From positions 843 through 64,842 of the forward strand of contig JBKHHD010000003.1 in NCBI GenBank assembly GCA_046539325.1: a stretch of DNA of 64,000 nucleotides, in the 5' to 3' direction. Both the position numbers and the translations under genes were made by a program. Positions within the stretch are counted from its first letter, which is position 1, and the number at the start of each line of letters is the position of its first letter. This stretch comes from Candidatus Aenigmatarchaeota archaeon. GTDB taxonomy: Archaea; Aenigmatarchaeota; Aenigmatarchaeia; PWEA01. Below the pieces are notes generated by a model. The model had not been told where the DNA came from. It ran no database searches and worked only from the letters and a program-made list of their open reading frames with translations. Below are positions 1 to 64,000 of the stretch, piece by piece.

Positions 1-2
1 AC

Positions 3-3000
3 GTGCTCGTGAACAGCAGCTGGACAACAAATGATGAGGAAGTGGGGCCCGACGATAACTACACGGTGGGGGAGAACGCCTCGGACAGCATCCAGGGCGG
101 GATAAACCTGACCGTGGAGAACGAAAGCGTCGGTGTGTATTCCGGTCTTTACAACGAAAGCAAAGGTCTCTGGAACTTCGAAAACGTGACGGAACTGGTG
201 AGCCTGGAGCCATGGAAAGCGAGGGTCAACATAACAGGGAACAGTTCCGAAAGGATACACGTGGATAGTAACGGAACAACCGTAAAAGGTCTCAACGTGA
301 CCAGGGACTTCCAGGAAACGGAGGAACCGTGGGTAAGGGCAATGGAGATAACCGCCGGGAACGTGTCCCTGATAAAGAACAAGCTAAGTGGTGAAGGACT
401 TAACGATACAACAGAGGGTCAGACGGGGATCCTGGTAAACTCTACGTCTGAAAGAAACACGACCAATGTCCACATCTCAGACAACGAAATCACAAACTTC
501 CGCGAAGGTATACTTGTAACGGACGGACCCGATCAGGACGCAGGGATGGTGGACAACCTAACAATCGCAGAAAATATTATAGAGGGCAACGAATACGGTA
601 CTGTCCTCGCGAACAACAACGACACAGAAGACCTACAGCCAACAAACCTCAGCCTGGAGAAAAACATTCTCAGGGGATCTGGAACAGGCCTGTACATATC
701 AGGCAACGAGAACTGGGGAAATAAGAACTACACATCATTCGACACCACGGAACTAAATCTATTCGAAAACCGCTTCGAGCAGCAGGGGACACATCTAAGG
801 GACAACCCCGGCGGGTTGGACCTCAAAAGCGTCGTAGATGATAACAGCTTCGACATCGGCGCGCTGGTCCCTGACGTTGGAGGGAGCGGCTACGAACAGG
901 CTATATCTACTAGCGTGGATAAAGCAACCAGTCTGGCCGCGGAGGGAAGTGAAGTGGAAGTTCTTCCAGGAAAGTACACGGAAGATGTGGTTATAGATAC
1001 CAACAACCTTAAATTAACTTCTCTTGAAGGAATGGAAAACACGACCGTAAACGCAAGCGCTAGCAAGGAAGATAGTCCCTACGCCATCGAAATCACGGCA
1101 GAGAACGTCACCCTGGACGGTTTCACCGTGGAGAACACCCTAGGAAGCGGGGACAACGTTGTATTTGTAGACCACGGTCCTCAAGGTAACACGACTCTCC
1201 TCGACAACAGGTTCGTGGCCGTGTCCGGATACGAAAGTGAATCAGGAAAGACAGAGTTCTCGGTCGAGACCAAAAGTAGGCTGGTGGCCGAGAACAACTC
1301 CTTCGTGGAGGAAGGTACTACGGACGCTACGCTAACCCACGGTATAGGGGGAACCGATGCGGACGCCGCAGATTCCGTGATCCGGAACAACTGGTTCGGT
1401 CCAGGTCTGGACGAAGTCAACGGAAGGTCGGAAGGCGACGGAGAACAGTCTATGACCACGGGAATCCAGATGGCAGGTGCAGACAACGTCACAGTCGAAG
1501 GAAACACGTTCGTGGACGTCTGGGGAAGCGCAGTTATCTTCAACGGTGACGTGGAAAACGCGACCGTCCTGGAAAACGATATATATTACGCAAACTCCGG
1601 TGTGGTCTTCCTTTCAGACGAATCCGACAGTAACAATATAACCGGCGAACTCCTGGTCAACAGAAACAACTTCTTCGACCTGGGTGCAGGAATGGATCCC
1701 GATGGATACGGCGTGTTCGTCGGTGAAAACTGGGGCACGGAGGGGAGCGACAACGTAAGCGAGGTCGATGGAAGGGAGAACTGGTGGGGTACATACAACA
1801 AAGAGGAGATAAACGTAAGTGAGGGCGTGGTCTACTGGCCATGGTTCAATGACACGTACCAAGAAGGAGAAGCTGTAGGTGGACTACCTGCCGTGGAGAC
1901 ACTGGACGAGGAGAACGTCACATATCATTCGGTGGATCTCCCTGGAAACCTGACGTCCATGGGTGTCTTCAACAGCACAAACCTGTCCCTGGACTGGAAA
2001 AATATCGGCGGAGACTGGAACAGAGTAGAAGTCGAAACTGGAAGAGAAGGGTTGGGGACCTATAATACATCCATAGAAGATCTTGACTCCAATACAAGCT
2101 ACAGGTTCAGGGCGGTTTCGGAGGTCGAGGAGAATGGTGACAACTACACCTACAAAGCGTCTACAAGGGAGTTCAAGACGGAGTCGTACGTGAAGACACT
2201 GGATCCTGAAAGAGACTACACGGAGACAACTCTACGAGGTAACCTAACGGATATGCCCGGCGGAAACGACTGGGCAAACGTCTCCTTTATGTACACGGAC
2301 GGAAGTGAGTGGAACGAAACGAACGTAACGAACGCGACATCTGCCGGAACCTTCACCGAGACGATAGACGTCGAGGTAGACAACGACTACAAATACTACG
2401 CAGTCGTGAGGTGGGAAGACAACGAAACGGTTGAAAACACAGGAGGTAATGTAAGCTTCGATATACCCGAGAGGCCGAATATAGATACAGTAGGCTCTAG
2501 CGACGTCAACTCAGACAGCGCGACCCTTGAGGCAGAGATAACGAACCTAGGTCTTGAGGATGAGCTCGACGAGGCGTTCATCCAGTACAGGAAGGATGGA
2601 AGCGATGACTGGGATGATGCGGATGAGACAGAGGGAATAGAGAACATCAACAGCGAAGAGAAGTTTGAGGATGAGGTCTCAGGACTCGATCCCAATACAA
2701 CGTACGAGTTCAGAGCCGTACTGTGGTGGGGTGATGACGGAGAGGACGGCGGAACGGAGGAGTTTACCACAGAAAAGACAGAGGAAGAGGAGGAGAACGA
2801 TACAGAGGAAGAACAACCAAGTATGAAGTTCGGGTCCGTGGACACGCTTCCTGAAGAAAATATAACTGATAGTTCCGCAGTACTGGTCGGGGACGTCGCC
2901 GTAATGCAAGCCATCGACAGCGTGGATGCATACTTCAGATACAGAGAAGCTGACGGCGGGTCGTGGTCGGAGACGTCCTGGGAAACCATAACAGATACAG

Positions 3001-3977
3001 GCGAGTTCGAGGCCGAGGCTGATGGATTGAGCCATGATACGGCCTACGAGTTCGAGGCGGTGATAGAGTGGAACGACGGCGATGAAGAAAGCATTGGCGA
3101 CATGAAGACATTCACTACTGAGAGGCTTGGTCCTGAAATAGTAGACCGATGGCCGAAGGACGGCGAGGAAGACCTCGGCAACGAAGTAAATTTGACCATG
3201 GAATTAAAGCATCCATACAACTACGAGATGAACGTCAGATTCTTAGACGAAGATACAGGAAACATGATAGATGAGATAAAGGGTGTGGGCAATGAGGAGG
3301 TAAACACTTCATGGTTCGGATTGAGTCACAACGAAACCTACAGGTGGGAAGTAGAGGTCCATGACGGTCACTCCTACACATCCTCTGATGTCTTCGAATT
3401 TCACACCACCACACAGCAAGAGGTGAGTCAGACAGAGGCGATGTTAAAAGACAATAAAGAAAAGGTCGAGAGTATGGAAGAGGACATCGAGAAAATCAAA
3501 GAGGAGATGGAAGACGGGGAGATCAGCGAAGACTACGAAAATACAAAGAAACTCTTGGTCGAAGCAGAGGAGGCGGTGGATGAGGGAGACTACGGAACTG
3601 CCATGAGCAAGCTAGAGGAGGCGGAAACGAAGAGAGCAGATCTGGAGAAAAGGATGGCAGAGGCGGAGGAAGAGATGGGTGGATCATGGATGTTTTGGGC
3701 CGCGGTCCTGGTAATCCTCGCTGGTTTGGGAATAGCGATCGTTTACTACTACAGAAACCCCAGGCGAAGGGGACAGAAAAACGTCGGAAGTTACACATAT
3801 AAAGGAAGCAAAGGGAGTGAGAGTTATCTCAACCGCCTTAAATCCCTGTTCACCTTTAGTGAAAGCGCTAGATACAGCTACAATACAGAGAGTAGAAGTG
3901 CAGTCAGACAAAAGCTCAAAAAACTGAAGAAGAAAGTGAAGAAAGGTAACAAGCAGAAGAAGTACGACGAGTTTTAA
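3..3977 (+). CDS. Large cell-surface glycoprotein, 5' truncated at the window edge. N-terminal right-handed beta-helix-like repeats, then ~100-aa Fn3/Ig-like repeats, a coiled-coil stalk, one C-terminal TM helix and a basic cytoplasmic tail
   Basis: Open frame of 1324 aa from the window start. Dozens of N-x-S/T sequons. Repeated GN..F/TVEGNTFVDVWGSAVIF beta-helix-like units. Repeats end in aromatic-x-(F/Y)-(R/E/K)-A-V motifs (YRFRAVSEVEE, YEFRAVLWWGDD, YEFEAVIEWNDGDE). Coiled-coil EEDIEKIKEEMEDGE...DEGDYGTAMSKLEEAE, TM MFWAAVLVILAGLGIAIVYYY, then tail RNPRRRGQKN...KKLKKKVKKGNKQKKY. Confidence 0.7.
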   Translation: MLVNSSWTTNDEEVGPDDNYTVGENASDSIQGGINLTVENESVGVYSGLYNESKGLWNFENVTELVSLEPWKARVNITGNSSERIHVDSNGTTVKGLNVTRDFQETEEPWVRAMEITAGNVSLIKNKLSGEGLNDTTEGQTGILVNSTSERNTTNVHISDNEITNFREGILVTDGPDQDAGMVDNLTIAENIIEGNEYGTVLANNNDTEDLQPTNLSLEKNILRGSGTGLYISGNENWGNKNYTSFDTTELNLFENRFEQQGTHLRDNPGGLDLKSVVDDNSFDIGALVPDVGGSGYEQAISTSVDKATSLAAEGSEVEVLPGKYTEDVVIDTNNLKLTSLEGMENTTVNASASKEDSPYAIEITAENVTLDGFTVENTLGSGDNVVFVDHGPQGNTTLLDNRFVAVSGYESESGKTEFSVETKSRLVAENNSFVEEGTTDATLTHGIGGTDADAADSVIRNNWFGPGLDEVNGRSEGDGEQSMTTGIQMAGADNVTVEGNTFVDVWGSAVIFNGDVENATVLENDIYYANSGVVFLSDESDSNNITGELLVNRNNFFDLGAGMDPDGYGVFVGENWGTEGSDNVSEVDGRENWWGTYNKEEINVSEGVVYWPWFNDTYQEGEAVGGLPAVETLDEENVTYHSVDLPGNLTSMGVFNSTNLSLDWKNIGGDWNRVEVETGREGLGTYNTSIEDLDSNTSYRFRAVSEVEENGDNYTYKASTREFKTESYVKTLDPERDYTETTLRGNLTDMPGGNDWANVSFMYTDGSEWNETNVTNATSAGTFTETIDVEVDNDYKYYAVVRWEDNETVENTGGNVSFDIPERPNIDTVGSSDVNSDSATLEAEITNLGLEDELDEAFIQYRKDGSDDWDDADETEGIENINSEEKFEDEVSGLDPNTTYEFRAVLWWGDDGEDGGTEEFTTEKTEEEEENDTEEEQPSMKFGSVDTLPEENITDSSAVLVGDVAVMQAIDSVDAYFRYREADGGSWSETSWETITDTGEFEAEADGLSHDTAYEFEAVIEWNDGDEESIGDMKTFTTERLGPEIVDRWPKDGEEDLGNEVNLTMELKHPYNYEMNVRFLDEDTGNMIDEIKGVGNEEVNTSWFGLSHNETYRWEVEVHDGHSYTSSDVFEFHTTTQQEVSQTEAMLKDNKEKVESMEEDIEKIKEEMEDGEISEDYENTKKLLVEAEEAVDEGDYGTAMSKLEEAETKRADLEKRMAEAEEEMGGSWMFWAAVLVILAGLGIAIVYYYRNPRRRGQKNVGSYTYKGSKGSESYLNRLKSLFTFSESARYSYNTESRSAVRQKLKKLKKKVKKGNKQKKYDEF

Positions 3978-4010
3978 TGAAATTCTAATCGAGACCGTAC
4001 CACAAACAGC

Positions 4011-4018
4011 TTTAAATA
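4011..4018 (+). promoter_or_regulatory. TATA-box-like TTTAAATA upstream of the surface-protein paralog 2 gene
   Basis: TTTAAATA lies 63 nt upstream of the ATG at 4081. A purine-rich AGAAGGA sits just before the ATG. Confidence 0.35.
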
Positions 4019-4080
4019 AAGTTCTCGGGTAATATTTCTTAGGATTAGTCCGAAAGCGCAAATAAAACCACAGAAGGATT

Positions 4081-5481
4081 ATGATATTTCAAAGGAAGGT
4101 CCTGCTTACAACCTTGGTGTTTTTTTGTTGTATAGTTCTTCTGCCAAACGTATCTGCCGAGTCTGAAGTCGAGGTAAGCACAGGCCGATTCGTTCCCATT
4201 GAAGATGAAGCAATTATATACGGCGAGGTCAATGGCACCGAACTTGAAAACAAGTCCATAGAAGTTTTCTTCCGTTGGGGCGAAGGATTTGAAAACGTGG
4301 AAAAAGAGACTTCAAAGAAATCGCTTCCAGAAGACAAAGAGTTTTTTGAAAGTTTGGAGAACCTAAAGCCTGATACTATCTACACCTATCAAGCGGTGGC
4401 ACAGTGGAACGGGAACGAAAGCTCCGGGTCTGTCGATCACTTCAGAACAGAAGACTTTGTAGACCACAAGGTAAACGCCGAGACACGTGACGCGGAGGAA
4501 ATCTCCTACACTGAAGCAACGCTTATCGGCGAGGTCAATAAAATGGATTTTGAGGAAGGTGAGTTCTTATTTAGGTGGGGAGAAAAAGGGAATCTCAGTC
4601 AAGAGACGAAAAGAGAGGACTTCTCGGAAACGGGGACATTTGAACACGGAATAAGCGACCTCCAAGCAAACACATCTTACCAGTTCCAGGCAGCCGTAGA
4701 TATCAACGGAAGCTATGAAACAGGTGAGAATAGAACATTCACTACCCTTACCCCTTACCCAGAGATTTCAGATCTCTCGCCCGAGGACGGCGCGAGCGAC
4801 ATGGCACCTACAGTCAATCTCAGCTTCGATCTATCACTTCCCTTAAAAGGAGAGGCCGAGGTCAAATTTTACGACGGTGAAGGATCCATTATAGCCGAAA
4901 GAAGCGAAGCTGAGGAAGGTAGAGTCTCTGCAGTATGGAAAGGCCTGAACTTCACCGAGGAGTATGAATGGAATGTGGAGGTAAAGTATAGAAACAGGAC
5001 CGTCAAATCCGAGAAACTCACCTTTGAGACCATGAATCAGACAAGGATTCAAAATATAGAGAACAGAATATACGAAGTTGAAGGGACAATATCTGAGACC
5101 GATGCCCTGCTTGAGAACGTCGACGGAGATACGGATACCTCGGCACTAGAAGCCGGTCTAAGTGACCTCAGAAGCCTGCATACTGAGGCCGAAAAAGCTG
5201 CTGATGAAGGCAACTACGGTTTGGCCGAAGAAAAGATAACTAATGCTGAGGAAGTGGAGGAAGAAGTCAGAAAAGAGGCAGAAAAACTCAAGGAACAGAC
5301 CAGAGAAATAAGCAATCTATGGATTGTACTGGTAATTATTATTGTTGCCACGGTTGCAATTGTTGCGTTATTTGTTTTCACGTTCCAAAAAGGAAGTGGC
5401 AGTAGTACAGGAAGTCCTTTCGAGGACATCGAAGAGCCGGATAGTATACTTGACGAAGACAATAAGGACGAGAAAAAGTAA
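4081..5481 (+). CDS. Surface protein paralog 2. Signal peptide, Fn3-like repeats, coiled-coil stalk, TM anchor, acidic tail
   Basis: N-terminal MIFQRKVLLTTLVFFCCIVLLPNVSAESE is signal-peptide-like. Repeats end in YTYQAVAQWNGNE and YQFQAAVDINGSYE. Coiled-coil carries DEGNYGLAEEKITNAEE. TM LWIVLVIIIVATVAIVALFVF. Confidence 0.7.
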   Translation: MIFQRKVLLTTLVFFCCIVLLPNVSAESEVEVSTGRFVPIEDEAIIYGEVNGTELENKSIEVFFRWGEGFENVEKETSKKSLPEDKEFFESLENLKPDTIYTYQAVAQWNGNESSGSVDHFRTEDFVDHKVNAETRDAEEISYTEATLIGEVNKMDFEEGEFLFRWGEKGNLSQETKREDFSETGTFEHGISDLQANTSYQFQAAVDINGSYETGENRTFTTLTPYPEISDLSPEDGASDMAPTVNLSFDLSLPLKGEAEVKFYDGEGSIIAERSEAEEGRVSAVWKGLNFTEEYEWNVEVKYRNRTVKSEKLTFETMNQTRIQNIENRIYEVEGTISETDALLENVDGDTDTSALEAGLSDLRSLHTEAEKAADEGNYGLAEEKITNAEEVEEEVRKEAEKLKEQTREISNLWIVLVIIIVATVAIVALFVFTFQKGSGSSTGSPFEDIEEPDSILDEDNKDEKK

Positions 5482-5547
5482 GAGACATCTGACCAAAGCT
5501 TAAATATTCACGGAAAATAAAGATAAGCAGTGGGTAGAGGATTCAAC

Positions 5548-8031
5548 ATGAAACGTAGTAAAAGCACTGTCGTGGTTGCAGCTACTGTATTCTTGGCCTT
5601 TCTTTTTCTTTCAGGATTTTCTGTTGCTGATACAACAGTTTATACAGAAGATGTAGAAAACGTCACGTATAATTCATCCATCTTTGTTGGTTCTTTGAGC
5701 CATGATGAAGATGAGGTAAACGTTTCCTTTCAATATAGTGATAACCCTGACAACGAAGATGAATGGGAGTATGAAACGGAATCCAAGACTTTGAGCGAGT
5801 CTACGGATAGATTCACTATTGGGGCCGAAGGTCTTTCAGTCAATACAACCTATGCATACAGGGCAATAGCTGAAGGTGAGAGTACTAGTTACGGTGAAAT
5901 TCAAGAGTTCACTACCTACGCAGAACCTACAGTCAAAGCGACGGAAGCCACCGAAATCACCCATGACAGTGCCGTTCTTCAGGGTAATCTAGTCGAAATA
6001 GGCATGGAAGAAGAAGTAGATCTATATTTCGCCTGGCAAGATGAGTTCCAGGACGACGAATGGAACACTACGGATAATTTCACCCTTCAGGAAGAAGGGG
6101 TCTTCACGAAGGAAATAGAAAATCTAGGAAGCGACAGGGAACATAATTTCAAGGCAGTGATGAATTGGGGAGAAGAAAACCATACGGTAGAAAACACAGG
6201 AGAAACCTTCCAAACAAAAACTCCAGTATATGTCGAGGCACGAGAGGTGGAGGAAGTAACAACCAACTCAGCTCTCCTCAAGGCTGAGGTTCTTGGTGAA
6301 GAAGACAAAGTACAAGAGGAAGAGATCAATGCTTCCTTCTTCGTCAAAAACGATGGAATGGAAAAGATAAAGGAAATTGAAGTCGGGGATACCGGAACTA
6401 TAGAAGCAGAGGCCAATAACCTTCAATCAGGTCACAGCTATATCTCTCGTATAGAAATTTCAGACTATGATTCATCCGATGAAATCGATTTTCTCACAGC
6501 TCCGAACGTGAGCATGAAAAATCTGGACGTGGATTCCGAAGAGGTATACGTGGACGAGGAGTTCGAGGCAAGTGTAGATGTGGAGAATCTAGGAGACGTG
6601 GAATACGAATACGAGGTCGTTTTCTCTGTGGATGGTGACGAGGAGAAAACGGTAGATGCAAATGTTTCAGGTGGGAACACCGAAAAAGTCACAGCCGGTC
6701 TTTCGGTTGGTTCCTCAGGTACCTATGACGTGGAAGCAGAAGTACTTGGTAAAACAAATGAAACAGGAATAGAGGTCTTTAACAAGCCGAATGTAGAAAC
6801 AAAAACCCCTGAAGAAGTTGGAGAAGACTACGCAATTCTCGAAGGTGAAGTAACTGAGATGGGTTTAGAGGACGATGTCAAGGTTTTCTTCCGTTTCGGC
6901 GATGAAGACGAAGACGAAGAATACTGGAGCGAGAGCGAGAAACAGGATATTGATGGAGAAGAGGGATTTGAACAGGAAGTTCAACTAAACGAAGAAATCG
7001 GATACGGGTACAAGGCTGTAGTCCAATGGAATGACGGTGACGACGAAAATACTGGTCAAACTCTCACCATGACACCCGATGCATGCGAATATAACAACTG
7101 GGAAAATGAGACATGTGGCGGATGGGAATGTGACGAAGATGAAGTATATCAGGTCAAAGAGGTCACCGATGGTAGCCCCAGCTACTGTGAAGATATCAAA
7201 GAAAGATGTTTTGAATCAGAGAACTATTGTGGTGTGCCAGATGTAAATATTACCCCCGAAAAGGAAATAGTAAATGTTAGTGGAGGTGAACATGAAAAGA
7301 ACAACGTGACGGTTTGGAATATAGGTACCGAGGATCTTAAAGACGTTGAAATGGAAATAGAAGGAAATATACCCGATAACTGGTTCGAAGTCACTGTATC
7401 TAGTTTGGATATAGAGCAAAAGGATGAGAAGGATTTCCAGGTAAACTTCACACCTAATTCTGGAGCACCTGTTGGTAAATATACGATAAATTACTCCGTG
7501 GACTATGGCTCAACAGAAAGGAAGGAAGGCAAGCTGTGGGTACATCCTGATGAAGAAGGGGAGAAAAAGATAAACACTAGGCACAAAAACCTCACGCAGG
7601 ACATTGAAACTATCGAAGGAACAATAAAAGATCTTTCAGAAAAAACCAATGTCAGTCACCTCGAAGAAGATCTCTCAAGACTCAAAGAGCTAACGGCTGA
7701 GGGCGATGAAGCAATAGAAGAAGGTAACTCCATGGCAGCAAAGGAAAAAATAGAGGAGTCGGAATTCCTACTGTCGGAGATAAAGGATAAAATCCAAACA
7801 ACGGAGAAAGAACTGTCCTTTCCCTGGGCATGGATAGGTGTCGGCATAGTTGTAATTATCGTAATCAGTGTTCTCATTTACTTGCTTCTTCCGCCTATTG
7901 AGGAGTACAAAAGATCAGGTTATCAAAGTCCTAGTGATGAGACAGTCCAGGACAAAATAAAGGAAAAATTCAAGGAACTCAAGGAAAGGATTTTCGGCGA
8001 GGAAGAAGAAGGATACACCTATCAGGACTGA
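5548..8031 (+). CDS. Surface protein paralog 3. Signal peptide, Fn3-like repeats, Cys-rich module, CARDB/DUF11-like domain, coiled-coil stalk, TM anchor
   Basis: The ORF track begins at a GTG at 5530. The ATG at 5548 (MKRSKSTVVVAATVFLAFLFLSGFSVA) has GAGG 9 nt upstream and yields a clean signal peptide. Repeats end in YAYRAIAEGES, HNFKAVMNWGEEN and YGYKAVVQWNDGDDE. Cys-rich CEYNNWENETCGGWECDEDE...YCEDIKERCFESENYCG. Coiled-coil carries EEGNSMAAKEKIEESE. TM WAWIGVGIVVIIVISVLIYLLL. Confidence 0.7.
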   Translation: MKRSKSTVVVAATVFLAFLFLSGFSVADTTVYTEDVENVTYNSSIFVGSLSHDEDEVNVSFQYSDNPDNEDEWEYETESKTLSESTDRFTIGAEGLSVNTTYAYRAIAEGESTSYGEIQEFTTYAEPTVKATEATEITHDSAVLQGNLVEIGMEEEVDLYFAWQDEFQDDEWNTTDNFTLQEEGVFTKEIENLGSDREHNFKAVMNWGEENHTVENTGETFQTKTPVYVEAREVEEVTTNSALLKAEVLGEEDKVQEEEINASFFVKNDGMEKIKEIEVGDTGTIEAEANNLQSGHSYISRIEISDYDSSDEIDFLTAPNVSMKNLDVDSEEVYVDEEFEASVDVENLGDVEYEYEVVFSVDGDEEKTVDANVSGGNTEKVTAGLSVGSSGTYDVEAEVLGKTNETGIEVFNKPNVETKTPEEVGEDYAILEGEVTEMGLEDDVKVFFRFGDEDEDEEYWSESEKQDIDGEEGFEQEVQLNEEIGYGYKAVVQWNDGDDENTGQTLTMTPDACEYNNWENETCGGWECDEDEVYQVKEVTDGSPSYCEDIKERCFESENYCGVPDVNITPEKEIVNVSGGEHEKNNVTVWNIGTEDLKDVEMEIEGNIPDNWFEVTVSSLDIEQKDEKDFQVNFTPNSGAPVGKYTINYSVDYGSTERKEGKLWVHPDEEGEKKINTRHKNLTQDIETIEGTIKDLSEKTNVSHLEEDLSRLKELTAEGDEAIEEGNSMAAKEKIEESEFLLSEIKDKIQTTEKELSFPWAWIGVGIVVIIVISVLIYLLLPPIEEYKRSGYQSPSDETVQDKIKEKFKELKERIFGEEEEGYTYQD

Positions 8032-8376
8032 CTATTTTATATCACACGAAAATCTGCTTTCTAGAATAGAAGCCCTCTTCGCTGCCTGGCATATTTCACA
8101 GAATCTCTCGTCGTATTGCTCCATATCTATTCTTTGTTTCGCGACGTCCTCTACGAGACCATCAACTTTCCTCGAAACATCCTCCGATTTCTCTATCTTC
8201 TTTACCTGTCTTCCTCTCAGTTCGTTCTGGTACTGTGAGACAGCGGGCTGTGTCATATCCAAACGTCTTGCAGTCTCCCTCTGAGTAAGACCGTGTTCTT
8301 CGACTAGATCCCTCGCAAGAATAGCTCTGACAGCAGGAAGGAGATCGTTGACAAAAACCTCACATACGAGTTTCAT
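8032..8376 (-). CDS. Small HTH transcription regulator with a C-terminal Cys cluster
   Basis: HTH-like GLTQRETARRLDMTQPAVSQY, with C-terminal CEICQ...C. Its stop directly abuts the stop of the convergent surface-protein gene. Confidence 0.5.
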   Translation of the reverse strand: MKLVCEVFVNDLLPAVRAILARDLVEEHGLTQRETARRLDMTQPAVSQYQNELRGRQVKKIEKSEDVSRKVDGLVEDVAKQRIDMEQYDERFCEICQAAKRASILESRFSCDIK

Positions 8377-8384
8377 TCGATCAC

Positions 8385-9626
8385 CTAAACCTCTCCTCTG
8401 AGTTTCATGGCTTTCAAAACTTTCTTGACTGCAAGGCTATATGCTGCGTCCCTCATACTTATACTCTTTTCCTTGTGAACATCGTAAACCTCCGAAAAGG
8501 CCTGGGTCATCTTCTTATCCAGCTTCTCTCTGAACTCCTCAAGGGTCCAGCTGTAGCCGTAACGGTTCTGGACCCACTCAAAGTAAGAACCGGTTACACC
8601 CCCAGCATTGCATAAAAAGTCCGGTATCTGAAACACATCCTTTTCAGCAAGGATTTCGTCAGCCCTTGGGGTAACTGGACCGTTTGCAGCCTCGGCAACT
8701 ATGTCAGCCTTTACATCGTCTGCGTTCTCTTCCGTTATCACGTTCTCTATAGCCGCAGGAGAGAGAACGTCCACGTCCAGGGCGAAAAGTTCTTCATTTG
8801 TTATGTCATCATAGGGCGCCTTTGCAACAGTTCCATGCTCTTCCATACTTTCCTTAAGCTTATCGTAATCAAGACCAGAACTGTCATAAACACCTCCACC
8901 GGCATCCGTTACAGCCACCACGTCCATACCAAGTTCCTGAGCAGAATTAACCAGGTGTTCACCAACGTTTCCGAAGCCCTGGACAGCCAGGCTCATACCC
9001 TCCAAATCCCTGTTCAGTTTATTGGCGGCCTCCCTTATCATGAAGGCCACACCTCTTCCCGTGGACTCGCTTCTTCCCTTGGAACCACCTATTTCCACAG
9101 GTTTCGAAGTTATAACTCCAGGCCTGTGTTTTCCGACAAGCTTTTCGTACTCGTCCATCATCCAGCCCATTATCTGAGAGTTGGTTCCGACATCAGGTGC
9201 AGGCACATCCTGTTCCGGTCCTATGTACTTGTAGATGCAGCGAATGTATTCCCTTGACAGTTTTTCCAGTTCACGGTCGCTCATGCTTCGTCCATCGCAG
9301 ACTATACCTCCCTTAGAACCGCCGTAGGGTAGATCAGCAACAGCCGTCTTCCAGGTCATCCATGCAGAAAGCGCCTTGACATCCGAAAGCTCCTCCTCGG
9401 GATGGAACCTTATGCCACCCTTCCCAGGACCTCTCGCATCGTTGTAAAGAACGCGCCAGCCTGTGAAGTTCTCGATAGAACCGTCGTCCATCCTTACAGG
9501 AATATTTACCTCTACTATCCTCTTCGGCTTCTTGAGGACCTCGAGCTCTTCATCACTCATATCTATATGTTTAGCGGCGTTTTCCAGCTGTTTTTTCGCG
9601 TTCTCAAAGGCATTTTCCTCTGACAT
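8385..9626 (-). CDS. gdhA: Glutamate dehydrogenase
   Basis: [11 protein letters not shown]...LPYGGSKGG catalytic Lys motif. NAD(P) Rossmann GFGNVG. 413 aa is typical length. Confidence 0.93.
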
Positions 9627-9698
9627 GATATCACACTCTTCTATTGCAGACTTTTACTTTTAAATATAACGTTGTTATAGAAGCATTTGAGAGAAAAA

Positions 9699-10238
9699 TC
9701 ACAGATACAGCTTCTTCGAATCAATTTCTTCAGACGCCTTATGCCATTCCCCTGTGAAATCAGGAGCAAGCTTCTCTCCGTAATTCTTCTCAAGCTCACT
9801 TTCACAGGAAGGTACTGGACTGTTTCTTGCAGCCTCGTAGATTCCCGTAGCTAAGTCCTCTAGCCCGTCCTTGTTCATATTATCCACATCCAGCTCCATA
9901 ACTTTCCCACCCTCTTTAAAAAGTACGTTATCTGCATCCTTAAACAATTTAACAAGATTACCGGGTTGACCTTTGAAAAACTCATTGATAAGCTCCCTCT
10001 CCTCGGGAACCCCACTAGGATCGTAAATTTCAGCTACAGTATCGCCATACTCTTCGAAGAGATTTAAATCTCCTTCTATTCTCAATGGCTCACCACTGAA
10101 CGCTACGAAGAAGGCTCCTCTGTCATTGTAACCAGCTTTACGGAGATTGTCTATATAATCCATCCATGTTCTAATCTCCTGACGGCTGGTTTTCTCTCCA
10201 CCTATATCCTTTCTACTCTTACTAAGATCTTCCTCCAT
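9699..10238 (-). CDS. Hypothetical acidic protein
   Basis: 179-aa ORF with ATG and proteome-typical acidic composition. No recognisable motif. Confidence 0.45.
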   Translation of the reverse strand: MEEDLSKSRKDIGGEKTSRQEIRTWMDYIDNLRKAGYNDRGAFFVAFSGEPLRIEGDLNLFEEYGDTVAEIYDPSGVPEERELINEFFKGQPGNLVKLFKDADNVLFKEGGKVMELDVDNMNKDGLEDLATGIYEAARNSPVPSCESELEKNYGEKLAPDFTGEWHKASEEIDSKKLYL

Positions 10239-10321
10239 GGGTAGATTTTTGGTGGTAAAAAAATATAAAACTGGAGGTCATGGACAAGCTTTAAATACAT
10301 ATAACAACGTTATAAAGTTGT

Positions 10322-11515
10322 ATGAAAATCCTAGACGTCGATAGAATATACGCCGACAATAACGCAAGCACACCCGTAGATCCCAAGGTAAAGGAAGCTA
10401 TAATTCCCTATCTCGACGAGGAGTTTGGCAATCCAAACTCTCTGCATAAAAGAGGAAGGGAAGCCAGGGAAGCTGTGGAGGAAGCCAGGGGTAAGGTGGC
10501 AAGTATGCTGAACTGTAGCAGTAAAGAGATAATATTTACGGGATCGGCCACAGAGTCCAACAATCATGTTATCAAGGGTACTGCATTTGCACGGAAGGAC
10601 GAAGGGAAACATATAATCACCAACAAGATAGAGCATAAATGTGTGCTGGAGGCATGCAGATGGCTGGAGGAGCACGGCTTTGAAGTAACTTATTTGGACG
10701 TGGATGAAGAAGGTTACGTGGACCCGGAGGAATTGCGAAAAGAGCTCAGAGACGATACGATCCTTGTTTCAGTAATGATGGCAAACAACGAGATAGGGAC
10801 CATACAGCCTATAGAGGAACTGGTTGAAGTTACGAAGGATAACTCGGATGCTTACTTCCACACGGACATGGCACAGTGCCCAGGTAAGATGAAAGTGGAC
10901 GTAGAGGAGCCAGGCGTTGACCTTGCGACGATAAACGCGCATAAGATGTACGGACCGAAAGGCGTGGGAGCGTTGTACAGGAAAAAGGGCGTGGATATAG
11001 ATCCGCTTCTACACGGAGGTGGACAGGAGGACGGCGAGAGGTCCAGCACGGAAAATGTTCCTTATATAGTTGGCTTTGGAAAGGCATGTGAGATAGCTGA
11101 AGAAAGTTGGACAGAGGATAAGAAAAGGCTTACGAAGATGCAAGAAAGACTTATAGAGGAAGTAAGACAAAGGATCGATGATGTAAAGTTGAACGGTCCT
11201 GAAAAACCAAGACTTCCAGGAAATGCAAACCTTTCGTTTATAGGTGTGGAGGGCGAGGCGCTGGTACTCCGACTGGACGAAAGAGGTATAGGCGTTGCGA
11301 CGGGCTCCGCATGCAGCTCCGAGGAACTAAAGGCATCGCATGTCTTGAAGGCTATAGGAAGAGGGCCCGAGATAGCACACTCTTCACTCCGGATTAGTTA
11401 CGGAAGATTTAACACTATGGAAGACGTAAATAAGACCGTCGAAGTTCTGGAGAAGGAAGTAGAAGACCTGAGGTCTATAACTGCCGTTGATTCAAAAGGC
11501 AAGATAGGTGATTAG
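10322..11515 (+). CDS. iscS: Cysteine desulfurase, NifS/IscS class
   Basis: PLP-Lys context ATINAHKMYGPKGVGALY. Active-site Cys loop GSACSSEE. Confidence 0.9.
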   Translation: MKILDVDRIYADNNASTPVDPKVKEAIIPYLDEEFGNPNSLHKRGREAREAVEEARGKVASMLNCSSKEIIFTGSATESNNHVIKGTAFARKDEGKHIITNKIEHKCVLEACRWLEEHGFEVTYLDVDEEGYVDPEELRKELRDDTILVSVMMANNEIGTIQPIEELVEVTKDNSDAYFHTDMAQCPGKMKVDVEEPGVDLATINAHKMYGPKGVGALYRKKGVDIDPLLHGGGQEDGERSSTENVPYIVGFGKACEIAEESWTEDKKRLTKMQERLIEEVRQRIDDVKLNGPEKPRLPGNANLSFIGVEGEALVLRLDERGIGVATGSACSSEELKASHVLKAIGRGPEIAHSSLRISYGRFNTMEDVNKTVEVLEKEVEDLRSITAVDSKGKIGD

Positions 11516-11995
11516 ATGTATACGGAAGAGGTAATGGAACATTTCAAGAACCCTAGAAACATGGGTGAAATGGAAGATCCCGACGTTACGGCTAGAGTCG
11601 GGAACCCAAGTTGCGGGGACATGATGGATATCTACATGAAAGTTGAAGAGAAGGATGGTGAAAGGTACATAGAAGATATAATGTTCAAGACCTTTGGTTG
11701 TGCTTCCGCTATCGCAACTTCTTCCGTTATCACGGAGATGGCAATGGATAAAACGCTGGATGAGGCTGAGCAGATAGAACCTGATGATGTTGCTGAGGCT
11801 CTCGGCGGACTTCCAAAGATAAAGATGCATTGCTCCAATCTCTCAGCGAACGGTCTCCATGAAGCGATATACCAGTACAAGAAGGACAAAGGCATGAATA
11901 TTTCTGAGGATCTGGAAAGGAAGCACGAGATAGCGCAGAAGACGCTTGAGAAGACGGAGGATATTAGGAAAGAGCACGGGCTGGACGAAGACTGA
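11516..11995 (+). CDS. iscU: Fe-S cluster assembly scaffold IscU/NifU
   Basis: Three conserved Cys motifs (GNPSCGD, FGCASA, HCSNL). The start codon directly follows the iscS stop. Confidence 0.9.
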   Translation: MYTEEVMEHFKNPRNMGEMEDPDVTARVGNPSCGDMMDIYMKVEEKDGERYIEDIMFKTFGCASAIATSSVITEMAMDKTLDEAEQIEPDDVAEALGGLPKIKMHCSNLSANGLHEAIYQYKKDKGMNISEDLERKHEIAQKTLEKTEDIRKEHGLDED

Positions 11996-12051
11996 GATGT
12001 AGTGCCTAAAATCTCCGAATATTTATTTTTGTAGGAATCAAACTACAGGAC

Positions 12052-12771
12052 ATGGGTAAGAACAGTGAGAAGACCGTGTGCCTTATATCCGGGGGCATCG
12101 ATTCTCCGGTGGCTGCGGCGATGATGGGACAGAAGATGGAGATCGTTCCTCTACATTTCGTACTACATCCATACTACTGCGAGGAAACCTTCTCCTTGAG
12201 TATACGAGCCATGAAAAGGCTTCAAAGGGTAGTTTCCTTTGAGGAAATAGTCTTGTTTCCCTGGGGAAACGTTCTCCAGAAAATCTTCACTGAGCTGGAA
12301 AGGATCGGAAAAAGAGAATACTCCTGCGTCCTCTGCAGAAGATCGATGTTTCTCGCAGGCTCGGAGATATGTGAAAAGGTAGGGGCTGATTCTCTGACCA
12401 CTGGAGAGTCCTTAGGACAAAAGGCAAGCCAGACCACAGAAAATCTGAGGACAACTTCCTGGAACATAGACGTTCCTATCCATAGACCCTTGATGGGAAT
12501 GGACAAGCAGGAAATAATAAGGAAAAGTAAGGAGATGGGACTGTACATGTCCACACATGCGGGATGCTGCAACGCGACGCCAGACAAGCCAAGAACAGAA
12601 AGCGATCCGGAGAAAGTTGAAGAACTCTTCAAGAAGCTAGAGCTTGGAAAGTTCATCCGTGAAAAAGCAGGGTCTGCAAAGGTGGTGACTACTCAAGACA
12701 AGGAATTCTACGAGATATTCCATGAGTACTTGAAAGATATACTCTCAGCTGAGCAACATGCTGAAAAATGA
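12052..12771 (+). CDS. thiI: ThiI-like PP-loop sulfurtransferase lacking the N-terminal THUMP domain
   Basis: SGGIDSPVAA PP-loop at residues 12-21. ThiI-like CVLCRRSMF...TGESLGQKASQT. Only 239 aa with no THUMP region. Confidence 0.65.
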   Translation: MGKNSEKTVCLISGGIDSPVAAAMMGQKMEIVPLHFVLHPYYCEETFSLSIRAMKRLQRVVSFEEIVLFPWGNVLQKIFTELERIGKREYSCVLCRRSMFLAGSEICEKVGADSLTTGESLGQKASQTTENLRTTSWNIDVPIHRPLMGMDKQEIIRKSKEMGLYMSTHAGCCNATPDKPRTESDPEKVEELFKKLELGKFIREKAGSAKVVTTQDKEFYEIFHEYLKDILSAEQHAEK

Positions 12772-12785
12772 AATGTCAGAAGTTT

Positions 12786-13517
12786 CTAATGAGCCGTCCA
12801 TCCTCCATCGACAGGTAGATTAACTCCTGTGATGTAGGAAGCTTCTTCCGATGCCAGGAACACAGCTACATCGGCTATCTCCTCTGGCTGCGCAACTCTC
12901 TTCATCGGCGTCATGTTCAACACATGCTGACGGAACTCCTCGTCCTTCATGGCCTCCTCTATCATCGGTGTCTCGACAAATCCTGGACAAATGCTGTTCA
13001 CTCTAATGTTGTACTGTGCCAGGTCATCCGCAACTGATCTCGTAAAGTTTACAACTCCTCCCTTTGCTGCATTGTAAGCGGTAGCCCCGATGTCACCTGT
13101 TAGCCCATATATTGAGCCCATATTTATGACGCAACCTTCCGTCTCTTTGAGGTAATCAACTGCTGCCTTAGTTCCGTGCATGACTCCGTCCAGGTCAACG
13201 CTAAGGATCTTTTTCCACTCGTCTATACTCATCTCCTCTATCGTCGACTGGGAACCTATCCCGGCGTTGTTCACTATTATATCCAACCTTCCGTAGTCTT
13301 TAGCAGTACTATCTACAAGTTCTTTGACACTCTTCCAGTCGGATACATCACACTTCTTAAACTTGCAGCCTACCTTCTCAGCAACTTTCTTACCTTTCTC
13401 TTTGTCTATATCAGCTATTACTACTTCAGCGCCTTCTTCTACATACCTTTCAGCTATAGCCTTTCCAATTCCAGAAGAACCTCCTGTTACGATCGCAACC
13501 TTACCGTCAAGTCTCAT
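12786..13517 (-). CDS. Short-chain dehydrogenase/reductase, FabG-like
   Basis: TGGSSGIGKAIA glycine-rich NAD(P) motif. Catalytic YNAAKGGV. NNAGI. Confidence 0.85.
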   Translation of the reverse strand: MRLDGKVAIVTGGSSGIGKAIAERYVEEGAEVVIADIDKEKGKKVAEKVGCKFKKCDVSDWKSVKELVDSTAKDYGRLDIIVNNAGIGSQSTIEEMSIDEWKKILSVDLDGVMHGTKAAVDYLKETEGCVINMGSIYGLTGDIGATAYNAAKGGVVNFTRSVADDLAQYNIRVNSICPGFVETPMIEEAMKDEEFRQHVLNMTPMKRVAQPEEIADVAVFLASEEASYITGVNLPVDGGWTAH

Positions 13518-13568
13518 TTTATCACGTTAGACTATAAGACGCCCGGGTTTATAAAATTCAATAAAGAA

Positions 13569-14132
13569 CTAGATGTTTTCCTCTACCTTCTTGAAGTCTT
13601 TTCTGAGGACGTCTTTGAGGTCAGGATTGTATAAAGCAGCAGCAGGGTGATACTGAGGAATTATCTTGAACTGTCCTTGGAGGTTGCTGACGCTAAACAT
13701 CTGCCCATGTATACTGCTTATACTTCCTCCCTCAAGATCGTACTTGTCGAGTATATAGGAACTGGCGAAGCTTCCCAGGGGAACGATAACTTCAGGGTCG
13801 ACGAGGTTGATATGTTTGTCCAGATAAGATGTACAATTCTCTATCTCCTCCTCTTCTGGATCCCTGTTATTAGGTGGCCTACAGAGAACTATGTTGGTTA
13901 TGTAGACCTCCTCCCTTTCAAGATTTATTTCCTCGAGAAGTCTATCCAGTAGATTCCCAGCTCTTCCCACGAAAGGTCTTCCTTGTTTATCCTCCTGGCG
14001 TCCTGGAGCTTCACCTACAAAAAGAATATCGGCCTCGGGAGTTCCGTCACCAATAACTATCTGTGTCCTGTTTTTATGAAGCTTGCATTTCTTACAGTCA
14101 CTTATATCTTCCTTCAACTCTTCGTAGCTCAT
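13569..14132 (-). CDS. udg: Uracil-DNA glycosylase, family 4
   Basis: [25 protein letters not shown]-terminal CKKCKLH cysteines. CRPPNNRDP. Confidence 0.8.
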
Positions 14133-14169
14133 AACCTTTACTTCTCAGAAACAACTAAAAAAGATTAAC

Positions 14170-15078
14170 CTAAGTCTTCTGTTTAGAGACGTAACTGTAA
14201 GTAGAGTATGCCGCTATAGCTCCTTCAGCAGAAGCAGTTACTATCTGTCTCAACTTGTTGCTGCCCGTCGTAACGTCGCCGGCAGCGAAAACACCGTCCA
14301 CACTCGTCGAAAGGTCTTCGTCAACCTCTATAAAACCGTCTTCGTCTCTGCTTATTTCCTTTTCTCCTACCTCCTTTATACTCCGATTCGGAACGGAACC
14401 GATTTCTACAAAGGCTCCGTCCACTTCTACCTCTTCACCGTTGTTGAAAACTATCTTCTTCAAGAACTCGTCACCTACGAACTTCTCTGGAGCTAAACCT
14501 GTCCTCATCTCTATCTTCTCGTTGTCCTTGCACTTCTGTACCATTATCTTCTCCGCACTTATCTCGTCCGTAGCTTCAAATACAGTAACTTTGTCGGCGT
14601 GCTCGGCGAGCTGCATGGCAGCCTTTAGTCCTGAGTCAGCTCCTCCTATGACCGCTACCTCCTTGTTTCTGTACAGCGGCGCGTCACAGGTCGCGCAGTA
14701 GCTCACACCTTTACCTATCAGTTCGTCTTCGCCGAGTATATTCAGTCTTCTCTTGTCGGCGCCCAAGGCAAGGATCACTGAGACTGCTTCGTATGTCTCG
14801 TCCTTGGTTGAAACCTTGAAGTTGCCGTTTCTCTTTATCTCCTGGACCTTCTTCTCAATAACATCAACTCCAAGATCCTCTATCTGCTCCTTCATTTTGT
14901 TCATTAACTCCTGTCCTTCTATCTCCTTGGTACCGGGCCAGTTTTCCACGATATAGGCTTCGCTGCACAGTCCTCCTAGTTCCTCGCCTACAACAACCAC
15001 GTCTAGATCGTACCTCTTCGCGTACAAGGCTGCAGTATAGCCCGCAGGCCCTGTACCTACCACCACTAAATCCTTCAT
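14170..15078 (-). CDS. trxB: Thioredoxin-disulfide reductase
   Basis: FAD GxGxxG VVGTGPAGYTAA. Redox-active CATCDAPLY. NADPH site AVIGGADSG. Confidence 0.85.
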   Translation of the reverse strand: MKDLVVVGTGPAGYTAALYAKRYDLDVVVVGEELGGLCSEAYIVENWPGTKEIEGQELMNKMKEQIEDLGVDVIEKKVQEIKRNGNFKVSTKDETYEAVSVILALGADKRRLNILGEDELIGKGVSYCATCDAPLYRNKEVAVIGGADSGLKAAMQLAEHADKVTVFEATDEISAEKIMVQKCKDNEKIEMRTGLAPEKFVGDEFLKKIVFNNGEEVEVDGAFVEIGSVPNRSIKEVGEKEISRDEDGFIEVDEDLSTSVDGVFAAGDVTTGSNKLRQIVTASAEGAIAAYSTYSYVSKQKT

Positions 15079-15090
15079 TTCAATCGCCTT

Positions 15091-15414
15091 TCAAATGTTT
15101 TTGTCTATCCATTCGTTTATGTCTCCCTTGTTCCTGTTTCCTACGAAGTTATCGACGACCTCGCCGTCCACGAACAGGTTGACGTTTGGAACGCTTCTCA
15201 CGCCGTACTCCTGTGGCTTTTCTTCTGCTTCATCTATGTTCACCTTTACAACGTCTATGTCGTCCCTTTCCTTGCCTATGTCCTCTATCGTCGGCTTCAG
15301 CTGCTGGCAGGGCATACACCACTCGGCCCAGAAGTCTACAACTACAGGTTTCTCCTTGGAAGCTTCAACAACCTTCTCGTCGAAGTCATCGTCCTTTGCT
15401 TTTTTCAAAGCCAT
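15091..15414 (-). CDS. trx: Thioredoxin
   Basis: WAEWCMPCQQL (CxxC) in a 107-aa protein, directly downstream of trxB. Confidence 0.85.
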   Translation of the reverse strand: MALKKAKDDDFDEKVVEASKEKPVVVDFWAEWCMPCQQLKPTIEDIGKERDDIDVVKVNIDEAEEKPQEYGVRSVPNVNLFVDGEVVDNFVGNRNKGDINEWIDKNI

Positions 15415-15418
15415 AATA

Positions 15419-15682
15419 TCACCTCATACAGTTTACACATGTTGGTCCTTTGTTTGTTTCAGGGATTTCGTAGTTCTCCTCCTCCCACTCCTCCACAAAC
15501 TCTTTCCAGTTTTCAAGATGCTCCTTGGAACAAAACTTCTTTCTATGCTTCCCTACGTATCCTGGCACCTTAACCTTTTCCACTACTCCGTTGTCCTCAA
15601 GGACGGAGTTGCAGAACTGACACCGTCCTTTTATTAGACCTCTCACGTAGTCAAACATATTATCACAATCCGCACGAACCAC
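15419..15682 (-). CDS. Small Cys-rich protein, putative metal-binding
   Basis: CDNMF...CQFCNS...CSKEH...CVNCMR in 87 aa. Confidence 0.4.
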   Translation of the reverse strand: MVRADCDNMFDYVRGLIKGRCQFCNSVLEDNGVVEKVKVPGYVGKHRKKFCSKEHLENWKEFVEEWEEENYEIPETNKGPTCVNCMR

Positions 15683-15851
15683 AGGAAGAGGTCGAACAGG
15701 AAGAACAACTGCTCCCTGCTACCATCTCATTTTTTTCGTAAAGCTTGGTCCAGCAGTCCCTGCAGACCATCACCTTGCCTTTATCTGTATGGTTCGCCTC
15801 TAATAGACTCCCTTCACTACCGCATAACTCACAGCTCATGATTATCAACAA
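15663..15851 (-). CDS. Small Cys-rich protein with a Cys/Ser low-complexity tail
   Basis: CELCGS...VCRDCW zinc-ribbon-like, followed by C-terminal SSCSSCSTSSCGSCGL. Confidence 0.4.
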   Translation of the reverse strand: MLIIMSCELCGSEGSLLEANHTDKGKVMVCRDCWTKLYEKNEMVAGSSCSSCSTSSCGSCGL

Positions 15852-15924
15852 AACTTATTCCAAGTAACTTATATAACTAACGAAAGTGTGAATTATAGTG
15901 AATTAAAAATTCACAACCGATAAT

Positions 15925-16263
15925 ATGATAGATTTCGCATGTAAGACCATTGAAGTACAAGAGCTCATTAGATGCTCCTTCCAGCTATCGAAGACTGACT
16001 ACAAAGTTCTCAGGAGGCTCATGGAAGAGGAAAAAAGGGCAAAGGAACTTGCAGGGGATCTAGATCTTGAAAGAAGCACAGTCCAGAAATCACTGACAAA
16101 GCTTATGGAAAGAGATCTAGTCTCCCGAAGGCAGTACAATATATCCACCGGCGGATACAGGTATGCGTACATAGCCAAGGATAAAGAAGAAATAAAGAAA
16201 GAGGTAAGGAGTTTGATAGACGACTGGAGCTCCTCCGCAAAGGAAGCCATAGAAGACTGGTAG
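15925..16263 (+). CDS. Winged-HTH transcription regulator, MarR/TrmB-like
   Basis: 112 aa. TDYKVLRRLMEEEKRAKELAGDLDLERSTVQKSLTKLMERDLVSRR is a helix-turn-helix plus wing pattern. Confidence 0.5.
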   Translation: MIDFACKTIEVQELIRCSFQLSKTDYKVLRRLMEEEKRAKELAGDLDLERSTVQKSLTKLMERDLVSRRQYNISTGGYRYAYIAKDKEEIKKEVRSLIDDWSSSAKEAIEDW

Positions 16264-16518
16264 TCAGTCGTGGTGTTCGAACATATCGTCCTGAACTGCG
16301 TCCTTTTTCTGTAACCACTCGATAAGCATCGCTACATGTTCCTTTTCCTCGTCACGGTTGTGCTCCAGTATCTCCTTTAACTCTGGATCGTTTGTGTTCT
16401 CTACTCTCTCTTGATACCAGTTCACAGCTTCCAGCTCCTCGATCAGGGACTGCCTTGCCCTTTCTAGGTCGAGAGTCTTAGTGGAAAGAGTTTCCTTTCC
16501 CTCATGTTCGCCTGTCAT
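16264..16518 (-). CDS. Ferritin-like small protein, EncFtn/rubrerythrin-like four-helix segment
   Basis: EELEAVNWYQERV...DEEKEHVAMLIEW carries paired E..E and ExxH ligand motifs. 84 aa. Confidence 0.45.
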   Translation of the reverse strand: MTGEHEGKETLSTKTLDLERARQSLIEELEAVNWYQERVENTNDPELKEILEHNRDEEKEHVAMLIEWLQKKDAVQDDMFEHHD

Positions 16519-16602
16519 ATTTAAATCACCCCATAAATAGTATCTTTTTCCTGATTAACATACCTTATGGTTGAAAATAAAAAGAAGGGATTGTAAGAGG
16601 TT

Positions 16603-17727
16603 TTAGCACGAGCCTGCAGGTGCCGTGTTTTCACTACTTGAACCCAAGGTTTCCGAGCAAGCGTCAGGCTCTGCTTCAAAGCCTGAGCAGATCGTCTTCT
16701 TGTAGGCGTCTGGATTTCCGTACTCGTAGACTGCTTCGCTTTCGACGCCGTTGATGAACAAAGTCGGAGAAGCTGAAACACCTCTCTCCTGCGTTATCTT
16801 TGCCTCCTCTTCGAGTAGTTCATCGCCTCTGTTTTCTACACAGCTTTCAATCTCCTCGACGCTAAGTCCTGCTTCTTGAGCGGCTTCCTGCCAGCACTGA
16901 CCTTCGCTTCCACAGTTATCGTTGACATAGGTCGCGAATTCAAACCATTTACCGACGCCATTGTCCTCAAGCACACAGAGCTCTCTCTCGTCCTGTTCTA
17001 CTTCCGCTTGTCCGTGAAGCGACTGGAATCCATCCTCACTGTTTCCTCTCACGATAAAATGAGGCTCCCAGTTCACCTTGTCACCAAGCAGCTCGTGGAC
17101 AGGCTCCATGGTGTTTTCGGCCTGGTTCCCGTAGGGACAGAAGCTCTGGACGAAGAGCTCTACAGTCGGCTTCTCCTCAGTTGGAATCTCCTCTCCTTGA
17201 CTATCTGTGTTTTCTCCAGTGTTTTCTTCAGTAGTTTGATCCATGTCAATTATGCCGTCGCTCATGATCAATTTTTCTCCATTCAAAGTTGCGTAAACAG
17301 GAATCTCTTGGTTCTGATAACCGGTTGTAACTTTGTAGAGCTCATCTTCTCTACTTACATTCACTAATTCTGCCTCGCCCTGCTGTATCATTTCTGAGTT
17401 GAGAAAACTGACCGCTTTTTCCCCAACTTCGTTGGCATCCAGAGATTCACTCCTGGTGAATTCACCTGTGATGCAGGATCCAAACAGACCGGAAAAGTAG
17501 ATATTGATGAGCAGGAGAACAGCAAGCAAAACAACGCCCCACTTCCAAGGACTTAGGAAAGGCAAAGAATCGCGGGAGAAGTTCTCTGACTCTGCTTTTC
17601 CATTTTCCTCAGTTTCACTACCTTCATCAGATTCTCCTTGGCTGTGCACCTGTGACTGATGAACATGCAGACCTTTCTTCGTGTCAAACGTCTTTCCACA
17701 ATCACTACACTCAAACTCTTCAGGCAT
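16603..17727 (-). CDS. Membrane-anchored DsbA-like thiol-disulfide oxidoreductase with an N-terminal cytoplasmic C2H2 zinc finger
   Basis: N-terminal FECSDCGKTFDTKKGLHVHQSQVH fits the classical C2H2 spacing. TM WKWGVVLLAVLLLINIYF. C-terminal FVQSFCPYG and DsbA cis-Pro loop SPTLFINGVESE. Confidence 0.6.
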   Translation of the reverse strand: MPEEFECSDCGKTFDTKKGLHVHQSQVHSQGESDEGSETEENGKAESENFSRDSLPFLSPWKWGVVLLAVLLLINIYFSGLFGSCITGEFTRSESLDANEVGEKAVSFLNSEMIQQGEAELVNVSREDELYKVTTGYQNQEIPVYATLNGEKLIMSDGIIDMDQTTEENTGENTDSQGEEIPTEEKPTVELFVQSFCPYGNQAENTMEPVHELLGDKVNWEPHFIVRGNSEDGFQSLHGQAEVEQDERELCVLEDNGVGKWFEFATYVNDNCGSEGQCWQEAAQEAGLSVEEIESCVENRGDELLEEEAKITQERGVSASPTLFINGVESEAVYEYGNPDAYKKTICSGFEAEPDACSETLGSSSENTAPAGSC

Positions 17728-17769
17728 AACTTACCTTCCATTGTTTGAAACTTATAAAGTTTAAGGAAA

Positions 17770-18411
17770 TTACCGCAGTTTCCGCTGGGAGCTCCTTTCG
17801 TCTGAAGTCCCATACTTGACAGCAATGAATGAAAGTATCGAAAGAACCAAGACAACAAAAAAAGTCGGGGTGACTGACATTTCCACGGGGGCAGAAACTG
17901 TCATACTGTCAATACTAGCCTCGCAACTTGAAGATCCGACAAGGTAGGGTACATCGAACTGTTCAACGCTAACGGATCCAGGTCCCATGGCTCCCTCAAC
18001 CACCGAATCGCTTAGAAAGTTGTTGAACAAAAAAGCACCTAACAAAAGCAAGAGTACAAAAACGACAGGAACCCAGAATCCTTTTCTGTAACCAAACTTC
18101 ACTGTCTGTTCTTCCCACCATTTCCCCTTTCCCAGCGATCCTGCAACCATAATTATTCCTCCAAGGACGAAAAGAACCTGAAAGGCAATCAAGAGATACT
18201 CCAGAAAAGGAAATGAAAGCACAACGTCCAATGCGACAAACTCGTAGTGGAAGGGTGAAAGCGAAAGGTTGATGGCCTCACCAATCTCGAAACGCCACCA
18301 CGGTCCAAGGAAAGGCAGGGCTACCATAACCAGTCCTGAGAACAGACCCGGCCAGTTCAACAGCTCCATGAAGCCACTGGTTTTCTCAGACATACTCATT
18401 ACCCACCTCAA
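17770..18411 (-). CDS. Polytopic membrane protein, unknown function
   Basis: Several hydrophobic spans (LFSGLVMVALPFLGPWW, LLIAFQVLFVLGGIIMVAGSL, FWVPVVFVLLLLLGAFLF, FFVVLVLSILSFIAV). Overlaps the upstream gene by 26 nt. Confidence 0.5.
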   Translation of the reverse strand: MRWVMSMSEKTSGFMELLNWPGLFSGLVMVALPFLGPWWRFEIGEAINLSLSPFHYEFVALDVVLSFPFLEYLLIAFQVLFVLGGIIMVAGSLGKGKWWEEQTVKFGYRKGFWVPVVFVLLLLLGAFLFNNFLSDSVVEGAMGPGSVSVEQFDVPYLVGSSSCEASIDSMTVSAPVEMSVTPTFFVVLVLSILSFIAVKYGTSDERSSQRKLR

Positions 18412-18907
18412 GATCTTCTGCAGTTACTTCCAAGTCCAATACCTCCATCTCTACGGAAACGTTCTCCACTTGTCGATCAAGGTTACCTCGACGCGCAAGT
18501 GTTTCAGGATCCTCTTTAAGAGAACCTCCGAGAACAAAGCTTGTACTTTCATCCTCTTTCAAAACTACTTTCTCCTCCACGAGACTGAGTTCACAGACCT
18601 TTCTTTCACCCATGTACATGTCTCCTGAGAGTTCCTCCAGGTAAACCTTCCTCTCGAAGGGTGAGGAAGCCTTCAGGGTAAGGTTCATCCCACCGCTTTG
18701 AGGATCGATCTCCCTATCCACCTCACGTATATCGCCCTCCTCCGTAAAGTTCGAAACGCGTTCCTGAAGCTCCTGGATGTTTTCCTCAGGTGGCATAACG
18801 GCTTCGCGCGGGTTCCAGCCGTTCGTCGAAAAAGCAAGTACAACAGGTACAAGTACGACTGAAAGGTTCAGGATAAACAGAGCAAATCCGAGCATTTTCT
18901 TGCTCAT
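18386..18907 (-). CDS. Signal-anchored secreted or membrane protein
   Basis: MSKKMLGFALFILNLSVVLVPVVLAFS signal/anchor, followed by an acidic ectodomain. Confidence 0.5.
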   Translation of the reverse strand: MSKKMLGFALFILNLSVVLVPVVLAFSTNGWNPREAVMPPEENIQELQERVSNFTEEGDIREVDREIDPQSGGMNLTLKASSPFERKVYLEELSGDMYMGERKVCELSLVEEKVVLKEDESTSFVLGGSLKEDPETLARRGNLDRQVENVSVEMEVLDLEVTAEDLEVGNEYV

Positions 18908-18982
18908 AACTCAACCTTTACTAGAGAAATTTATAAGAATAAAAAATGGGGAATTTTAAAGGTTCAACTTGAAAAACCGTCG

Positions 18983-19549
18983 CTACTCAGCTGTCTCGTT
19001 GATCGTGGTGTTCGTAGCCTGCTCCTCCTGCATCTGCTGCATGGCCTCCATTTCCTCCGCCCTCTTGTCCATGTTAAAGCCTTCAGGGAAGAGAACTTCA
19101 CCGTCTTTGGTCGCGTAGAGGGACTGTTCCTGTGTACCCGTCATTCCTTCGACCTCTATAACGACTTCGTAGAGACCATACTTCTCGTTCACTTCCTCAG
19201 CCTCTAGATCTTCCATACCTTCTTCTTGGATCAGATATTCGTTTACGAAGTCCATGACTTCATCCGCTGCTTCTTCCTTGGGTACGGTATCTCCTACTTG
19301 CTGTGTACCGAAACCTCCCTGTGCTGCGTATGCAAGTGTTACCACGAGAAGCACTGCAAGTATCCCTGATACAAGCTTCCATGGTCCAACTTCAAACTCC
19401 GTGGTCTTTCTCTTTTCTTCAACTCCTTCGTCTTTTTCCTTTTTTTCCTCGGAGCCATCGTGGACCTGTGCAGTATGTACCTTCAAGCCTCTTTCATTGT
19501 CGAACGTCTTTCCACACTCTTCACATTCAAATTCTTCTGACATGTCCAC
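18983..19549 (-). CDS. C2H2 zinc finger / TM helix / acidic ectodomain protein. Paralog of 16603..17727 without the DsbA domain
   Basis: FECEECGKTFDNERGLKVHTAQVH zinc finger. TM WKLVSGILAVLLVVTLAYAA. Ectodomain alignable to its paralog (LYEV..YATKDGEVL...MD versus LYKV..YATLNGEKL...MD). Confidence 0.6.
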   Translation of the reverse strand: MDMSEEFECEECGKTFDNERGLKVHTAQVHDGSEEKKEKDEGVEEKRKTTEFEVGPWKLVSGILAVLLVVTLAYAAQGGFGTQQVGDTVPKEEAADEVMDFVNEYLIQEEGMEDLEAEEVNEKYGLYEVVIEVEGMTGTQEQSLYATKDGEVLFPEGFNMDKRAEEMEAMQQMQEEQATNTTINETAE

Positions 19550-19639
19550 TAATTAAAAGGCGCACATTTATAAATGTTAGAACCTTCTCGTCTCCAAACT
19601 AATTTAAATCCGGCCTTCCAATGCAACTCTAGGTTCAAG

Positions 19640-20542
19640 ATGTACGATACGGTCATAATAGGAGCCGGGGTCGCAGGGATGACGTCTGCGATATACGCAA
19701 GCAGGAACAAGATGGACTTCGTAGTTCTCAGCAAGAACTTTGCCGGGCAGCTAAACATGGTCGGCGACGTAGAGAACCTTACCTTCTTCACCAAAACAGA
19801 CTGGAAGGAGCTCAGACAGAGACTGCAGAAACAGATAGACTACCATGATATAGATTTCGAAAGGGAGAAGGCAACCAAGGTCATAGATCGTGAAGAGGGA
19901 TTTGAAGTAGAAACGGAACAAAGCTCTTACAGAGGAAAAACCGTGATCATTGCTACGGGAGCCGAACCGAAAAAGCTTTCAGTTCCGGGTGCCGCCGAAC
20001 TGACGAACAAGGGTGTAGAGTACTCTGCGGTTTCAGATGCACCCAGGTTCGAAGGTGAAGACGTCGCAGTTATAGGAGGGGGGAACTCCGCGGCAGAGAC
20101 CGCACATCTTCTCTCCACACATGCCAGTAAGGTCTATATACTCAACATAAACGGCCGCATGGACTGCAAAGGAAAACTGAAAGACAAGATAAAAAACAAC
20201 GGCAACATAGAAACAATCTACAACGCAGAGACCACAGAGATAGTTGGTGAAGAAAAAGTACAGGGTCTCAAGTACAAAAAAGACGGCGAGGAGAAAATAC
20301 TCGATGTAAGAGGTGTATTTCCTGCTATAGGTATGCAGCCTCAGACGGATTTCCTCCGGGGGCTTCTCGACATGGATCCCGAAGGCCATATCATGGTAGA
20401 CAGACACTGCAGGACGTCAATAGATGGAATCTACGCCGCAGGCGACTGTACAAACATACAGAAATACCAGCTCTCGGTCGCAATTGGACATGGGGCAATA
20501 GCCCTGCTCAAAGCTGTGGAACATATTAGAGAGGAACACTGA
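19640..20542 (+). CDS. Thioredoxin-reductase-like flavoprotein lacking the redox-active CxxC
   Basis: MYDTVIIGAGVAGMTSA FAD motif and AVIGGGNSAAETA NAD motif. AVSDAPRF stands where trxB has CATCDAP. The ORF-track start at 19574 adds an implausible N-terminus. Confidence 0.75.
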   Translation: MYDTVIIGAGVAGMTSAIYASRNKMDFVVLSKNFAGQLNMVGDVENLTFFTKTDWKELRQRLQKQIDYHDIDFEREKATKVIDREEGFEVETEQSSYRGKTVIIATGAEPKKLSVPGAAELTNKGVEYSAVSDAPRFEGEDVAVIGGGNSAAETAHLLSTHASKVYILNINGRMDCKGKLKDKIKNNGNIETIYNAETTEIVGEEKVQGLKYKKDGEEKILDVRGVFPAIGMQPQTDFLRGLLDMDPEGHIMVDRHCRTSIDGIYAAGDCTNIQKYQLSVAIGHGAIALLKAVEHIREEH

Positions 20543-20575
20543 AGATACTTTTATCCTCATAAAGAGGTCATAGAT

Positions 20576-21346
20576 ATGATAGACTCGCACTGTCACCTGG
20601 AATCCAAGCAGTTTGACGGAGACAGAGAAGAGGTCATAGAAAAGGCTAAAGATAGAGTAAATGCCATTGTGGACTCTTGCGCAGAAATAAACGAGGCAAA
20701 AGATGTTATAGAACTTCACAGGAACCACAAAGAGTTTGTTTTTCCCAGCGTCGGCCTCCACCCTAAACGCGCCGTAAAGGCTTCGAAACAAGATCTGGAG
20801 GATTATAAAAGTCTTATAAGGAGAAGAAGAAATGAGATAGTCGCAGTGGGTGAAGTGGGCCTTGATCACGCACAGGTAAAACATCCAAAAAGGAGAAAAA
20901 AGGCCAAGGAAATCTTCGCAGACTTCGTAGAACTTTCGAACGACCTCGAACTTCCCGTGGTGGTCCATGCAAGGAACGCAGTGGACGAGGCACTGAGGAT
21001 ACTGAGGAAACATAAGGAAGGGGACGTGGTTTTCCATTGCTTCGCAGGAAACGTGAAACAGTTGAAGGAAGCTCTGGAAGAGGACTACTACATCTCCTTG
21101 GGTGGAATAATTTTTCGGAACGAAAAGAAATACGAGAGGTTAATAGACGTCCTTCCACATGATAACCTTCTCCTGGAGACAGATGCTCCTTACCTAGCAA
21201 GGAAGAAGTCTGATAGATCTGAACCGTGGTTCATATGGGATGTTGCAGAGAAGATAGCAGAAGTCAAGGGAAGGAACTTCCAGAAGGTATGGAAAACTGC
21301 AGGCGAAAACGCGAAGGAAGTCTTCAACCTACCTATAGATATTTAA
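20576..21346 (+). CDS. tatD: TatD-family metal-dependent hydrolase (DNase)
   Basis: MIDSHCHLE N-terminal His motif. Conserved EVGLDH and HCF. Confidence 0.85.
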   Translation: MIDSHCHLESKQFDGDREEVIEKAKDRVNAIVDSCAEINEAKDVIELHRNHKEFVFPSVGLHPKRAVKASKQDLEDYKSLIRRRRNEIVAVGEVGLDHAQVKHPKRRKKAKEIFADFVELSNDLELPVVVHARNAVDEALRILRKHKEGDVVFHCFAGNVKQLKEALEEDYYISLGGIIFRNEKKYERLIDVLPHDNLLLETDAPYLARKKSDRSEPWFIWDVAEKIAEVKGRNFQKVWKTAGENAKEVFNLPIDI

Positions 21347-21379
21347 CTTGAGAAGAATTATTGTAAATGAGATGTTTAT

Positions 21380-21871
21380 ATGGTTTTAAATAAAGTTAGA
21401 GGCGGTTCTTCTAAAAAGAATGATAATAGGGTTGGATTGTTTGTCGACGGCCCGAACATACTGAGGAAGCAGTTTGAGGTAAATCTCGATGAGCTGAGGG
21501 AAAAGGTTTCGGAGTACGGGAGAATAACCAACGCCAAAGTTTTTCTCAACCAGTTTGCCTCTGAAAAGCTGATAGAAGCGGTTGCTTCACAGGGCTTCGA
21601 GCCGATCATTTCGCTGGGCGGTGAACAGGAAGAAGAAGGTAGAAGCGATATAGATGTTGCAATGGCAGTTAATGCTGTAGAGGCCCTGGAGCACGGGCTC
21701 GACGTCATGGTTCTAGTGACAAGGGACGCTGATTTTCTTCCGGTGATACAAAAAGCGAAGAAGGAAGGTGTCCGCGTAATAGTGATGGGCATGGATCCAG
21801 GATTTTCAACAGCATTGAAAAACGCTGCCGACGAAGTCATGGATCTTGAAAAGTTCAAGAAAAAGAACTAG
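21380..21871 (+). CDS. NYN/LabA-like domain protein
   Basis: VGLFVDGPNI...DVMVLVTRDADFLPVIQKAKKEGVRVIVMG is a PIN-like acidic-residue pattern. Confidence 0.6.
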   Translation: MVLNKVRGGSSKKNDNRVGLFVDGPNILRKQFEVNLDELREKVSEYGRITNAKVFLNQFASEKLIEAVASQGFEPIISLGGEQEEEGRSDIDVAMAVNAVEALEHGLDVMVLVTRDADFLPVIQKAKKEGVRVIVMGMDPGFSTALKNAADEVMDLEKFKKKN

Positions 21872-21872
21872 C

Positions 21873-23075
21873 CTACTCTATCTTAAATCTCAGGAAGGCA
21901 GCCACTCCGCCCATTTGGTAGAGCTGCTCTCCTTCACTAGTGTCTGTAGACACTAGCTCAACAGTAGCGCCAGTGTTCTCCGCCTTTTCCTTTATAACAT
22001 CGAAGATAGATTCTTCCTCAATCTCAAGATCTTCGCCACATTCCGGGCATTTCTTCTTCTCAAAACTATCGGCTATCTCTTCCTCTTTGTAGCCACATTC
22101 ACAGGAAGCCTTTGTTCTCTTCTGATCGAGGTCCTCGGAAATCACGGCCTTTTCCACGGCACCCATCTTCAAAGCACGGAATACCTGTTCTATTCCATAA
22201 GCAACCTTACCATCCTCGCGAAGTCTGTCAAAAACATCCTGGACAAGCTCCTTCTCCTCCCTCAGTTCTGTCTCCTTCAGCTCTTCTCTGCTCTTCTTCA
22301 AAAGTTCCTCAAAGCCTTGCTCCCCTGTATAGCTTGTGCTTTTCATGGAAACAATTTTATCCTCAAATGAGCTCGGTAAGTAGCCACCGTCAATAAACTT
22401 CTCCTTGATTGGTCCAGGTCCACCAACTATGAAACCTTTAAGTTCGTCCTCCTTGAAGACCTGCTTCGCTGCTTCGCCTACATCTTTTAGATAGTCCTCA
22501 AGCAGACCTTCCCTTACCCTCTCGAAACGAGCTGCACTCTGTCCACCGGGCTTAGACTTTCCCGGAACAAGGCTGGATATATGCTGCTTCGGAACCACTC
22601 TTTTGCCTTTCAGAACGCCGAGGTCAGCGTCATTGGTATCTATAACTATCATGCCGTACTCCGCGCCCTCCTCCAGCATATCCTTTAAAGGTTCAACCTT
22701 GAACTCCTTGCCGCAGCGATATAGCTTTATCTCCACGGGTTCAAAGGGTTCTATATCCCAGATCTGTATATCTGTCTTTCCCTCCTGCTGAGAAACGTTT
22801 CCACAGAAAACTGCCAGACCGTTGTCAGGTGTCCTTTTGAATTCCTTCAAATGGTCAATCATCTTTGAAAGGGCAGACTTTACATTCTTCCTAGTTCTCT
22901 TTGACTTTATATTACCCGCCTCTGCCTCCTCCTCCCTGAGCTGATTCACTATCTCCTTCAACTCGTAGTCATACGGACAGTATATGGTTATAAGCTCCGT
23001 ACCTCTACCTCTAATGGATTCCAGCTTCTCGACCAGTTCCTTCAGTTTTCTCTTACTGTCAGCCTTTATGACCAT
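21873..23075 (-). CDS. prf1: Peptide chain release factor aRF1
   Basis: GGQ motif KSKPGGQSAARF. eRF1-like three-domain length. C-terminal CxxC...CxxC insertion. Confidence 0.85.
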   Translation of the reverse strand: MVIKADSKRKLKELVEKLESIRGRGTELITIYCPYDYELKEIVNQLREEEAEAGNIKSKRTRKNVKSALSKMIDHLKEFKRTPDNGLAVFCGNVSQQEGKTDIQIWDIEPFEPVEIKLYRCGKEFKVEPLKDMLEEGAEYGMIVIDTNDADLGVLKGKRVVPKQHISSLVPGKSKPGGQSAARFERVREGLLEDYLKDVGEAAKQVFKEDELKGFIVGGPGPIKEKFIDGGYLPSSFEDKIVSMKSTSYTGEQGFEELLKKSREELKETELREEKELVQDVFDRLREDGKVAYGIEQVFRALKMGAVEKAVISEDLDQKRTKASCECGYKEEEIADSFEKKKCPECGEDLEIEEESIFDVIKEKAENTGATVELVSTDTSEGEQLYQMGGVAAFLRFKIE

Positions 23076-23115
23076 AGCGACACCTGTAACTATTAAGAAG
23101 TTAAGCTTAAAAGAA

Positions 23116-25554
23116 CTAAGCCGTTTCGATTTCCTTTATACGGAGCGACTGGTTCTGAACCTCCATTCCTTCATCACAAGGCTCTTCAAATCTAAGCTCC
23201 TCTATATTTATAGTACCTCTGATGACCTCCGACATACTTTCTATTCTTTTCTGGTCATCGCTGTCTGCACATATCTTTACCAAGGAAACTTCCTCGTTGA
23301 GAGGAATTCCCTCATCAGACTTCCACCTTCTTATCTCCTCAATTATATCCTTAGCAATCTCACCCCTTTCCTTCGATTCATCGCTTACAAGCTTTTCATC
23401 GATCACGGGCCAAGAGGTTTCGTTTATACTCCTCACGCCCTCCATCTCCCTGAAAATATTCTGGTATATTTCCTCAGTTATGTGTGGAACAATAGGCATG
23501 AAAACCTTCAGCGAAGCTAGTAGTCCTTGGTAAAGCGTATGAAGTGCTGCCTGCTTGCTTTCCTCTCCATAGTCCTCGGGGTTATAAAGCCTGTGCTTCA
23601 CCATCTCAAGATAGTTGTCACAGAAAACTTCAAGGAAGAAGCTCTCAGTCTTCCTCTTGACCTTGCTGGTTTCGTATTTACGGTAGTGTTCCTTGCAGTC
23701 CTCAAGAACTTCGTTTAGCCTCGTAAGCAACCATCTATCTATATCTTCCAGCTCCAGCTCCCTGTTCTCGAAGTCGTCTAGATGCATCTCCACGAACCGT
23801 GAGGCATTCCACAACTTCGTAAGTATTTTTTCACCTCTCTTCACTTCCTTTTCCTCGTATATTATGTCCTCACCCGTCCCCGTGCTAGCGGCCCAGTACC
23901 GGAGACAGTCAGCTCCTTGATCATTCATTATAGCTTCAGGGCTGACCCCGGTTCCCTTACTCTTGCTCATCCCAACACCTTCCTCCGCGTAAACGTAGCC
24001 GGAGATAACTATATCCTCCCAGGGAATTGAATCATTGTGAAGGTAGGACTTTAGTATGGTGTAGAAGGCCCATGTCCTTATTATATCGTGCGACTGCGGC
24101 CTCATAGACATTGGAAATACTTCATCGAAAAGCTCTTCATCCAACCACCTACCAACGATCTGTGGAGTCATAGAAGAAGTCATCCAGGTGTCCATTACAT
24201 CCCCGTCGCCCTCAAGATCATCCGAACCGCAGTTATCACAGCTCTTATCAGGCTTTTCTTCCCTTGGATCAACGGGCAGGCCTTCTTCGTCAGGAACGAC
24301 AACATTTCCACAGTCCTGACAGTACCAGACTGGCACTGGAACACCGTAGTACCTCTGTCTGGAGATGCACCAGTCCCACTTGAGGTTCTCTACCCAGTCC
24401 TCGTACCTATTTTTGTAGTATTGGGGATACCAGTTTATCTTCCCACCGAGCTCAAGAAGCTCGTTCCTGTACTTAAGTGTCTCGACAAACCACTGCTCCG
24501 TGGTTATGAACTCAACAGGTGTTTCGCAGCGCCAGCAAACGCCAACAGTCTGCTGTATATCCTCCTGATCAAATATTATACCCTCGTTCTTCAGGTCCTG
24601 AATTATTCTTTTCTTCGCTTCTTCTGCCTTAAGACCTTCGTACTTTCCTGCTCTTTTGTTCATCCTGCCCTCTCCGTCTATCGAGATTTTCAAGGGAAGA
24701 TTGTACTGCTTCCACATCTCTACATCAGAGCTATCACCGAAGGTACAGACCATAACTATCCCGGATCCGAACTCCGGATCTACCTCCTCGCTCTCCTTTA
24801 TAGGAACCTCGTACTCAAACAAGGGAACTTTCGCCTTTTTACCAACAAGCTCTCCATACCTTTCGTCGTCAGGATGTACAAATACAGCAACGCAAGAAGG
24901 GAGTAACTCTGGTCTCGTAGTAGCTATCTCTATCTTCTCTCCGTCCTCTAGCTCAAAATACAGGTAGTTTAGCTTTGTATGTCTGTCCTTGTCCTCCACG
25001 GTCGCCTGTGCAAGGCTTGTCTGATGGTAAGGACACCAGAGTATAGGCTCCTCTTTCCTGTAGATATCATCCTGCTTATACAGGTCCAGGAACGATCTCT
25101 GCGAAGTCTTTACTACACGGTCCTCTATAGTCCTGTAAAGTGTCGACCAGTCCCAGGACATTCCAAGTCTTTTGAAGAGTTCGGTCATGCCTTCCTCAAT
25201 CTCTAATGCAGCATTTCTACACTCCTTTCTGAACTCTTCAACTCCTACGTCCTCCACTGTCTTACCTTTCTCCTCTTCAACGTACTTCTCCGTAGGAAGA
25301 CCGTTGTCGTCGTAGCCAGCCGGAAAGAACACGCTGTAGCCCAGAAGGCGCATAGCCCTCGCAATTATCTCAAACTCAGTGTAGTTGTTAGCGTGTCCCA
25401 GGTGAAGCTCTCCAGAGGCTGTAGGCGGTGGAGTATCTATAGAAAAGTTTTCGTTTTCGCTGTTCCTTTCAAACTTGAAAATCTCCCACTCCTGCCATTT
25501 ATCCTGCCACCTTTCTTCGATCTCCTGTGGATCGTAGTTCTTGTCCATTGCCAT
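23116..25554 (-). CDS. valS: Valyl-tRNA synthetase
   Basis: HIGH-type HLGHA. ATTRPELLPSCVAVFVHPDDERY. CWRCETPVE. WCISRQRYYG. DVMDTWMTSS. KMSKS-type GMSKSKGTG. Ile and Leu enzymes were considered and these motifs fit Val best. Confidence 0.8.
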   Translation of the reverse strand: MAMDKNYDPQEIEERWQDKWQEWEIFKFERNSENENFSIDTPPPTASGELHLGHANNYTEFEIIARAMRLLGYSVFFPAGYDDNGLPTEKYVEEEKGKTVEDVGVEEFRKECRNAALEIEEGMTELFKRLGMSWDWSTLYRTIEDRVVKTSQRSFLDLYKQDDIYRKEEPILWCPYHQTSLAQATVEDKDRHTKLNYLYFELEDGEKIEIATTRPELLPSCVAVFVHPDDERYGELVGKKAKVPLFEYEVPIKESEEVDPEFGSGIVMVCTFGDSSDVEMWKQYNLPLKISIDGEGRMNKRAGKYEGLKAEEAKKRIIQDLKNEGIIFDQEDIQQTVGVCWRCETPVEFITTEQWFVETLKYRNELLELGGKINWYPQYYKNRYEDWVENLKWDWCISRQRYYGVPVPVWYCQDCGNVVVPDEEGLPVDPREEKPDKSCDNCGSDDLEGDGDVMDTWMTSSMTPQIVGRWLDEELFDEVFPMSMRPQSHDIIRTWAFYTILKSYLHNDSIPWEDIVISGYVYAEEGVGMSKSKGTGVSPEAIMNDQGADCLRYWAASTGTGEDIIYEEKEVKRGEKILTKLWNASRFVEMHLDDFENRELELEDIDRWLLTRLNEVLEDCKEHYRKYETSKVKRKTESFFLEVFCDNYLEMVKHRLYNPEDYGEESKQAALHTLYQGLLASLKVFMPIVPHITEEIYQNIFREMEGVRSINETSWPVIDEKLVSDESKERGEIAKDIIEEIRRWKSDEGIPLNEEVSLVKICADSDDQKRIESMSEVIRGTINIEELRFEEPCDEGMEVQNQSLRIKEIETA

Positions 25555-25647
25555 TCTACCACTAAAACATAAGATTAATTGGAACGTATATTTTTAAATC
25601 TCATAGGTGGAAGAGAAAAGAAAAAATAAGGGGGTTCCCTGGCAATC

Positions 25648-26322
25648 TCATCCTCTCTTCTCTTTGAACTCTTCGGCGTACTCCTCGGCCATGTCGTGAA
25701 CTACGTCCTTGAGACCAAGTCCCATTGCTACAGCTATACCGAGGCCTAAAGCACCTGCAAGGATGAAGATTACTCCCTGAAGGATCACAGCCGGCTGACC
25801 TAAAGCTACTCCGAAGAAGATGTCCAGTCCAAGTACTATACCGAAGAACATCGCTAGGTAGAAAACTACCTTCCCAGAGAGGTCAGCGTACGAAGTACCT
25901 TCTTCGTCATCCTCGATAAGGCCTTCCTTGAAGTAGATTCCTATCATGTAAGCCACGAGGATCACAATTCCAGCACCAACTATACCACCGATTCCAGGAA
26001 GTATATTGGCAAACAAGAAGTCACTGATCACTTCGACCTGAAGAACATTGACAGCCTCTGAGATGAATACAATGTAGATTATCCATCTTGCCACTGTGTC
26101 AAACAGTGAACTGGCCTTAAAGTTCAGGTGTCCCTTTTCCTTAATGTACTTGTCAACATCTGCTCTGACTAAGATCTCTCTTATAACTTTTCCAACTACT
26201 CTGCCAATAATCCAACCTATCACGAGAACAATCAAGAAGCCTACGAAGTTTCCTATGTTTCCCGTGAAAGATTGCCAGAGATTTTGGAGAACGGCCTGTG
26301 TGTCTCCAATAGCTGCTTCCAT
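25648..26322 (-). CDS. Membrane protein with repeated conserved-TM-helix units (MscS-related TM_helix-like repeats)
   Basis: Three similar Gly-rich TM units (NFVGFLIVLVIGWIIGRVVGKVI, GIGGIVGAGIVILVAYMIGIYFKEGL, ILAGALGLGIAVAMGLGLKD). Confidence 0.45.
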   Translation of the reverse strand: MEAAIGDTQAVLQNLWQSFTGNIGNFVGFLIVLVIGWIIGRVVGKVIREILVRADVDKYIKEKGHLNFKASSLFDTVARWIIYIVFISEAVNVLQVEVISDFLFANILPGIGGIVGAGIVILVAYMIGIYFKEGLIEDDEEGTSYADLSGKVVFYLAMFFGIVLGLDIFFGVALGQPAVILQGVIFILAGALGLGIAVAMGLGLKDVVHDMAEEYAEEFKEKRG

Positions 26323-26382
26323 GTTTAGGTTATTACAACTTATCCTTTATAAAGCTTCCACAGAGGATAGCTATTAAGAAAT

Positions 26383-26850
26383 TTACTTGTAGCCTCTGAT
26401 ATTTATCTCGTCGCTCTCCCAGCCACAGTGTCTGCAGTTAAGCCTGATGTGGTAGTTCGTGTGGTCACCAGCGAACTCAGTCCAGAGATGCTCAACGCCT
26501 TTTGAAGAAGTTCTACCGCAACAAGGACAGTCAAATTCAATTAGCCAGTTATTCGTGAACTCCTTAAGGTGTATTTTACCTTCTTCACTTTCTTCAGTTA
26601 TATGCCAGCCATCAGGACCATGCACTGTCCTAGCTTTCTGGGCTCTTCTCGAGCTACTTCTGTCTCCTTCAGACTTCCTCCTGACCTTGATTTTTCCTAT
26701 ATCCGAAGTTCTTTTATCCTTAGTTCTAGCTCCACCGGCCCTTTGAGAACTGCAAAGGGTACTTTCAATTCTACTAAGCCTTCTCTCTATCCTATCTAGG
26801 CGTGTTTCTCTTCCCCTCAAAACATCCATCAGATATTTAAACGGCATCAT
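26383..26850 (-). CDS. Basic, Arg/Lys-rich protein with a C-terminal zinc ribbon. Putative nucleic-acid binding
   Basis: N-terminal coiled basic stretch RLDRIERRLSRIESTL...RTKDKRTSDIGKIKVRRKS...SSSRRAQKAR. CPCCGRT...CRHCGWE. Confidence 0.5.
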   Translation of the reverse strand: MMPFKYLMDVLRGRETRLDRIERRLSRIESTLCSSQRAGGARTKDKRTSDIGKIKVRRKSEGDRSSSRRAQKARTVHGPDGWHITEESEEGKIHLKEFTNNWLIEFDCPCCGRTSSKGVEHLWTEFAGDHTNYHIRLNCRHCGWESDEINIRGYK

Positions 26851-26902
26851 AGTTTACTTTATGGGCAAAGGATAAATATCTTTTCCCGGTTTAGCCCTTT
26901 CA

Positions 26903-26994
26903 GGGCCGGTAGTGTAGCCTGGACTATCATTCCAGCCCGGGGAAGTCACTCCGGAACGCTGGCAACCCGTGTTCAAATCACGGCCGGCCCACCA
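26903..26994 (+). tRNA. tRNA-Pro (anticodon GGG) with a ~14-nt intron at 37/38. CCA encoded
   Basis: Acceptor GGGCCGG/CCGGCCC. T-arm CCGTG-TTCAAAT-CACGG. Anticodon stem CCAGC/GCTGG. Loop CCGGGG[intron AAGTCACTCCGGAA]C. Body nearly identical to tRNA-Pro(TGG) at 41709. Confidence 0.6.
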
Positions 26995-27008
26995 TTTAAA
27001 TTCTCTCC

Positions 27009-27410
27009 ATGTTCAATACTGTACTAGATACCATGGAAATTAGGATCGAGATCAACGGCGAAGGGTTCGAAGGAAAAATAAATGAGAACATGAACCCGGA
27101 AACCGTAGAAGCAATAACCGAAGAGCTTCCTCTTGAAGGCGAAGCTCAGAAATGGGGCGACGAGTTCTTCTTTGAGATCCCCGTGAACGTCGAAGAGGAA
27201 AATCCGAAGAGATACGTGACTAAGGGTGAAATAGGTTACTGGCCTGCGGGAAACGCCTTCTGTATATTCTACGGGAAGACGCCAGGAAGCCTGAGCGAGG
27301 AAAGAATAAAGCCTGCCTCGCCTGTCAACGTGATAGGAGAAATAGAAAATCCTGAAGAACTGAAGAAGTTCGACGAAGGCGTGGAGATAAGAGTCTCCGA
27401 AACAGAGTAA
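27009..27410 (+). CDS. Hypothetical protein, possibly cyclophilin-like fold
   Basis: 133 aa. GEIGYWPAGNAFCIFYG motif. No secure family assignment. Confidence 0.45.
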   Translation: MFNTVLDTMEIRIEINGEGFEGKINENMNPETVEAITEELPLEGEAQKWGDEFFFEIPVNVEEENPKRYVTKGEIGYWPAGNAFCIFYGKTPGSLSEERIKPASPVNVIGEIENPEELKKFDEGVEIRVSETE

Positions 27411-27452
27411 TTGGACGGGTCTCAGCCTACTGCCATCTCCAATAAAAAAATA

Positions 27453-27971
27453 TTAAAGTAGTTCCAAGGCCAGGTCTTTTCCTCCATGTCTATTCTTACT
27501 TGCATCAATGAATTTTTCTGTCTCCTCGGGCCCAAAGGCAACTGTGTGGACTTTCTTGATAACATCTTCGGCGAAACTCAACCAGGAATCTTTGCTTTCA
27601 TATTCCCCTACCTCATATAGCTCCTTCAAATCTATGTTGATGGGCCAGCCTTCCTCTATGAGATTCTCAATCATCTTTTTGCCACGGCAGTCGTAGGGCT
27701 CGCAGATCTTTGGTCTCGCGATGCTGTATCCCTGACAACGCTGCTCATCATCAAGAAGAATACAGTTACCATCTCCATCAGATTTGAGGTAGTTTTCTTC
27801 CCCCGTCCCTTCATCAAAAAAGATTTCCTCGTATTCCTTGTTGAGGCCTTCCAGCAGCTTCTCTGCTTCTTTCCTCTTAAGAGAAAAACCTTCAACGCAA
27901 CAGTATCCACATCCAGGGATGCACGTATAGATCGGTTCGTCGTTCTCTTCCATAGACTTACCTTCAACCAA
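27453..27971 (-). CDS. YkgJ/UPF0153-type CxxCxxCC Fe/Zn-chelating domain protein
   Basis: CIPGCGYCC followed by distal Cys (CILLDDEQRCQGY...CEPYDC). Confidence 0.55.
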   Translation of the reverse strand: MVEGKSMEENDEPIYTCIPGCGYCCVEGFSLKRKEAEKLLEGLNKEYEEIFFDEGTGEENYLKSDGDGNCILLDDEQRCQGYSIARPKICEPYDCRGKKMIENLIEEGWPINIDLKELYEVGEYESKDSWLSFAEDVIKKVHTVAFGPEETEKFIDASKNRHGGKDLALELL

Positions 27972-28300
27972 AGACTTAAATTTCTTTTTGGAGCCACATT
28001 CAAAGTAACTTTTCTAGGGGCTGACGAGATTACTGATAAACCCAAAGGACATTGGGAAAAACAGCAATTCACCTCGCTTAAAGTATCCTTCAGATCAACT
28101 TTGTGATGACCCCAACCTTTTAACTTACAGGCACCTATCAATGTTTACAGGGCCTGTGGTCTAACGGCAATACGGAACCGTGTTCTGATTTACGGTTCCT
28201 ACCGGAATGACATCGCCCTCGCAAGGAAACCCTTTAGAAAAGTGTTTCCATTTCCAAATAAAAACGAGAGAGGCGAAGACTCCGGGTTCAAAGGAAGGAA

Positions 28301-28849
28301 GTGAAACTTCCATCGCTTCCTTCGGAAACTCCCGGCAGGTCCATTTGTGGTACATTGGATGAAAAAGATGTACTTGAAACGGTGAAGCAGTTCGAGAAGA
28401 AGCTTCCAAAGTTCGAAGACGGAAGGATCGACTACCACGGCTCGGACACGGCGCCGGTACTAACTGTATTTGTGAAGCGCGGTGACAGGATCCTGCTTAT
28501 GAAGAGGAGCGACGAGGTGAGAACGTACAAAGGAAGGTGGAACACCGTCGCAGGCTACCTGGACGAGGTCCGACCGCTCCGCGAAAAGGTTCTGGAAGAA
28601 CTTGGGGAGGAAGTATCGATAACGGAGGAGAACATATCTTCGATCCGGTTCGGCGAACCTCTCAGGTTTACGGATGCGGACATAGACAAGACCTGGATAT
28701 CCCATCCTGTACTGGTAACCGTAAAGGAAGGGACGGAAGTAAAAACGGACTGGGAGCATACGGAGTACAGGTGGATAAAACCCGAAGAGCTGCAAGACTA
28801 CGACACCGTTCCGAAGCTCGAAGAAGGTCTGGAAAGAGTTCTCTCCTGA
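28301..28849 (+). CDS. NUDIX hydrolase
   Basis: Nudix box GRWNTVAGYLDEVRPLREKVLEELGEE. The start is uncertain because a strong hairpin spans 28272-28345. Confidence 0.7.
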   Translation: MKLPSLPSETPGRSICGTLDEKDVLETVKQFEKKLPKFEDGRIDYHGSDTAPVLTVFVKRGDRILLMKRSDEVRTYKGRWNTVAGYLDEVRPLREKVLEELGEEVSITEENISSIRFGEPLRFTDADIDKTWISHPVLVTVKEGTEVKTDWEHTEYRWIKPEELQDYDTVPKLEEGLERVLS

Positions 28850-28898
28850 ATCTAGATTTATAAAAGTTTTTACAAAAGATGACTATAGGGTGTGAAAA

Positions 28899-30368
28899 TT
28901 GGAGGAAGATATCCCAGAAAGCACTGATCCCATCGCTGCCTTGAGTCCCGTAGATGGGAGGTACGAAAGATACGCCAGAGAACTCACCGATTACCTCTCC
29001 GAGGCCGGGATACAGAAGAAAAGAACTGAGGTAGAAATAGAATACCTCAAAAAGCTTGCAGGACAAGAAGATTTTCCTCTTGAAATTTCTGAGGAGGAGG
29101 CTGAAGAGCTCGACAATATCTACGAAGATTTCACAAAGGAGGACGCAGAACTGATAAAACAGATAGAGACTCAGGGTTGGGAGGAAAGAAATATAAAGGC
29201 GACCAAACACGATGTCAAGGCCGTTGAATACTTCATAAGAGGTAAAGCCGATGAGAAAAACCTCGAAAAGATAAATCCATACGTCCATATGGCCTTGACT
29301 TCCGAAGACGTAACTAACTCGGCTTACGCCCTAGCGATCAAAGAAGCTACAGAAGACGTAATTCTTCCAAAAATCAAAGACCTTGGCAGGGACCTGGCCG
29401 AAGCCACAGAGGAGTACAAGGATCTCGTTATGCCAGGCCATACACATGGACAGAAAGCAGTGCCCACAACACTCGGCAAGGAGTTCGGGGTTTATTTAGG
29501 TAGACTCGGAAAAGCAGTTTCGGACCTGGAGAGGTCTAAGGAAAGGATAGAGGGAAAGCTTGGTGGAGCAACAGGAACCATGGCGGCCCACGACCTCTTG
29601 TCAAAGATATATGATTCGGACATCGACTGGATGGATTTCTCAGAGGACTTCGTCGAGTCCATGGATCTCGAACACGTCTCACCGACAACGCAGATAAAAC
29701 CGAGGGACGATATCGAAAGACTGTTCCAGAGTATAGTCAGGGCAAACAATGCGATAATAGATCTCAACAGAGACTGCTGGATGTATATCTCCCGGGACTA
29801 TCTGAGAGAAAAGACAAAGGAAGGTGAGGTAGGTTCCTCGACGATGCCGCAGAAGGTAAATCCTATAGACTTTGAAAACTCTGAAGGAAACCTATCCAAG
29901 GCCAACTTCGACCTGGAGTTCCTCGGCAACTACCTCACAAAATCAAGGATGCAGCGGGATCTCTCGGACTCCACCGTTCTGAGAAACATCGGACCTGCCT
30001 TTGGCCACGCTGCGATAGGCTACGAGAAAACTATGAAAGGATTGAACAAAATCACAGCCAACATAGAAGAAATGCAAAGGGACGTACGAGAAAGTCCTGA
30101 GATGCTGGGCGAAGCGCTTCAAATTGCCCTGAGAGCTGAGGAGGAAAATGATGCCTACGAATGGGTCAAAGACGAGATGAGAGGAGAAAGTCTCGAACTC
30201 TCGGACATAAGTAATATCGTCAATGGACTTGAAGAAAAGAGAGATATCAGCGAAGAGACTATAGAAATTCTCAAAGAAATGGAACCGTCTGACTACACAG
30301 GACTGGCCGAAGAATCAGCAGAAAAGGCCCTGGAAGAGAACAAGGAGATATTTGAATACAACCTCTGA
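28899..30368 (+). CDS. purB: Adenylosuccinate lyase
   Basis: HTHGQKAVPTTLGKEF. Signature GSSTMPQKVNPIDFENSEG. Confidence 0.9.
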   Translation: MEEDIPESTDPIAALSPVDGRYERYARELTDYLSEAGIQKKRTEVEIEYLKKLAGQEDFPLEISEEEAEELDNIYEDFTKEDAELIKQIETQGWEERNIKATKHDVKAVEYFIRGKADEKNLEKINPYVHMALTSEDVTNSAYALAIKEATEDVILPKIKDLGRDLAEATEEYKDLVMPGHTHGQKAVPTTLGKEFGVYLGRLGKAVSDLERSKERIEGKLGGATGTMAAHDLLSKIYDSDIDWMDFSEDFVESMDLEHVSPTTQIKPRDDIERLFQSIVRANNAIIDLNRDCWMYISRDYLREKTKEGEVGSSTMPQKVNPIDFENSEGNLSKANFDLEFLGNYLTKSRMQRDLSDSTVLRNIGPAFGHAAIGYEKTMKGLNKITANIEEMQRDVRESPEMLGEALQIALRAEEENDAYEWVKDEMRGESLELSDISNIVNGLEEKRDISEETIEILKEMEPSDYTGLAEESAEKALEENKEIFEYNL

Positions 30369-30429
30369 GCACAAAAACTTTCCTAACCAAAGTATTTTTA
30401 TCGCTCTCTGGAAATGTTAAAGGGTTAAG

Positions 30430-30963
30430 ATGCTAATATTTTTGACCTCCAACGAAGACAAGTTCAGAGAAGTAGAGAATATCCTGGATAGGGAGCTGGA
30501 ACGCAGGGACGTGGAACTGGAGGAGATACAGGCAGTAGAGATAGAGGAAGTTATAAAACACAAGCTAAGACAGGCTTACGAGCTTCTCAATGAGCCTGTT
30601 CTGGTCGAGGACACAGGCCTTTTCATCCATGCCTGGAATCGGCTCCCGGGCGCACTTACCAAGTTCTTCCTAAAGAAACTCAGCAGCGAGAAAATCTGCG
30701 GGATGGTAGACGAGAACAGAAAAGCTTCAGCAGAGACCTACGTCGGGTACAAAGACGGAGAAGACACAAGGATATTCAAAGGAACGGTCAAAGGAAGGAT
30801 AACCGAGGAGCCAAGGGGTGAAGGCTTTGGCTGGGACCCGATCTTCCAACCTGAAGGCTACGAAAGAACGTTCGGTGAAATGCCGCAGGAGGAGAAGAAC
30901 CAGATCTCGATGAGGAAGAAGGCTTTAGAAAAGTTGAATCAATATCTCTCTCCAAGAGGTTAA
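30430..30963 (+). CDS. Non-canonical purine NTP pyrophosphatase (Ham1/RdgB/ITPase)
   Basis: LTSNEDKFREV, FGWDPIFQPEGYERTFGEM, KNQISMRKKA. Confidence 0.85.
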   Translation: MLIFLTSNEDKFREVENILDRELERRDVELEEIQAVEIEEVIKHKLRQAYELLNEPVLVEDTGLFIHAWNRLPGALTKFFLKKLSSEKICGMVDENRKASAETYVGYKDGEDTRIFKGTVKGRITEEPRGEGFGWDPIFQPEGYERTFGEMPQEEKNQISMRKKALEKLNQYLSPRG

Positions 30964-31003
30964 CTTCAATTAATTTAAAGATTAGGATAAATATAATCCT
31001 ATT

Positions 31004-31297
31004 ATGACAGAATACAAACTAAGGTTAGCTGTCTCCCTGGAAATACTGGAGAGGATTACTCCGTATAGAGATAGGGGTTTCTCAGGAAACATTCAAACAA
31101 AGGAAGAGTTTATGAAGAACTGCAGGATACCCGACCAAAGTGTTATTATAGACAATTTTAGGAGGCAAGCCGCTGCTTCCGACAGTGAAAAAAAGAGTAA
31201 AAACTACCGAGAAATGATTGAGCAAGTCCAGGAAATAGACAACGAAGATTGGGTTGATGTAGTTTACTCTATAGCCAATGGTGACTACGAGCTATAA
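31004..31297 (+). CDS. Hypothetical small protein
   Basis: 97-aa ORF with ATG. No recognisable motif. Confidence 0.35.
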   Translation: MTEYKLRLAVSLEILERITPYRDRGFSGNIQTKEEFMKNCRIPDQSVIIDNFRRQAAASDSEKKSKNYREMIEQVQEIDNEDWVDVVYSIANGDYEL

Positions 31298-31341
31298 GAA
31301 GGGCAAAGCCTGATTTATGACATAGTATTTCTTATTTAAAA

Positions 31342-31349
31342 TTTAAATA
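31342..31349 (+). promoter_or_regulatory. TATA box for tRNA-Ile
   Basis: TTTAAATA lies 27 nt upstream of the tRNA 5' end at 31377. A second A/T box TTATTTAAAA sits just upstream. Confidence 0.45.
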
Positions 31350-31376
31350 ACACAGAACATTAGAATTGTTAGGCAT

Positions 31377-31500
31377 GGGACGGTGGCTTAGCCTGGTTAG
31401 ACGCCGGAAAGGAAATTTCCGTTTTTTGCCGCTTCCGGTGGGCAAAAGCGCCACGCTGATAACGTGGAAGTCGCCGGTTCGAATCCGGCCCGTCCCACCA
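31377..31500 (+). tRNA. tRNA-Ile (anticodon GAT) with a ~47-nt non-canonical intron in the D-loop. CCA encoded
   Basis: Acceptor GGGACGG/CCGTCCC. D-stem GCTT...AAGC restored only after removing ~31401-31447. Anticodon arm CCACG-CTGATAA-CGTGG. T-arm GCCGG-TTCGAAT-CCGGC. Confidence 0.65.
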
Positions 31501-31544
31501 TCCAAGCTTTTATAGAGTCGGGAGAAATGGAATAACAAACACAG

Positions 31545-31674
31545 GCCGGCGTGGCCTAGTGGTTAAGGCGCTGCGCTCATAAACAATAATTTATGAGCTT
31601 TGATCCGCTGACGCGGAGATGAAAAATTTTGCGGTGCAACGCAGAGAGCGAGGGTTCGACCCCCTCCGCCGGCA
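31545..31674 (+). tRNA. tRNA with CAT anticodon (elongator Met or Ile2) with a 57-nt intron at 37/38. No encoded CCA
   Basis: Acceptor GCCGGCG/CGCCGGC. D-arm GCCT-AGTGGTTA-AGGC. Anticodon stem CTGCG/CGCAG. Loop CTCATA[intron]A, where intron TTATGAG pairs with loop CTCATAA. T-arm GAGGG-TTCGACC-CCCTC. TATA TTTTATAG 29 nt upstream. Confidence 0.65.
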
Positions 31675-31709
31675 TCCCTTTTCAATCTTAGTCCGTTGAT
31701 TTCTTCGTT

Positions 31710-32576
31710 CTAAAGTAAAAAGCCTGTGGTATACTCGGCGTTTCCGACGGAACTTCCAAGGTCGTCCAGAGTCAGTTTCCTGTCTTTTTTTCTGTCAACG
31801 AGCTCGAGCTGTGAGATCTTCGCCGGATACTCCCTGTACGTCAGTTTGTTGGGTATAAGTCCCGCAAGCTTCTTGCGGAACTTCCACGAGGCCTTTGAGT
31901 AGGGCTCAACTGTGAAGTTCAACTCCTTCTGTCCATTTTCTCCTTCCGCAGATATATGGAAAGATGGGAGATCTCCTTCTTCGTCCATATTTATTGAAAA
32001 CTCACTGAAACTATGTGTCTCGTCACCGTCGTAAAAGGCCAGCTCTTCCTTGAGAGTTTTCCCGAACAACCAGGACTTGTGGTAGTCGATGAATGCACCG
32101 TTCTCGAAGTGGAATATACCCCAGTACCAGCTCGGTGTTGGAGCTTTTATGTTCACCCGCTGGAAGTAGGCACTGCCCTCGGCAACCTCTCCGTCTACCT
32201 CGCTTTCGGGGCTGAGATATGTGGCCCTCAAAACCGACTGGCTCATACCAAAGGGATACTCTTTTGAGAGCTTCGAGCTGTTGGCAAAGCTATAGTTCTT
32301 CCTCGGCGTAGCCGTAAAACGAAATCCGTCTCCAATGGTTACTTCACAGCTTTCTTCATCAACTTGGAAAACTGTGGGCGTTTTGCCCTCCGTCTTCAGT
32401 GAAGAGGAATCCATCTTCATCTCCGACTTCTCCACAATGAAGTTATGGTGCATCTCTTCGCCATCAAAATACCAGGAAGCGACCACACCCTTTGAATCCT
32501 CGTCCTCTCCAAACTCAAACGTCCTACCGTTGCAGGTTATAGGTTTTTTGTCCTTCCGGGACCAGAGAACTGCCAT
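31710..32576 (-). CDS. Hypothetical protein
   Basis: 288-aa ORF of acidic, beta-rich composition next to the tRNA pair. No recognisable motif. Confidence 0.45.
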   Translation of the reverse strand: MAVLWSRKDKKPITCNGRTFEFGEDEDSKGVVASWYFDGEEMHHNFIVEKSEMKMDSSSLKTEGKTPTVFQVDEESCEVTIGDGFRFTATPRKNYSFANSSKLSKEYPFGMSQSVLRATYLSPESEVDGEVAEGSAYFQRVNIKAPTPSWYWGIFHFENGAFIDYHKSWLFGKTLKEELAFYDGDETHSFSEFSINMDEEGDLPSFHISAEGENGQKELNFTVEPYSKASWKFRKKLAGLIPNKLTYREYPAKISQLELVDRKKDRKLTLDDLGSSVGNAEYTTGFLL

Positions 32577-32834
32577 CTACCTTGGCTTCTCCACTTCAGA
32601 AGGATCGTCTATAAAGAAGAGCCAAAACAGCCAGAACCAGCCATTACTTCGAAGTTCGCTTCCAGCATCTTTGAAAACCTCCTCTTCCAGTTCAACCGAC
32701 AGTTCTTTGCCCAGGAACTTCAATTTATCACGACATTACAAGCGTAAGGGACATTTTAAACTTTACTGTAAACTATTGGAATACAGTTCCGAACGATTGC
32801 TTAAAAGTTAAAAACTCTCGGCTCGTATCTTATA

Positions 32835-33365
32835 ATGGTGTTGAAAATGAACGTTTCTGAGGCAATCCTTACAAGAAGATCCGTACGATCCTACAAGGAA
32901 AAGGAGATTCCCGAGGAGCAGCTACAGAAGGTTATAGAGTCTGGAAGAATGGCACCTTCCGCCCGGAACAAACAGGACTGGAAATTCATCCTGGTTGAGG
33001 ACGAAGATAAGAGAGAAGAGCTATGTGAAGCCGCCAGTGGCCAGAAGTTTGTCAAGGAAGCTCCCACGGTCATCGTGGGCGTAGCGACGGACCCCGAAGA
33101 CGTTATGCAATGTAGAGTTCGAACGGGAACAGTGGACGTAACGATAGCAATGGACCACATCACTCTGAAGGCAGCGGAGGAAGGACTTGGAACCTGTTGG
33201 ATTGGAGCTTTTGACCAGGAAGAGGTTAAAGAGATTCTGAACATACCTGAAGGCTGCAAGGTAATTGCCCTGATGCCCATAGGCTATCCGGATGAAGAGC
33301 TTGAAGTCATGTACAAGGAAAGGAAGAATCCAGAGGACATAACCTGCAGAGACACATACTACTGA
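32835..33365 (+). CDS. Nitroreductase-family flavoprotein
   Basis: LTRRSVRSY, APSARNKQDWKFILVED, ~175 aa. Confidence 0.8.
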   Translation: MVLKMNVSEAILTRRSVRSYKEKEIPEEQLQKVIESGRMAPSARNKQDWKFILVEDEDKREELCEAASGQKFVKEAPTVIVGVATDPEDVMQCRVRTGTVDVTIAMDHITLKAAEEGLGTCWIGAFDQEEVKEILNIPEGCKVIALMPIGYPDEELEVMYKERKNPEDITCRDTYY

Positions 33366-33372
33366 ACTACCT

Positions 33373-34086
33373 TCAAACGGAAGAACAGGCCTCGCAGTTT
33401 TCTCTCTTATTTACTTGGATATATCGAATCTCGTTTTCCTTGAGGTTTGTCTTCAGAAGCCTTTGGTTTGCAGTCCCCTCACTAGTCAAGTACTTTACGA
33501 CCTCTGAAGCCTGAAAAGAAGCTATGAAGGAAACCGCGAAGTTCGAGACGCCTTCTTCACTACAGCTCTTCAGGACATTTGACGAAGGCTTTTCAGGATA
33601 AAGGCAACGAAAACATGGGCCCTGATCAGGCAGAAAAGTCATTGATCTTCCCTCGTAACCAACTACGGAACCGTGTACAAGAGGTATACCCCTTTCCATG
33701 CAAAATCTATTCAACAGATACCTTGTTTCCATGTTGTCTAAACAGTCCACGACCACACCAACATCCTTCAGATATTCTTCTGTATCCGAACTGAAGTTTT
33801 CCGAGAACGCTCTAACTTCTGCTGAGCAGGACTCCTCGATCAGTTCCTTCATAACAACTGCCTTGTTTCTGCCTGTATCTTTCCTCCTGTAAAGCGTCCG
33901 ATGGATGTTGGACTCCTCAACTACGTCGCCGTCGACAAGACGAAGATCAATGCCGGATCTGGCCAGGAGGTTCGCAACGTTCGATCCAAGTCCGCCACAC
34001 CCAACCACTAGGGACAACGAATCCTCGAGCTTCTGCTGGTTCTCTTTCCCAAAGAGCTTGACCTGACGGTCATAAATCTCGGACAT
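33373..34086 (-). CDS. E1-like adenylyltransferase, ThiF/MoeB/UbaA family
   Basis: VVGCGGLGSNVANLLARSGI Rossmann motif. CxxC CFRCLYP. Confidence 0.8.
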   Translation of the reverse strand: MSEIYDRQVKLFGKENQQKLEDSLSLVVGCGGLGSNVANLLARSGIDLRLVDGDVVEESNIHRTLYRRKDTGRNKAVVMKELIEESCSAEVRAFSENFSSDTEEYLKDVGVVVDCLDNMETRYLLNRFCMERGIPLVHGSVVGYEGRSMTFLPDQGPCFRCLYPEKPSSNVLKSCSEEGVSNFAVSFIASFQASEVVKYLTSEGTANQRLLKTNLKENEIRYIQVNKRENCEACSSV

Positions 34087-34133
34087 AAGAAAGTCCTATA
34101 ATTTCGAAGATTGAAATAAGTTGAGCAAGGATT

Positions 34134-34562
34134 CTATGGAAGTTCACAGTTTACTTCGTCTGCAATTTCGCCTGGTGAAACCACGCCTGTATTGTAGTGC
34201 TGCCCGTTTATGTGTATCTCAGGTACAGCCGTTCTCTTCATTTCGTTGCTACATCTCTGCTGCTCCTGAGAACACTCGACAAAAATCTGGCCTATAAGGT
34301 CAAAACCACCTAAGCTCTCAGCTAGCTGCGTGCAGGCCGAACATGTGTGCGTTCCGTATATCGTGACGCCGCCCTCGTCCAGGCAGTCTATGAAGTCTCT
34401 GGCCTCTTCCTCTGAGACCTGGTTGCCTGCTATCATGTAACCGGTGTCTGTGTCCTCGCCCATTTCATCAGTTAGGTAGAAGCCAGTGATTATGAGAATA
34501 ACCACAAGAACTGAAACTCCAAGGATAGTCTTACCGGTTATCGTTATATCATTATCTGACAT
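34134..34562 (-). CDS. Membrane-anchored extracytoplasmic thioredoxin/glutaredoxin-like protein
   Basis: Signal-anchor MSDNDITITGKTILGVSVLVVILIITGF. CxxC YGTHTCSACTQ. Glutaredoxin-like VPEIHINGQHY. The ORF-track start at 34658 would overlap the 5' end of the divergent gene, so the ATG at 34562 is preferred. Confidence 0.6.
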   Translation of the reverse strand: MSDNDITITGKTILGVSVLVVILIITGFYLTDEMGEDTDTGYMIAGNQVSEEEARDFIDCLDEGGVTIYGTHTCSACTQLAESLGGFDLIGQIFVECSQEQQRCSNEMKRTAVPEIHINGQHYNTGVVSPGEIADEVNCELP

Positions 34563-34656
34563 ACCATGTTTATTTTGAGAAAAATATTTAAGCTTTTTTT
34601 TGTCGCTGCCGAACAAAATAAAAAGGAATATAAGTACTAAGCTCCAACTATCATGC

Positions 34657-35157
34657 ATGAAAAAAACTCCGCTGATACTCTTCGGAGCAGGCGTAATACT
34701 TGCAGCTTTGCTTATGACAGTTTCATTCGAAACTAAAGGATTGGATCACGAAAAAACTATTAACAGAGCGCAAGAATACTCTGAAAGACAGGAGGTATGC
34801 ACAGACCAACACAAGCAGTTGGTCTCGCCTGACGGAGAAGTAGAATACGAAGCTCCTGACGGCTGTGAAATATCCTTCCTAGAAGAAAGGGGTTGGAGGC
34901 CACCCGGCGAGAAAGCTCCTGAACAAAGGATAGTCACAACCTGCCTGGATGACGAAGAGTGTGGATGGGTTAGTACAAACTGCTGCTCGGAAAACATGGG
35001 AGCCAGCTGGGAGTGTGTGAACAAAGAAGAGACTGTGCTTGACTGTCCTGAAAAATCTGTATGTCCAGCAGTCATGAATCCAAAACCAGTGGAAGATTGT
35101 GTATGTGTGGATGGTTCCTGTGAAGCCACAGACGGAAACGAAGGAGTTATCAAATAG
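34657..35157 (+). CDS. Secreted Cys-rich protein (13 Cys)
   Basis: Signal/anchor MKKTPLILFGAGVILAALLMTV, then an acidic Cys-rich domain (CTDQH...CEIS...CLDDEECGW...NCCSEN...CVNK...DCPEKSVCPAV...DCVCVDGSCEA). Confidence 0.55.
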   Translation: MKKTPLILFGAGVILAALLMTVSFETKGLDHEKTINRAQEYSERQEVCTDQHKQLVSPDGEVEYEAPDGCEISFLEERGWRPPGEKAPEQRIVTTCLDDEECGWVSTNCCSENMGASWECVNKEETVLDCPEKSVCPAVMNPKPVEDCVCVDGSCEATDGNEGVIK

Positions 35158-35175
35158 TTATTTGGCTAAATTCAG

Positions 35176-36201
35176 CTAATCAACAAGTGAGGTTATGTCC
35201 TTACAAACTACAGCTACGTTTTTTACTTCGTCTGTATCAGTATTTTTTACTGGACTCAGGGTTCTGAGAAAGTGTCTTTCAGGCTCTTGCCAAGAATGCC
35301 TGTGCTTAACGGTTTCACCTGTTTCAAAAACCTTTTGTACCTTCTCCTTGAACTCCTCAACTTCGTCTTTCCCATGAAATTCTTCAAATTTACTGCCGAT
35401 AATATTATTTTCATCAGCACCTAGTCTTTGGGTCATCTCATCATTGACAAGAATATACCTACAGTCTTCATCCACCATATAGATAGAGTCGTCGGATGCA
35501 TTTATAAGGGAGGCTAATCTTTCTTTCGTTTTCTTTATCTCCTTTGTCCTCTCTTTCACAAGATCCCCCAGCCTTTGCCTATACATCTCACATTCTCTTT
35601 CAGCCTCTTTTCTTTCGGTTATATCCTTAAATATTAGAGTAAACCCTGTCATACCGTTCTGGAAAGTCGTTGGAATCATATCCACCTCCATATGACACTG
35701 TTTAGAATCATCCTCGAAGGAAATTTCTACGGTTCTTTCCTCGTCCCCAACCAAAGCCGACTGTAGTTCAGGTATAATACTTTCACCAGGGAAGCTAGGC
35801 ATAGAATCATCTCCGGCTTCGTCCGTCCTGAAAGGAGGTATATCAATTTCCTTAACCTTCTTTCCGATTACTTCTTCATCCAGATCAAAGCTCTCAAAGA
35901 ACTTGCTGTTGGCCTGCACAAGCTCCATAGAAGTGTTGAGAACAGCTATGCAGTCATCACTGTAGTTAAGAACAGCACTCAAAGGAACCCTTTCCGAAAG
36001 GCTGTAAACCTTTGCAGGTCCAATTTTTTCCCTTTCGGCTTCCCCTGAAATTGTAAGAATCTCCAGATACTTCGCCACAGAGTTTCTGTTGAGATCTACT
36101 TCCTCTGAAATATCCTGTATCGTCATTCCTCGTGGATTTTCCTCAAGTACCTGCTTCACTTCGTTCAGATTTTTATTCTTCTGTGGTGTTTTAGAATTCA
36201 T
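35176..36201 (-). CDS. Transcription regulator with an N-terminal HTH and tandem PAS domains
   Basis: N-terminal GMTIQDISEEVDLNRNSVAKYLEILTISGEAE is a winged-HTH pattern. Two PAS-like segments follow (DDCIAVLNTSMELVQANSKFFESF and DDSIYMVDEDCRYILVNDEMTQRLG). Confidence 0.6.
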   Translation of the reverse strand: MNSKTPQKNKNLNEVKQVLEENPRGMTIQDISEEVDLNRNSVAKYLEILTISGEAEREKIGPAKVYSLSERVPLSAVLNYSDDCIAVLNTSMELVQANSKFFESFDLDEEVIGKKVKEIDIPPFRTDEAGDDSMPSFPGESIIPELQSALVGDEERTVEISFEDDSKQCHMEVDMIPTTFQNGMTGFTLIFKDITERKEAERECEMYRQRLGDLVKERTKEIKKTKERLASLINASDDSIYMVDEDCRYILVNDEMTQRLGADENNIIGSKFEEFHGKDEVEEFKEKVQKVFETGETVKHRHSWQEPERHFLRTLSPVKNTDTDEVKNVAVVCKDITSLVD

Positions 36202-36414
36202 TATAGCTAGCCTACTTTCCCACTTTTTTATGCTTTACGGTTTTGCATATCACTACTGATTTGCAAAAACACAAACTTTAAGTAATTGAAGATGTAATAC
36301 TAAACTCCCTCGCAAACCAGATTCGGTTTGCATGGGTGGGGGTAAAAAGCAAACACCTAGTCCTCAGTGCCCTAACTACACAACCTAAAACCTAGGAAAA
36401 AACAAATCGGTCAG

Positions 36415-36618
36415 ATGGAGGTGTGCCGAATTAAGTACGCACTTAAGGATCTTCAAAACCTCTCAGAAAAGCTTTCAGAAGACCTCAGAATTGACAATAA
36501 AGGGGTCAACGAAATTCTAAGCATTATGATTTTCTTCAGAGAAGGAAACATTGACCTTGAAACCGCAATAAAGGACCTCGATTCAATTTACGAAACCGAA
36601 CTCATCTTCAGGGGGTGA
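36415..36618 (+). CDS. Hypothetical small protein
   Basis: 67-aa ORF with ATG. No motif, no obvious RBS. Confidence 0.3.
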   Translation: MEVCRIKYALKDLQNLSEKLSEDLRIDNKGVNEILSIMIFFREGNIDLETAIKDLDSIYETELIFRG

Positions 36619-36622
36619 AAAT

Positions 36623-36760
36623 TTGATAAAGGATGATTCCTGTCCAAGATGTTCAAGGAAAGTTACTTCAAATGCTCTCGAGTGCCCGACCTGCGGACTG
36701 AAGTTAAGGATCATAGAAGAAGAAACAAGACTAAACGAAGGACGGATACAAAACTGGTAG
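36623..36760 (+). CDS. Small zinc-ribbon protein (45 aa). Not in the ORF track. TTG start
   Basis: Translation LIKDDSCPRCSRKVTSNALECPTCGLKLRIIEEETRLNEGRIQNW has two CxxC pairs. GGGGGTGA lies 5-12 nt upstream. A hairpin plus T6 follows downstream. Confidence 0.4.
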   Translation: MIKDDSCPRCSRKVTSNALECPTCGLKLRIIEEETRLNEGRIQNW

Positions 36761-36790
36761 ATTGTATGGCCTGAAGTCCTGACCTAGGTT

Positions 36791-36816
36791 GGTGTCTTCG
36801 GGCCGACACCTTTTTT
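36791..36816 (+). terminator. Hairpin followed by a T6 run
   Basis: GGTGTC-TTCGGGCC-GACACC, then TTTTTT. Confidence 0.4.
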
Positions 36817-36898
36817 GATATCTGTAACTATTTACTCTGGTTTAACAAATTGTTAAATTAATTTTAAGTTACTACAACGAAAGACTTATTTTGATACA

Positions 36899-37321
36899 AT
36901 GTCATTTGAAGTAGAAACCCACAAAGTTTTGTTCTCGACATCAGAAAAGGACGAAGTAAAAAATCTCACCAAAGAGATACAGAAGAAAGTAAAGGAGTCC
37001 GATGTAAATGACGGAATTTGTCTTTTGTTTGCTCCACATGCCACAGGAGTTCTAATTCTGAATGAAGACGAAGGAGGAATCAAGGACGACTACCTGAAAG
37101 GCCTATATGAACTAGCTCCCGAAGACAACAACTGGAATCATGATCGAATAGACAACAACGCCCATTCACATGTCAAGAGCGCTATCGTCGGGACAGACAG
37201 AGTTGTTCCGATTACAGAAGGAAGCCTTGACCTCGGTACCTGGCAGGACGTCTTTTTTGTAGAAACGGACGGTCCGAGAAGTGAAAGAAGAATTATACTG
37301 AAGTTGATGGGAAAGGCCTAA
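36899..37321 (+). CDS. yjbQ: YjbQ/UPF0047-family protein (secondary thiamine-phosphate synthase-like)
   Basis: CLLFAPHATGVLILNEDE, NAHSHVKSAIVG, GSLDLGTWQDVFFVETDGPRSERRI. Confidence 0.85.
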   Translation: MSFEVETHKVLFSTSEKDEVKNLTKEIQKKVKESDVNDGICLLFAPHATGVLILNEDEGGIKDDYLKGLYELAPEDNNWNHDRIDNNAHSHVKSAIVGTDRVVPITEGSLDLGTWQDVFFVETDGPRSERRIILKLMGKA

Positions 37322-37327
37322 ACCAAT

Positions 37328-37762
37328 TCAGAGCTCTGATTTCTCGGAACGCTTCGGAGAATCTACAGGAGCAACTTCAACTTCATCGGCTTCAGCCATA
37401 CTTCCCTCTAGCTCCGTTCCTGTCAGATTAAGTGTTCGGGCATGTCCGGAAGTAAGGGAACTGTTCTCAAGTTCCAACGACTCGACGACATCACCATGGA
37501 CTGTAACTACAAAGCCATCGATATCGCTTCGGCCCGAATTTCTAACTGCAAGGGTATCGTTTTCTTTATCGGTGCTTATTATTTCGATATCAGTAAAAAT
37601 AGTTCCAACCGGATCTTCATTCTCTATCTCTCCACCCCAGTCCTCGGCGATATCCATAAAGAAAGTAGAAGCTATCGCTGCCACAGCTATGACGAATGCA
37701 ATGAGTATTACAGCAGCTATAAGCGGAGAGATTCCCTTGGTCTCTTTACAGCTAACAATCAT
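37328..37762 (-). CDS. Archaeal type IV pilin-like protein (class III signal peptide)
   Basis: KGISPLIAAVILIAFVIAVAAIA matches the [K/R]G followed by (I/V)SP(L/V)IA prepilin motif. Confidence 0.7.
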   Translation of the reverse strand: MIVSCKETKGISPLIAAVILIAFVIAVAAIASTFFMDIAEDWGGEIENEDPVGTIFTDIEIISTDKENDTLAVRNSGRSDIDGFVVTVHGDVVESLELENSSLTSGHARTLNLTGTELEGSMAEADEVEVAPVDSPKRSEKSEL

Positions 37763-37935
37763 CGTTCAATACATCGGTTTCAATATAAAAAAGGTTTAAG
37801 CCCTCAAATAACCAAAACCTATTTAAGTGTTGGGACTCCTACTACCAGAGAGAAAAAAAGAAGGTTAACAAGGGAGGGTATAAAAGATACTTTTTCTTGT
37901 CTTCACTCGATAACGAATTTAGGAGGTAATTTACA

Positions 37936-39063
37936 ATGGAAGACTTTAGAGATTTCAATCTATCAAACCAGATTTTAAAATCTATACAGGACAAGGATTT
38001 CGACAGTCCTACACAAATACAAGAAAAGGCTATTCCGCCGATAATGGAAGGTAAAGATGTTATAGCTGGCTCCGCAACGGGGTCAGGGAAAACCCTTGCT
38101 TTCGCTGCCGGACTAGTGGAGAACGTGGATCCAAAGGAAGACGTAATACAGGGTCTTGTTCTCGCACCTACAAGAGAGCTAGCGAAACAGGTTAGCGACA
38201 TGGTAGACGACTTCTCCAGACATCATGAATACGATATAGCGACTATACACGGAGGAGTTGCATACGATCCACAGTATAGAGCCCTAAGCAAAGCTGAGAT
38301 AGTGGTGGCTACGCCAGGAAGACTCCTTGACCTTATAGGTAAGGGAAGGGTAGACCTTTCGAACGTGAACACGTTCGTTCTGGACGAAGCTGACAGGATG
38401 CTGGACATGGGGTTCATAGACGACGTTGAGGAGATAATGCAGGAAACACCAGAGGAAAAGCAGACTATCTTTACTTCCGCTACCATCAAAGGCGAGATTT
38501 TGAAGCTAGCAGACAGGTACATGGATGATCCAGTGAAAACTTTCGCGGAAAGGAAGGTAGATCCAGAAAAACTTGAACAGGTCTACTACGATATTCCTGG
38601 CCATCTCAAGCTATCGCTTTTGGTTCATCTGTTAGACGAAGAGGAAACAGACCTTTCGATGGTCTTCTGTAATACAAGGAGAACTGTTGAGTTTGTGGAG
38701 AGGAACTTGAAGAAACAAGGGATAAAAGCACAGGCGATCCACGGCGGCTTCTCACAAAACCAGAGGGATAAAGCTATGGAGAAGTTCGAAGAAGGGGGCA
38801 TCGATGTTCTAGTGTGCACGGACGTAGCCGCAAGAGGGTTGGACATAGACAACATTTCACACATCTACAACTTCGACATACCAAACGACAGTAAGCAGTA
38901 TATGCATAGAATTGGAAGGACGGCAAGAGCTGGCGAGGAAGGTAAAGCAATAAATCTTCTCGAGAAAGACCAGCACAAGGACTTTCGAAGAGTGTTGAAG
39001 GACAACAGCGTTAACGTAAACAAGGCAGAAACACCTTACGTCGAAAAGGTAAATGTTGAGTAG
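37936..39063 (+). CDS. DEAD-box ATP-dependent RNA helicase
   Basis: Q-motif region. AGSATGSGKTLAF, PTRELA, DEADRMLDMGF, SAT, HRIGRTARAG. Confidence 0.9.
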   Translation: MEDFRDFNLSNQILKSIQDKDFDSPTQIQEKAIPPIMEGKDVIAGSATGSGKTLAFAAGLVENVDPKEDVIQGLVLAPTRELAKQVSDMVDDFSRHHEYDIATIHGGVAYDPQYRALSKAEIVVATPGRLLDLIGKGRVDLSNVNTFVLDEADRMLDMGFIDDVEEIMQETPEEKQTIFTSATIKGEILKLADRYMDDPVKTFAERKVDPEKLEQVYYDIPGHLKLSLLVHLLDEEETDLSMVFCNTRRTVEFVERNLKKQGIKAQAIHGGFSQNQRDKAMEKFEEGGIDVLVCTDVAARGLDIDNISHIYNFDIPNDSKQYMHRIGRTARAGEEGKAINLLEKDQHKDFRRVLKDNSVNVNKAETPYVEKVNVE

Positions 39064-39071
39064 CTGATCAA

Positions 39072-40178
39072 TTAGTCCAGAAATTCCTTCAACTTTTCCA
39101 AACTTCTCATCTTTTCCTTTTTTCCTATATCCGCTTTCTCCAAAGCCTGTCTGAGGAACTCTATGGACTTATCGTACTCTTCTCTATCCACAGGCCTCGG
39201 GTAGCCGTCCTTGCCGCCGTGGGCATAGCTATACTTCGCGGGATCATCCCAGTCGTTCTCTGAGCCGTGTACCAGCTGCGCTATCAAGGCCAGGGCTCTG
39301 AGCGACTTCTTTCCTATGCCTTCCGTTTCAACCAGCTCCTCGTAACCTTTCGGCTGCTTCTGGTAGGCCTTTTCCAAGTTATCCAAAGTCCTCTCGGTCA
39401 CCTCAGAAATCTCTACTTCGTGGTGCGCAGGCATATCCAGTTTTCTCCTGCTCGCATCGGCGTAGTTGAACACAGACCTCTGATTTTTTGGCTTTAGATA
39501 TCTCTCAAGGTGTCCTGGACCGTCGTTGACCAGATCCACGGAAACCTTTCTCGTCTCGTCGGAGAGGCCAGAGGTAAGGTTGAGGACCCTATCCTCTCTC
39601 TGCTGAGCTGAAATTCCCTCGTGTGGTTCCTCGACAAACTTTTCCACGTTGTCGGAAAGCCAGTGGTAGCGGCGCGCATACTTGTTCCCAGGGTTCATAC
39701 CCTGCTGTATCACTGTCCACTGTCCACTTTCGGCGAAGAGGAGGACATGGTGGTAGAGGTTGTGTGAGTCCTGTACACAGTTTGAATCGACCTTTGCTGA
39801 AAGCTTACTCGTATCGGCGAGCTTCTCCAGGGTAGAAAGGTTGCATATATCCGAACTAAGAATTTCTTCAGGTGCCTTTCTGGATGTCTTTCCCTTTCCA
39901 CCGACCGCCTTAACACCGTGCTCCTCCTCGTCCAGAGCTTCCTTCAGAGCGCCTGTAAGCGTTGTAGTCAGACCTGAAGAATGCCAGTCGAATCCAACCA
40001 CACATCCCAAGGATTGGAACCAGTAGGGATCCGAAAGTCTACGGAGAAGTTCTTCCTGCGAGTACTCGTGTATTATGACCTCCGAGATCGCACCCGTTAG
40101 CTTCTCCATTCTTTTGAATAGCCAGCGAGGGGCCTTCCCGCCGTGCAGTGGAAGGTCCGCAGACCCAGTTTTCTCCAT
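39072..40178 (-). CDS. Conserved archaeal hypothetical protein (DUF763-like)
   Basis: LPLHGGKAPRWLFKRMEKLTGAI N-terminal motif. The internal ATG at 40178 follows GGAGGT. The ORF-track start is at 40211. Confidence 0.45.
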   Translation of the reverse strand: MEKTGSADLPLHGGKAPRWLFKRMEKLTGAISEVIIHEYSQEELLRRLSDPYWFQSLGCVVGFDWHSSGLTTTLTGALKEALDEEEHGVKAVGGKGKTSRKAPEEILSSDICNLSTLEKLADTSKLSAKVDSNCVQDSHNLYHHVLLFAESGQWTVIQQGMNPGNKYARRYHWLSDNVEKFVEEPHEGISAQQREDRVLNLTSGLSDETRKVSVDLVNDGPGHLERYLKPKNQRSVFNYADASRRKLDMPAHHEVEISEVTERTLDNLEKAYQKQPKGYEELVETEGIGKKSLRALALIAQLVHGSENDWDDPAKYSYAHGGKDGYPRPVDREEYDKSIEFLRQALEKADIGKKEKMRSLEKLKEFLD

Positions 40179-40332
40179 AATTACCTCCACGTTTAAGTTT
40201 ACCTTTAACAAATATTAGCTTGGTGGTTACCTGAACACAAAGGAATGTAAGAGGCAGATTGTACACTTCTCAGGAGCTCTCCTCGCAGCCGTTGCATTTT
40301 TCCTCAGTAAAGAGGTAACTGGAATCCTTGCT

Positions 40333-40839
40333 TTGTCCATAGCGACCTTTCTACTTTTTCTTTCATGGTGGATAAGGAACAAAGACAGAATAAGAGAAAA
40401 GCTCCCCCGAAGGCTTGAAGACTGGGAAAAAATAGAGGACGAAACCTACAGGTTCATAAACTCCTTTGAAAGGGATCAAGATCTCGAGGAAAGGCCTTAT
40501 ACCGGAGCTATAATTTTCATGATCGCAGTTGGATTCACATTTCTAGTCTTTCCTGAGACGGCTGCAATACTTGCTGTCCTTATACTCTCAATAAGCGACT
40601 CTGCTTCTACACTTGTAGGAATACACCTTGGCGAGTCAAATCTCCCGCACAACAGAGATAAGAGCTTTGAGGGCTCCTCTGCATTCTTTCTGACCGCTAC
40701 TGTAATGGCGTTTTTGTTTACGTCGCCACTTAACTCCGTTCTGATAGCTCTAGGAGGCGCCTTTGCAGAGTCTCTGCCTCACATCGACGACAATTTTTCC
40801 GTACCGATAACTGTAGCAGTTCTATTCATTCTTTTGTAG
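40333..40839 (+). CDS. Polyprenol/dolichol kinase-like (CTP-transferase-1 family) membrane protein. Start uncertain
   Basis: SISDSASTLVGIHLG resembles the conserved kinase loop. Multi-TM. The frame opens at 40219 with hydrophobic residues, but the only start candidate is the TTG at 40333. Confidence 0.45.
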   Translation: MSIATFLLFLSWWIRNKDRIREKLPRRLEDWEKIEDETYRFINSFERDQDLEERPYTGAIIFMIAVGFTFLVFPETAAILAVLILSISDSASTLVGIHLGESNLPHNRDKSFEGSSAFFLTATVMAFLFTSPLNSVLIALGGAFAESLPHIDDNFSVPITVAVLFILL

Positions 40840-40860
40840 AAGTATTTTTTTTCTAAACTA

Positions 40861-41652
40861 CTACAAGATATCTTCAAGAACAGCTTCTATCTTCTCGAAG
40901 TCTTGTAAGGTACACTGGTAAACTCTCTTATCAGGAAGGCTTCCCTCCAAATCCTTTATTTCTTCTTCGTCCAAGTCCAGGAAGTGCGCCGAATCCTCAA
41001 GTGAGTTCTTGACCAGCTTTCTCTTGTGGTGGAACGCGGCCTTAACTATCTTCCAGAAGTCAGTGCTCTTTTCCTCCACATCCTTCTTCCTCAGTCTGAC
41101 AACGGCGGAGTCAGTAACAGGTTCTGGATAGAACTTGTCGGAAGGTATGACCTTGACTAGTTCCGTGTCGCAGCGGTAGTTGACCTTCAACGACATACGC
41201 GAGTTATTCATAGTTCCGGGCTCGCCTGTAAGCCTTTCAGCGAACTCCTTCTGATAGATAAGAACTGCAAGGTCCCAGTCCAGGTTTAGAAGTTTGAAGG
41301 TCAGAGGCGTGGAGACGGAGTAGGGAAGGTTTGAAACAATCTTGTTGAACTCGAGATTCTTTAGATGTGTCGCCATGACGTCCCTCTGTAGTACAGTTAT
41401 ATTCTCTATTTCAAGATGCCTAAGAACCGCAGCCAGCTTACCGTCCTTCTCTATAGCTGTAACTGGACAGTTTTGGGCTATATACCTGGTAAGGTTGCCG
41501 ATGCCGGCGCCTATCTCCAGAACTCTGTCCTCGTCCTTCAGATTTGCAAGTTCTACAACTTCCTTCTGCGTCTCTTCGTCCTCTATAAATATCTGATCCT
41601 GATGTTCCTTGGGCTTGAGGTTATACCTTCTGAGAACTTTTTTGACGTTCAT
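40861..41652 (-). CDS. ksgA: 16S rRNA (adenine1518/1519-N6)-dimethyltransferase KsgA/Dim1
   Basis: SAM motif VLEIGAGIGNLT. VVSNLPYSVSTPL. Confidence 0.9.
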   Translation of the reverse strand: MNVKKVLRRYNLKPKEHQDQIFIEDEETQKEVVELANLKDEDRVLEIGAGIGNLTRYIAQNCPVTAIEKDGKLAAVLRHLEIENITVLQRDVMATHLKNLEFNKIVSNLPYSVSTPLTFKLLNLDWDLAVLIYQKEFAERLTGEPGTMNNSRMSLKVNYRCDTELVKVIPSDKFYPEPVTDSAVVRLRKKDVEEKSTDFWKIVKAAFHHKRKLVKNSLEDSAHFLDLDEEEIKDLEGSLPDKRVYQCTLQDFEKIEAVLEDIL

Positions 41653-41708
41653 AGTGACGCACCTTAAATATATTTATAACTTCCAAATTAAAATAGTTTG
41701 ACTTATTG

Positions 41709-41785
41709 GGCTGGTGGTGTAGCCTGGACTAGCATCGGGGCTTTGGGAGCCTCAGACCCGAGTTCAAATCTCGGCCGGCCCACCA
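41709..41785 (+). tRNA. tRNA-Pro (anticodon TGG). CCA encoded
   Basis: Acceptor GGGCTGG/CCGGCCC. D-arm GTGT-AGCCTGGACTA-GCAT. Anticodon arm GGGGC-TTTGGGA-GCCTC. T-arm CCGAG-TTCAAAT-CTCGG. Confidence 0.9.
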
Positions 41786-41837
41786 TTACTCTTCTAAAAC
41801 TTGCCTGCAGCGCATCGATCTCATACAGGCGAAACCT

Positions 41838-41847
41838 TTAAATAACC
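41838..41847 (+). promoter_or_regulatory. TATA box for ppdK (leaderless spacing)
   Basis: CTTTAAATAA lies 28 nt upstream of the ATG at 41875. Confidence 0.45.
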
Positions 41848-41874
41848 GTAGATATATTACCAACGCTGGTATCC

Positions 41875-44496
41875 ATGACACAATATGTATACTCTTTTGA
41901 CGAAGGCGGTGCTGACATGAAAAACCTCTTAGGTGGAAAAGGTTCTAATCTAGCTGAAATGACAACCATAGGCCTCAACGTGCCTCCAGGCTTTACGGTG
42001 ACTACGGAAGCCTGTGTGAAGTATCTGGACGAAGGAGAGCTTACCAGAGAGATGGAGGAGCAGATGAAGGAGTACATGGAAGAGCTCGAAGAGGAAATGA
42101 GACAGGAGTTCGGCGATCCCGAAGATCCGCTTCTTGTTTCCGTAAGGTCAGGTGCTGCCGTCTCTATGCCTGGTATGATGGATACCATTCTGAATCTTGG
42201 ATTGAACGACAAAACCGTTAAAGGACTTATAGAAAAAACGGACGAGAGGTTTGCCTACGACAGCTACAGGCGCTTCGTGAACATGTTTGGTGAGGTTGTG
42301 AGAGGAATACCTCACAGGAAGTTTGAGGAGAAGATGGACGAAGTTAAGGAGAAGAGAGGCGCAGACAAGGACGTAGACCTGGACGCGGAAGGAATGAAGG
42401 AAGTAGTAGAAAAGTACAAAGAACTTGTCGGCGATATACCTTCAGACCCATGGGAGCAGCTTCTTGAAGCTACAAAGGCCGTATTTGCTTCCTGGGACAA
42501 CGATAGGGCCGTAAGATGGAGAAATATTCAAGGTCTCCCACACGATATGGGAACCGCAGTCAACGTCCAGACTATGGTCTACGGAAACACAGGCAAGAAC
42601 TCAGGAAGCGGTGTTGCATTTACAAGAAATCCATCAACAGGAGAAAACGAGATCTACGGTGAGTTCCTGAGAAACGCGCAGGGAGAGGACGTCGTAGCTG
42701 GAATTCGAACACCTCTGGACATTTCTGAGTTAAAAGACCTCTGGCCGGAAGTTTACGAGGAACTGGAAGAAGTCTGCAGAATTCTCGAGGACAAGTACAA
42801 GGACATGCAGGACCTCGAGTTCACGATCGAAGACAAGGAGCTATACATCCTTCAAACAAGGACAGGTAAAAGAACACCTAACGCCGCAGTGAAGATAGCT
42901 CACGACATGTGTGAAGAAGGAATAATCAGCAAGGAAGTTGCCTTGCTGAGAGTAGAAGGCGATCAGGTGGAAAAAATATTACATAAAAGGATAGATCCCG
43001 AAGCAGACCTTGACGAGATGACCCAGGGCATCAACGCCTCACCGGGAGCGGCTTCAGGTAGGGTCGTATTCGACACGGACGAAGCAGAAAGAAGGGGCAA
43101 CGACGGTGAGGACGTTGTTCTCGTCAGGCCTGAGACGACACCTGAAGACATTCACGGGCTTGCAGCTGCACAGGGAGTTCTCACGAGCAGAGGTGGGATG
43201 ACAAGCCATGCAGCCGTTGTCGCAAGAGGAATGGGCAAACCCTGTGTCGCAGGTGCAGAAAAGATAGACATAAGCCTTGAAGACGAGTACTTTGAGGTCA
43301 ACGGAAAGAGAATAGAAAAGGACGATACAATCACTATAGACGGAACAACAGGCGATGTTATCGAAGGCGAAGCTCCACTGATAGAACCGGAGTTCACCGA
43401 GGAGTTCAAAAAACTGCTCAAATGGGCCGACGATATAAGAAAGATGGGTGTCAGAGCAAATGCAGACACACCCGAGGACACGAAGCAAGCTGTGGAGTTC
43501 GGAGCAGAAGGTGTAGGCCTCTGCAGAACGGAGCACATGTTCTTCGAGCCCGAAAGGCTTGAGGTCATGCAGGAGCTGATAATTTCTGATGACAAAGATG
43601 AAAGAAAGAAAGCTCTGGACAAACTCATGCCAATGCAGAAGGAGGACTTCAAGGGACTGTTCAAAGCCATAGGTGGCAGACCGCTGATAATCAGACTTCT
43701 CGATCCACCGCTCCACGAGTTCGCTCCTACGGAAGAGGAAAGACAGAAAGAGCTCGCGGAAAAGCTCGACATGACCAAGGAAGAGATAGCAACTAAGGTC
43801 GAAAGACTGGACGAGGAAAATCCGATGCTTGGCCATAGAGGTTGCAGGCTCGGAATAACCTTCCCCGAGATCTACAGAATGCAGGTTCGCGCGATTCTCG
43901 AGGCAGCTTCTGAAGTCAAGAACGAAGGTCAAAAGGTCAAACCCAAGATAATGGTTCCGCTTGTAGGAAACGTAAAAGAGCTGGAGAACGTCAAGGAAGA
44001 AGTAGTCGAGGAAGTAGAGGAAGAGGTCTTCGGAGACAAGGAAGAAGTAGACTACGAAGTAGGAACTATGATAGAGATTCCGAGGGCAGCCGTTACCGCT
44101 GACGAAATAGCAGAGGAAGCGGAGTTCTTCTCCTTCGGAACAAACGACCTTACACAGATGGGCCTTGGCTTCAGCAGAGACGACGCAGGAACCTTCATAC
44201 CGAACTACATCGACAAGGGAATTCTCGACGAGGATCCGTTCCAGGTGCTTGATCAAGATGGCATCGGACAGCTAGTCGAGATGGCTACAGAGAAGGGAAG
44301 AAATACTAAGAAAGACCTTTCCGTGGGAATCTGTGGTGAGCACGGTGGAGAGCCTTCATCTGTCAAGTTCTGTTACAAGGCAGGATTGGACTACGTGAGC
44401 TGCTCTCCCTACAGGGTACCGGTGGCGAGGATAGCAGCAGCACAGGTAGTGATAGATGAAGAAATGGAAGTAGACGAAGGTGTCGAAGGGTATTAA
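41875..44496 (+). CDS. ppdK: Pyruvate, phosphate dikinase
   Basis: N-terminal LLGGKGSNLAEM. Phospho-His GGMTSHAAVVARGMGKPCV. C-terminal NDLTQMGLGFSRDD and GICGEHGG. 873 aa. Confidence 0.9.
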   Translation: MTQYVYSFDEGGADMKNLLGGKGSNLAEMTTIGLNVPPGFTVTTEACVKYLDEGELTREMEEQMKEYMEELEEEMRQEFGDPEDPLLVSVRSGAAVSMPGMMDTILNLGLNDKTVKGLIEKTDERFAYDSYRRFVNMFGEVVRGIPHRKFEEKMDEVKEKRGADKDVDLDAEGMKEVVEKYKELVGDIPSDPWEQLLEATKAVFASWDNDRAVRWRNIQGLPHDMGTAVNVQTMVYGNTGKNSGSGVAFTRNPSTGENEIYGEFLRNAQGEDVVAGIRTPLDISELKDLWPEVYEELEEVCRILEDKYKDMQDLEFTIEDKELYILQTRTGKRTPNAAVKIAHDMCEEGIISKEVALLRVEGDQVEKILHKRIDPEADLDEMTQGINASPGAASGRVVFDTDEAERRGNDGEDVVLVRPETTPEDIHGLAAAQGVLTSRGGMTSHAAVVARGMGKPCVAGAEKIDISLEDEYFEVNGKRIEKDDTITIDGTTGDVIEGEAPLIEPEFTEEFKKLLKWADDIRKMGVRANADTPEDTKQAVEFGAEGVGLCRTEHMFFEPERLEVMQELIISDDKDERKKALDKLMPMQKEDFKGLFKAIGGRPLIIRLLDPPLHEFAPTEEERQKELAEKLDMTKEEIATKVERLDEENPMLGHRGCRLGITFPEIYRMQVRAILEAASEVKNEGQKVKPKIMVPLVGNVKELENVKEEVVEEVEEEVFGDKEEVDYEVGTMIEIPRAAVTADEIAEEAEFFSFGTNDLTQMGLGFSRDDAGTFIPNYIDKGILDEDPFQVLDQDGIGQLVEMATEKGRNTKKDLSVGICGEHGGEPSSVKFCYKAGLDYVSCSPYRVPVARIAAAQVVIDEEMEVDEGVEGY

Positions 44497-44570
44497 ACTC
44501 CCTATCCTCTTTATTTTTATTCTCCTCCTCCTTTATTCTTAAATAGTTTCAGTCGTAAGTATTGAGGACA

Positions 44571-47240
44571 ATGAAGGCCAAGATTTTGGTTCCTGCAATA
44601 CTGGTTTTGTTCTTCCTATTACCGGAAGTCGCCGAGGTATGGGTCGACTACATATGGTTTGAATCCATTGGATATCTCTCAGTATTCACTAAGATTCTTA
44701 CGACAAGGCTCGCTCTAGCAGCCGCCGGCTTGGTTTTTACCTCGCTATTCATATGGCTAAACCTCAAGGCTGCAGGCAAAAATATAGATATAGAAGAGCT
44801 TCGCCTTAAGGCCAGGTTAAGAGGTTTTGAAGTCTTTGGAGTCTCATCAATCCTCGTAGGAATTATCGCAGGTGTTGTATGTTCAGGGTCTTACATGACA
44901 GTTCTGAAGTTCCTCAACTCCACGGACTTTGGACAAACCGAAGCAGTCTTTGGGAAAGATATATCATTTTACTTCTTCGAACTTCCCTTCTGGAACCTGA
45001 CAGTGGGATACTTCCTTGGAATAATAGCTGTAACGATAGCGATCGTTGCCGCTTTCTACTACCTCACAATACAGAAGAAAATGGAAGCTGAAGAGAGCTT
45101 CGATGATATTCTCGAGGCAGCAAAGAGACACCTGTATCCGTTAGGTGGTACATTCTTCCTCCTGCTGGGTATAAGAATATACTTGGCCAGATACTCCATA
45201 CTTTTCTCGGATATCGGAGCAGTCTTCGGTGCAGGCTACATGGACATCAACCTCCTCCTTCCTTTGATAATCGTAACCTCTGTTGTCTGCGCAGCCGTAG
45301 GAGTAACGCTCTTCGCAAACCTCAAGCTCGACAAAGCAAAGTATCCAGCCTACGGAGTAGTGGTCCTCATAGCTCTCCTGATCCTCGGAGGAGTTGGATC
45401 CGCACTTGTTCAGTCCTACTACGTTGAGCCAAACGAGTTCAACCTCGAAAGGGAGTATCTCGAAAGGAACATAGAACATACAAGGTCAGCCTATGGGCTA
45501 CATGATATGGAGCATATTGACTTCGATGCGACCTACAACCTCACGGCTGATGACCTCGAGGAAAAGGATCAAACGATGGACAACATAAGGCTGTGGGACT
45601 ACCGAGTTCTCAAGGACACTTACTCAAGTACACAGGAGCTGAGAACTTACTACGAGTTCCAGGATGTCGACGTGGACAGGTACAGGCTAAACGGCGACAG
45701 GAAGCAGGTCATGCTCTCTGTAAGGGAGCTGAACGCCGACAAGCTATCTGAAGGTGCCCAGTCCTGGGTCAACCGACACCTCGTATACACACACGGCACG
45801 GGCGGAGTCATGTCGCCTGTGAGAGATGTAAAGAACGGGCATCCGGAACTGTGGCTCAAAGACATACCAACACAGGTTACAGATGAAGCGCCTTCACCTG
45901 AAGACATAGACCTGGAGAATCCTGACATATACTTCGGTGAAGGCACGGACAACTTCGCGGTAGTTGACACAGCCGTGGAGGAGTTCGACTATCCGACTGG
46001 CGAGGAAAACGCCTTCACCACGTACGAAGGCACCGCAGGCATAGACATGAGCTTTATAGACAGGCTTGCCTTCGCCGTAAACCTAGGAGACTTCCGTTTT
46101 CTGGTCTCCGACGCACTCGAGCCCCAGTCAAAGATCCTGATAAGGAGAAACATAGACAGGAGGATTAGAGAAGTCGCTCCCTTCCTACAGTACGACCGTG
46201 ATCCATATCCTGTCGTACACAAAGGCAGAATTTTCTGGATCTACGATTCCTATACGACTTCGGACAGGTATCCGTACTCCGAACCCGTAAACGGTATAAA
46301 CTACATACGTAACTCGGTGAAGGCCACGATAGATAGCTACAACGGTGAGGTCAACTACTACGTAGTCGAGGACGATCCCCTTGCAAAGACGTACAGCAAG
46401 ATATTTCCCGATCTGTTCAAACAAAAGGAGGAGATGGACGAGAACCTGAAGGAACATATAAGGTATCCCGAGGGCCTCTTTAGTATCCAAGCTGAGATAC
46501 TAACGACGTACCATATGACCAATCCACGTGTATTCTACAACCGAGAGGACCAGTGGCAGATTCCGAAAGAGAGTTATAGGGGAAGGCAACAGGAAATGGA
46601 ACCGTACTACGTAACCCTAGAGCTTCCTGAAAGAAACGAGACGCAGTTCACGCTGATGCTTCCGTTCACACCGGAAAACAGACCCAACATGGTCGCTTGG
46701 CTAGGGGCGAAGAGCGATGAACCCAACTACGGCGAAACACTTCTTTACCGTTTCTCCAAGGAGGAGCTCATCTACGGTCCAAGTCAGATAGAGTCAAGAA
46801 TAGATCAGAACTCTGAGATCTCCGAGAGACTCACGCTTTGGGACCAGAGAGGAAGTGAAGTGATAAGAGGAAATCTTCTAGTGATTCCTATCAAAGACTC
46901 TGTGCTGTATATAGAGCCTGTATTCCTTGAGGGTGACGAGGAAGCCATACCTGAGCTAAGGAGGGTTATAGTGGCCTACGAGGACCAGATAAGTATGCAG
47001 CCTACACTTGAACAGGCTCTGGTGGACATATTTGGAGAGTTCGAGGATATAGAGGTCCCGGAGGAAGTTCCAGAAGACATGGATGAAGCTCCGGAAGAAC
47101 CTGTTATAGACACAGAACTCCTTGAAGAAGCTAGGCAACACTACCAAGAAGCTCAGCGCTATCTAAGAGAAGGAAACCTCTCTGGTTATCAGGAACAGAT
47201 AGAGAAGTTAGGAGAGATTCTAGAAAAAATGGAACAGTGA
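44571..47240 (+). CDS. UPF0182-family (COG1615-like) membrane protein with a large extracytoplasmic domain
   Basis: ~7 N-terminal TM helices, then a ~600-aa soluble domain. The ATG at 44571 sits 25 nt downstream of TTAAATAG. The ORF-track TTG at 44562 is less likely. Confidence 0.55.
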   Translation: MKAKILVPAILVLFFLLPEVAEVWVDYIWFESIGYLSVFTKILTTRLALAAAGLVFTSLFIWLNLKAAGKNIDIEELRLKARLRGFEVFGVSSILVGIIAGVVCSGSYMTVLKFLNSTDFGQTEAVFGKDISFYFFELPFWNLTVGYFLGIIAVTIAIVAAFYYLTIQKKMEAEESFDDILEAAKRHLYPLGGTFFLLLGIRIYLARYSILFSDIGAVFGAGYMDINLLLPLIIVTSVVCAAVGVTLFANLKLDKAKYPAYGVVVLIALLILGGVGSALVQSYYVEPNEFNLEREYLERNIEHTRSAYGLHDMEHIDFDATYNLTADDLEEKDQTMDNIRLWDYRVLKDTYSSTQELRTYYEFQDVDVDRYRLNGDRKQVMLSVRELNADKLSEGAQSWVNRHLVYTHGTGGVMSPVRDVKNGHPELWLKDIPTQVTDEAPSPEDIDLENPDIYFGEGTDNFAVVDTAVEEFDYPTGEENAFTTYEGTAGIDMSFIDRLAFAVNLGDFRFLVSDALEPQSKILIRRNIDRRIREVAPFLQYDRDPYPVVHKGRIFWIYDSYTTSDRYPYSEPVNGINYIRNSVKATIDSYNGEVNYYVVEDDPLAKTYSKIFPDLFKQKEEMDENLKEHIRYPEGLFSIQAEILTTYHMTNPRVFYNREDQWQIPKESYRGRQQEMEPYYVTLELPERNETQFTLMLPFTPENRPNMVAWLGAKSDEPNYGETLLYRFSKEELIYGPSQIESRIDQNSEISERLTLWDQRGSEVIRGNLLVIPIKDSVLYIEPVFLEGDEEAIPELRRVIVAYEDQISMQPTLEQALVDIFGEFEDIEVPEEVPEDMDEAPEEPVIDTELLEEARQHYQEAQRYLREGNLSGYQEQIEKLGEILEKMEQ

Positions 47241-47365
47241 AAGTTTATAAGTATAAAAATAAAAGTTAACGCTTAGTGATTTAGATGGTAGGTGGATACG
47301 TTCCACTACACGAATAAAAGCTTCATAAACTTCTCCAGTCTAAAATATAACAAAGAGGTGTCTAA

Positions 47366-48802
47366 ATGTCAGAAGAACTTGGAATAACTACTCCGAAGGA
47401 AGAAGACATGGGCGAGTGGTACAGGGAAGTTATAACCAAATCAGGTATGGCTGACTACACTTCCGTTAGCGGATGCATAGTCTTCAAGCCACTTTCCTAC
47501 AGAATCTGGGACAAGATTCGTGAAGAGGTTGACAGAAGATTTGAGGATATCGGCATAGAAAACGCTTATTTTCCCCTTTTTATCCCCGAAAAACTCTTGG
47601 AGAAGGAAGCCGAGCACTTTGAAGGCTTTAGTCCAGAGGTCGCATGGGTAACCAGAGCTGGAAGTTCAGAGCTGGACGAAAATCTGGCTGTAAGGCCGAC
47701 CTCTGAAGCGATTATGTACGATTCATATAAGGACTGGATAAGGTCGTGGAGAGATCTGCCTTTGCGCTTGAATCAGTGGAACAACGTCGTAAGGTGGGAA
47801 TTTAAACATGCAACGCCTTTCCTCCGGACACGTGAGTTTCTATGGAACGAAGGGCACAACGTTTACAGAACGGAGGAGCAAGCTCTCGAGGATCGCGACA
47901 AGGTGCTGGACGCATATCAGGAGGTATGTGAAGAATACATGGCTATACCATGCATAAGAGGGAGGAAGAGCAACAGAGAGAAGTTCGACGGTGCAATAGA
48001 CACCTACTCACTGGAACACCTACTTCCTGATGGACAGGCTATACAGGGACCTGACTACCACTACGACGGTACAAACTTCTCAGAAGCCTTTGATATAACC
48101 TATACGGACGAAGAAGGTGAAAAGAAGTACGTACACCAGACAACCTACGCTATAACCACACGAGAACTGGGCGTAATGGTCCTAATACACTCCGATGACC
48201 GTGGCCTTGTTATACCTCCAAGGTTGGCGGCTACGAAAACAGTTATAGTACCTATATACCACGACGAAGAGGAGAAAAAAGAGGTGCTTGAAATGACCGA
48301 GGAGATAGAAGACAAAATGGAGGACTGCAAGGTGGACGACAGGGACCACAAGACTCCTGGCTGGAAGTTCAACGAGTGGGAGGTTAAGGGTATACCTTTG
48401 AGGATAGAGATCGGGAGCAACGAGGTCGAGGAAGGCAAGGTTACTATAGTTAGACGGGATACAGGAGAAAAGGTAAGCGCAAATATCGAAGATATCGAAG
48501 AAACTGTCGAGGAGGAGCTGGGGGAGATGCAAGAAAGGCTTTACAAGAAAGCTAAGGATTACATGGAGGAAAATATAAGAGAAACGGAAAGCTACGGGGA
48601 GTTGAAGGAAATAATCGAAGAGAAGGGAGGGTTTGTAAAGGCTCCCTGGTGTGGTGAGGAACTATGTGAGGAAATAGTCAAAGACGAAACCACGGCGAAG
48701 ATAACAAATATACCGTTCAGGTACGACAAACCCAAAGGAAAGAAGTGTGTGCGCTGTGATGAGGAAGCGGAACACTGGGTGCATTTTGCAAAATCAAGGT
48801 GA
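47366..48802 (+). CDS. proS: Prolyl-tRNA synthetase, archaeal/eukaryotic type
   Basis: N-terminal MGEWYREVITKSGMADY...GCIVFKP. Class II motifs. C-terminal zinc-binding WCGEELCEE...KCVRCDEEA. GAGGTG RBS 7 nt upstream. Confidence 0.9.
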   Translation: MSEELGITTPKEEDMGEWYREVITKSGMADYTSVSGCIVFKPLSYRIWDKIREEVDRRFEDIGIENAYFPLFIPEKLLEKEAEHFEGFSPEVAWVTRAGSSELDENLAVRPTSEAIMYDSYKDWIRSWRDLPLRLNQWNNVVRWEFKHATPFLRTREFLWNEGHNVYRTEEQALEDRDKVLDAYQEVCEEYMAIPCIRGRKSNREKFDGAIDTYSLEHLLPDGQAIQGPDYHYDGTNFSEAFDITYTDEEGEKKYVHQTTYAITTRELGVMVLIHSDDRGLVIPPRLAATKTVIVPIYHDEEEKKEVLEMTEEIEDKMEDCKVDDRDHKTPGWKFNEWEVKGIPLRIEIGSNEVEEGKVTIVRRDTGEKVSANIEDIEETVEEELGEMQERLYKKAKDYMEENIRETESYGELKEIIEEKGGFVKAPWCGEELCEEIVKDETTAKITNIPFRYDKPKGKKCVRCDEEAEHWVHFAKSR

Positions 48803-48846
48803 AGGAAAAACTTTAAATACTTTTATTATAAAAGGAAGTATGATTC

Positions 48847-48867
48847 TTGAGAATTGTATTCTCAAGT
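48847..48867. repeat. Perfect 9-bp-arm palindrome between proS and psmB. A second GAAAAC/GTTTTC inverted repeat follows at ~48871-48888
   Basis: CTTGAGAAT-TGT-ATTCTCAAG, then GAAAACGTTGGGTTTTC. Confidence 0.4.
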
Positions 48868-48918
48868 TTGAAAACGTTGGGTTTTCAAATCTTCTGAGTT
48901 ATCTCAGGGGGTTCTAAC

Positions 48919-49569
48919 ATGCAAGGTATGAAACAAAACGGCGAAGAGGAAGTTAAGACAGGCACAACGACCGTTGGTGTGAAGTACAAGGATGGCTTAG
49001 TCTTAGCTACTGAAAAAAGAGCTTCTATGGGTTATCAGGTTTCCAGTAAAAACGCCAAGAAAGTTTACGAAGTCGACGGTGGAATAGGAATAACCACTGC
49101 CGGTTCAGTTGGCGATATACAGACAGTCGTCCGCTACATGAAGGCGGAGACGAACCTCTTCAAGTACCGTAAGGATAGAAAGATGTCACCAAGGTCTGTA
49201 GCAAGCCTTATGGCAAACATACTCCAGGGCTCGAAGATGGTCCCGTACATGGGTCTTTTCATACTAGGTGGCTACAACCACGAAGAAGACCAGCCGGAGG
49301 TTTACCAGCTTGATCCTGCCGGTGGAGTTTTAGGCGGTGATCCATACTACGCTACTGGCTCAGGATCACAGGTTGCTTACGGCCTCTTAGAAGACCTCTA
49401 CGAAGAGGGAATGGACAAGGACACAGCTGTCAGTATTTCCCTGAGGTCGATAAAGAGTGCTTCGAACAGAGATATAGCTTCAGGCAACGGATTTTCAGTC
49501 ATGGTAATAGACAAGGAAGGGTGTGAAGTTCTGAATGACGAAGAAGTAGACGAGTACCTCAAAGAATGA
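48919..49569 (+). CDS. psmB: Proteasome subunit beta
   Basis: The propeptide ends ...KTGTTTVGVKYKDGLVLATEKRASMG, so Thr1 of the mature enzyme follows it. Confidence 0.9.
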   Translation: MQGMKQNGEEEVKTGTTTVGVKYKDGLVLATEKRASMGYQVSSKNAKKVYEVDGGIGITTAGSVGDIQTVVRYMKAETNLFKYRKDRKMSPRSVASLMANILQGSKMVPYMGLFILGGYNHEEDQPEVYQLDPAGGVLGGDPYYATGSGSQVAYGLLEDLYEEGMDKDTAVSISLRSIKSASNRDIASGNGFSVMVIDKEGCEVLNDEEVDEYLKE

Positions 49570-49600
49570 TCGACTTTGTTTGACTTTAGAATTTCTGTAG

Positions 49601-51490
49601 GTGTTTTATGTGGAAATTATAGATAAAGTAAAAGACGGGCTTCCAAGCGATGCGATGATTTCGGAGGTCTGCTTCGAAGGAAGTGACATAGTCCTCTACA
49701 CGAAGAACAAGGAGATGTTCAAGAGCAACGGAGATTTCATAAAAAAGCTCGTCAGTAAACTGAAGAAGAGGATAGAGCTCAGACCAGACCCTTCTATAAG
49801 AAAAAATATAGAGAGCGCGAAGGAGACTATAGAGGAGAAGGTTCCCGAAGAAGCAGGCATAGAAGAGATAACCTTCCAGCCTGGCTTCGGAAAGGTAATA
49901 ATAGAGGCACATAAGCCTGGTCTAGTTATAGGTAAAGGTGGAAGCACCCTTGAAGAAATAAAGAAGGAAACTGTATGGAAGCCGCAGGTTAAGATCGCGC
50001 CAGCAATTTCTTCGGACGTAGTGGACACTGTAAGAAAGGTTCTTTATCAAGAGTCGGAATGGCGCAAGGACTTCTTAAACGACATAGGTGAAAGGATACA
50101 TTCAAAGGAAGTGGAGGAAGTGGAATGGGCAAGGATAACAGGACTGGGCGGTTGCAGGGAAGTGGGAAGAAGCTCTTTCGTGCTCCAGACCCCTGACTCG
50201 AGAATACTAATAGACTGTGGGATAAAGCCTGGAAACAAACACGAGTATCCGTACCTTCAGGTTCCTGAAGGCGATATAAGTTCTCTTGACGCCGTAGTGG
50301 TTTCACATCCACATCTCGATCATATAGGTTTTGTCCCCTACCTCTACGAGTACGGCTACGAAGGACCGCTTTACCTGACAGCCGCAACTAGAGATCTCAT
50401 GGTCCTCCTATGCTTGGATTACCTGGACGTTGCGAAAAGGGAAGGAAACGAAGTCCCGTACTCATCGAAGTCCGTGGAAAAGGCGGTTAAACATTCAATA
50501 GCTCTTGACTATGGACAGGTAAGTGATATAACTCCTGACGTAGGTCTAACCTTACAGAACGCTGGACATATATTAGGTTCTGCTCTGGCACACTTCCACA
50601 TAGGTGAAGGGGACCACAACCTAGTTTACAGTGGTGACCTGAACTTCGGCGAATCAAAGCTCTTCGACAAGGCTTCAACAGACTTTCAGAGAGTAGAAAC
50701 GCTTATCACCGAGTCGACCTACGGTGAAAACGATGCGATACAACCCTCAAGAAAGGACGCGGAGAAGCATCTACTTGAATATGTAAATAAAACTATAGAG
50801 CGCGGCGGTAAGGTACTTATACCTTCCTTTGCTGTAGGAAGAGCTCAGGAGATAATGTGTATACTCGACGAAGAAGCAAGGAAAAACGGTCTGGACGTAC
50901 CAGTCTATCTTGAAGGAATGATGTGGGACGCCACTGCTATACACACCACGTATCCAGAAGATCTAAACGATAAGCTTCAGCACCAAATATTCCACAAGGA
51001 CCACAATCCACTAACCTCTGACATATTCCACAGAGTAGCTTCGAATGAAGAAAGGGAGGAAGTAATAAACTCTCCTGATCCTGCGATAGTTCTTTCCACG
51101 TCAGGTATGCTTACAGGTGGACCAGTAATGGAGTACCTCAAAGAGTTTGCACCGGAAGAAGACAATATGCTAATATTTGTAGGTTACCAGGCAGAAGGAA
51201 CTATGGGAAGAAGAATACAGAAGGGCTGGGACGAGATACCTGTACAAAGAGAGGGTAAGAGAAAGGTTGTGGAACTGAATCTGGAAGTAGGAACTGTGGA
51301 TGGTCTTTCCGGGCATTCGGACAGAAACCAGACTATAAACTTCATAAATGCTCTCAATAGTAAGCCTAACAAAATCCTCACGGTTCATGGTGATGAAAAC
51401 AGCTGCATACAGATGGCTAGAACACTCCACAATATATTCAACAGGGAAACGATACCTCCAAAGAACCTTGAGACTATAAGGCTGAAGTAG
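49601..51490 (+). CDS. aCPSF1/FttA. KH domains plus a metallo-beta-lactamase/beta-CASP ribonuclease
   Basis: N-terminal KH-like region. VVVSHPHLDHIGFVPYL (HxHxDH). beta-CASP motifs. ~630 aa. GTG start at 49601 or 49610. Confidence 0.85.
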   Translation: MFYVEIIDKVKDGLPSDAMISEVCFEGSDIVLYTKNKEMFKSNGDFIKKLVSKLKKRIELRPDPSIRKNIESAKETIEEKVPEEAGIEEITFQPGFGKVIIEAHKPGLVIGKGGSTLEEIKKETVWKPQVKIAPAISSDVVDTVRKVLYQESEWRKDFLNDIGERIHSKEVEEVEWARITGLGGCREVGRSSFVLQTPDSRILIDCGIKPGNKHEYPYLQVPEGDISSLDAVVVSHPHLDHIGFVPYLYEYGYEGPLYLTAATRDLMVLLCLDYLDVAKREGNEVPYSSKSVEKAVKHSIALDYGQVSDITPDVGLTLQNAGHILGSALAHFHIGEGDHNLVYSGDLNFGESKLFDKASTDFQRVETLITESTYGENDAIQPSRKDAEKHLLEYVNKTIERGGKVLIPSFAVGRAQEIMCILDEEARKNGLDVPVYLEGMMWDATAIHTTYPEDLNDKLQHQIFHKDHNPLTSDIFHRVASNEEREEVINSPDPAIVLSTSGMLTGGPVMEYLKEFAPEEDNMLIFVGYQAEGTMGRRIQKGWDEIPVQREGKRKVVELNLEVGTVDGLSGHSDRNQTINFINALNSKPNKILTVHGDENSCIQMARTLHNIFNRETIPPKNLETIRLK

Positions 51491-51535
51491 CAGGAAGTTC
51501 TTCTATTTTTTAATCTCAAAAACAATATATTTCCT

Positions 51536-52360
51536 ATGGCTGATTGTAGCTACTGTGGAAAGGAAGCAGATATACCATTTAAATGTAAGTTCTGTAGTGA
51601 CACCTTTTGCTCAGAACATAGGCTGCCTGAAAACCATGAATGTGTGGGGCTTGACAAGTACAAGGAAAAGGCGCGGAGTGATGAGAAAGTAGTTTACGAA
51701 CCCTTCCAGGCGACATGGGAAAAGAAGTCCTCAGGACTTTCCTCTACCTTTCTAAAAAGCATCACCCAAAGCTACTCGATGCTAATAATCTCCATATGCT
51801 TCGTAGTTTTCCTTTTGCAAGCTGCGATACCAGGGTTTACGGAGTATCTATGGCTTTCGCCACAGCTAGGCGAAATTCTCAGTAGACCCTGGACATTTAT
51901 AACTTCAATATTTCTACATGGCAACGGGTGGCATCTTTTCGTAAATATGCTCGTCCTCTTTTTCTTTGGAGGTGAGCTTGAGAGAAGGGTAGGAAGCAGG
52001 AAGTTTTTGGAGATATTTTTAGTAACTGGAATTGCAGGAAATCTAGGCTTCACACTGTTCTCCTACGCCACTGGAGAATTCATCCCAGCAGTCGGAGCCT
52101 CGGGAGCGATATTCGGTGTTTTCGCGACTCTTGCTATAATAGCGCCGGAAATAAGAGTACTGATATGGTTCGTATTTCCCCTTAAGATACGTCAAGCGCT
52201 TGTAATATTTGCCCTATGGGACTTATTCCTACTTCCAAGAGGTGGACCTATAGCAAATTCAGCTCATTTAGCAGGACTGGCCATAGGACTAATCTATGGT
52301 TATAGATTAAAAAATAAACAAACTGGCACAGCATTTAAGAAAATAACGAGGAGGTTGTAA
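51536..52360 (+). CDS. Rhomboid-family intramembrane serine protease with an N-terminal AN1-type zinc finger
   Basis: CSYCGKEADIPFKCKFCSDTFCSEHRLPENHEC. Rhomboid GASGAIFGV and AHLAGLAIG. Confidence 0.8.
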   Translation: MADCSYCGKEADIPFKCKFCSDTFCSEHRLPENHECVGLDKYKEKARSDEKVVYEPFQATWEKKSSGLSSTFLKSITQSYSMLIISICFVVFLLQAAIPGFTEYLWLSPQLGEILSRPWTFITSIFLHGNGWHLFVNMLVLFFFGGELERRVGSRKFLEIFLVTGIAGNLGFTLFSYATGEFIPAVGASGAIFGVFATLAIIAPEIRVLIWFVFPLKIRQALVIFALWDLFLLPRGGPIANSAHLAGLAIGLIYGYRLKNKQTGTAFKKITRRL

Positions 52361-52370
52361 GGGAGCTTTT

Positions 52371-52733
52371 TTACTCTTCTTCTCCACGAACTACTTCAGC
52401 GTAAGAGGGAGCCACAACAATGTAGTTCTCGTCGACTCCTGCAATATCTCCGTCTACAGCAGTACAAGTCTTCCTTATCCTTTCGATAGCTCTCTTCAGA
52501 TCTGACATGTCCTTGTCCTTGATCTTTCTTATCTTGACGAAGACTATCCTTCCTTCCCTGACTGATTTCTGTACATCCTCCGCATCCTTGTACTCCTCAA
52601 GCTCTATTACTTCTATAGGGACAGCCCTTACCTCTCCTTCGCTGACTTCCTCTGAAAGCTCGAGAAGGTCTCTATCCTCAATTTCTTCTTCCTTCTTTCC
52701 TAAAATGTCTTTCAAAGCCAAATTTCTCACCAT
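52371..52733 (-). CDS. sepF: SepF-like (DUF552) cell-division protein
   Basis: AVPIEVIELEEYKDAEDVQKSVREGRIVFVKI...DLKRAIERIRKTCTAVDGDIAGVDENYIVVAP matches the SepF core pattern. Confidence 0.55.
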   Translation of the reverse strand: MVRNLALKDILGKKEEEIEDRDLLELSEEVSEGEVRAVPIEVIELEEYKDAEDVQKSVREGRIVFVKIRKIKDKDMSDLKRAIERIRKTCTAVDGDIAGVDENYIVVAPSYAEVVRGEEE

Positions 52734-52772
52734 TTTAATTTTTTAAATCAACTTATATAAAACTTCACAGAT

Positions 52773-53054
52773 TTACTCTCTACTAGCCGATTCTAACATC
52801 GAAACTATATTCCAGACCTGTGTTCTGGTGTACATCGGAATGTTCGCGTCGTTCGCAACATCGTCCAGCTTGGAAGTACATGAGTTTATCCTAACGGAAA
52901 GCTCTTCATCGTCGTCCTTCAAAATTTCTATACATTCCTTACACTCTTGCTGAATATTTCTAGGTACGGAGCTGTCTTCAGAAACTTGCTCCAACATATC
53001 TACTGCAGGCTCTAAACTTTCTTCCATTTTAACCACCAACATCTGTCTGGACAT
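52773..53054 (-). CDS. UPF0147-family small archaeal protein
   Basis: SVPRNIQQECKECIEIL...DANIPMYTRTQVWNIVSMLE. Confidence 0.5.
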   Translation of the reverse strand: MSRQMLVVKMEESLEPAVDMLEQVSEDSSVPRNIQQECKECIEILKDDDEELSVRINSCTSKLDDVANDANIPMYTRTQVWNIVSMLESASRE

Positions 53055-53108
53055 ATAGGACCTTGGACTATCAATTTATGAAAATTTAAATATAAAAAGC
53101 TTTTCGTG

Positions 53109-54059
53109 TCACAGCTCCTTTGCTTTGGCGTCAAAAACCTCTTCAAATCTTTCCAAAAAGGCTTCCTTGACCTCACGCAAATCCGTGTTAGTTCCGTTTC
53201 CTGATGCAGCTGCATCGTGTCCTCCGGCAGACCCTTGTAGTTCCTCTTCCAATTCGGAAAAAACGTCTTCGCCCAGGTGAACTTTATCTGTAAGACCTCT
53301 TCTGCACCTCCCACTGACCCTCATCTCCTCACCTCTTTTCGAAAATACGACAGAAACGTCTGATCCTAGTTTCAAAAAGGAACGTGCAGAAGCAGCCTCA
53401 AAGGACCCAACCTCCGAAAAGGAGACAAGCTTTCCACCAATGTCGTAGTTATCCAATCTTGAAGCGGCCTTCAGCCTTGCTATCCTCTCAGAACGATCAA
53501 CGGGCGTGCTTAAGGTCGAGAGTATGTCTGAGTAACTTTTCCCAGATTTTGGAAGGAGTTCGGAAATATAACGGAACTGTTTCTCGTCAGCAAACCTGAG
53601 GTGTGAAGTATCCGCAACCATACCACAGATCATCGCCTCCGAAGCCTTCTTGTTCGGCTCATCCTCGAAAAGCTCGTAAACTAGCTCAGCAGTAGACCTC
53701 GCCTTTGAATCAGTATATTTAAAATCAGCGAATTCGTAAAGATCGCCTGGACTATGGTGGTCAATAAGCATTATTGTACCTTCAAAGCTTCTGATGTCTG
53801 CTGAACCAAGCTGATCCGTAGAGGGACAGTCAACTATCAACAAAGTTTTGAAATTCTCAAGGTCAGGATTCTTCAAAAACTCATAACCTCCAGCCAGCTC
53901 CTTCGCACCTTTTGATACAGTATCCGGAACACCTAAGGCAACATCACCTACCAAAAACTCGTAAAGTGCTATACCAGAAGCCACTGCGTCAATATCTGCA
54001 TTATGGTGAGCTAAAATTAAGATATCTTCAGAACCTTTCAACTTTTCTTCAAACTTCAT
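53109..54059 (-). CDS. DHH-family phosphoesterase (nanoRNase / RecJ-like core)
   Basis: DHH ILILAHHNADIDAVASG. GGGH GSAGGHDAAASG. The ATG at 54059 follows GGGTGG. The ORF track starts at the TTG at 54071. Confidence 0.75.
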   Translation of the reverse strand: MKFEEKLKGSEDILILAHHNADIDAVASGIALYEFLVGDVALGVPDTVSKGAKELAGGYEFLKNPDLENFKTLLIVDCPSTDQLGSADIRSFEGTIMLIDHHSPGDLYEFADFKYTDSKARSTAELVYELFEDEPNKKASEAMICGMVADTSHLRFADEKQFRYISELLPKSGKSYSDILSTLSTPVDRSERIARLKAASRLDNYDIGGKLVSFSEVGSFEAASARSFLKLGSDVSVVFSKRGEEMRVSGRCRRGLTDKVHLGEDVFSELEEELQGSAGGHDAAASGNGTNTDLREVKEAFLERFEEVFDAKAKEL

Positions 54060-54101
54060 GAAACCACCCAATTTATAGAAAAATAGATACTAGGGGGATT
54101 T

Positions 54102-54476
54102 TTATCCTGCTTCTTCTGGACTTCCTCCAGTCATAAGACCTCTTAGTTCCTTCTGCTTCTCCTGAGCCTCCTTCTCTATGTCCTTCTCCTTCTTCTCAAG
54201 AGACTCTATCTTGACTTCCAGTGACTCCTGTTTCTCTTCAAGTTCCTCTAGGAAGTCCTCTCTGTCGGTCTTTATCACAGCTGGTCCGGCTACCTTGAAA
54301 ACCTCTTCCTCGTCACTCGCTTCCTTTAGAGCCTGGACTGCTTGATCGATCTGTGACTTCTGAGCCTTCATCTCTGTCTTTTGCTGCTCCATTTGCTGAA
54401 GCTGCTGTTGCTGCTGCTGTAGCTCACCGATCATCTGCTGTGCCTCTGGTGGCATATTCTGTGGATTTTGTGGCAT
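54102..54476 (-). CDS. pfdB: Prefoldin subunit beta
   Basis: ~120-aa coiled-coil / beta-hairpin / coiled-coil. VFKVAGPAVIKTDREDFLEELEEK. Confidence 0.75.
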   Translation of the reverse strand: MPQNPQNMPPEAQQMIGELQQQQQQLQQMEQQKTEMKAQKSQIDQAVQALKEASDEEEVFKVAGPAVIKTDREDFLEELEEKQESLEVKIESLEKKEKDIEKEAQEKQKELRGLMTGGSPEEAG

Positions 54477-54703
54477 TAGTTTTCACCTCCTATCATTGAT
54501 TTTTGTGCTGTCTTTACAAGTCTTAGTATAGTGTTTACACCTGCCCTGAGATTTGAAATGTTTCCAACATCCACACAAACCCCTAGACAGCTATCATTAA
54601 CTTCCATGCTGACATCAAGCGAACTTGATTCATCGTCCTCGACTTCAATAGCTTTCTTAACAAGCTCAGGCGACTTTATATCAAGTTCAAGTTCAGCTCT
54701 CAT
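54476..54703 (-). CDS. pcc1: KEOPS subunit Pcc1-like
   Basis: 75 aa. ...NISNLRAGVNTILRLVKTA C-terminal helix pattern. Conserved superoperon position. Confidence 0.6.
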   Translation of the reverse strand: MRAELELDIKSPELVKKAIEVEDDESSSLDVSMEVNDSCLGVCVDVGNISNLRAGVNTILRLVKTAQKSMIGGEN

Positions 54704-54704
54704 T

Positions 54705-54842
54705 CTATCTGGCTTTGATCTCCTTTACACCAGCAGCCCTCTTCTTCTTTAAAATTCTATACCCGCAGAAAGGGCATCTAATTCTTCTCCTCAAGTCGTC
54801 CTTCTCTATATCCTCTTCACATTTCAAACATTTGTATGTCAT
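54705..54842 (-). CDS. rpoP: DNA-directed RNA polymerase subunit P (Rpb12/RpoP). Not in the ORF track
   Basis: MTYKCLKCEEDIEKDDLRRRIRCPFCGYRILKKKRAAGVKEIKAR with CxxC...CxxCGYRI. Its ATG overlaps the rpl37ae stop as TAATG. Confidence 0.7.
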   Translation of the reverse strand: MTYKCLKCEEDIEKDDLRRRIRCPFCGYRILKKKRAAGVKEIKAR

Positions 54843-55099
54843 TATTCTTCACCTGATTTCTCCAGAACCTTTTCGACCATACTTTTGCCCTTTGTCTTAG
54901 GTCTCCATGCACCGCCTGCTATCTTGTTACCGCACTTCTTGCATTTCCATATACCCTTGGCCTCTCTTTTCAAGGCTTCCGATCCACACTCAGGACACTC
55001 GTGTTTATCCTTTTGATCCTTCTCTATCTCAGATACCTTGCTCCTTATCCTCTTACCGTACCTTGCTCCGTATCTCTTTCCACTGTCGTTATCGGCCAT
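54842..55099 (-). CDS. rpl37ae: 50S ribosomal protein L37Ae (eL43)
   Basis: MADNDSGKRYGARYGKRIR...HECPECGSEALKREAKGIWKCKKCGNKIAGGAW. The ORF-track start at 55252 would overlap rrp42. Confidence 0.85.
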   Translation of the reverse strand: MADNDSGKRYGARYGKRIRSKVSEIEKDQKDKHECPECGSEALKREAKGIWKCKKCGNKIAGGAWRPKTKGKSMVEKVLEKSGEE

Positions 55100-55106
55100 A
55101 CTACCA

Positions 55107-55877
55107 CTAGATAAGCTTTCTAAGGTCTGAAGACTTTTCCTTTGCCAGCTCGAAAATCTCAAGCAGCTCTTCCTTCTGGAAGCCTCCATTGCCTCTCTTC
55201 TGAAGCGAGCAAAGTTCTTCTTTGGTCCAAGTAACTGTAACCATACCGTCAACCACCTTTTCCTCGACTAGGCCTGGGTCAACAATGTAGTTGTCATCTA
55301 CCTTGCCTATAGTACAGGCAATCGGAGTTTTAAGAACTTCAAAGTCCTCCTCCTCATCACGAAGCACTTCACCGTCATCGTAACCTGGCATCTTGGCTTC
55401 CTTAAGAGCCTTTATAGCTCCAAGAGCAGAGGCATCCATTAGGTTTCCATTGTGGTCAAGGACATGTATGTCAACCATGACCTTCCAGACCTTCTCGCCT
55501 TCCTCGATACATAGCTCTTCAAGAGGAATTGCTTCACATTCCCTCAAACCTCTGTCTATAACTCTTGCGAGCTCGGTCGCGTCTTTTCCTGGCGGTCCTG
55601 ACTCAAAGTCAGGCGAAGCCATAGGCCCAAGCTCTGCGTTAACCATCAACATTCCTTCATCAGGAGTGTCTGGGAACGGCTCACCTAAGCCAAACTTGAC
55701 GCCAACTATAACCTTCGTGTCTCCAAGAACAACTTTTGCACTTCCTTCGGCTTTTTTGGCTACTCCTGTCTCTATTTCTATGTCTCTGAACTCTTCCAGA
55801 TCTCTATCATCGGTCCTTTCACCGCTTTTTATACTGTCTAAAGCAGCCTCTTCTTCAATTTCAGTTATCTCCATCAT
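55107..55877 (-). CDS. rrp42: Exosome complex component Rrp42
   Basis: Inactive RNase PH-like subunit. RTDDRDLEEFRDIEIETGV...GSAKVVLGDTKVIVGVK. 4-nt overlap with rrp41. Confidence 0.85.
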   Translation of the reverse strand: MMEITEIEEEAALDSIKSGERTDDRDLEEFRDIEIETGVAKKAEGSAKVVLGDTKVIVGVKFGLGEPFPDTPDEGMLMVNAELGPMASPDFESGPPGKDATELARVIDRGLRECEAIPLEELCIEEGEKVWKVMVDIHVLDHNGNLMDASALGAIKALKEAKMPGYDDGEVLRDEEEDFEVLKTPIACTIGKVDDNYIVDPGLVEEKVVDGMVTVTWTKEELCSLQKRGNGGFQKEELLEIFELAKEKSSDLRKLI

Positions 55878-56590
55878 TTTTTATCCCCAAATGTTTCCAT
55901 TAAAGCTTCTCTTTGTTTTTCAGCAACTTTTTTACAACCACCTATTGCTAGGTCAAGCATCTCGTCCATCTCATCTACGTTAGTCATTCCGTCCATCTGC
56001 AATAGAGTTATCTCGCCTGTATCCGTGTTCATCGCTATCGGCAGATCAACCTGCCCGTCCTTGTCTTCCTCGCCTTTCAGATCAAGTACAGGCGTGTCCT
56101 CAATCTTGCCTGATGCACAGGCAGAAATCAGGCCCTTCATGGGTATTCCTGCATCGGCAAGGGCTATAGCTCCTGCATTCAGAGCAACACATCTCGTTCC
56201 TGCATCAGCAGAAATGACCTCCATGTAGACATCGATAGTAGCTGTCGGGAACTCCTCCAAAAATACTATGGAAGAAAGTGCTCCTTCAGCAACCTTTCCA
56301 ATTTCTTTACCCCTTCTCGAAGGACCTGGCCTTTTCCTGTCGTCTACAGAAAAAGGAGCCAGATTGTATCTACATTGAATAATTCCTCTTTGTGGCTTTT
56401 GCTTGTGTTTTGGATGCAGCTCCCTTGGACCAAAGACGGAAGCAATTACTTCTGTGCCTCCCATTCGGAAGTATCCTGAGCCGTCGGCTCTTTTTAAAAT
56501 TCCTGCCTCGGCTTCCATGTCCCTGAGCTCATCCTTAGCTCTACCGTCGATCCTTTTACCATCTTTCAAAAGCTCTTTATTTTCGCTCAT
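55874..56590 (-). CDS. rrp41: Exosome complex exonuclease Rrp41
   Basis: RNase PH core RADGSGYFRMGGTEVIASVFGPRE. Phosphate-binding GPSRRGKE. DAGTRCVALNAG. Confidence 0.9.
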   Translation of the reverse strand: MSENKELLKDGKRIDGRAKDELRDMEAEAGILKRADGSGYFRMGGTEVIASVFGPRELHPKHKQKPQRGIIQCRYNLAPFSVDDRKRPGPSRRGKEIGKVAEGALSSIVFLEEFPTATIDVYMEVISADAGTRCVALNAGAIALADAGIPMKGLISACASGKIEDTPVLDLKGEEDKDGQVDLPIAMNTDTGEITLLQMDGMTNVDEMDEMLDLAIGGCKKVAEKQREALMETFGDKK

Positions 56591-56594
56591 ATTA

Positions 56595-57269
56595 TCACCT
56601 TTTTTTCAGTATTTTTTCTACTTTGTCCGTTAGACCTCTTTCATGGCCTCTTTTATCCACCGTTCTAACTGCCTCAGCAGCAAGATCTTCGTCGCCGCCG
56701 TTGACCCAAACAATTCCGTTCTGGCCGATGATTATTCTTGAGTCAGTTTTGTCCTTTATCATCTCCACCATCGATCCACCTTTGCCTATAAGCCTTGGAA
56801 CCTTGCTTGGACTTATCCTTATAAGCCTTCCTCCTGTAAGCTTCTTGCATATTCTGTCCTGCATCGAAAGCTTGACGTCCTTCTCGCTGGTTACCTTTAT
56901 AACTTCCGTGTAGATCATGTCACCGATATCGTAGACATCGGAAAGCTCCGTTTCATCAAGGTCTATGAACTCGTCGGAACCTTCTGCCAGAGACAGATAA
57001 CCGTCGTATGGCGAATCAAGCTCAACCCACCAGTGGCTTGGTCCAATACCTGTAATCCTTCCAATTACATTGTCACCTTCCTGTGGGATGTAACCTCCAC
57101 TCAGAGGTATTACTCTCATCCTATTTTTCTTTGTCCTTGCAACTCCGAGGACCTTAGATTTTACCTTTTCGTTTTCTTTGTAAGTACCTCTTCCCGAAAG
57201 CACATCACCTTCAGCTATTACGTCTCCGGGAAGTACGTTCGATTTATCTTCAACTAGTTTTTGTCCCAT
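56595..57269 (-). CDS. rrp4: Exosome RNA-binding subunit Rrp4 (S1 + KH)
   Basis: N-terminal VLPGDVIAEGD, S1 region, KH GKGGSMVEMIKDKT. Confidence 0.85.
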   Translation of the reverse strand: MGQKLVEDKSNVLPGDVIAEGDVLSGRGTYKENEKVKSKVLGVARTKKNRMRVIPLSGGYIPQEGDNVIGRITGIGPSHWWVELDSPYDGYLSLAEGSDEFIDLDETELSDVYDIGDMIYTEVIKVTSEKDVKLSMQDRICKKLTGGRLIRISPSKVPRLIGKGGSMVEMIKDKTDSRIIIGQNGIVWVNGGDEDLAAEAVRTVDKRGHERGLTDKVEKILKKR

Positions 57270-57282
57270 TTAATTCACCTCA

Positions 57283-57981
57283 TCAATCATCTATTATTTT
57301 AGTTTCAACTTCACCTTTTGTTACTGAATTCGCCTTCTTATAAAACTTGTCCTGTAAACCTGCAGGCATTTTTACTACAGCCCTCCACGAACCGTCGTTC
57401 CCCCAGTCCTCTTTTTCTATCTCCCCTATATCTCTCAGTTTTCCAGAGGCCTCGCCAGCATGGTCAGCTGGAACGCGAATCGCTATCTTGACCTCCTCCA
57501 CGGATATAGGCAGTATAGCCTTTATTTCGTCCAGCGCCTCCTTAACCTGCTCCTCAACACTCCTCATCTCATCGACGTGTATCCCTGCTTCGTCCATCGC
57601 GTTCTTTATCCTCTTTGGAGGATGTGGCTTACCCGTCTGTGGATTAACTGCGCGCCGGGCTATGGTCGACGCGATTTCCTTCCTCATCTCCTCCCGCATC
57701 TCTCTTCTCTGTTCAGTTGTAATCTGAACTTCCCCATTCCTTATAATCTCGTAAACTATCTCCTTTATATCGTTGGTTCCGAATACCTTGTTGAGCTCGT
57801 CGTCACCGACCCTCTTGCCCTTTTCCGCGTCTTCAAAAACTTCGTCCGCGGCTATCAGATCGTCTAGATCCACATTCTCGCCGTCCTTGACTTCAAGCGC
57901 GTTGTCAGGATCGACGAGCACCTCAAAATGCTCTCCATGTGAGTCAAGACGAGCTATCACCGCATCGTCAACAGATATCAT
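57283..57981 (-). CDS. sbds: Ribosome maturation protein SBDS homolog
   Basis: N-terminal FYSH-like ARLDSHGEHFEVLVDPDNALEVKDG...DEVFEDAEKGKRVGDDELNKVFGT. Conserved superoperon position. Confidence 0.85.
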   Translation of the reverse strand: MISVDDAVIARLDSHGEHFEVLVDPDNALEVKDGENVDLDDLIAADEVFEDAEKGKRVGDDELNKVFGTNDIKEIVYEIIRNGEVQITTEQRREMREEMRKEIASTIARRAVNPQTGKPHPPKRIKNAMDEAGIHVDEMRSVEEQVKEALDEIKAILPISVEEVKIAIRVPADHAGEASGKLRDIGEIEKEDWGNDGSWRAVVKMPAGLQDKFYKKANSVTKGEVETKIIDD

Positions 57982-57985
57982 CGGA

Positions 57986-58693
57986 TCACAGGAGCCCTTC
58001 GCACTCCTCCTGATCTGAGTATCGGAAACCGTCTTCCTCTGTAACTACTGCCATCTTGACAGTGTTCTTGTTCATGTTGGTCTTACCCTCTGAAAGTACT
58101 TCAACAGCAAGCTCCTTCGCTTCATCCTCTGAAAGCCCTTCTTCCCACTTTTCCTCAAGAAGCTCTTCGCCGCCTTGTCTTCCTTTGCCAATGACCTGTG
58201 CGTTCCATCCGTAGATGTCGCCACCCACGTCTGTTTCGAAGATCATAGGCTCGCCTTTGTAGACGCCACCAACCAAGAAAGAAACTCCCATCGGCCTCAG
58301 ACCTCCGTACTGTGTATGCTGCTGCTTGAAGTCGCCTATCTCTTCAGCCAAAGATCTCACATCTATCTTCTCCTGATATGAAATTCTGTACACCTGTGCC
58401 TGTTGCCTTGCGTTGTTCACAAGAACTCTTGTGTCGCCGACCAAACCAGCTGATACAGCACCTACATGCTCGTCCAACTGGTGTACCTTCCTGCTACCTC
58501 TATCATCGGAAAGCTTGTCACAAGGCCTTAGACCAGCTAGCACAACGCCGTCTTCGAACTTCAAGGCTGTGCATGTAGCGGCTCTCTTTATGGCTTCTCT
58601 TGCGTACTCTACCTGAAAAAGACGTCCGTCAGGTGAGAAGGTAACGATAGCTCTATCGTAACCCATTTTCCCTTGTTTTTGCATCATTCCCAT
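57986..58693 (-). CDS. psmA: Proteasome subunit alpha
   Basis: YDRAIVTFSPDGRLFQVEYA N-terminal signature. Confidence 0.9.
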   Translation of the reverse strand: MGMMQKQGKMGYDRAIVTFSPDGRLFQVEYAREAIKRAATCTALKFEDGVVLAGLRPCDKLSDDRGSRKVHQLDEHVGAVSAGLVGDTRVLVNNARQQAQVYRISYQEKIDVRSLAEEIGDFKQQHTQYGGLRPMGVSFLVGGVYKGEPMIFETDVGGDIYGWNAQVIGKGRQGGEELLEEKWEEGLSEDEAKELAVEVLSEGKTNMNKNTVKMAVVTEEDGFRYSDQEECEGLL

Positions 58694-58828
58694 GATTGTT
58701 CACCAATTTACCTATTATTGAAATGGCTAGAATTGCCACATCTCTCTTTTTTCCAAATACTTATTACACCCAACCTTTAAAAGTTTTTACACGATAAGAA
58801 ACCGATCCCAAACAGCTATAACTAAATA

Positions 58829-59533
58829 CTAGCTCTTCTTTTTCTGGTAAAAATCACAGATTTTGCTGAGCAAGCACTCGCCACACAAGGGTTTTCTTGC
58901 TTTACAGATCTCCCTACCGTGTTTTATCAGATTTATGTGAAACTCCTGCTTCCTTTCTCCTGGAATCTTCTCCTCAAGAATTTCGTGTGCCTTTTCCCTT
59001 GTACTTTTCTCAGGAATCAGTCCAAGGCGCTTAGTAACGCGAAAAACATGTGTATCAACCGGAAACGCTTCCTTTCCGAAGGTAAAGTTTAGGATAACAG
59101 CAGCGCTCTTTGGACCTATGCCAGGAAGCTCTCTCAACCACTGCTTCGCCTCCTCTACATCCATTTCATCCAGAAAGTCGAGAGTGAGCTCTCCGCGCTC
59201 CTCCTTTATCCTTTCAAGGCACTCTTTCATCCTCTTCCCTTTTGTGTTATGAAGGCCAGCCACGGAGATAACCTCTGAAACCTCTTCGACCTCTGCTTCC
59301 ATTATATCTTCAGGGTCATTGAACTTCTCAGTAAGCTTCCTGTAAGCTCTGTCTCTGTTCACGTCGTTGGTGTTCTGCGACAGAATTACCTGTATCAAAG
59401 ACTGTATAGGATCTCCTCTACCTGAAACTTGCGGAACGCCGTATTCCTCTCTCAAAAGGTTCATTACTTTGTTAAGCTTCGCCATGTTACCAAAGTTCCA
59501 TTCTACAAATTTAAACTTCAACCCAGTTGCCAA
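58829..59533 (-). CDS. nth: Endonuclease III-like HhH-GPD DNA glycosylase with a 4Fe-4S cluster
   Basis: HhH LPGIGPKSAAVIL. Asp-loop FPVDTHVFRV. CKARKPLCGECLLSKIC. Confidence 0.85.
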   Translation of the reverse strand: MATGLKFKFVEWNFGNMAKLNKVMNLLREEYGVPQVSGRGDPIQSLIQVILSQNTNDVNRDRAYRKLTEKFNDPEDIMEAEVEEVSEVISVAGLHNTKGKRMKECLERIKEERGELTLDFLDEMDVEEAKQWLRELPGIGPKSAAVILNFTFGKEAFPVDTHVFRVTKRLGLIPEKSTREKAHEILEEKIPGERKQEFHINLIKHGREICKARKPLCGECLLSKICDFYQKKKS

Positions 59534-59576
59534 GTAAACTTTTTAACTCCAGATAAAAAGAAGTCTAATGTCGAAG

Positions 59577-59661
59577 GCGGGGGTACCCAAGTGGCCGAAG
59601 GGGCAGCGTTGAGGGCGCTGTGCACGTAGGTGCTTCGTCGGTTCGAATCCGGCCCCCCGCA
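59577..59661 (+). tRNA. tRNA-Leu (anticodon GAG). No encoded CCA
   Basis: Acceptor GCGGGGG/CCCCCGC. 3-bp D-stem CCC/GGG. Anticodon arm CAGCG-TTGAGGG-CGCTG. Long variable arm GCAC-GTAG-GTGC. T-arm GTCGG-TTCGAAT-CCGGC. Confidence 0.85.
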
Positions 59662-59705
59662 TCAGTAACCTCTTCTAAAACTGTAAAATAAAAGAGAATG
59701 AAGAA

Positions 59706-59849
59706 TGGTCCCCCGACCGTGATTTGAACACGGGGCCTGTCGGTATCGGCAGAGGCGCTAATCCAAGGCACCAAATCAAAATACCGAAGAGTTATCATCT
59801 CCGGTGCCCGTCTACAGCCGACCGCTCTGCCAGCCTGAGCTATCGGGGG
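59706..59849 (-). tRNA. tRNA-Tyr (anticodon GTA) with a ~67-nt intron at 37/38. CCA encoded
   Basis: Minus-strand read. Acceptor CCCCCGA/TCGGGGG, so a C1:G72 pair. D-arm GCTC-AGGCTGGCA-GAGC. Anticodon stem GTCGG/CCGAC. Loop CTGTAG[intron]A. T-arm CCGTG-TTCAAAT-CACGG. Confidence 0.75.
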
Positions 59850-59929
59850 ACTGGACTTAGTTTTGTGGAATACCTTTATTTAACTTTTGGTGCCGGAAGG
59901 CTTTTATTCCTCTGTGGGAAAATAAAGGC

Positions 59930-60364
59930 ATGGAGAAAAGGTTTGAGATCATAGAGGATGAGGCAACTGCAGATATAGCCTACAGAGCTTATGGAGAGAC
60001 TCTGGAAGAGATGTACGAGAGCGCGGCCCTCGGTCTCTTCGACATAATAACCGACATCGAGGACGTAAATACACTACAAACAGACCTGATAACAGTTTCA
60101 GCCGAGGACCGAGAAGCTCTGTTGCTGGACTTCCTAAATGAGCTCCTGTACAGATGGGACGTGGACAAGGTCCTGTTTTCGAAATTCTCCTGTGATCTTC
60201 AAACAAAGGACGGGAGTTTGGAACTCTCCGCGAACTGCGAAGGGGAGAAGTTCGACGCCGAAAGACATGAAAACAGAGTCGAGGTCAAGGCAGTCACCTA
60301 CTTCGGGATGGAGATCCAAGAAGAAGAGGGAGTTTGGACCGGAAAGATAACCATCGACGTCTGA
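59930..60364 (+). CDS. Archease (RtcB activator)
   Basis: FEIIEDEATADIAYRAYGETLEE...VKAVTYFGMEIQEEEGVWTGKITIDV. Confidence 0.85.
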   Translation: MEKRFEIIEDEATADIAYRAYGETLEEMYESAALGLFDIITDIEDVNTLQTDLITVSAEDREALLLDFLNELLYRWDVDKVLFSKFSCDLQTKDGSLELSANCEGEKFDAERHENRVEVKAVTYFGMEIQEEEGVWTGKITIDV

Positions 60365-60417
60365 CTGTCGGAAGAATTTAAATATCCCCATTCAACTAAT
60401 AGTACGGGGTGGCTTAA

Positions 60418-60900
60418 TTGAAGACCTACATGACTATCTACTTTAACTCGGACGGAAAGAGACCTTCTGATGTAGTCAAAAAGCTCGAGGACCTTGGTTT
60501 CGAGCTCAACAGAGGAGACTACGATTTCATATATGACTGGGATGAAGAGACCTCTCTGGACCACATAATGAGCCTCGGTGACAACATAAAGGAACTTCTG
60601 AAAGGAGACAAGGTTCTCTTCGAAATAAAGACAAGTGAAGGCGAAGAGGAGGAAGAAGAGGGGGAGATGAGGACCTATATGAAGCTTGTCTTCAGCGCCG
60701 AAGAAGGAAAATCTCCTACCGATACAGACGACATCATTGCTGACCTTGTCGATATAGGCTTCGAGCCCATAAAGGGAAGTTACGATTACGTTTACAGATG
60801 GCCAGAATCCGTAGACGTCGACGCAATACTTGAAGTAGCTGACAGGGTTTACGATTCTCTCAGGGGCTGCGGCGTGTACTTCAAGCTGAAGACCGTGTAG
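60418..60900 (+). CDS. Uncharacterised acidic protein made of two tandem ~75-aa repeats. TTG start
   Basis: Repeat 1 MKTYMTIYFNSDGKRPSDVVKKLEDLGFELNRGDYDFIYDWDEE. Repeat 2 MRTYMKLVFSAEEGKSPTDTDDIIADLVDIGFEPIKGSYDYVYRWPES. GGGGTGG RBS upstream of the TTG. Lies between archease and rtcB. Confidence 0.55.
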   Translation: MKTYMTIYFNSDGKRPSDVVKKLEDLGFELNRGDYDFIYDWDEETSLDHIMSLGDNIKELLKGDKVLFEIKTSEGEEEEEEGEMRTYMKLVFSAEEGKSPTDTDDIIADLVDIGFEPIKGSYDYVYRWPESVDVDAILEVADRVYDSLRGCGVYFKLKTV

Positions 60901-60916
60901 TTCTGAAGGTGAAAGT

Positions 60917-62350
60917 ATGGTAGATCTAAATAAGATAAACAAAAACACATGGGAAATTCCCAAGGAAGATGGAATGAACGTCCCTGGAAGAGTATACGCT
61001 TCCGAGGAACTTCTTCAGCAGATAAAGGAGGATAAAACTCTCGAGCAGATAAAGAACGTTGCCCATCTTCCTGGTATTTACAATTACTCTATAGCAATGC
61101 CTGACGCCCATCAGGGCTACGGATTCCCTATAGGAGGTGTAGCGGCCTTGGACGTGGGAGAAGGCGGAATAAGTCCTGGGGGTGTCGGCTACGATATCAA
61201 CTGCGGCATTCGCCTGGTAAAAACTCCGCTGAAGGTTGATGATGTAAGAAATAGGCTCAAGGAACTCATAAACGTACTTTTCCAAAGAGTTCCTTCGGGC
61301 GTCGGAAAGAGTTCTACAATTTCTCTTGACAAGAACGACCTCGAAGACGTTATAGAAAACGGTGCAAAATGGGCCGTTGAAAACGGATACGGCATTAAAG
61401 AAGACCTGAAAAATCTGGAAGAGAACGGGAGGATGAAAGAAGCTGATGCCTCCGAGGTCTCGGATAAGGCTATGAACCGTGGAAAGGAACAGGTAGGATG
61501 TCTTGGCGCAGGAAACCATTTTCTTGAGGTGGAGAAGGTAGGAAATATAGATAATGAAAAAGTTGCGAAGGAGTTTGGCATGGAAGAAGATCAGGTGTGT
61601 GTCATGATCCACACCGGTTCAAGAGGTTTCGGCCACCAGGTCTGCACAGATTATCTTCGCGAAACCGAAAAGAAGTACAAGAACGTAGTTCGTAATCTCC
61701 CCGACAAAGAGCTTGTATACGCTCCAGGGGGTTCAAGGATGGCGGAGAGGTACTTCAAGGCGATGAGCTGTGCCGTGAACTTCGCCTTCGCAAACAGACA
61801 GGTAATAATGCATCAGGTAAGGAAAGCCTTCCAGGAAGTCTTCGAACTGGATTACGAGGATCTGGAGCTTGTGTACGGCGTCTGCCACAACGTCGCCAAA
61901 AAGGAAGAGCATGAAGTAAACGGAGAAAGTAAAGAAGTATACGTACATAGAAAGGGCGCGACCCGTGCCTTCCCACCAGGTCACAAAAAGGTGCCGGAAA
62001 ACTACAGGAACGTAGGACAACCCGTTCTCATCCCCGGGAATATGGGTGAAGGAAGCTATCTGCTCCGAGGAACTGAAAAATCTATGGACCTGTCCTTTGG
62101 AACTGCACCACACGGCTCAGGAAGGATCATGTCCCGAACAAAGGCAAAGGGAGAGTTCTGGGGCGAAACCGTGGCCAAAGATCTGAAGAAGAAAAAGGAC
62201 ATACTAGTCAAGGCGGCATCAATGCCTGTCGTCGCCGAGGAAGCTCCAGGAGCATACAAGAACCTCAAGGAGGTCGTAGAAGCTTCACATGATTTAGGCG
62301 TGGCAGAGAAGGTTTTGAAACTGGATCCTATGGGTGTCATAAAGGGCTGA
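60917..62350 (+). CDS. rtcB: RNA-splicing ligase RtcB
   Basis: GGVGYDINCGIRLV, GAGNHFLEV, HTGSRGFGHQV, NVGQPVLIPGNMG, APHGSGR. Confidence 0.93.
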   Translation: MVDLNKINKNTWEIPKEDGMNVPGRVYASEELLQQIKEDKTLEQIKNVAHLPGIYNYSIAMPDAHQGYGFPIGGVAALDVGEGGISPGGVGYDINCGIRLVKTPLKVDDVRNRLKELINVLFQRVPSGVGKSSTISLDKNDLEDVIENGAKWAVENGYGIKEDLKNLEENGRMKEADASEVSDKAMNRGKEQVGCLGAGNHFLEVEKVGNIDNEKVAKEFGMEEDQVCVMIHTGSRGFGHQVCTDYLRETEKKYKNVVRNLPDKELVYAPGGSRMAERYFKAMSCAVNFAFANRQVIMHQVRKAFQEVFELDYEDLELVYGVCHNVAKKEEHEVNGESKEVYVHRKGATRAFPPGHKKVPENYRNVGQPVLIPGNMGEGSYLLRGTEKSMDLSFGTAPHGSGRIMSRTKAKGEFWGETVAKDLKKKKDILVKAASMPVVAEEAPGAYKNLKEVVEASHDLGVAEKVLKLDPMGVIKG

Positions 62351-62406
62351 ACACAAAAGGTTTTAAAGTTCTAACCTACTAATCTTTATAATAGTTTCAG
62401 ATAAAT

Positions 62407-63081
62407 ATGAGCATAGAAAGAATCGAGACAGGTATTTCTGGCCTCGATGAACTTCTGAAGGGTGGGATACCAGAGAAAAATATCGTTCTAGTCAGTGGTG
62501 AATCAGGAGCCGGTAAAACTACTTTCTGTTCACAGTTTTTATGGAAAGGTCTTCAAGAAGGAGAAAACTGTATGTTCATATCCTTTGAAGAACCACCCTC
62601 ACAGATAAAGGAGGAGGCAAAGCTATTTGGCTGGGATTTCGAAAGTTATAGTAATCAAATTACTCTCAAAAGCAAGGACCCATTTGACGAAGGAAGTGAA
62701 GACCTCTTCTGGTTCAGAGACGAGCTGCAGAGAAAGGAAATTGACAGGCTCGCAATAGACTCCACATCCATACTTTCTCTATACCACGAAGACCCCTACG
62801 AGGTAAGAAAAGCCATATACGAAATAATCAAGGTTATAAAGGAAACAGGTACTACAGCTGTCCTGACTGCCGAATCACCGACCGGTGAAAAAAGTCTTAC
62901 AAGGCACGATGTAGTTCAATACGCTGTAGACGGCGTTATAGCCCTTTATTTCGAAGGAATAGGTGAGAAAGGTTATAGATCCCTTCAGGTCAGAAAGATG
63001 AGAAAGAGCGATATTTCAACCGAGACAGTCTCTTTTGAAATAACAGACCAAGGCATCGAACTCGGACAGTCAATAGTCTGA
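62407..63081 (+). CDS. KaiC-like single-domain RecA-superfamily ATPase
   Basis: Walker A GESGAGKTTF. KaiC-like FISFEEPPSQI. Confidence 0.8.
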   Translation: MSIERIETGISGLDELLKGGIPEKNIVLVSGESGAGKTTFCSQFLWKGLQEGENCMFISFEEPPSQIKEEAKLFGWDFESYSNQITLKSKDPFDEGSEDLFWFRDELQRKEIDRLAIDSTSILSLYHEDPYEVRKAIYEIIKVIKETGTTAVLTAESPTGEKSLTRHDVVQYAVDGVIALYFEGIGEKGYRSLQVRKMRKSDISTETVSFEITDQGIELGQSIV

Positions 63082-63089
63082 AGTTAAAC

Positions 63090-63866
63090 CTACCTATCCT
63101 CTGTGATTAATAGCCCTTCATTTGTTATTTCTATAGGAAATATCTCTATAGCGTGATCGGTTCTGCGCATCTTCCTTATTTCAAGTGTTCTGTTGTACCT
63201 GTCAGAAATAGGTGTAAACTCCAGCTTTATCACGCTATCTACGAGGTACTCGACTATTCCCCCACCGGTCAACCCCTCGGAAGTTTCCGGTATAGTACCG
63301 ACCAGAAGTGCAGTAACTTCCATTTCTTTGAGCTTCTTTATGAGCGATGATATAACAACCCTGGCCATATACTCGTCCTTTACGAACATCTCTATGAGAG
63401 AGACGGAATCTATAACAACTCTCTGAGCATCTACCTCCTTTATATTTTTCTCGAGATTTTCCATGAAGTCGGAGATATAGCCCCGAACAAGTCTGTTGAG
63501 GTTGTCTATATCGACTGTCGGAAAAACAGGTTTTACGGAATCTATGCGCAAAAGGCCTTGATCTCCTGAGTAATCCATGAGATTCCAATCGAACATCTCC
63601 TTTACGTCTTCAACTACATCTTCTTCGTTCTCCTCGGTAGTAATATAAACTCCAGCCTCGCCGTTCTGGATGCCAGCATATATAAAGGAAGCTGAGAAGG
63701 CCGTCTTACCTGTTCCTGTCTTTCCTGTAACAAGGTTTACTGATCCCTCAAAAAAACCTCCTCCAACCTTTTCGTCAAGATTTTCAACGCCAGTATCTAG
63801 TCTCTTCATCTTACCTTGATAATTAAGTTCCCTTACTTTTATCTCTTTCCTTAGAACAAGGCTCAA
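63090..63866 (-). CDS. KaiC-like single-domain RecA-superfamily ATPase (paralog)
   Basis: Walker A GKTGTGKTAF. YITTEENEED. Convergent with 62407..63081. Confidence 0.8.
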   Translation of the reverse strand: MSLVLRKEIKVRELNYQGKMKRLDTGVENLDEKVGGGFFEGSVNLVTGKTGTGKTAFSASFIYAGIQNGEAGVYITTEENEEDVVEDVKEMFDWNLMDYSGDQGLLRIDSVKPVFPTVDIDNLNRLVRGYISDFMENLEKNIKEVDAQRVVIDSVSLIEMFVKDEYMARVVISSLIKKLKEMEVTALLVGTIPETSEGLTGGGIVEYLVDSVIKLEFTPISDRYNRTLEIRKMRRTDHAIEIFPIEITNEGLLITEDR

Positions 63867-63927
63867 AATATTGCTTTAGGACCGTAATACTTTTTAAAGG
63901 TGGCATGTCAATTGTTGAATTGATACC

Positions 63928-64000
63928 ATGTTCGGAAAGAAGAAAGGACAGGCCGCAATGGAGTACCTGATGACCTACGGCTGGGCTATCCTAGCTGTAG
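63928..64000 (+). CDS. Archaeal pilin-like protein, 3' truncated at the window end
   Basis: MFGKKKGQAAMEYLMTYGWAILAV is a class III signal peptide pattern. Confidence 0.4.
   Translation, partial: MFGKKKGQAAMEYLMTYGWAILAV

Follow-up and report, generated by a model that had tools for sequence, protein, structure and literature searches.

Three consecutive genes of the 64,000-nucleotide archaeal stretch analysed here (the window), designated A, B, and C, encode paralogous membrane proteins whose repeats are ordinary FnIII domains, and the chances appear about even that they are lineage-specific, N-glycosylated type-I surface proteins that serve in contact and possibly in proteolysis. A function in contact is plausible from the types of domain present and from the pattern of evolution among relatives. 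As a class the proteins are routine, that of FnIII-repeat, TM-anchored archaeal surface glycoproteins, and they neither change general understanding nor constitute a new kind of system.

Architecture of the three paralogues

The three consecutive same-strand genes of the original prediction (1324 or more, 466, and 827 aa) are recovered as open reading frames between positions 3 and 8031 (Table 1). Gene A continues in the source contig, as its deposited product (P0002) has at least 1605 aa, is 100% identical, and is N-terminally ‘partial’ at the end of a 94-kb contig; a signal peptide of A is therefore not visible, the gene being cut by the window and the record itself being incomplete. The paralogy of the three proteins is far beyond chance, with BLASTP E-values of 4e-33 for A and B over 424 aa, 7.6e-13 for A and C, and 4.9e-7 for B and C, and single repeats of about 95 aa match one another at about 1e-9, which bears out the predicted mutual similarity of both proteins and repeats. 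An iterated repeat HMM delineates 4+1 units in A, 2+1 in B, and four canonical units in C; the E-values of this HMM are self-trained, and it is the BLAST values that provide an independent test of paralogy. No DNA-level repeats able to explain the assembly breaks were found in positions 1-8100.

Table 1. Features of the A/B/C cluster, in window coordinates
Feature	Position	Strand	Basis
Gene A, 3' 1324 codons, large type-I membrane glycoprotein (predicted)	3..3977	+	ORF, open at window start
A head, right-handed parallel beta-helix repeats, apparently two blocks	3..1892	+	Pfam Beta_helix
A, four canonical FnIII-like repeats	1887..3122	+	Repeat HMM, Pfam, inter-repeat BLASTP
A, membrane-proximal FnIII/Ig-like domain, P-x-I-x-D-x-W-P-x-D-G ... 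E-T-Y-x-W	3135..3410	+	Alignments
A, helical juxtamembrane module; three-helix bundle predicted by homology with B and C	3411..3683	+	Alignments, AF2 of B/C
A, TM helix	3687..3755	+	Kyte-Doolittle, 19-aa window maximum 2.46
A, cytoplasmic tail, 73 aa, net charge +17, pI 10.5	3756..3974	+	Composition
TATA-box-like TTTAAATAA, 62 nt upstream of B start codon; possible own promoter	4011..4019	+	Sequence read
Gene B, 466 aa	4081..5481	+	ORF, AF2, Foldseek
B, three FnIII domains, aa 28-124, 131-223, 228-318	4162..5034	+	Repeat HMM
B, three-helix module and TM helix	5038..5388	+	AF2, hydropathy
TATA-box-like TTAAATAT, 41 nt upstream of C start codon (putative)	5500..5507	+	Sequence read
Gene C, 827 aa from ATG; 833 aa from GTG 5530	5548..8031	+	ORF
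C, FnIII-like repeats 1-3, aa 29-311	5632..6480	+	Repeat HMM; AF2 pLDDT ~80
C, CARDB-like beta-sandwich, aa ~318-405	6499..6762	+	Alignments; Pfam weak; AF2 ~50
C, FnIII-like repeat 4, aa 414-511	6787..7080	+	Repeat HMM, AF2
C, Cys-rich module, aa 513-561	7084..7230	+	Six invariant Cys (alignments); AF2 pLDDT <50
C, NPCBM_assoc/CARDB-like beta-sandwich, aa 566-665	7243..7542	+	Pfam on excised segment
C, three-helix module, aa 669-757, and TM helix, aa 759-781	7552..7890	+	AF2, hydropathy
C, cytoplasmic tail, 46 aa	7891..8028	+	Alignment

The predicted beta-sandwich-like repeats with an aromatic motif are upheld by the repeat HMM, by alignment, which finds the aromatic-x-F/Y-x-A-V pattern with its W and acidic/Gly patch in most repeat units, and by the AlphaFold (AF2) model of B; the motif is the FnIII tyrosine corner. 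In Pfam the repeats match Pur_ac_phosph_N, fn3, and PhoD_N. For A, Pur_ac_phosph_N (PF16656) reaches 3e-8, its 34.5 bits exceeding the cutoff of 30; fn3, at 9e-5 and 23.0 bits, falls just short of its cutoff of 25, and the FnIII-type matches of B and of C all fall below threshold. The model of B (pLDDT 81) contains three sandwiches and three helices and is aligned by Foldseek with the tandem FnIII domains of fibronectin FN10-12 at an E-value of 8e-13. The family repeats share with the FnIII superfamily a seven-strand beta-sandwich and a tyrosine corner of the form L-x-P-x-T-x-Y-x-F-x-A-V, the nearest solved structure being the RsgI4 sensor domain (7cg8), but they depart from it in being very acidic, in carrying a sequon (N-T-[ST]-Y) in the E-F loop of about half of the A, B, and C repeats, and in being coupled to a specific module of three helices, a TM helix, and a tail. 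The original statement that no named family could be matched thus stands at the level of whole proteins in Pfam and NCBIfam, but not for the repeats.

An exhaustive HMMER search with a repeat pair gave 8787 matches in giant multi-repeat proteins, 316 of them below 1e-30, and among the best 150 the three-helix/TM/tail module was found in only about ten clusters of proteins of this lineage. Relatives came solely from these best 150 of the 8787 matches, a ranking in which proteins sharing only the stalk and TM helix would stand lower. Word-indexed searches, whether the query was B, A, or a seven-sequence profile, returned only the proteins' own records and one unrelated FnIII protein, exact-product look-ups for the NCBI protein of B (P0001) and for C returned no record, and PDB sequence searches with an A/B/C profile and a stalk profile gave weak FnIII matches, generic helical matches, or none. 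Several named families were considered and rejected, as A, B, and C gave no match at E <= 1 to NCBIfam or Pfam models of the halobacterial S-layer glycoprotein or PGF-CTERM, to S_layer_N/S_layer_C in Pfam (PF05123/PF05124), or to the copper-protein models of Pfam and NCBIfam for halocyanin/cupredoxin. The PGF motif before the terminal TM helix is absent from all three proteins, which have long tails after the TM helix instead. A search of the literature on FnIII or subtilase surface proteins of DPANN archaea found nothing specific.

The ‘coiled-coil stalk’ first proposed for these proteins gives way, in the monomer models of B and C, to a bundle of three helices that fold back on one another, with a height of about 27 residues and G-D/N-Y conserved at the turn; the models rest on 5-7 sequences. 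The helices of B are placed at aa 320-346, 354-375, and 379-435, the last running on as the TM helix (aa 413-436), and those of C at aa 669-697, 703-724, 728-757, and 760-780, and the juxtamembrane module of A holds the conserved turn E-A-x-x-A-x-x-x-G-D-Y-x-x-A-x-x-K. Assignment of the stalk to a family was rejected because 14 stalk segments yielded only scattered helical noise in Pfam (EzrA, DUF4363, Spectrin, DUF5667).

Outside this shared module the proteins differ. B, the minimal family member, has a signal peptide and three FnIII domains before the three-helix module, and 30 aa of tail after its TM helix. For the head of A, Pfam Beta_helix gives 2.5e-8 (34.2 bits, above the cutoff of 25.9) and TIGR03805 a weak match, and a PDB sequence search with this head gave no match; in P0002 a CARDB domain and stretches of CarboxypepD_reg type come before it, upstream of the window. 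The four canonical repeats of A follow (aa 629-727, 728-822, 825-924, and 944-1040 of the window portion, by the repeat HMM), and then a membrane-proximal domain that alignments show to be kept in A-like and B-like proteins, its counterpart in B being modelled as a beta-sandwich at a pLDDT of about 95. In C the CARDB-like domain carries an invariant D-x-E-E-V-Y-V-D-E, the Cys-rich module includes a sequon (N520-x-T522 in W-E-N-x-T-C-G-G-W) conserved in all six C-like rows, and the segment at aa 566-665 matches NPCBM_assoc at 1.7e-5, with 25.3 bits where the cutoff is 24.4, and CARDB at 7e-4. In the model of C, the CARDB-like domain, the last sandwich, and the Cys-rich module have a pLDDT below 50, and these parts are too weak to interpret.

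Topology, glycosylation, and the cytoplasmic tails

Hydropathy gives each protein one strongly hydrophobic C-terminal segment, in keeping with the predicted single TM helix and cytoplasmic tail. The signal peptides claimed for all three were found in B and C, which begin with Sec-type hydrophobic segments after basic residues, ending in VSA|E and SVA|D respectively, and the N-terminus of A lies outside the available sequence; the NCBI start of P0001 is 12 aa shorter, so that the signal peptide of B is truncated in that record. The tails of A, B, and C contain no sequons, and the charge of +17 on the A tail, against -54 to -199 for the ectodomains, agrees with the prediction of the positive-inside rule. 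By these features A, B, and C are type-I membrane proteins.

The density of N-x-S/T sequons noted at the outset was confirmed and extends to all three proteins, sequons being 2.7-3.3 times commoner than in shuffled sequences: A has 50 where 18 are expected (z 8.6), B has 12 against 3.7 (z 4.9), and C has 19 against 6.8 (z 5.2). Only one of the 56 other ORFs of the window exceeds a z of 3, at 3.3, and nine of ten relatives are enriched (z 2.4-10.5), the exception being a 331-aa A-like fragment with none; three sequon columns are invariant across the C-like proteins. The excess is strong and specific and, as read from sequence, fits N-glycosylated, exposed proteins. Ten ORFs of the window were scanned against Pfam, and none of them is AglB/STT3.

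The tails have sequence features of their own. That of A contains G-S-Y-T-Y-K and ends in KQKKYDEF, both kept in A-like tails of other populations, and in that of C a conserved L-L-P-P-x-E-x-Y marks the inner end of the TM helix, while G-E-E-x-x-x-Y-x-Y closes the protein. One could imagine type-I receptors in which FnIII ectodomains, a single TM helix, and cytoplasmic Tyr motifs relay surface contact inward, a role that would draw on the G-Y-x-Y-(K/N) motif found near the TM helix in aligned A-like, B-like, and C-like relatives, on the persistence of the tail ends KQKKY[DS]EF and GEE...Y-x-Y despite an ectodomain identity of about 40%, and on the strongly basic A tail within an acidic proteome. 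We regard such signalling as very improbable: neither the tails nor the conserved neighbours contain a kinase, phosphatase, or other signalling domain, the only nearby regulator is a convergent, adjacent HTH gene, the tail of B in the window has no Tyr motif, and the positive-inside rule alone accounts for a basic tail.

Divergence among populations and candidate functions

The MAG contig is named ‘Candidatus Aenigmatarchaeota archaeon’ at NCBI, and its A/B/C locus is syntenic with PWEA01000011, the flanking genes being 75-82% identical, so that the source lineage, judged from these alignments, is probably the Haloaenigmatarchaeaceae. This recently recognised family, to which PWEA01 belongs, is a reduced-genome, probably symbiotic lineage that represents an independent adaptation of DPANN archaea to brine and, according to its published description, lacks most biosynthetic pathways; no publications on its envelope were found. 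The gene order A-B-C-HTH-GDH recurs in six populations, with the HTH gene convergent. The description of an ‘expanding family’ is not borne out: the cluster has two to three members across the six populations, two of which have B in reduced form or not at all. The remainder of the window contains no further copies.

Compared with the window, most flanking genes are 72-85% identical, while the C-terminal part of A is 39-44%, B 27-34%, and C 41-45% identical across populations (67% for C in L001). The heads of A differ, being beta-helix/CARDB/CarboxypepD_reg here and GLUG plus InlB-B-repeat in other populations. Judged from these comparisons, A, B, and C are fast-evolving proteins whose head domains are swapped and which have no family name. 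The SNPs that separate two near-identical assemblies, L010 and L011, are concentrated in the final 216 nt of A, which adjoin a contig end, and evidence of microdiversity is for that reason not claimed.

The same comparison bears on the possibility that C and/or B are structural envelope proteins forming a membrane-anchored, glycosylated array that sets a pseudo-periplasm, comparable to SlaB or the halobacterial S-layer glycoprotein, with A as an inserted accessory. C is the most length-conserved member of the cluster, at 825-842 aa with its domain order kept in six of six populations and never lost; rapid divergence is typical of S-layer proteins as well, and B mirrors the published description of SlaB in its size, three beta-sandwiches, helical segment, TM helix, and sequons. 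B is, however, dispensable, being absent in L002, reduced to 177 aa in L001, and without its stalk in P0064; its helical segment is modelled as the fold-back bundle and not as a long trimerising helix, and none of the three proteins matches the S-layer models named above. Moreover, at L009, on a contig whose sample also yielded two of the loci but which is not proven to share their organism, the neighbour of an S8-headed family member (P0030) is a canonical S_layer_C protein (PF05124, 1.7e-14), and the lineage may thus have a separate S-layer protein. A coat function is somewhat unlikely, though plausible.

Full-length relatives with enzymatic heads introduce a further consideration. P0023 and P0030 have the same FnIII, Ig-like, stalk, and TM module, preceded by an N-terminal signal peptide and a Peptidase_S8 domain (2e-36 and 7e-45, respectively), and P0023 also carries Inhibitor_I9; the first domain of P0002 is a CARDB that is 38% identical to the CARDB directly after S8 in P0023. 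These relatives sit at other loci (L008 and L009) and are thus paralogues, not positional orthologues. Subtilase sequence motifs also occur together with this type of FnIII repeat in other matches. Such proteins could be nutritional exo-enzymes, hydrolytic heads such as an S8 protease or a glycan-active beta-helix tethered for the harvest of peptides or sugars by an auxotroph, with FnIII domains as spacers and no partner cell, as the S8 domains, the I9 propeptide, the subtilase-FnIII pairings, the Beta_helix match in the A head, and the missing biosynthetic pathways of the lineage would suggest. This is nevertheless distinctly improbable, since B and C have no catalytic domain recognisable in Pfam, and since the swapping of heads, an identity of 27-45% against 72-85% in flanking genes, and a conserved tail exceed what a tethered enzyme needs.

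In the favoured reading of A, B, and C as contact proteins, they would probably account for a large share of the surface that this halophilic DPANN archaeon exposes. Each ectodomain is predicted to be a rod of FnIII-type beta-sandwiches standing on a compact three-helix bundle, the last helix of which runs into the single TM helix, with the short conserved tail on the cytoplasmic side. Domain counts suggest lengths of about 15 nm for B, about 30 nm for C, and more than 45 nm for A. The shared membrane-proximal module may serve as a common pedestal, and the distal parts, among them the swappable head of A, would carry the function. Together the three proteins may mediate contact with other cells or polymers by adhesion, and A-type proteins would probably add local proteolysis or glycan binding. 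The family appears to be under diversifying pressure, and dense N-glycans may both stabilise and shield it in brine. FnIII, CARDB, and beta-helix domains are also found in S-layer proteins, hydrolases, and spacers, a counterpoint to the contact reading.

A more specific version, which we consider unlikely, would make the cluster the host-contact apparatus of the Haloaenigmatarchaeaceae, a second DPANN lineage that became halophilic independently. Here an A-type subtilase and swappable adhesive heads, carried on an FnIII rod, would bind and locally breach the host envelope, and the conserved, strongly basic Tyr-motif tails would link this contact with a partner in the cytoplasm. The universal break of assemblies inside A would stem from host-specificity determinants that are hypervariable among strains, and the cluster would parallel, in compact form and by convergence, the SPEARE proteins of Nanohaloarchaeota. 

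With its conserved position, fast divergence, variable heads, and dense sequons, the cluster is the obvious place to look first for the envelope or host-contact proteins of the Haloaenigmatarchaeaceae. For a search for the host it supplies concrete targets, whether by proteomics, antibodies, fluorescent labelling, or binding assays.

Comparison with known surface systems

[quoted passage not shown] B, with 466 aa and 12 sequons, resembles it in having a signal peptide, three beta-sandwiches, a helical segment, and a C-terminal TM helix, a likeness of gross architecture and size. It differs in that its helices are predicted, in a monomer model, to fold back on one another, in that the conserved neighbourhood of A, B, and C holds no SlaA-like partner, and in being lost from some populations.

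The SPEARE proteins of Nanohaloarchaeota are 3,300-8,500 aa long and combine a serine protease, laminin-G domains, and a TM anchor near the C-terminus, their most conserved part being a cytoplasmic type III restriction-enzyme region. Like them, the present proteins are large, mostly extracytoplasmic, and from a halophilic DPANN lineage, and P0023 and P0030 fit the combination of protease, adhesion-type domains, and TM helix. Here, though, the cytoplasmic part is a tail of 30-78 aa, and Pfam detects no laminin-G domain in any family member. Membership among the SPEARE proteins was rejected, as the restriction-enzyme region is missing and Pfam finds nothing in the C-terminal parts of A and C.

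Two further archaeal systems offer partial parallels. The halobacterial S-layer glycoprotein (csg of Haloferax volcanii), about 830 aa long, strings together Ig-like domains and is N-glycosylated and very acidic, with a C-terminal anchor. C, at 827 aa and with about seven beta-sandwiches, is similar in outline but lacks a PGF-CTERM signal; it includes a module with six Cys and ends in a helical module, a real TM helix, and a tail of 46 aa. In the tetrabrachion of Staphylothermus marinus the STABLE protease is a separate polypeptide on a very long four-helix stalk. Both there and here a membrane-anchored helical stalk bears a subtilisin-type protease at an archaeal surface, but in the present family the protease, where present, is fused to the FnIII rod, and the helical part is short.

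Paralogous proteins of FnIII repeats

Genes A, B and C, predicted to be same-strand paralogues between window positions 3 and 8031, do match one another in BLASTP searches (A-B 4e-33 over 424 aa, A-C 7.6e-13, B-C 4.9e-7); the ORFs on the minus strand beneath them are short shadows, and no further family copies were found in the 64-kb window. The shared beta-sandwich repeats were likewise recovered, as single units of about 95 aa from different paralogues match one another at about 1e-9 (BLASTP), and an iterated repeat HMM assigns four canonical units and a membrane-proximal variant to A, two plus one to B, and four canonical units to C. P0002, a deposited NCBI protein of 1605 aa, is identical to A and also partial, at a contig end, and ACLFTY_01525 is identical to B; both are encoded on a 94-kb contig from a MAG named 'Candidatus Aenigmatarchaeota archaeon' and are labelled 'hypothetical protein', and the start of B in the NCBI record is 12 aa shorter, which truncates the signal peptide.

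Coordinates of the cluster and of related features
Feature	Sequence	Position	Strand	Description
A	window	3-3977	+	1324-aa ORF, open at window start
B	window	4081-5481	+	466-aa ORF
C	window	5548-8031	+	827-aa ORF
A, predicted cytoplasmic tail	window	3756-3974	+	net charge +17, pI 10.5
C, Cys-rich module	window	7084-7230	+	about 50 aa; six invariant Cys, invariant sequon in W-E-N-x-T-C-G-G-W
HTH_3 gene	window	8032-8376	-	114 aa, C-terminal C-x-x-C; convergent to C, stop codons abutting
B remnant	L001	1262-1795		177 aa; signal peptide, one helix with D-N-Y-x-x-A motif, TM helix, short basic tail
P0023	L008	668-5935		full-length; signal peptide, N-terminal Peptidase_S8 (2e-36), Inhibitor_I9
P0030	L009	3010-8409		full-length; signal peptide, N-terminal Peptidase_S8 (7e-45)
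A-like gene at contig edge	window	1-3
A-like gene at contig edge	L001	1-1209
A-like gene at contig edge	L002	1-1420
A-like gene at contig edge	L003	1-4009
A-like gene at contig edge	L006	1-1455
A-like gene at contig edge	L010	1-2433
A-like gene at contig edge	L011	3-218
A-like gene at contig edge	L012	2-1519

On A, Pfam matches Pur_ac_phosph_N (3e-8, above threshold) and fn3, and on B and C FnIII-type models at sub-threshold scores only. Modelled by AlphaFold from an alignment of seven sequences (mean pLDDT 81), B has beta-sandwiches at residues 31-122, 132-221 and 228-317, which Foldseek aligns with fibronectin FN10-12 (E 7.9e-13). The repeats of all three proteins are FnIII domains, so that the original lack of a match to a named family stands for the whole protein and fails for its repeats. 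The aromatic-x-F/Y-x-A-V motif, followed by W and an acidic/Gly patch, is present as predicted and lies in these repeats; we take it to be the FnIII tyrosine corner and F strand, then the F-G loop. Right before that Tyr, in the E-F loop, N-T/E-S/T-Y is a recurrent sequon at a single structural position (5 or 6 of 12 units in the repeat alignment).

The expected abundance of sequons in A is borne out (50 against 18 in shuffled sequence, z 8.6), and B (12 against 3.7, z 4.9) and C (19 against 6.8, z 5.2) share it, with only one of 56 other window ORFs exceeding z 3 (z 3.3); such counts point to strong selection for sequons, predicted for the outside part only. B and C appear to carry export signals, their N-termini having a basic n-region ahead of a hydrophobic core that ends in VSA|E or SVA|D; the N-terminus of A is missing.

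The remaining window holds ordinary archaeal housekeeping genes (class I and class II aminoacyl-tRNA synthetases, aRF1, FttA, RtcB, PPDK, two tRNAs), and its proteins are acidic (pI 4.5-6.6). An 892-aa ORF at 44562-47240, unrelated to the cluster, is a full-length match to the uncharacterised UPF0182 membrane-protein family (E 5e-283). Third-position GC is 0.58-0.62 in A, 0.47 in B and 0.41 in C, and 0.46-0.55 in eight housekeeping genes. TATA-box-like elements, read from the sequence without statistics, lie 62 nt ahead of the B start codon (TTTAAATAA, 4011-4019) and 41 nt ahead of that of C (TTAAATAT, 5500-5507), which suggests a candidate promoter for each gene. The HTH_3 gene keeps its place beside C in all six populations (61-84% identity), and a regulatory tie to the cluster is possible.

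A predicted fold-back helical module before the membrane

Near the C-terminus of each protein lies a single strongly hydrophobic segment, in agreement with the single TM helix predicted; the coiled-coil stalk proposed ahead of it is modelled differently. In the AlphaFold model of B, helices at 320-346, 354-375 and 379-435 fold back on one another (pLDDT 82-97 over residues 321-400), the third continuing directly as the TM helix, and the weaker model of C has the same arrangement. Most of 14 aligned family members keep a G-(D/N)-Y-x-x-A turn joining helices 2 and 3, with a nearly invariant Ala, and indels fall in the helix 1-2 loop; both features agree with a helical bundle that folds back. Searches of Pfam and PDB gave nothing for the helical module beyond generic helical noise. 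The domains all come from known families; the whole-protein family is unnamed, and its membrane-proximal module lacks a counterpart in Pfam or PDB.

The strong positive charge of the tail of A, against -199 for its ectodomain, would place the tails in the cytoplasm by the positive-inside rule. This tail ends in KQKKYDEF, kept as KQKKY(D/S)EF in most A-like proteins, and the aligned A-, B- and C-like relatives have in common G-Y-x-Y-(K/N) close to the TM helix, a motif that B of the window lacks. That the proteins are receptors signalling through conserved Tyr-motif tails seems very improbable to us.

Conserved neighbours and differing heads

An exhaustive profile search (E <= 1e-3) returned 8787 proteins, mostly giant multi-repeat proteins that have in common only the FnIII repeat type, one being named 'phosphodiesterase/alkaline phosphatase D-like' by IMG. 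Only about ten clusters among the best 150 matches have, besides the repeats, the Ig-like, stalk and TM module, and they are of three types: B-like (416-474 aa), C-like (825-838 aa) and A-like. Six distinct populations yielded the locus (the window, L001, L002, L003, L010 and L012; L005 and L006 are the same populations as L002 and L003, and L011 is nearly L010). L001-L003 are GTDB genomes of Aenigmatarchaeota, PWEA01 among them, the family Haloaenigmatarchaeaceae, described as halophilic and probably symbiotic, with a genome reduced to about 1.5 Mb.

A, B where present, C, HTH(-) and GDH(-) stand in this order in five of the six populations, followed, wherever the contig extends that far, by cysteine desulfurase and IscU; in L001 the latter pair directly follows HTH, with a GDH match about 6 kb further. 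Full-length B occurs in four populations, one copy (P0064) without the helical module; L002 has no B, and the 177-aa protein that stands in its place in L001 represents a B gene stripped of all beta-sandwiches. Flanking genes are mostly 72-85% identical to those of the window (40-77% in L001), against 39-44% for the C-terminal part of A, 27-34% for B and 41-45% for C. The exception is C of L001 (1880-4372), 67% identical to C of the window while the C-terminal part of its A reaches only 39%; set against the flanking genes, this suggests that, through exchange or because of allele classes, C alleles may depart from the genome phylogeny.

All assemblies recovered, nine contigs from six populations, break off within the A-like gene, at unlike points even between same-population assemblies (L003 and L006; L010 and L011), and no DNA repeats occur in the stretch of A inside the window. 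The breaks suggest either hypervariation between strains or a second, nearly identical copy of the head region at another place in the genome.

The head of A in the window is a right-handed beta-helix (Pfam Beta_helix 2.5e-8), and P0002 has, ahead of it, CARDB and stretches of CarboxypepD_reg type. L003 and L010 have GLUG heads, L003 with an InlB-B-repeat as well; a short stretch ahead of the last FnIII in L002 resembles that repeat by eye, without a Pfam scan; and in L012 one CARDB is joined directly to a lone FnIII. C adds a CARDB-like sandwich, a six-Cys module of 50 aa and an NPCBM_assoc-like sandwich, all of low AlphaFold confidence; the Cys-rich module has no Pfam match and a confidence below 50. 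Cys is otherwise rare in these proteins (none in A, two in B).

P0023 and P0030, S8-headed relatives at other loci, both end in the family stalk and TM module, and between them show InlB-B-repeat, GLUG and CARDB matches before the FnIII repeats. Directly upstream of P0023, a partial gene (L008 3-593) matches the stalk-TM of A (28% over 143 aa, E 6e-8), so that family members stand in tandem at this second locus too. The CARDB directly after S8 in P0023 shares 38% identity with the first domain of P0002, which makes a candidate S8 domain plausible for the missing part of A. Tethered nutritional hydrolases are, in our estimate, an unlikely account of the family.

A proposed contact surface, or a coat

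An S-layer coat is a somewhat better alternative, though still a doubtful one. B is strikingly like the published description of SlaB, the Sulfolobales S-layer membrane anchor; yet B is dispensable, the modelled helices fold back, and S-layer models do not match A, B or C. Moreover, an incomplete protein in the same sample (L009 3-1082), encoded two to three genes ahead of P0030, on its upstream side, matches S_layer_C (PF05124, 1.7e-14), and an organism with this family may therefore have a separate canonical S-layer protein; the 64-kb window has no homologue of it.

We give about even chances to a role of A, B and C as surface glycoproteins in contact or adhesion, A-type members adding proteolysis. 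FnIII rods are predicted to stand on a compact helical pedestal that runs on into a single TM helix, with cytoplasmic tails; the conserved pedestal would carry differing ectodomains at graded heights of about 15 nm (B), about 30 nm (C) and more than 45 nm (A), estimated at about 3.5-4 nm per sandwich. A-type proteins would display swappable binding or hydrolytic heads, and the family would serve as a rapidly evolving surface through which the organism, presumed to live on other cells, makes contact.

Pfam and NCBIfam scans ruled out a halobacterial S-layer glycoprotein, a PGF-CTERM substrate and halocyanin. The value of the family lies in a lineage of which little is known; in kind it is not surprising, belonging by function with the archaeal TM-anchored surface glycoproteins. 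It has a functional likeness to the giant adhesins or proteases of DPANN, SPEARE among them, but is without the defining feature of SPEARE, the cytoplasmic restriction-enzyme region.

Follow-up and report, generated by a model that had tools for sequence, protein, structure and literature searches.

Three genes lie in tandem on the + strand of the window, by which we mean the whole 64,000-nucleotide stretch of DNA that was analyzed. Gene A (nt 3 to 3977) encodes a beta-helix, several Fn3-like domains, and a C-terminal anchor module; the window edge cuts off its N terminus, and its database representative, at 1605 amino acids (aa), is likewise partial. Gene B (nt 4081 to 5481, +; locus tag ACLFTY_01525 in the NCBI metagenome-assembled genome [MAG]) encodes a protein of 466 aa composed of a signal peptide (nt 4081 to 4158, +), two Fn3-like domains, an Ig-like domain, and the anchor module. 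Gene C (nt 5530 to 8031, +) is an open reading frame (ORF) beginning with GTG at nt 5530. Its start is likely the ATG at nt 5548, which gives a length of 827 aa, as in database representative P0002, and places the signal peptide at nt 5548 to 5628 (+). Upstream of its module, gene C encodes a Cys-rich element, CEYNNWENETCGGWEC...C (nt 7084 to 7230, +), that is kept in C-like homologs, and a last beta-sandwich of the CARDB / NPCBM_assoc / PapD-like type (nt 7231 to 7548, +). A beta-sandwich of this type adjoins the stalk on its upstream side in most members of the module family described below.

The module consists of a stalk of three predicted helices, a transmembrane (TM) helix, and a tail. 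The stalk of A (nt 3429 to 3683, +) has helix limits set by alignment to B and C (H1, approximately nt 3429 to 3512; H2, 3522 to 3581; H3, 3591 to 3683), with the turn motif DEGDYGTA between helices 2 and 3 (nt 3579 to 3602, +; aa 1193 to 1200). It leads into the TM helix SWMFWAAVLVILAGLGIAIVYYY (nt 3684 to 3752, +) and a basic, putatively cytoplasmic tail (nt 3753 to 3974, +; 23 K+R and 5 D+E) that contains GSYTYKG and ARYSYN and ends in KQKKYDEF. The stalk of B (nt 5035 to 5316, +) was delimited with an AlphaFold2 (AF2) single-sequence model, in which helices span residues 315 to 346, 354 to 375, and 379 onward, the last running unbroken into the TM helix (pLDDT 77 to 94). Its turn motif is DEGNYGLA (nt 5203 to 5226, +; aa 375 to 382), its TM helix is LWIVLVIIIVATVAIVALFVFTF (nt 5317 to 5385, +), and its tail is short, acidic, and devoid of a Y-x-Y motif (nt 5386 to 5478, +). 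This tail is the farthest of the three from the family consensus; the B ortholog at another locus (L004) has a KKYRYKG end, unlike B itself. In C, the stalk (nt 7552 to 7818, +; H1, nt 7552 to 7638; H2, 7654 to 7719; H3, 7729 to 7818) is modeled with a pLDDT of >93 in an AF2 monomer model based on a multiple-sequence alignment (MSA) and carries an N-V-S sequon in the H1-H2 loop. The turn motif EEGNSMAA (nt 7717 to 7740, +; aa 730 to 737) has Ser at the position of the family's near-invariant Tyr. An F-P kink precedes the TM helix WAWIGVGIVVIIVISVLIYLL (nt 7825 to 7887, +). The putative cytoplasmic tail (nt 7888 to 8028, +) contains LPPIEEY..GY close to the membrane and KIKEKFKELKERIF, which is predicted to fold as an amphipathic helix, with EEEEGYTYQD as its terminal motif.

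The initial annotation of this DNA had proposed that the three proteins end in one shared module, and BLASTP with composition adjustment bore this out (B versus C, 4e-9; A versus B, 4e-6). The turn motifs are present where that annotation placed them in all three + strand ORFs, and each is followed, 33 to 35 residues on, by a single strongly hydrophobic segment of 21 to 23 aa. Sequence comparison thus confirmed that the three modules are homologous, with similarity beyond chance and beyond that of a generic coiled coil. A profile built from them was used in an exhaustive HMMER search of 1.84 billion representatives (E ≤ 1e-3). It matched 44, and in 40 of these a single TM helix at the C terminus comes right after the module, with a tail of 5 to 94 aa; outside the seeds' own representatives, full-length matches reach an E value of 1e-19. 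Within the window, translated in six frames as 380 ORFs, this profile detected no further copy. Complete family members have a hydrophobic signal at the N terminus, and the ectodomains fused to the module include beta-helix, Fn3-like, CARDB-like, and subtilase-like types. Neither Pfam nor NCBIfam has a model covering the module.

An alignment of 40 sequences has conserved positions, as the proposal of a dedicated module implied. The turn signature of the family is G-[DN]-Y-x-x-A (G in 26, D/N in 34, Y in 35, and A in 38 of 40 sequences), a conservation that was partly selected by the query profile itself. Where the TM helix ends on the inside, Tyr is present in 35 of 40 sequences and Pro in 30 of 34, and tails recurrently carry G-Y-x-Y or K-Y-x-E-F. 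The seeds show these TM-end and tail motifs weakly or not at all, so the motifs lend the module independent support. Judged by the family's features, A and B have the full turn (helices of about 28 to 32, 20 to 22, and 30 to 34 residues and G-[DN]-[YF]-x-x-A), and C has it with Ser for Tyr. A single TM helix 33 to 37 residues past the turn Tyr, with an outer aromatic belt and an inner Tyr/Pro, is found in A (YYYRNP) and C (YLLLPP); B has no inner Tyr/Pro and keeps the spacing and the outer Trp. The tail motifs, often located at the very C terminus, occur in A and C and are absent from B. In 32 of the 40 members, the TM helix starts 33 to 37 aa past the turn Tyr, a spacing that fits the earlier suggestion of a dedicated stalk-anchor presenting the ectodomain at a fixed distance.

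All cluster members with a named source belong to Candidatus Aenigmatarchaeota, although such names are available for a minority of the matches to this three-sequence profile. Among the genome loci, six of eight are labeled Candidatus Aenigmatarchaeota, and the other two are labeled “Nanobdellati archaeon” and “uncultured archaeon.” The best reading of these sequence records is that the module is specific to the phylum Aenigmatarchaeota (DPANN), although a deeper profile could turn it up in further archaea. Six related MAGs share the A-(B)-C cluster in synteny; at one locus (L007) the B ortholog is absent and C directly follows A, and two others (L008 and L009) have a single module-bearing gene each.

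In AF2 monomer models, the stalk is predicted to fold back on itself within one chain, giving an antiparallel bundle of three helices that spans about 85 residues. The models place the G-[DN]-Y-x-x-A motif, which resembles the hairpin signature of TPR-like proteins, at the bend linking helix 2 to helix 3, and helix 3 passes via a kink into the TM helix. The coiled coil of the initial annotation is thus predicted to be a self-contained bundle and not an extended oligomeric rod. Among C orthologs, the stalk is the least conserved part (32% identity, compared with about 51% elsewhere and about 51 to 52% for the TM helix and tail), a pattern that fits a passive spacer joined to a constrained tail. 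The rapid evolution of the stalk argues against a conserved binding surface on the bundle and thus speaks against the proposal that the helical part is recognized by a partner for sorting or modification. Between the window and locus L002, the ectodomain is 80% identical and the stalk 28%, a contrast that may hint at a swapping of anchor cassettes among surface genes, an idea we regard as doubtful.

The tails had been described as charged; this description needs refinement, since they bear specific Tyr motifs. Y-x-[YF] occurs 47 times in family tails, about 2.5-fold the 18.5 expected from shuffled tails, and none of 2000 shuffles reached 47. Family tails are net basic (636 K+R and 354 D+E), whereas those of B (4 versus 10) and C (8 versus 13) are net acidic, so the positive-inside argument for topology stands on the wider family and A. 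A tail without the bundle is found in one ORF (nt 569 to 2017 of locus L010). The tail identity of about 52% suggests some cytoplasmic role, and from the same comparison the tail is a more likely site than the bundle for any binding partner. One conceivable role, which we regard as doubtful, is that the tail is a docking site coupling surface adhesins and enzymes of episymbiotic DPANN cells to a cytoplasmic machine, whose job could be localization, turnover, or signaling on host contact. Such docking would be ascribed to the G-Y-x-P-x-K-G-Y segment near the membrane, to the basic, amphipathic helix, and to the G-Y-x-Y or K-Y-x-E-F motif that ends the tail. If this reading were true, the tail would be a prokaryotic counterpart of the tyrosine-based motifs in the tails of eukaryotic type-I receptors.

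We consider it probable that Aenigmatarchaeota use the module as a lineage-specific stalk and anchor of the type-I membrane kind, a cassette borne at the C terminus of many different secreted ectodomains. It appears to be the phylum's way of tying many different proteins to the cell surface; its topology, folding, glycosylation, and surface display are predictions from sequence and models. The N-terminal signal peptide, read in B and C, would direct export, presumably via Sec. The single C-terminal hydrophobic helix would then act as a stop-transfer anchor with the N terminus outside and the C terminus inside, an orientation suggested by hydropathy and the net basic family tails. Outside the membrane, the roughly 85 residues would fold on their own into the antiparallel bundle, with a predicted length of about 4 to 4.5 nm. 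Helix 1 would run down from the last beta-sandwich to an H1-H2 loop near the membrane, which often has an N-x-S/T sequon and may be glycosylated; helix 2 would run up to the membrane-distal end, capped by the conserved turn; and helix 3 would run down again through a Pro/Gly kink and a W-x-W belt into the TM helix. The bundle would thereby serve as a pedestal, short, rigid, and nearly constant in length, and raise the ectodomain off the membrane. On the inside, a conserved Y-L-L-x-P / G-Y-x-P-x-K-G-Y segment, the basic amphipathic helix, and the terminal Tyr motif may clamp the anchor to the inner leaflet or dock a cytoplasmic partner, which is the least certain step of the model.

An alternative, to which we assign a lower but real probability, is that the helices and TM segments of several chains pack as one pillar, like those of Sulfolobus SlaB or tetrabrachion, forming homo-oligomers or joining A, B, and C and anchoring a surface complex or S-layer. 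The A-B-C order kept in related MAGs would accord with such a pillar, as would two conserved small TM residues, G117 and G128 in the alignment, which lie eleven apart on the same helix face. The architecture of signal peptide, beta-sandwiches, helical region, and C-terminal TM helix is also that of SlaB (PMC6911244). However, the AF2 monomer closes the helices into an antiparallel bundle with a pLDDT of >93, and these helices are only 22 to 30 residues long, compared with a coiled coil of about 100 residues in SlaB. In a PDB search with the 40-sequence family profile, none of the best 60 matches was a SlaB chain. The absence of B from L007 and the lone module genes of L008 and L009 make an obligate A:B:C complex unlikely.

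We find it improbable that the module is instead a sorting or processing signal, which would be recognized and then cleaved or given a lipid, as archaeosortase substrates are, or would be the site at which an intramembrane protease releases the protein, so that the TM helix and tail are lost. Its C-terminal position on many otherwise unrelated secreted proteins would suit such a signal, as would the conservation of a Gly within the outer third of the TM helix and of a Pro where that helix ends on the inside. The window also contains a rhomboid gene (nt 51536 to 52360), but this lies 43 kb away, and rhomboid is a common housekeeping gene. The initial annotation had set the module apart from PGF-CTERM (TIGR04126), rightly so: no sorting-signal model was reported when A, B, and C were scanned against NCBIfam (E ≤ 0.1), PGF is absent from their C-terminal regions (the PGF tripeptides of the window sit inside unrelated ORFs), and their tails are 31 to 74 aa long rather than a few basic residues. 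Family tails of up to 94 aa with motifs conserved to the very last residues are hard to square with a discarded signal. To the reading that there is no real module, only a by-product of acidic low-complexity coiled-coil composition next to an ordinary TM helix, we give almost no weight. Weak subthreshold matches to many unrelated coiled-coil families, EzrA, Rad50, and Spectrin among them, could be taken that way, as could the G-D-Y-x-x-A hairpin in the unrelated helical-repeat proteins P0012, P0026, and P0034 and a looser relative, G-N-L-S-G-Y, lacking the Ala, at the end of the window's UPF0182 protein. Such an artifact is largely refuted by the composition-adjusted BLASTP and profile E values, the conserved nonheptad positions and spacing, the TM-end and tail motifs that do not derive from the seed profile, and the conservation of orthologs in syntenic loci.

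The Aenigmatarchaeota are DPANN archaea, largely uncultured and thought to be host attached; among them are the halophilic Haloaenigmatarchaeaceae, from which the window appears to come. To our knowledge, almost nothing is known about the cell surface of this phylum. As a stalk-and-anchor, the cassette would provide a sequence tag with which to list the surface-displayed proteome from MAGs alone, with subtilases, CARDB proteins, and adhesin-like proteins of the beta-helix and Fn3 types among the entries. The cassette also marks out a domain family that Pfam and NCBIfam lack, and the predicted compact, self-folding pedestal with its conserved tail is a potential display scaffold or a handle for interaction partners. 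Because archaea are already known to have helical stalks held by a TM anchor at the C terminus, the cassette overturns no current view.

Several known systems resemble the proposed cassette in part. SlaB is a membrane-proximal protein whose trimeric stalks hold an extracellular protein over the membrane (PMC6911244). Its helical part is thought to be a parallel trimeric coiled coil, whereas the cassette has three short helices in a predicted antiparallel bundle; SlaB, moreover, is a single dedicated protein partnered by SlaA, and the cassette is found on many different ectodomains and extends into a long, conserved tail predicted to be cytoplasmic. PGF-CTERM, the archaeosortase A signal of Halobacteria and other Euryarchaeota, is likewise a C-terminal element of many surface proteins in one lineage that ends in a hydrophobic helix, but the cassette has a long, conserved tail and a structured 85-residue helical domain upstream, with no hint of cleavage or lipid attachment. 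Further comparisons are with the three-helix repeats of EzrA and spectrin-like proteins and with designed antiparallel three-helix bundles; all the matches fell short of the curated cutoffs. EzrA (PF06160) matches 15 of 40 modules (best E value, 2.8e-6), with a listed score of 11.1 bits against a cutoff of 39.6 bits, and Spectrin (PF00435) scores 14 to 16 bits against 29.9. EzrA is cytoplasmic with an N-terminal anchor and many repeats, in contrast to a single, predicted extracellular bundle whose third helix continues into the membrane. TIGR04211 (SH3_and_anchor) describes bacterial proteins with an SH3 domain, a coiled coil, and a C-terminal TM helix; 14 of 40 modules match it weakly, over the helix and TM part only (best score, 27 bits in A against a cutoff of 65), and the SH3 domain is absent. 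The pattern A-x-x-A-[ILM]-x-x-G-[DN]-Y-x-x-A corresponds to the junction of helices A and B in TPRs, and the family profile matches the TPR region of DNAJC3 over positions 36 to 75 (E value, 7e-5), with Pfam TPR models below threshold on the modules; TPRs form repeat arrays, whereas the cassette would have one such hairpin within a closed bundle. Finally, the haptoglobin-hemoglobin receptor of Trypanosoma brucei, a eukaryotic protein unrelated in sequence, also has a three-helix-bundle stalk, held by a C-terminal GPI anchor. The bundle of that receptor itself binds the ligand, whereas the bundle of the cassette bears separate ectodomains.

Three neighboring genes for surface proteins, A, B, and C, lie head to tail on the plus strand of the window and end in a common C-terminal module. 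A (positions 3 to 3977) encodes 1,324 residues, its N terminus being cut by the window edge, and B (4081 to 5481) encodes 466 residues and is identical to a MAG protein from "Candidatus Aenigmatarchaeota archaeon" (locus tag ACLFTY_01525). C (5530 to 8031) is likely to start at ATG 5548, which we favor over GTG 5530 because a TATA-like box lies upstream of that ATG. This box, AGCTTAAATATT (5497 to 5508), resembles one upstream of B, AGCTTTAAATAA (4009 to 4020), suggesting that B and C have separate but similar archaeal promoters. The ectodomains of A and B are similar (7e-34 across 424 residues), and C has Fn3-like repeats in common with both; the initial annotation was therefore fair in calling the three paralogs. 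Long antisense ORFs overlap gene A on the minus strand (1181 to 4061, e.g., 2396 to 2989 and 3684 to 4061); these mirror the acidic coding strand in Ser/Pro-rich form and are unlikely to be genes.

The window has a G+C content of 43 to 52%, its proteins are strongly acidic, and the housekeeping genes flanking A to C are 75 to 85% identical to those of contig PWEA01000011 (locus L007) and other soda-lake MAGs. The PWEA01 lineage was recently named Haloaenigmatarchaeaceae, a halophilic family of the DPANN phylum Aenigmatarchaeota (PMC13195033). From its similarity to PWEA01, we tentatively assign the window to this family.

The module contains the motif DEGDYGTA in A (3579 to 3602), DEGNYGLA in B (5203 to 5226), and EEGNSMAA in C (7717 to 7740), all on the plus strand and at the positions first reported for them. 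In each protein, one strongly hydrophobic segment lies 33 to 35 residues past this motif and is followed by a tail of 31 to 74 residues. BLASTP with composition adjustment gave 4e-9 for the modules of B and C and 4e-6 for those of A and B, and a profile of the three modules did not detect another copy among the window's six-frame ORFs. We consider it probable that this cassette is a phylum-specific type I stalk-and-anchor, composed of a signal, a pedestal, a stop-transfer helix, and a conserved tail. The N-terminal signal would direct the protein to Sec export and the C-terminal helix would stop transfer, leaving a rigid three-helix pedestal of nearly fixed length outside the membrane and a conserved tail, rich in Tyr and basic residues, inside.

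To define the wider family, we searched the three-module profile exhaustively with HMMER against 1.84 billion representative proteins, which returned 44 proteins at E≤1e-3, eight of them at E≤1e-10. Forty of the 44 match almost the entire profile, and in each the match is directly followed by a single hydrophobic C-terminal helix and 5 to 94 further residues; family members with complete N termini begin with a signal-like hydrophobic segment. The other four, all helical-repeat proteins, have nothing but the hairpin motif in common with the module. A word-indexed search, which has little sensitivity for a helical region of such low complexity, returned nothing for the three-module alignment, B alone for B, and two matches for the 40-module alignment; the family is seen by the exhaustive search.

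When the 40 modules were aligned, the Tyr of G-[DN]-Y was present in 35, the Ala three residues past it in 38, the turn Gly in 26, and the turn Asp/Asn in 34, although conservation of G-D-Y-x-x-A among the matches is partly imposed by the query profile. A Trp marks the outer end of the transmembrane (TM) helix (24 of 40), and a Tyr (35 of 40) and a Pro (30 of 34) its inner end; inside the helix, two conserved Gly residues are spaced eleven positions apart, and the tail has additional conserved Gly-Tyr positions. Since the TM-end and tail signatures are weak or absent in the seed modules, they argue independently for common descent. The distance from the turn Tyr is 33 to 37 residues to the TM Trp in 32 of 40 modules and 49 to 54 residues to the TM-end Tyr in 35 of 40. 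Given these conserved positions, the constrained spacing, and the BLASTP scores among A, B, and C, we rejected a purely compositional resemblance, which is extremely improbable. Together with the placement of the module before a single C-terminal TM helix, the same features mark a real family rather than a generic coiled coil. The C-terminal extension of a UPF0182 membrane protein in the window (44562 to 47240; E 5e-283) ends in ...EAQRYLREGNLSGYQEQIEKL, which resembles the G-[DN]-Y hairpin motif more loosely, with the Tyr three residues further on and no Ala, so such a hairpin motif alone is not diagnostic.

The ectodomains that carry the module are very different in kind. They include a right-handed beta-helix with Fn3-like repeats in A; Fn3-like and Ig-like domains in B; Fn3-like and CARDB-like domains and a Cys-rich element in C; and, judging by catalytic motifs read from the sequences, subtilisin-like proteases in two database relatives (P0015 and P0042). 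The cassette is useful for annotating DPANN surface proteomes.

AlphaFold2 modeling of B from its single sequence predicted helices at residues 315 to 346, 354 to 375, and 379 to 438, the last passing through the membrane segment, with pLDDT values of 77 to 94 in the helices and poor values elsewhere. The last 267 residues of C, modeled from a 23-sequence alignment, had a mean pLDDT of 86, with 93 to 98 for residues 1 to 190. In this model, a beta-sandwich (residues 1 to 106) precedes helix 1 (109 to 137), helix 2 (143 to 164), a three-residue turn, and helix 3 (168 to 197); after a break at Phe-Pro come the TM helix (200 to 220), a disordered stretch, an amphipathic helix (240 to 256), and a disordered end. 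The motif noted in the initial annotation is therefore a cap at the predicted turn between helices 2 and 3. On these models, the "coiled coil" of the same annotation reads best as a pedestal of three helices that is complete in itself, not as a long oligomeric rod. By arithmetic, a helix of 29 to 32 residues is about 4.5 nm long. Foldseek against the PDB matched the beta-sandwich alone. In 23 of the 40 modules, the loop between helices 1 and 2 has an N-x-S/T sequon at the same position (in C, at 7639 to 7653, it is N-V-S; B has D-T-S instead), suggesting that an N-glycosylation site near the membrane is conserved.

In 45 tails with 20 residues or more, Lys and Arg outnumber Asp and Glu (636 versus 354), consistent with a cytoplasmic location. 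These tails contain 47 Y-x-[YF] motifs, versus 18.5 in shuffled tails, and in 16 of them the motif falls inside the last 12 residues, versus 3.2 expected; none of 2,000 shuffles reached either value, although these figures are not true probabilities because the tail sequences are related. G-Y-x-Y or K-Y-x-E-F recurs, often as the last residues, in the window (3753 to 3974 and 7888 to 8028) and in database relatives P0004 to P0044, and the tails have a membrane-proximal segment, P-P-x-E-G-Y-x-P-x-K-G-Y. Endings are kept inside orthologous groups: EEEEGYTYQD, EEEGYRYKG, and KKHGYDYKG are C type, and KQKKYDEF and KQKKYSEF are A type. Beside the module-bearing gene of locus L010, a protein (569 to 2017) has a TM helix and the tail GGYHPKKGW...EGFRYEYKG without the helical bundle, so the tail is a conserved element that can occur apart from the bundle.

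Among C orthologs, mean identity to the window protein is 51% in the Fn3-like ectodomain, 62% in the Cys-rich element, 50% in the last beta-sandwich, 32% in the three helices, 51% in the TM helix, and 52% in the tail. With its length and a few packing residues retained but its surface free to drift, the stalk would behave as a spacer, not as a recognition surface. The largely disordered tail, conserved like the folded domains, is probably under functional constraint, perhaps through a partner. The best-conserved part, the Cys-rich element (7084 to 7230; C-x-Y-x-[DN]-W-x-[DN]-x-x-C-G-G-W-x-C...C...C...C), lies before the last beta-sandwich; P0011 and P0030 contain it too, and it matched no family. 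Identity between window C and its counterpart at locus L002 (1796 to 4375) is 80% for the Fn3-like ectodomain but 52% for the last beta-sandwich, 28% for the three helices, and 54% for the TM helix plus tail, and the helices of window C are closest to those of L007. These values hint at mosaic evolution of the anchor region; the L002 contrast could reflect a recombination mosaic or very fast evolution.

All family cluster members with a source name come from Candidatus Aenigmatarchaeota or Aenigmarchaeota, including hot-spring, hydrothermal-sediment, and hypersaline MAGs. A scan of one genome per GTDB species, based on a 6-sequence alignment, yielded eight loci (six labeled Aenigmatarchaeota, one "Nanobdellati archaeon," and one "uncultured archaeon"), a biased, C-type sample because the one pattern searched, Y[LMI]L[LM]PPxE[GE]Y, is narrow; no module relatives were found among viral contigs. 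The six closest loci, in which several module-bearing genes stand in tandem, have a conserved order of A, (B), C, a small opposite-strand HTH gene, glutamate dehydrogenase, IscS, and IscU; L008 and L009 have one module gene each. In L007, C directly follows A without B, and an obligate A:B:C heterotrimer was rejected on this basis. The small HTH_3 gene, usually followed by IscS/IscU, converges on the last gene with a module, both in the window (8032 to 8376, minus strand; 114 residues, with Cys residues near the C terminus) and in L002 to L007; a homolog lies near the module gene in L008, as does an HTH_3 gene in L010. This adjacency may be inherited gene order, perhaps more.

No Pfam or NCBIfam model covered the module in searches with the three whole proteins and the 40 modules one by one; all matches were of coiled-coil type and below threshold, and those to EzrA (15 of 40 modules) and TIGR04211 SH3_and_anchor (14 of 40) fell far under the curated cutoffs. 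The scans reported no curated sorting-signal model, PGF-CTERM included, in A, B, or C, and no PGF tripeptide is in C-terminal position, so we rejected a PGF-CTERM reading, in agreement with the initial annotation. Rhomboid substrates are usually single-pass type I proteins, the class of A, B, and C, and the C terminus could be a cleaved sorting signal or rhomboid substrate; conservation reaching the last residue makes this distinctly improbable. A rhomboid intramembrane protease with a fused N-terminal AN1 zinc finger is encoded at 51536 to 52360, and nothing in the window links it to A, B, or C.

Functionally, the nearest known counterpart is Sulfolobus SlaB, which has a signal peptide, beta-sandwiches, a helical part, and a C-terminal TM helix and forms trimeric stalks (PMC6911244). 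With this architecture as precedent, the module could be an oligomeric, SlaB-like pillar, which we consider doubtful because a closed bundle is predicted and B is dispensable. Matches of the family profile to PDB sequences included designed three-helix bundles, EzrA, and the DNAJC3 TPR region, the last over helix 2, the turn, and helix 3; neither a natural homolog nor a SlaB chain was among the best 60, and we found no sequence relationship to SlaB. A, B, and C also differ from the MSTP-like beta-sandwich S-layer proteins predicted for Aenigmatarchaeota (preprint, 10.1101/2024.05.28.596244) and are more likely surface-displayed adhesins or enzymes than S-layer proteins. Literature searches found no published description of the module. 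Relative to SlaB, the type I stalk-and-anchor that we favor has a helical part of another length and predicted topology, and it is a portable module with a conserved, putatively cytoplasmic tail. A C-terminal anchor of this kind is already known, and the aenigmatarchaeal cassette is a new, uncurated form of it.

Follow-up and report, generated by a model that had tools for sequence, protein, structure and literature searches.

A C2H2 finger tethered to membrane proteins with GILT/DsbA-fold ectodomains: a possible loosely coupled envelope module in a halophilic DPANN archaeon

Four co-oriented ORFs, g1 to g4, lie on the minus strand at 16603-19549 of the window, the 64 kb stretch of DNA analysed here, which comes from a halophilic Aenigmatarchaeota-like DPANN archaeon (Table 1). 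Each was found where the sequence-only reading had placed it, and the ORF coordinates confirm the cluster with short gaps or overlap which that reading described: 75 nt separate g1 from g2 and 42 nt separate g3 from g4, while g2 and g3 overlap by up to 26 nt. NCBI calls g1 from the ATG at 19543 (186 aa), which is probably its true start. With one hydrophobic helix each in g1, g2 and g4 and four in g3, the genes fit the earlier description of an envelope cluster with a signal-anchored g2 and a polytopic g3. In an archaeon, a scan for sigma-70 promoters and intrinsic terminators carries no information. TATA-like boxes precede g1, g2 and g4, in agreement with a reading of three units (g1, g2-g3 and g4), and T-runs lie just past the g1 stop, upstream of the TATA-like TTATAAAT. 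Rfam models matched only tRNAs in the window.

Table 1. Features of the four-gene locus, numbered from the first nucleotide of the window.
Feature	Position	Strand	Description
TATA-like TTTATAAA	19566..19573	(-)	putative promoter element read from the sequence; centre ~27 nt upstream of g1 ATG (19543)
g1	18983..19549	(-)	188 aa: C2H2 finger, acidic linker, TM helix, alpha/beta ectodomain, acidic tail
g1 finger-coding segment	19460..19531	(-)	F-E-C-E-E-C...H-x4-H
g1 TM helix	19319..19375	(-)	residues 59-77; hydropathy 2.15
TATA-like TTATAAAT	18929..18936	(-)	putative; ~25 nt upstream of g2 ATG
g2	18386..18907	(-)	173 aa: signal-anchored, beta-rich, extracytoplasmic; weak LEA_2 resemblance; always the upstream partner of g3
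g3	17770..18411	(-)	213 aa: 4-TM plus extracellular beta-sheet (claudin-like topology), essentially Cys-free
TATA-like TTTATAAG	17751..17758	(-)	putative; ~27 nt upstream of g4 ATG
g4	16603..17727	(-)	374 aa: C2H2 finger, linker, TM, alpha/beta domain, GILT/DsbA-fold domain
g4 finger-coding segment	17644..17715	(-)	residues 5-28
g4 TM helix	17482..17550	(-)	about residues 60-82
g4 membrane-proximal alpha/beta domain	17245..17436	(-)	residues 98-161; one helix and five strands
g4 thioredoxin-fold domain	16654..17166	(-)	residues 188-358; helical insert, GILT-like
g4 monothiol active-site motif	17128..17139	(-)	C197-P-Y-G
g4 Cys374 codon	16606..16608	(-)	C-terminal, ending an S/G/T-rich tail; Cys invariant in family
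T-rich run	16574..16586	(-)	directly past g4 stop; putative, archaeal terminator-like

The N-termini of g1 and g4 share the pattern F-x-C-x2-C-x3-F-x5-L-x2-H-x4-H; translating the 64 kb window in all six frames gives exactly two occurrences (200 shuffles: mean 0.08, maximum 1), and the 84 nt encoding the two fingers form a DNA repeat, 71% identical. Both align to the full zf-C2H2 model of Pfam (PF00096, positions 1-23), g1 with 22.1 bits (E 2e-4) and g4 with 23.1 bits (E 1e-4). The profile check therefore went partly as the sequence-only reading expected, with a full-length alignment at E ~1e-4 but scores just below the gathering cut-off of 25.2 bits. When the N-terminal 33 aa of g4 were compared with the PDB by phmmer, all 60 listed matches were classical C2H2 fingers, among them the consensus finger 1mey (E 8e-8, the lowest value for single or consensus fingers) and ZNF484 (2yto, E 7e-7). 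AlphaFold2 predicts a beta-beta-alpha fold for g4 residues 4-26 (strands 4-6 and 13-15, helix 20-26; pLDDT 73-79). Pattern, predicted fold and PDB matches agree that these are classical C2H2 fingers. Including relatives, F-x-C-x2-C-x3-[FY]-x5-[LM]-x2-H-x4-H is kept with all four ligands in 18/18 distinct fingers.

Comparison with homologues shows the finger to be under selection, and it is the best-conserved segment of its proteins or among the best conserved. Orthologues of g1 are 54-84% identical and every one has the finger; finger identity among them is 73-92%, with linkers at 31-79% and tails at 27-77% (31-48% and 27-33%, respectively, without the closest orthologue, P0122). Window g4 and its homologue P0043 are 76% identical in the finger and only 30% in their thioredoxin domains. 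Conservation across the 18 distinct fingers extends to the non-structural positions G7, T9, D11, T/S12, R/K14, G15 and Q22, which favours a specific cytoplasmic partner. At helix positions -1, +3 and +6, which canonically make the main base contacts, the same fingers carry T/S/N, an invariant Gly and V/I. Each finger is single, finger plus linker is net acidic, and the flanks are acidic. A DNA-reading C2H2 finger was rejected for want of base-contact side chains at these positions, of an array and of a basic flank, and the idea, raised in the sequence-only reading, that the finger couples the envelope or its redox state to DNA or RNA binding finds no support in these features. RNA binding is conceivable from the H-x4-H spacing and from weak zf-C2H2_jaz/Di19 matches.

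These residues also bear on a transmembrane one-component signalling scheme, in which the ectodomain would sense envelope thiol or redox state and the tethered finger would alter its binding of DNA, RNA or a transcription regulator, much as ToxR/CadC do, or as membrane anti-sigma factors do with their cytoplasmic zinc domains. The architecture suits it (cytoplasmic zinc domain, single TM helix, Cys-containing extracytoplasmic domain), the conserved finger surface implies a specific ligand, and the single C2H2 finger of an archaeal virus, AFV1p06, in which Glu replaces the fourth zinc ligand, binds DNA (PMC3541406). Like the window finger, of eukaryote-type beta-beta-alpha fold, AFV1p06 and bacterial Ros/MucR are single fingers of the C2H2 type outside eukaryotes. 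They are small soluble DNA binders, whereas the window finger, with x12 spacing and all four ligands, is tethered to a TM helix in acidic surroundings and lacks DNA-contact residues. In Ros the spacing is C-x2-C-x9-H, and a basic region is present. A single acidic finger with T/S/N, Gly and V/I at the contact positions and no basic flank of the GAGA factor or AFV1p06 kind argues against signalling of this sort, as does g1, whose finger comes without any redox sensor domain. We consider the scheme rather unlikely.

Within 15 residues of the g1 TM helix there are four K/R on its N side and one on its C side, g4 homologues without a finger begin in a K-rich signal anchor, and the thioredoxin-fold domain, being Cys-rich with co-varying structural cysteine pairs, must be extracytoplasmic; the proposed cytoplasmic finger on a single-pass protein thus holds. 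The N-terminal tails are net negative (K+R against D+E, 10 vs 18 in g1 and 6 vs 14 in g4), which would suit a finger that has no ligand at all and folds fast around zinc, either holding the long acidic tail of a type II protein in the cytoplasm, the acidic proteome of a halophile giving only a weak positive-inside signal, or simply stabilising that tail. The simple K-rich tails of the finger-less homologues fit this idea, and so does the placement of the finger, always at the very start of the protein or, for the 2-TM proteins L055-L059, at its very end. Such a plug would need only the ligands and a hydrophobic core, yet at least seven non-structural positions are conserved in the 18 distinct fingers, and P0004 and P0011 keep the finger despite K-rich tails. 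We regard it as unlikely.

That g1 and g4 are paralogues is borne out by their alignment (36% identity over 182 aa, E 4e-17), and the alpha/beta domain of g4 is common to g1 and the whole DPANN/CPR family to which g4 belongs. The g4 TM helix is 91-95% identical in P0043 and P0002, and such unusual conservation suggests contacts within the membrane.

The AlphaFold2 model of g4 (mean pLDDT 83.5) comprises the TM helix at 60-81, the alpha/beta domain at 98-161 and a thioredoxin-like domain at 188-358 with pLDDT above 90. Foldseek matched it to mouse GILT (6nwx, E 8e-8, TM-score 0.75, ~190 residues) and S. aureus DsbA (3bci, TM-score 0.74-0.75), and GILT is also the best PDB sequence match. In Pfam, GILT (PF03227) scores 19.5 bits on window g4 against a cut-off of 22.4, DSBA and Thioredoxin_4 stay below their cut-offs, and many family members have precomputed PF03227 matches. 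The predicted redox domain is accordingly placed closest to GILT, then to DsbA. The DsbA-like domain first proposed for g4 stands as a fold but not in the functional sense, the CxxC being absent across the family.

We found 172 homologues of g4, which itself matches an Aenigmatarchaeota MAG protein at 100%, and inspected the best 120 of the 172. Most are ~315-aa DPANN/CPR proteins without a finger, which occurs in 9 of the best 120; E values from g4 to family members run from 1e-94 to 1e-53. Apart from its finger, g4 is on this comparison a member of a widespread DPANN/CPR family (NCBI name 'DsbA family protein'), with the finger a clade-specific N-terminal addition, and since most members lack it, it is dispensable for the basic function of the ectodomain. 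Hallmarks of the family are an N-terminal TM, the alpha/beta domain (Y131, Y145, D149, G150), CP[YF]G, SLHG-x2-E, SPT and eight conserved Cys including the C-terminal one; g4 matches every conserved column except D149, where it has Asn. Invariant in the best 120 are C197, P198, G200, H238, G239, E242, S320, P321, C347, C357 and C374, and T322 of the cis-Pro loop S-P-T is nearly so (118/120). CP[YF]G, with Cys, Pro and Gly invariant, is present in 120/120, and CPYG as a degenerate CxxC was ruled out on that ground. C251/C296 and C272/C278 are each lost jointly in three sequences (one other sequence lacks C272 alone), which marks these pairs as structural disulfides, so that C197 and the tail Cys remain to form a plausible redox couple. 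The latter Cys is invariant at or adjoining the C-terminus in the family, and in g4 residues 372-374 have pLDDT below 50.

GILT, the best structural match, has CxxC and CQHG-x2-EC-x2-N-x4-C, whereas g4 has CPYG and S-L-H-G-x2-E...R-E-x-C with the first signature Cys replaced by Ser; we take the family motif SLHG-x2-E...C to resemble the CQHG-x2-EC signature. Unlike GILT, g4 is membrane-anchored and prokaryotic (DPANN/CPR), with an extra alpha/beta domain and a C-terminal tail Cys. With DsbA, BdbD and DsbC/DsbG it shares a thioredoxin fold with helical insert, the cis-Pro S-P-T and an extracytoplasmic site, and an alpha/beta domain ahead of the thioredoxin fold recalls DsbC/G (weak profile match to the N-domain of 8pxd, E 0.064). 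It differs from that group in lacking CxxC, and the cluster holds no DsbB/VKOR-like partner. A search of the window for DsbB/VKOR among TM-rich ORFs with CxxC returned a single candidate, the AN1-finger rhomboid that is also encoded there. As for g3, a DsbB/VKOR-like role was ruled out, conserved Cys being absent.

Scanning genome contigs with a 4-sequence g3 alignment showed g2 and g3 adjacent in 31/31 genome loci, and in 28 non-DPANN genome loci, mostly Hadarchaeota, the pair stands without any finger protein. Pfam and NCBIfam gave no usable family for g2, g3, 60 g3-family members or 30 g2-family members; PF03168 (LEA_2/WHy) matched 4 of the 30 g2-family members (best E 0.0035) and not window g2. 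Foldseek comparison of g3 with claudin, PMP22 and TARP gave E 3e-3 or worse and TM-scores <0.45, with soluble 4-helix bundles reaching similar Z. Sequence similarity to those proteins and the W-GLW-C-C motif are absent from g3, whose family is archaeal and invariably has g2 as its partner. Because g2 lacks the [KR]G-hydrophobic class III signal, a type IV pilin identity was ruled out for it, although about 10 Hadarchaeota loci have divergent pilin-like genes upstream.

The quartet breaks down into three units, g1, g2-g3 and g4, that are shuffled, swapped or lost among close halophilic relatives. The order g1-g2-g3-g4 of the window recurs in L001; L007/8 have g1-g4-g2-g3, L010/11 have g1, a CPYC variant and g2-g3, L012/13/17 have the CPYC variant, g2-g3 and g1, and L048 has g2-g3-g1 without g4. 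In L047 g1 stands alone, and finger-bearing g4 occurs solo at unrelated sites in L004 and L009. The predicted conservation of the quartet is thus true of several close halophilic relatives, in shuffled form, and fails in the last four loci named and in the Hadarchaeota pairs. All quartet-type arrangements occupy one syntenic site, with TatD/TrxR-like genes on one side and EncFtn or rubrerythrin, Lrs14, Trx and TrxR on the other, so the adjacency could be largely inherited rather than functional. The genes might form no functional cluster but be chance neighbours in a variable region within a conserved syntenic block, the finger proteins a local tandem duplication and g2-g3 unrelated to them. 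The solitary g1 and g4 genes, the finger-free Hadarchaeota pairs and the probable separate promoters ahead of g1, g2 and g4 speak for this; the three units nevertheless remain neighbours across at least four gene orders, and the conserved g4 TM helix suggests intramembrane contacts. We think it doubtful.

In the seven halophilic-relative loci on contigs long enough, g1 is flanked by an Lrs14/Sta1-like regulator, thioredoxin, TrxR and ferritin-like/rubrerythrin genes. For the signalling scheme these would be welcome neighbours, the Lrs14/TrmB-type regulator and the Trx/TrxR/EncFtn genes being conceivable targets, but they are syntenic with or without g4 (L047, L048) and the linkage is uninformative. 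One and the same finger-TM module carries three exported thioredoxin-fold types: in the window, L001 and L007 a GILT-like domain with CPYG, in L010 (269 aa) and L012 (393 aa) a small Trx/Grx-like domain with CPYC, and in L054 a Thioredoxin_4 domain with CGYC (E 6e-18). This recurrence on three kinds of exported thiol oxidoreductase, which signalling would also accommodate, means that the finger must do something specific.

The reading we favour, with a probability of roughly 0.45, is a loosely coupled envelope module. In it, g4 would be a type II membrane protein whose ectodomain (TM, alpha/beta domain, GILT/DsbA-fold domain) most likely carries out thiol-disulfide exchange on surface proteins, with CPYG supplying the single nucleophilic Cys and the flexible C-terminal tail probably supplying the resolving one, its invariant Cys. 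Lacking the redox domain while keeping finger, TM helix and alpha/beta domain, g1 would be a catalytically empty paralogue that probably partners g4-type proteins through the common alpha/beta domain and TM helix. The g2-g3 pair, beta-sandwich-like plus claudin-like 4-TM, would be an older, independent archaeal membrane pair recruited beside g1 and g4. The cytoplasmic finger is most likely a zinc-stabilised protein-interaction module docking a cytoplasmic partner, not a DNA reader. Cytoplasmic zinc modules on membrane anchors that serve protein-protein contacts have parallels: AN1-finger rhomboids occur in haloarchaea and ZAS anti-sigma factors in bacteria. A further one is CdpC, a zinc-ribbon FtsZ1 anchor of haloarchaea (bioRxiv 10.64898/2026.07.16.738847). 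Their zinc folds differ from that of the window finger (AN1, HxxxCxxC and zinc ribbon, respectively), and none is fused to an exported thioredoxin fold. It is improbable, in our view, that the thiol/disulfide state or client load of the thioredoxin-fold domain is relayed through the highly conserved TM helix, possibly with g2 and the claudin-like g3, to control binding of a regulator or nucleic acid by the finger; if true, DPANN archaea would have their own counterpart of ToxR/CadC or anti-sigma signalling, with a eukaryote-type finger as building block.

Literature on archaeal membrane C2H2 proteins, DPANN DsbA and CPYG thioredoxins yielded no description of this family or architecture; the combination of finger and GILT/DsbA-type ectodomain appears undescribed, and is a new domain architecture assembled from known parts. 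Nearly all classical C2H2 fingers belong to eukaryotes and are soluble. In these symbiotic nano-archaea, whose genomes are very small, a complete four-ligand finger is fixed to exported thiol oxidoreductases at their cytoplasmic end. Two families deserve description in their own right: the large DPANN/CPR monothiol GILT-like family with its C-terminal 'swinging' Cys, and the conserved archaeal pair of a claudin-like 4-TM and a beta-sandwich-like protein. The partner of the finger would reveal non-DNA roles of a single prokaryotic C2H2 finger and could reveal how DPANN cells connect surface disulfide chemistry to the cytoplasm.

Four open reading frames, designated g1 to g4, occupy the minus strand between 16603 and 19549 in the source MAG (Candidatus Aenigmatarchaeota, DPANN), whose proteome is acidic and of the halophile type; these and other features of the window are listed in the table below. 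Gaps of 75 nt (g1-g2) and 42 nt (g3-g4) separate the outer genes from the inner pair, g2 and g3, which overlap. Hydropathy analysis gave one hydrophobic helix each for g1, g2 and g4 and four for g3, the K/R-rich segments of which fall on the predicted cytoplasmic side. Since g1 and g4 can be aligned through the finger, TM helix and following domain (36% identity, E 4e-17), they are, as judged by sequence, paralogues over these regions, and their finger-coding DNA is 71% identical. TATA-like octamers, which we take as putative promoters, lie 25–27 nt 5′ of the start codons of exactly g1, g2 and g4, and runs of T come after g1 and g4. NCBI ACLFTY_01605 matches the g4 protein at 100% identity.

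Coordinates of the gene cluster and other features in the window
Feature	Position	Strand	Length	Description
g1	18983-19549	-	188 aa	C2H2 finger, TM helix, alpha/beta ectodomain
g2	18386-18907	-	173 aa	signal-anchored, beta-rich
g3	17770-18411	-	213 aa	polytopic membrane protein
g4	16603-17727	-	374 aa	layout of g1 plus thioredoxin-fold domain
EncFtn-like ferritin	16264-16518	-	84 aa	stand-alone, directly 3′ of g4; PF22277, E 3e-31; own TATA-like box
Zinc-ribbon-like ORFs	15419-15851	-	87 and 62 aa	two small, overlapping, Cys-rich
True TrxR	14170-15078			CATCD
Flavoprotein	19574-20542	+		thioredoxin-reductase-like, divergent from g1; SAVSD
AN1-rhomboid	51536-52360	+		rhomboid protease, N-terminal AN1-type zinc finger; zf-AN1 E 1.4e-11, Rhomboid E 2.9e-34
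Rfam tRNA matches	31431-31674 and 41708-41782	+
tRNA match	31545-31674		130 nt	71-position model

The sequence-only reading had recognized classical C2H2 fingers in g1 and g4, and pattern, Pfam alignment, PDB matches and predicted fold all agree with it. Both N-termini share F-x-C-x2-C-x3-F-x5-L-x2-H-x4-H, a pattern that occurs twice in the six-frame translation of the window against 0.08 expected. Pfam zf-C2H2 aligned end to end with both fingers (E 1-2e-4), at 22–23 bits, slightly below the gathering score of 25.2. All 60 PDB matches listed for residues 1-33 of g4 were eukaryotic C2H2 fingers (best single or consensus finger, E 8e-8), and AlphaFold2 predicts a beta-beta-alpha fold for residues 4-26. 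The finger is the best-conserved segment of g1 and g4, or among the best, and 18 distinct finger sequences retain not only the zinc ligands and hydrophobic core but also G7, T9, D11, T/S12, R/K14, G15 and Q22. Conservation of these non-structural residues argues for a specific ligand, and makes it quite unlikely that the finger is a mere topogenic or stability plug for folding. The proposal that it couples envelope or redox status to DNA binding found no support: each protein has a single finger, finger and linker are net acidic, and of the three positions that chiefly contact bases, +3 is Gly and +6 is Val/Ile. Transmembrane signalling via the finger is improbable. The H-x4-H spacing and weak matches to JAZ/Di19-type profiles would allow for RNA binding.

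We compared g4 with 172 homologous proteins and counted family features on the best 120. Most of these are ~315 aa, belong to DPANN archaea or CPR bacteria, and open with a short tail, K-rich or charged, ahead of a TM helix; only 9 of the 120 have a finger. Conserved residues include Y131, Y145, D149 and G150 in the membrane-proximal domain, invariant C197-P-[YF]-G, S-L-H-G-x2-E and S-P-T motifs in the thioredoxin-fold domain, and eight cysteines. The AlphaFold2 model (mean pLDDT 83.5; >90 over residues 188-358) has one helix and five strands at residues 98-161 and, beyond them, a thioredoxin fold that carries a helical insert. Foldseek placed mouse GILT first (E 8e-8, TM 0.75), above S. aureus DsbA, M. 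tuberculosis DsbA, BdbD and a plant VSR thioredoxin-like domain; GILT was also first in the profile-to-PDB search, in which the N-domain weakly matched the DsbC/G-type protein 8pxd (E 0.064). The description of g4 as DsbA-like is thus right for the fold but not for the active site, as DsbA and GILT are defined by CxxC, whereas the g4 family has a monothiol CP[YF]G throughout.

Cys251/Cys296 were lost jointly in three sequences and Cys272/Cys278 likewise in three (C272 alone is missing in one further sequence), and this pairwise loss marks them as structural disulfides. Cys197, Cys347 and Cys357 are essentially invariant, and a cysteine within 2 residues of the C-terminus closes a flexible S/G/T-rich tail in 116 of 120; we infer that Cys197 and the tail cysteine may form a redox pair. 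Because it is stabilised by disulfides, the g4 ectodomain must be extracytoplasmic and, with a single TM helix, the finger must therefore be cytoplasmic, as first proposed. The K/R bias flanking the g1 TM helix (4 versus 1) and the signal-anchor N-termini of finger-less homologues agree.

In halophilic relatives, where flanking genes are ~85% identical, the cluster occupies a shared syntenic site bordered by TatD/TrxR-like genes on one side and by EncFtn or rubrerythrin, Lrs14, Trx and TrxR genes on the other. Conservation of the quartet is only partial: it is kept at this site, but its order is shuffled, members are lost, and finger-g4 also stands alone at unrelated sites (L004, L009). That there is no functional cluster is unlikely. 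The moving units are g1, g2-g3 and g4, exactly those with TATA-like octamers before their start codons.

Gene orders in the window and related loci
Order	Loci
g1-g2-g3-g4	window, L001-3
g1 (288 aa)-g4 (461 aa)-g2-g3	L007/8
g1, finger-TM-domain-CPYC thioredoxin-like protein (269 aa), g2-g3	L010/11
finger-TM protein (393 aa) with duplicated domain and CPYC glutaredoxin-like end, g2-g3, g1	L012/13/17
g2-g3-g1	L048
g1 alone	L047

The CPYC ectodomains of L010 and L012, unrelated to the g4 family, likewise end in a cysteine (...VGC). L012 and L049 are present in soda-lake samples from Kulunda. Comparing window 16603-17727 with L001 (8001-9170), L004 and L007, we found that g4 and its positional orthologue P0043 share 91% identity over the TM helix and 76% over the finger, as against 30% over the thioredoxin domain. 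The thioredoxin domain of g4 is 64–67% identical to its counterparts in P0004 and L007_461, two proteins with TM helices of just 26–34% identity to that of g4. On these identities g4 is a mosaic in which finger and TM helix track the local lineage, and the closeness of its thioredoxin domain to non-syntenic homologues suggests replacement of the ectodomain through recombination. A metagenome scan with a finger-TM profile yielded two further architectures: in L054 (1156-2586), finger and TM helix are followed by a Thioredoxin_4 domain of the canonical CGYC type (E 6e-18) and then by a polytopic C-terminal region with an intramembrane CSAC, and L055-L059 encode small proteins (126–132 aa) in which the finger is C-terminal and accompanied by two TM helices and an acidic linker.

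The g3 family is small, has no Pfam match and forms 113 clusters (50% identity) in a set of 1.84 billion representatives. The g3 protein is modelled with high confidence as a tetraspan that has an extracellular sheet and a putatively claudin-like topology; g2 gave weak LEA_2 matches in 4 of 30 family members. In all 31 loci from GTDB genomes (the window pair at 17770-18907 (-) and L014-L046 were examined) g2 lies directly 5′ of g3, often overlapping it. According to their labels, 26 are from Hadarchaeota or Hadesarchaea and two from other archaea, namely L032 (a Methanobacteriota MAG) and L045 (Ca. Methanoxibalbensis); a further locus is in a bin labelled Thermincola (bacterial; possibly mis-binned), and two are from halophilic DPANN (L016, L017). 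No C2H2 protein was encoded in the non-DPANN loci. Of 26 non-DPANN loci analysed, 21 have a small GIY-YIG gene ahead of g2-g3, and in ~10 loci pilin-like genes (class III signal) are clustered upstream in divergent orientation. Family alignments revealed no conserved cysteines in g2 or g3, which rules them out as DsbB/VKOR-type partners.

Around the cluster, the flavoprotein divergent from g1, which probably starts at Met23 (19640), lacks the redox-active CxxC of true TrxR; it is 86% identical in L001 and L007, and a His-rich 213-aa membrane protein takes its position in L010, L012 and L047. No encapsulin shell gene adjoins the EncFtn-like gene, the position of which is held by a rubrerythrin-like gene in some relatives. 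The 62-aa zinc-ribbon-like ORF has a Ser/Cys-rich C-terminal tail, GSSCSSCSTSSCGSCGL; relatives have one gene (131 aa) or two (58 + 79 aa) here, with weak DUF7576 matches. The span of the tRNA match at 31545-31674, set against its shorter model, would fit an intron-containing archaeal tRNA. The AN1-rhomboid is the window's second membrane-protein case of a eukaryote-like cytoplasmic zinc finger.

As a precedent, AN1-finger rhomboids are archaeal membrane proteins whose cytoplasmic zinc module acts via protein contacts. Another cytoplasmic zinc module making protein contacts is found on the membrane-associated zinc-ribbon FtsZ1 anchor CdpC (bioRxiv 10.64898/2026.07.16.738847). The only characterised archaeal C2H2 finger, that of viral AFV1p06, is soluble and DNA-binding (PMC3541406), whereas those of g1 and g4 are membrane-tethered and acidic. 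All component domains are of known kinds; an architecture that joins a classical C2H2 finger through a TM helix to an exported GILT/DsbA/Trx-fold domain appears not to have been described before, and neither does the repeated occurrence of this architecture among halophilic DPANN. As to function, we infer, tentatively and with a probability of about 0.45, that the finger may be a zinc-stabilised docking module for a cytoplasmic partner, on a scaffold that would present exchangeable thiol-redox ectodomains.
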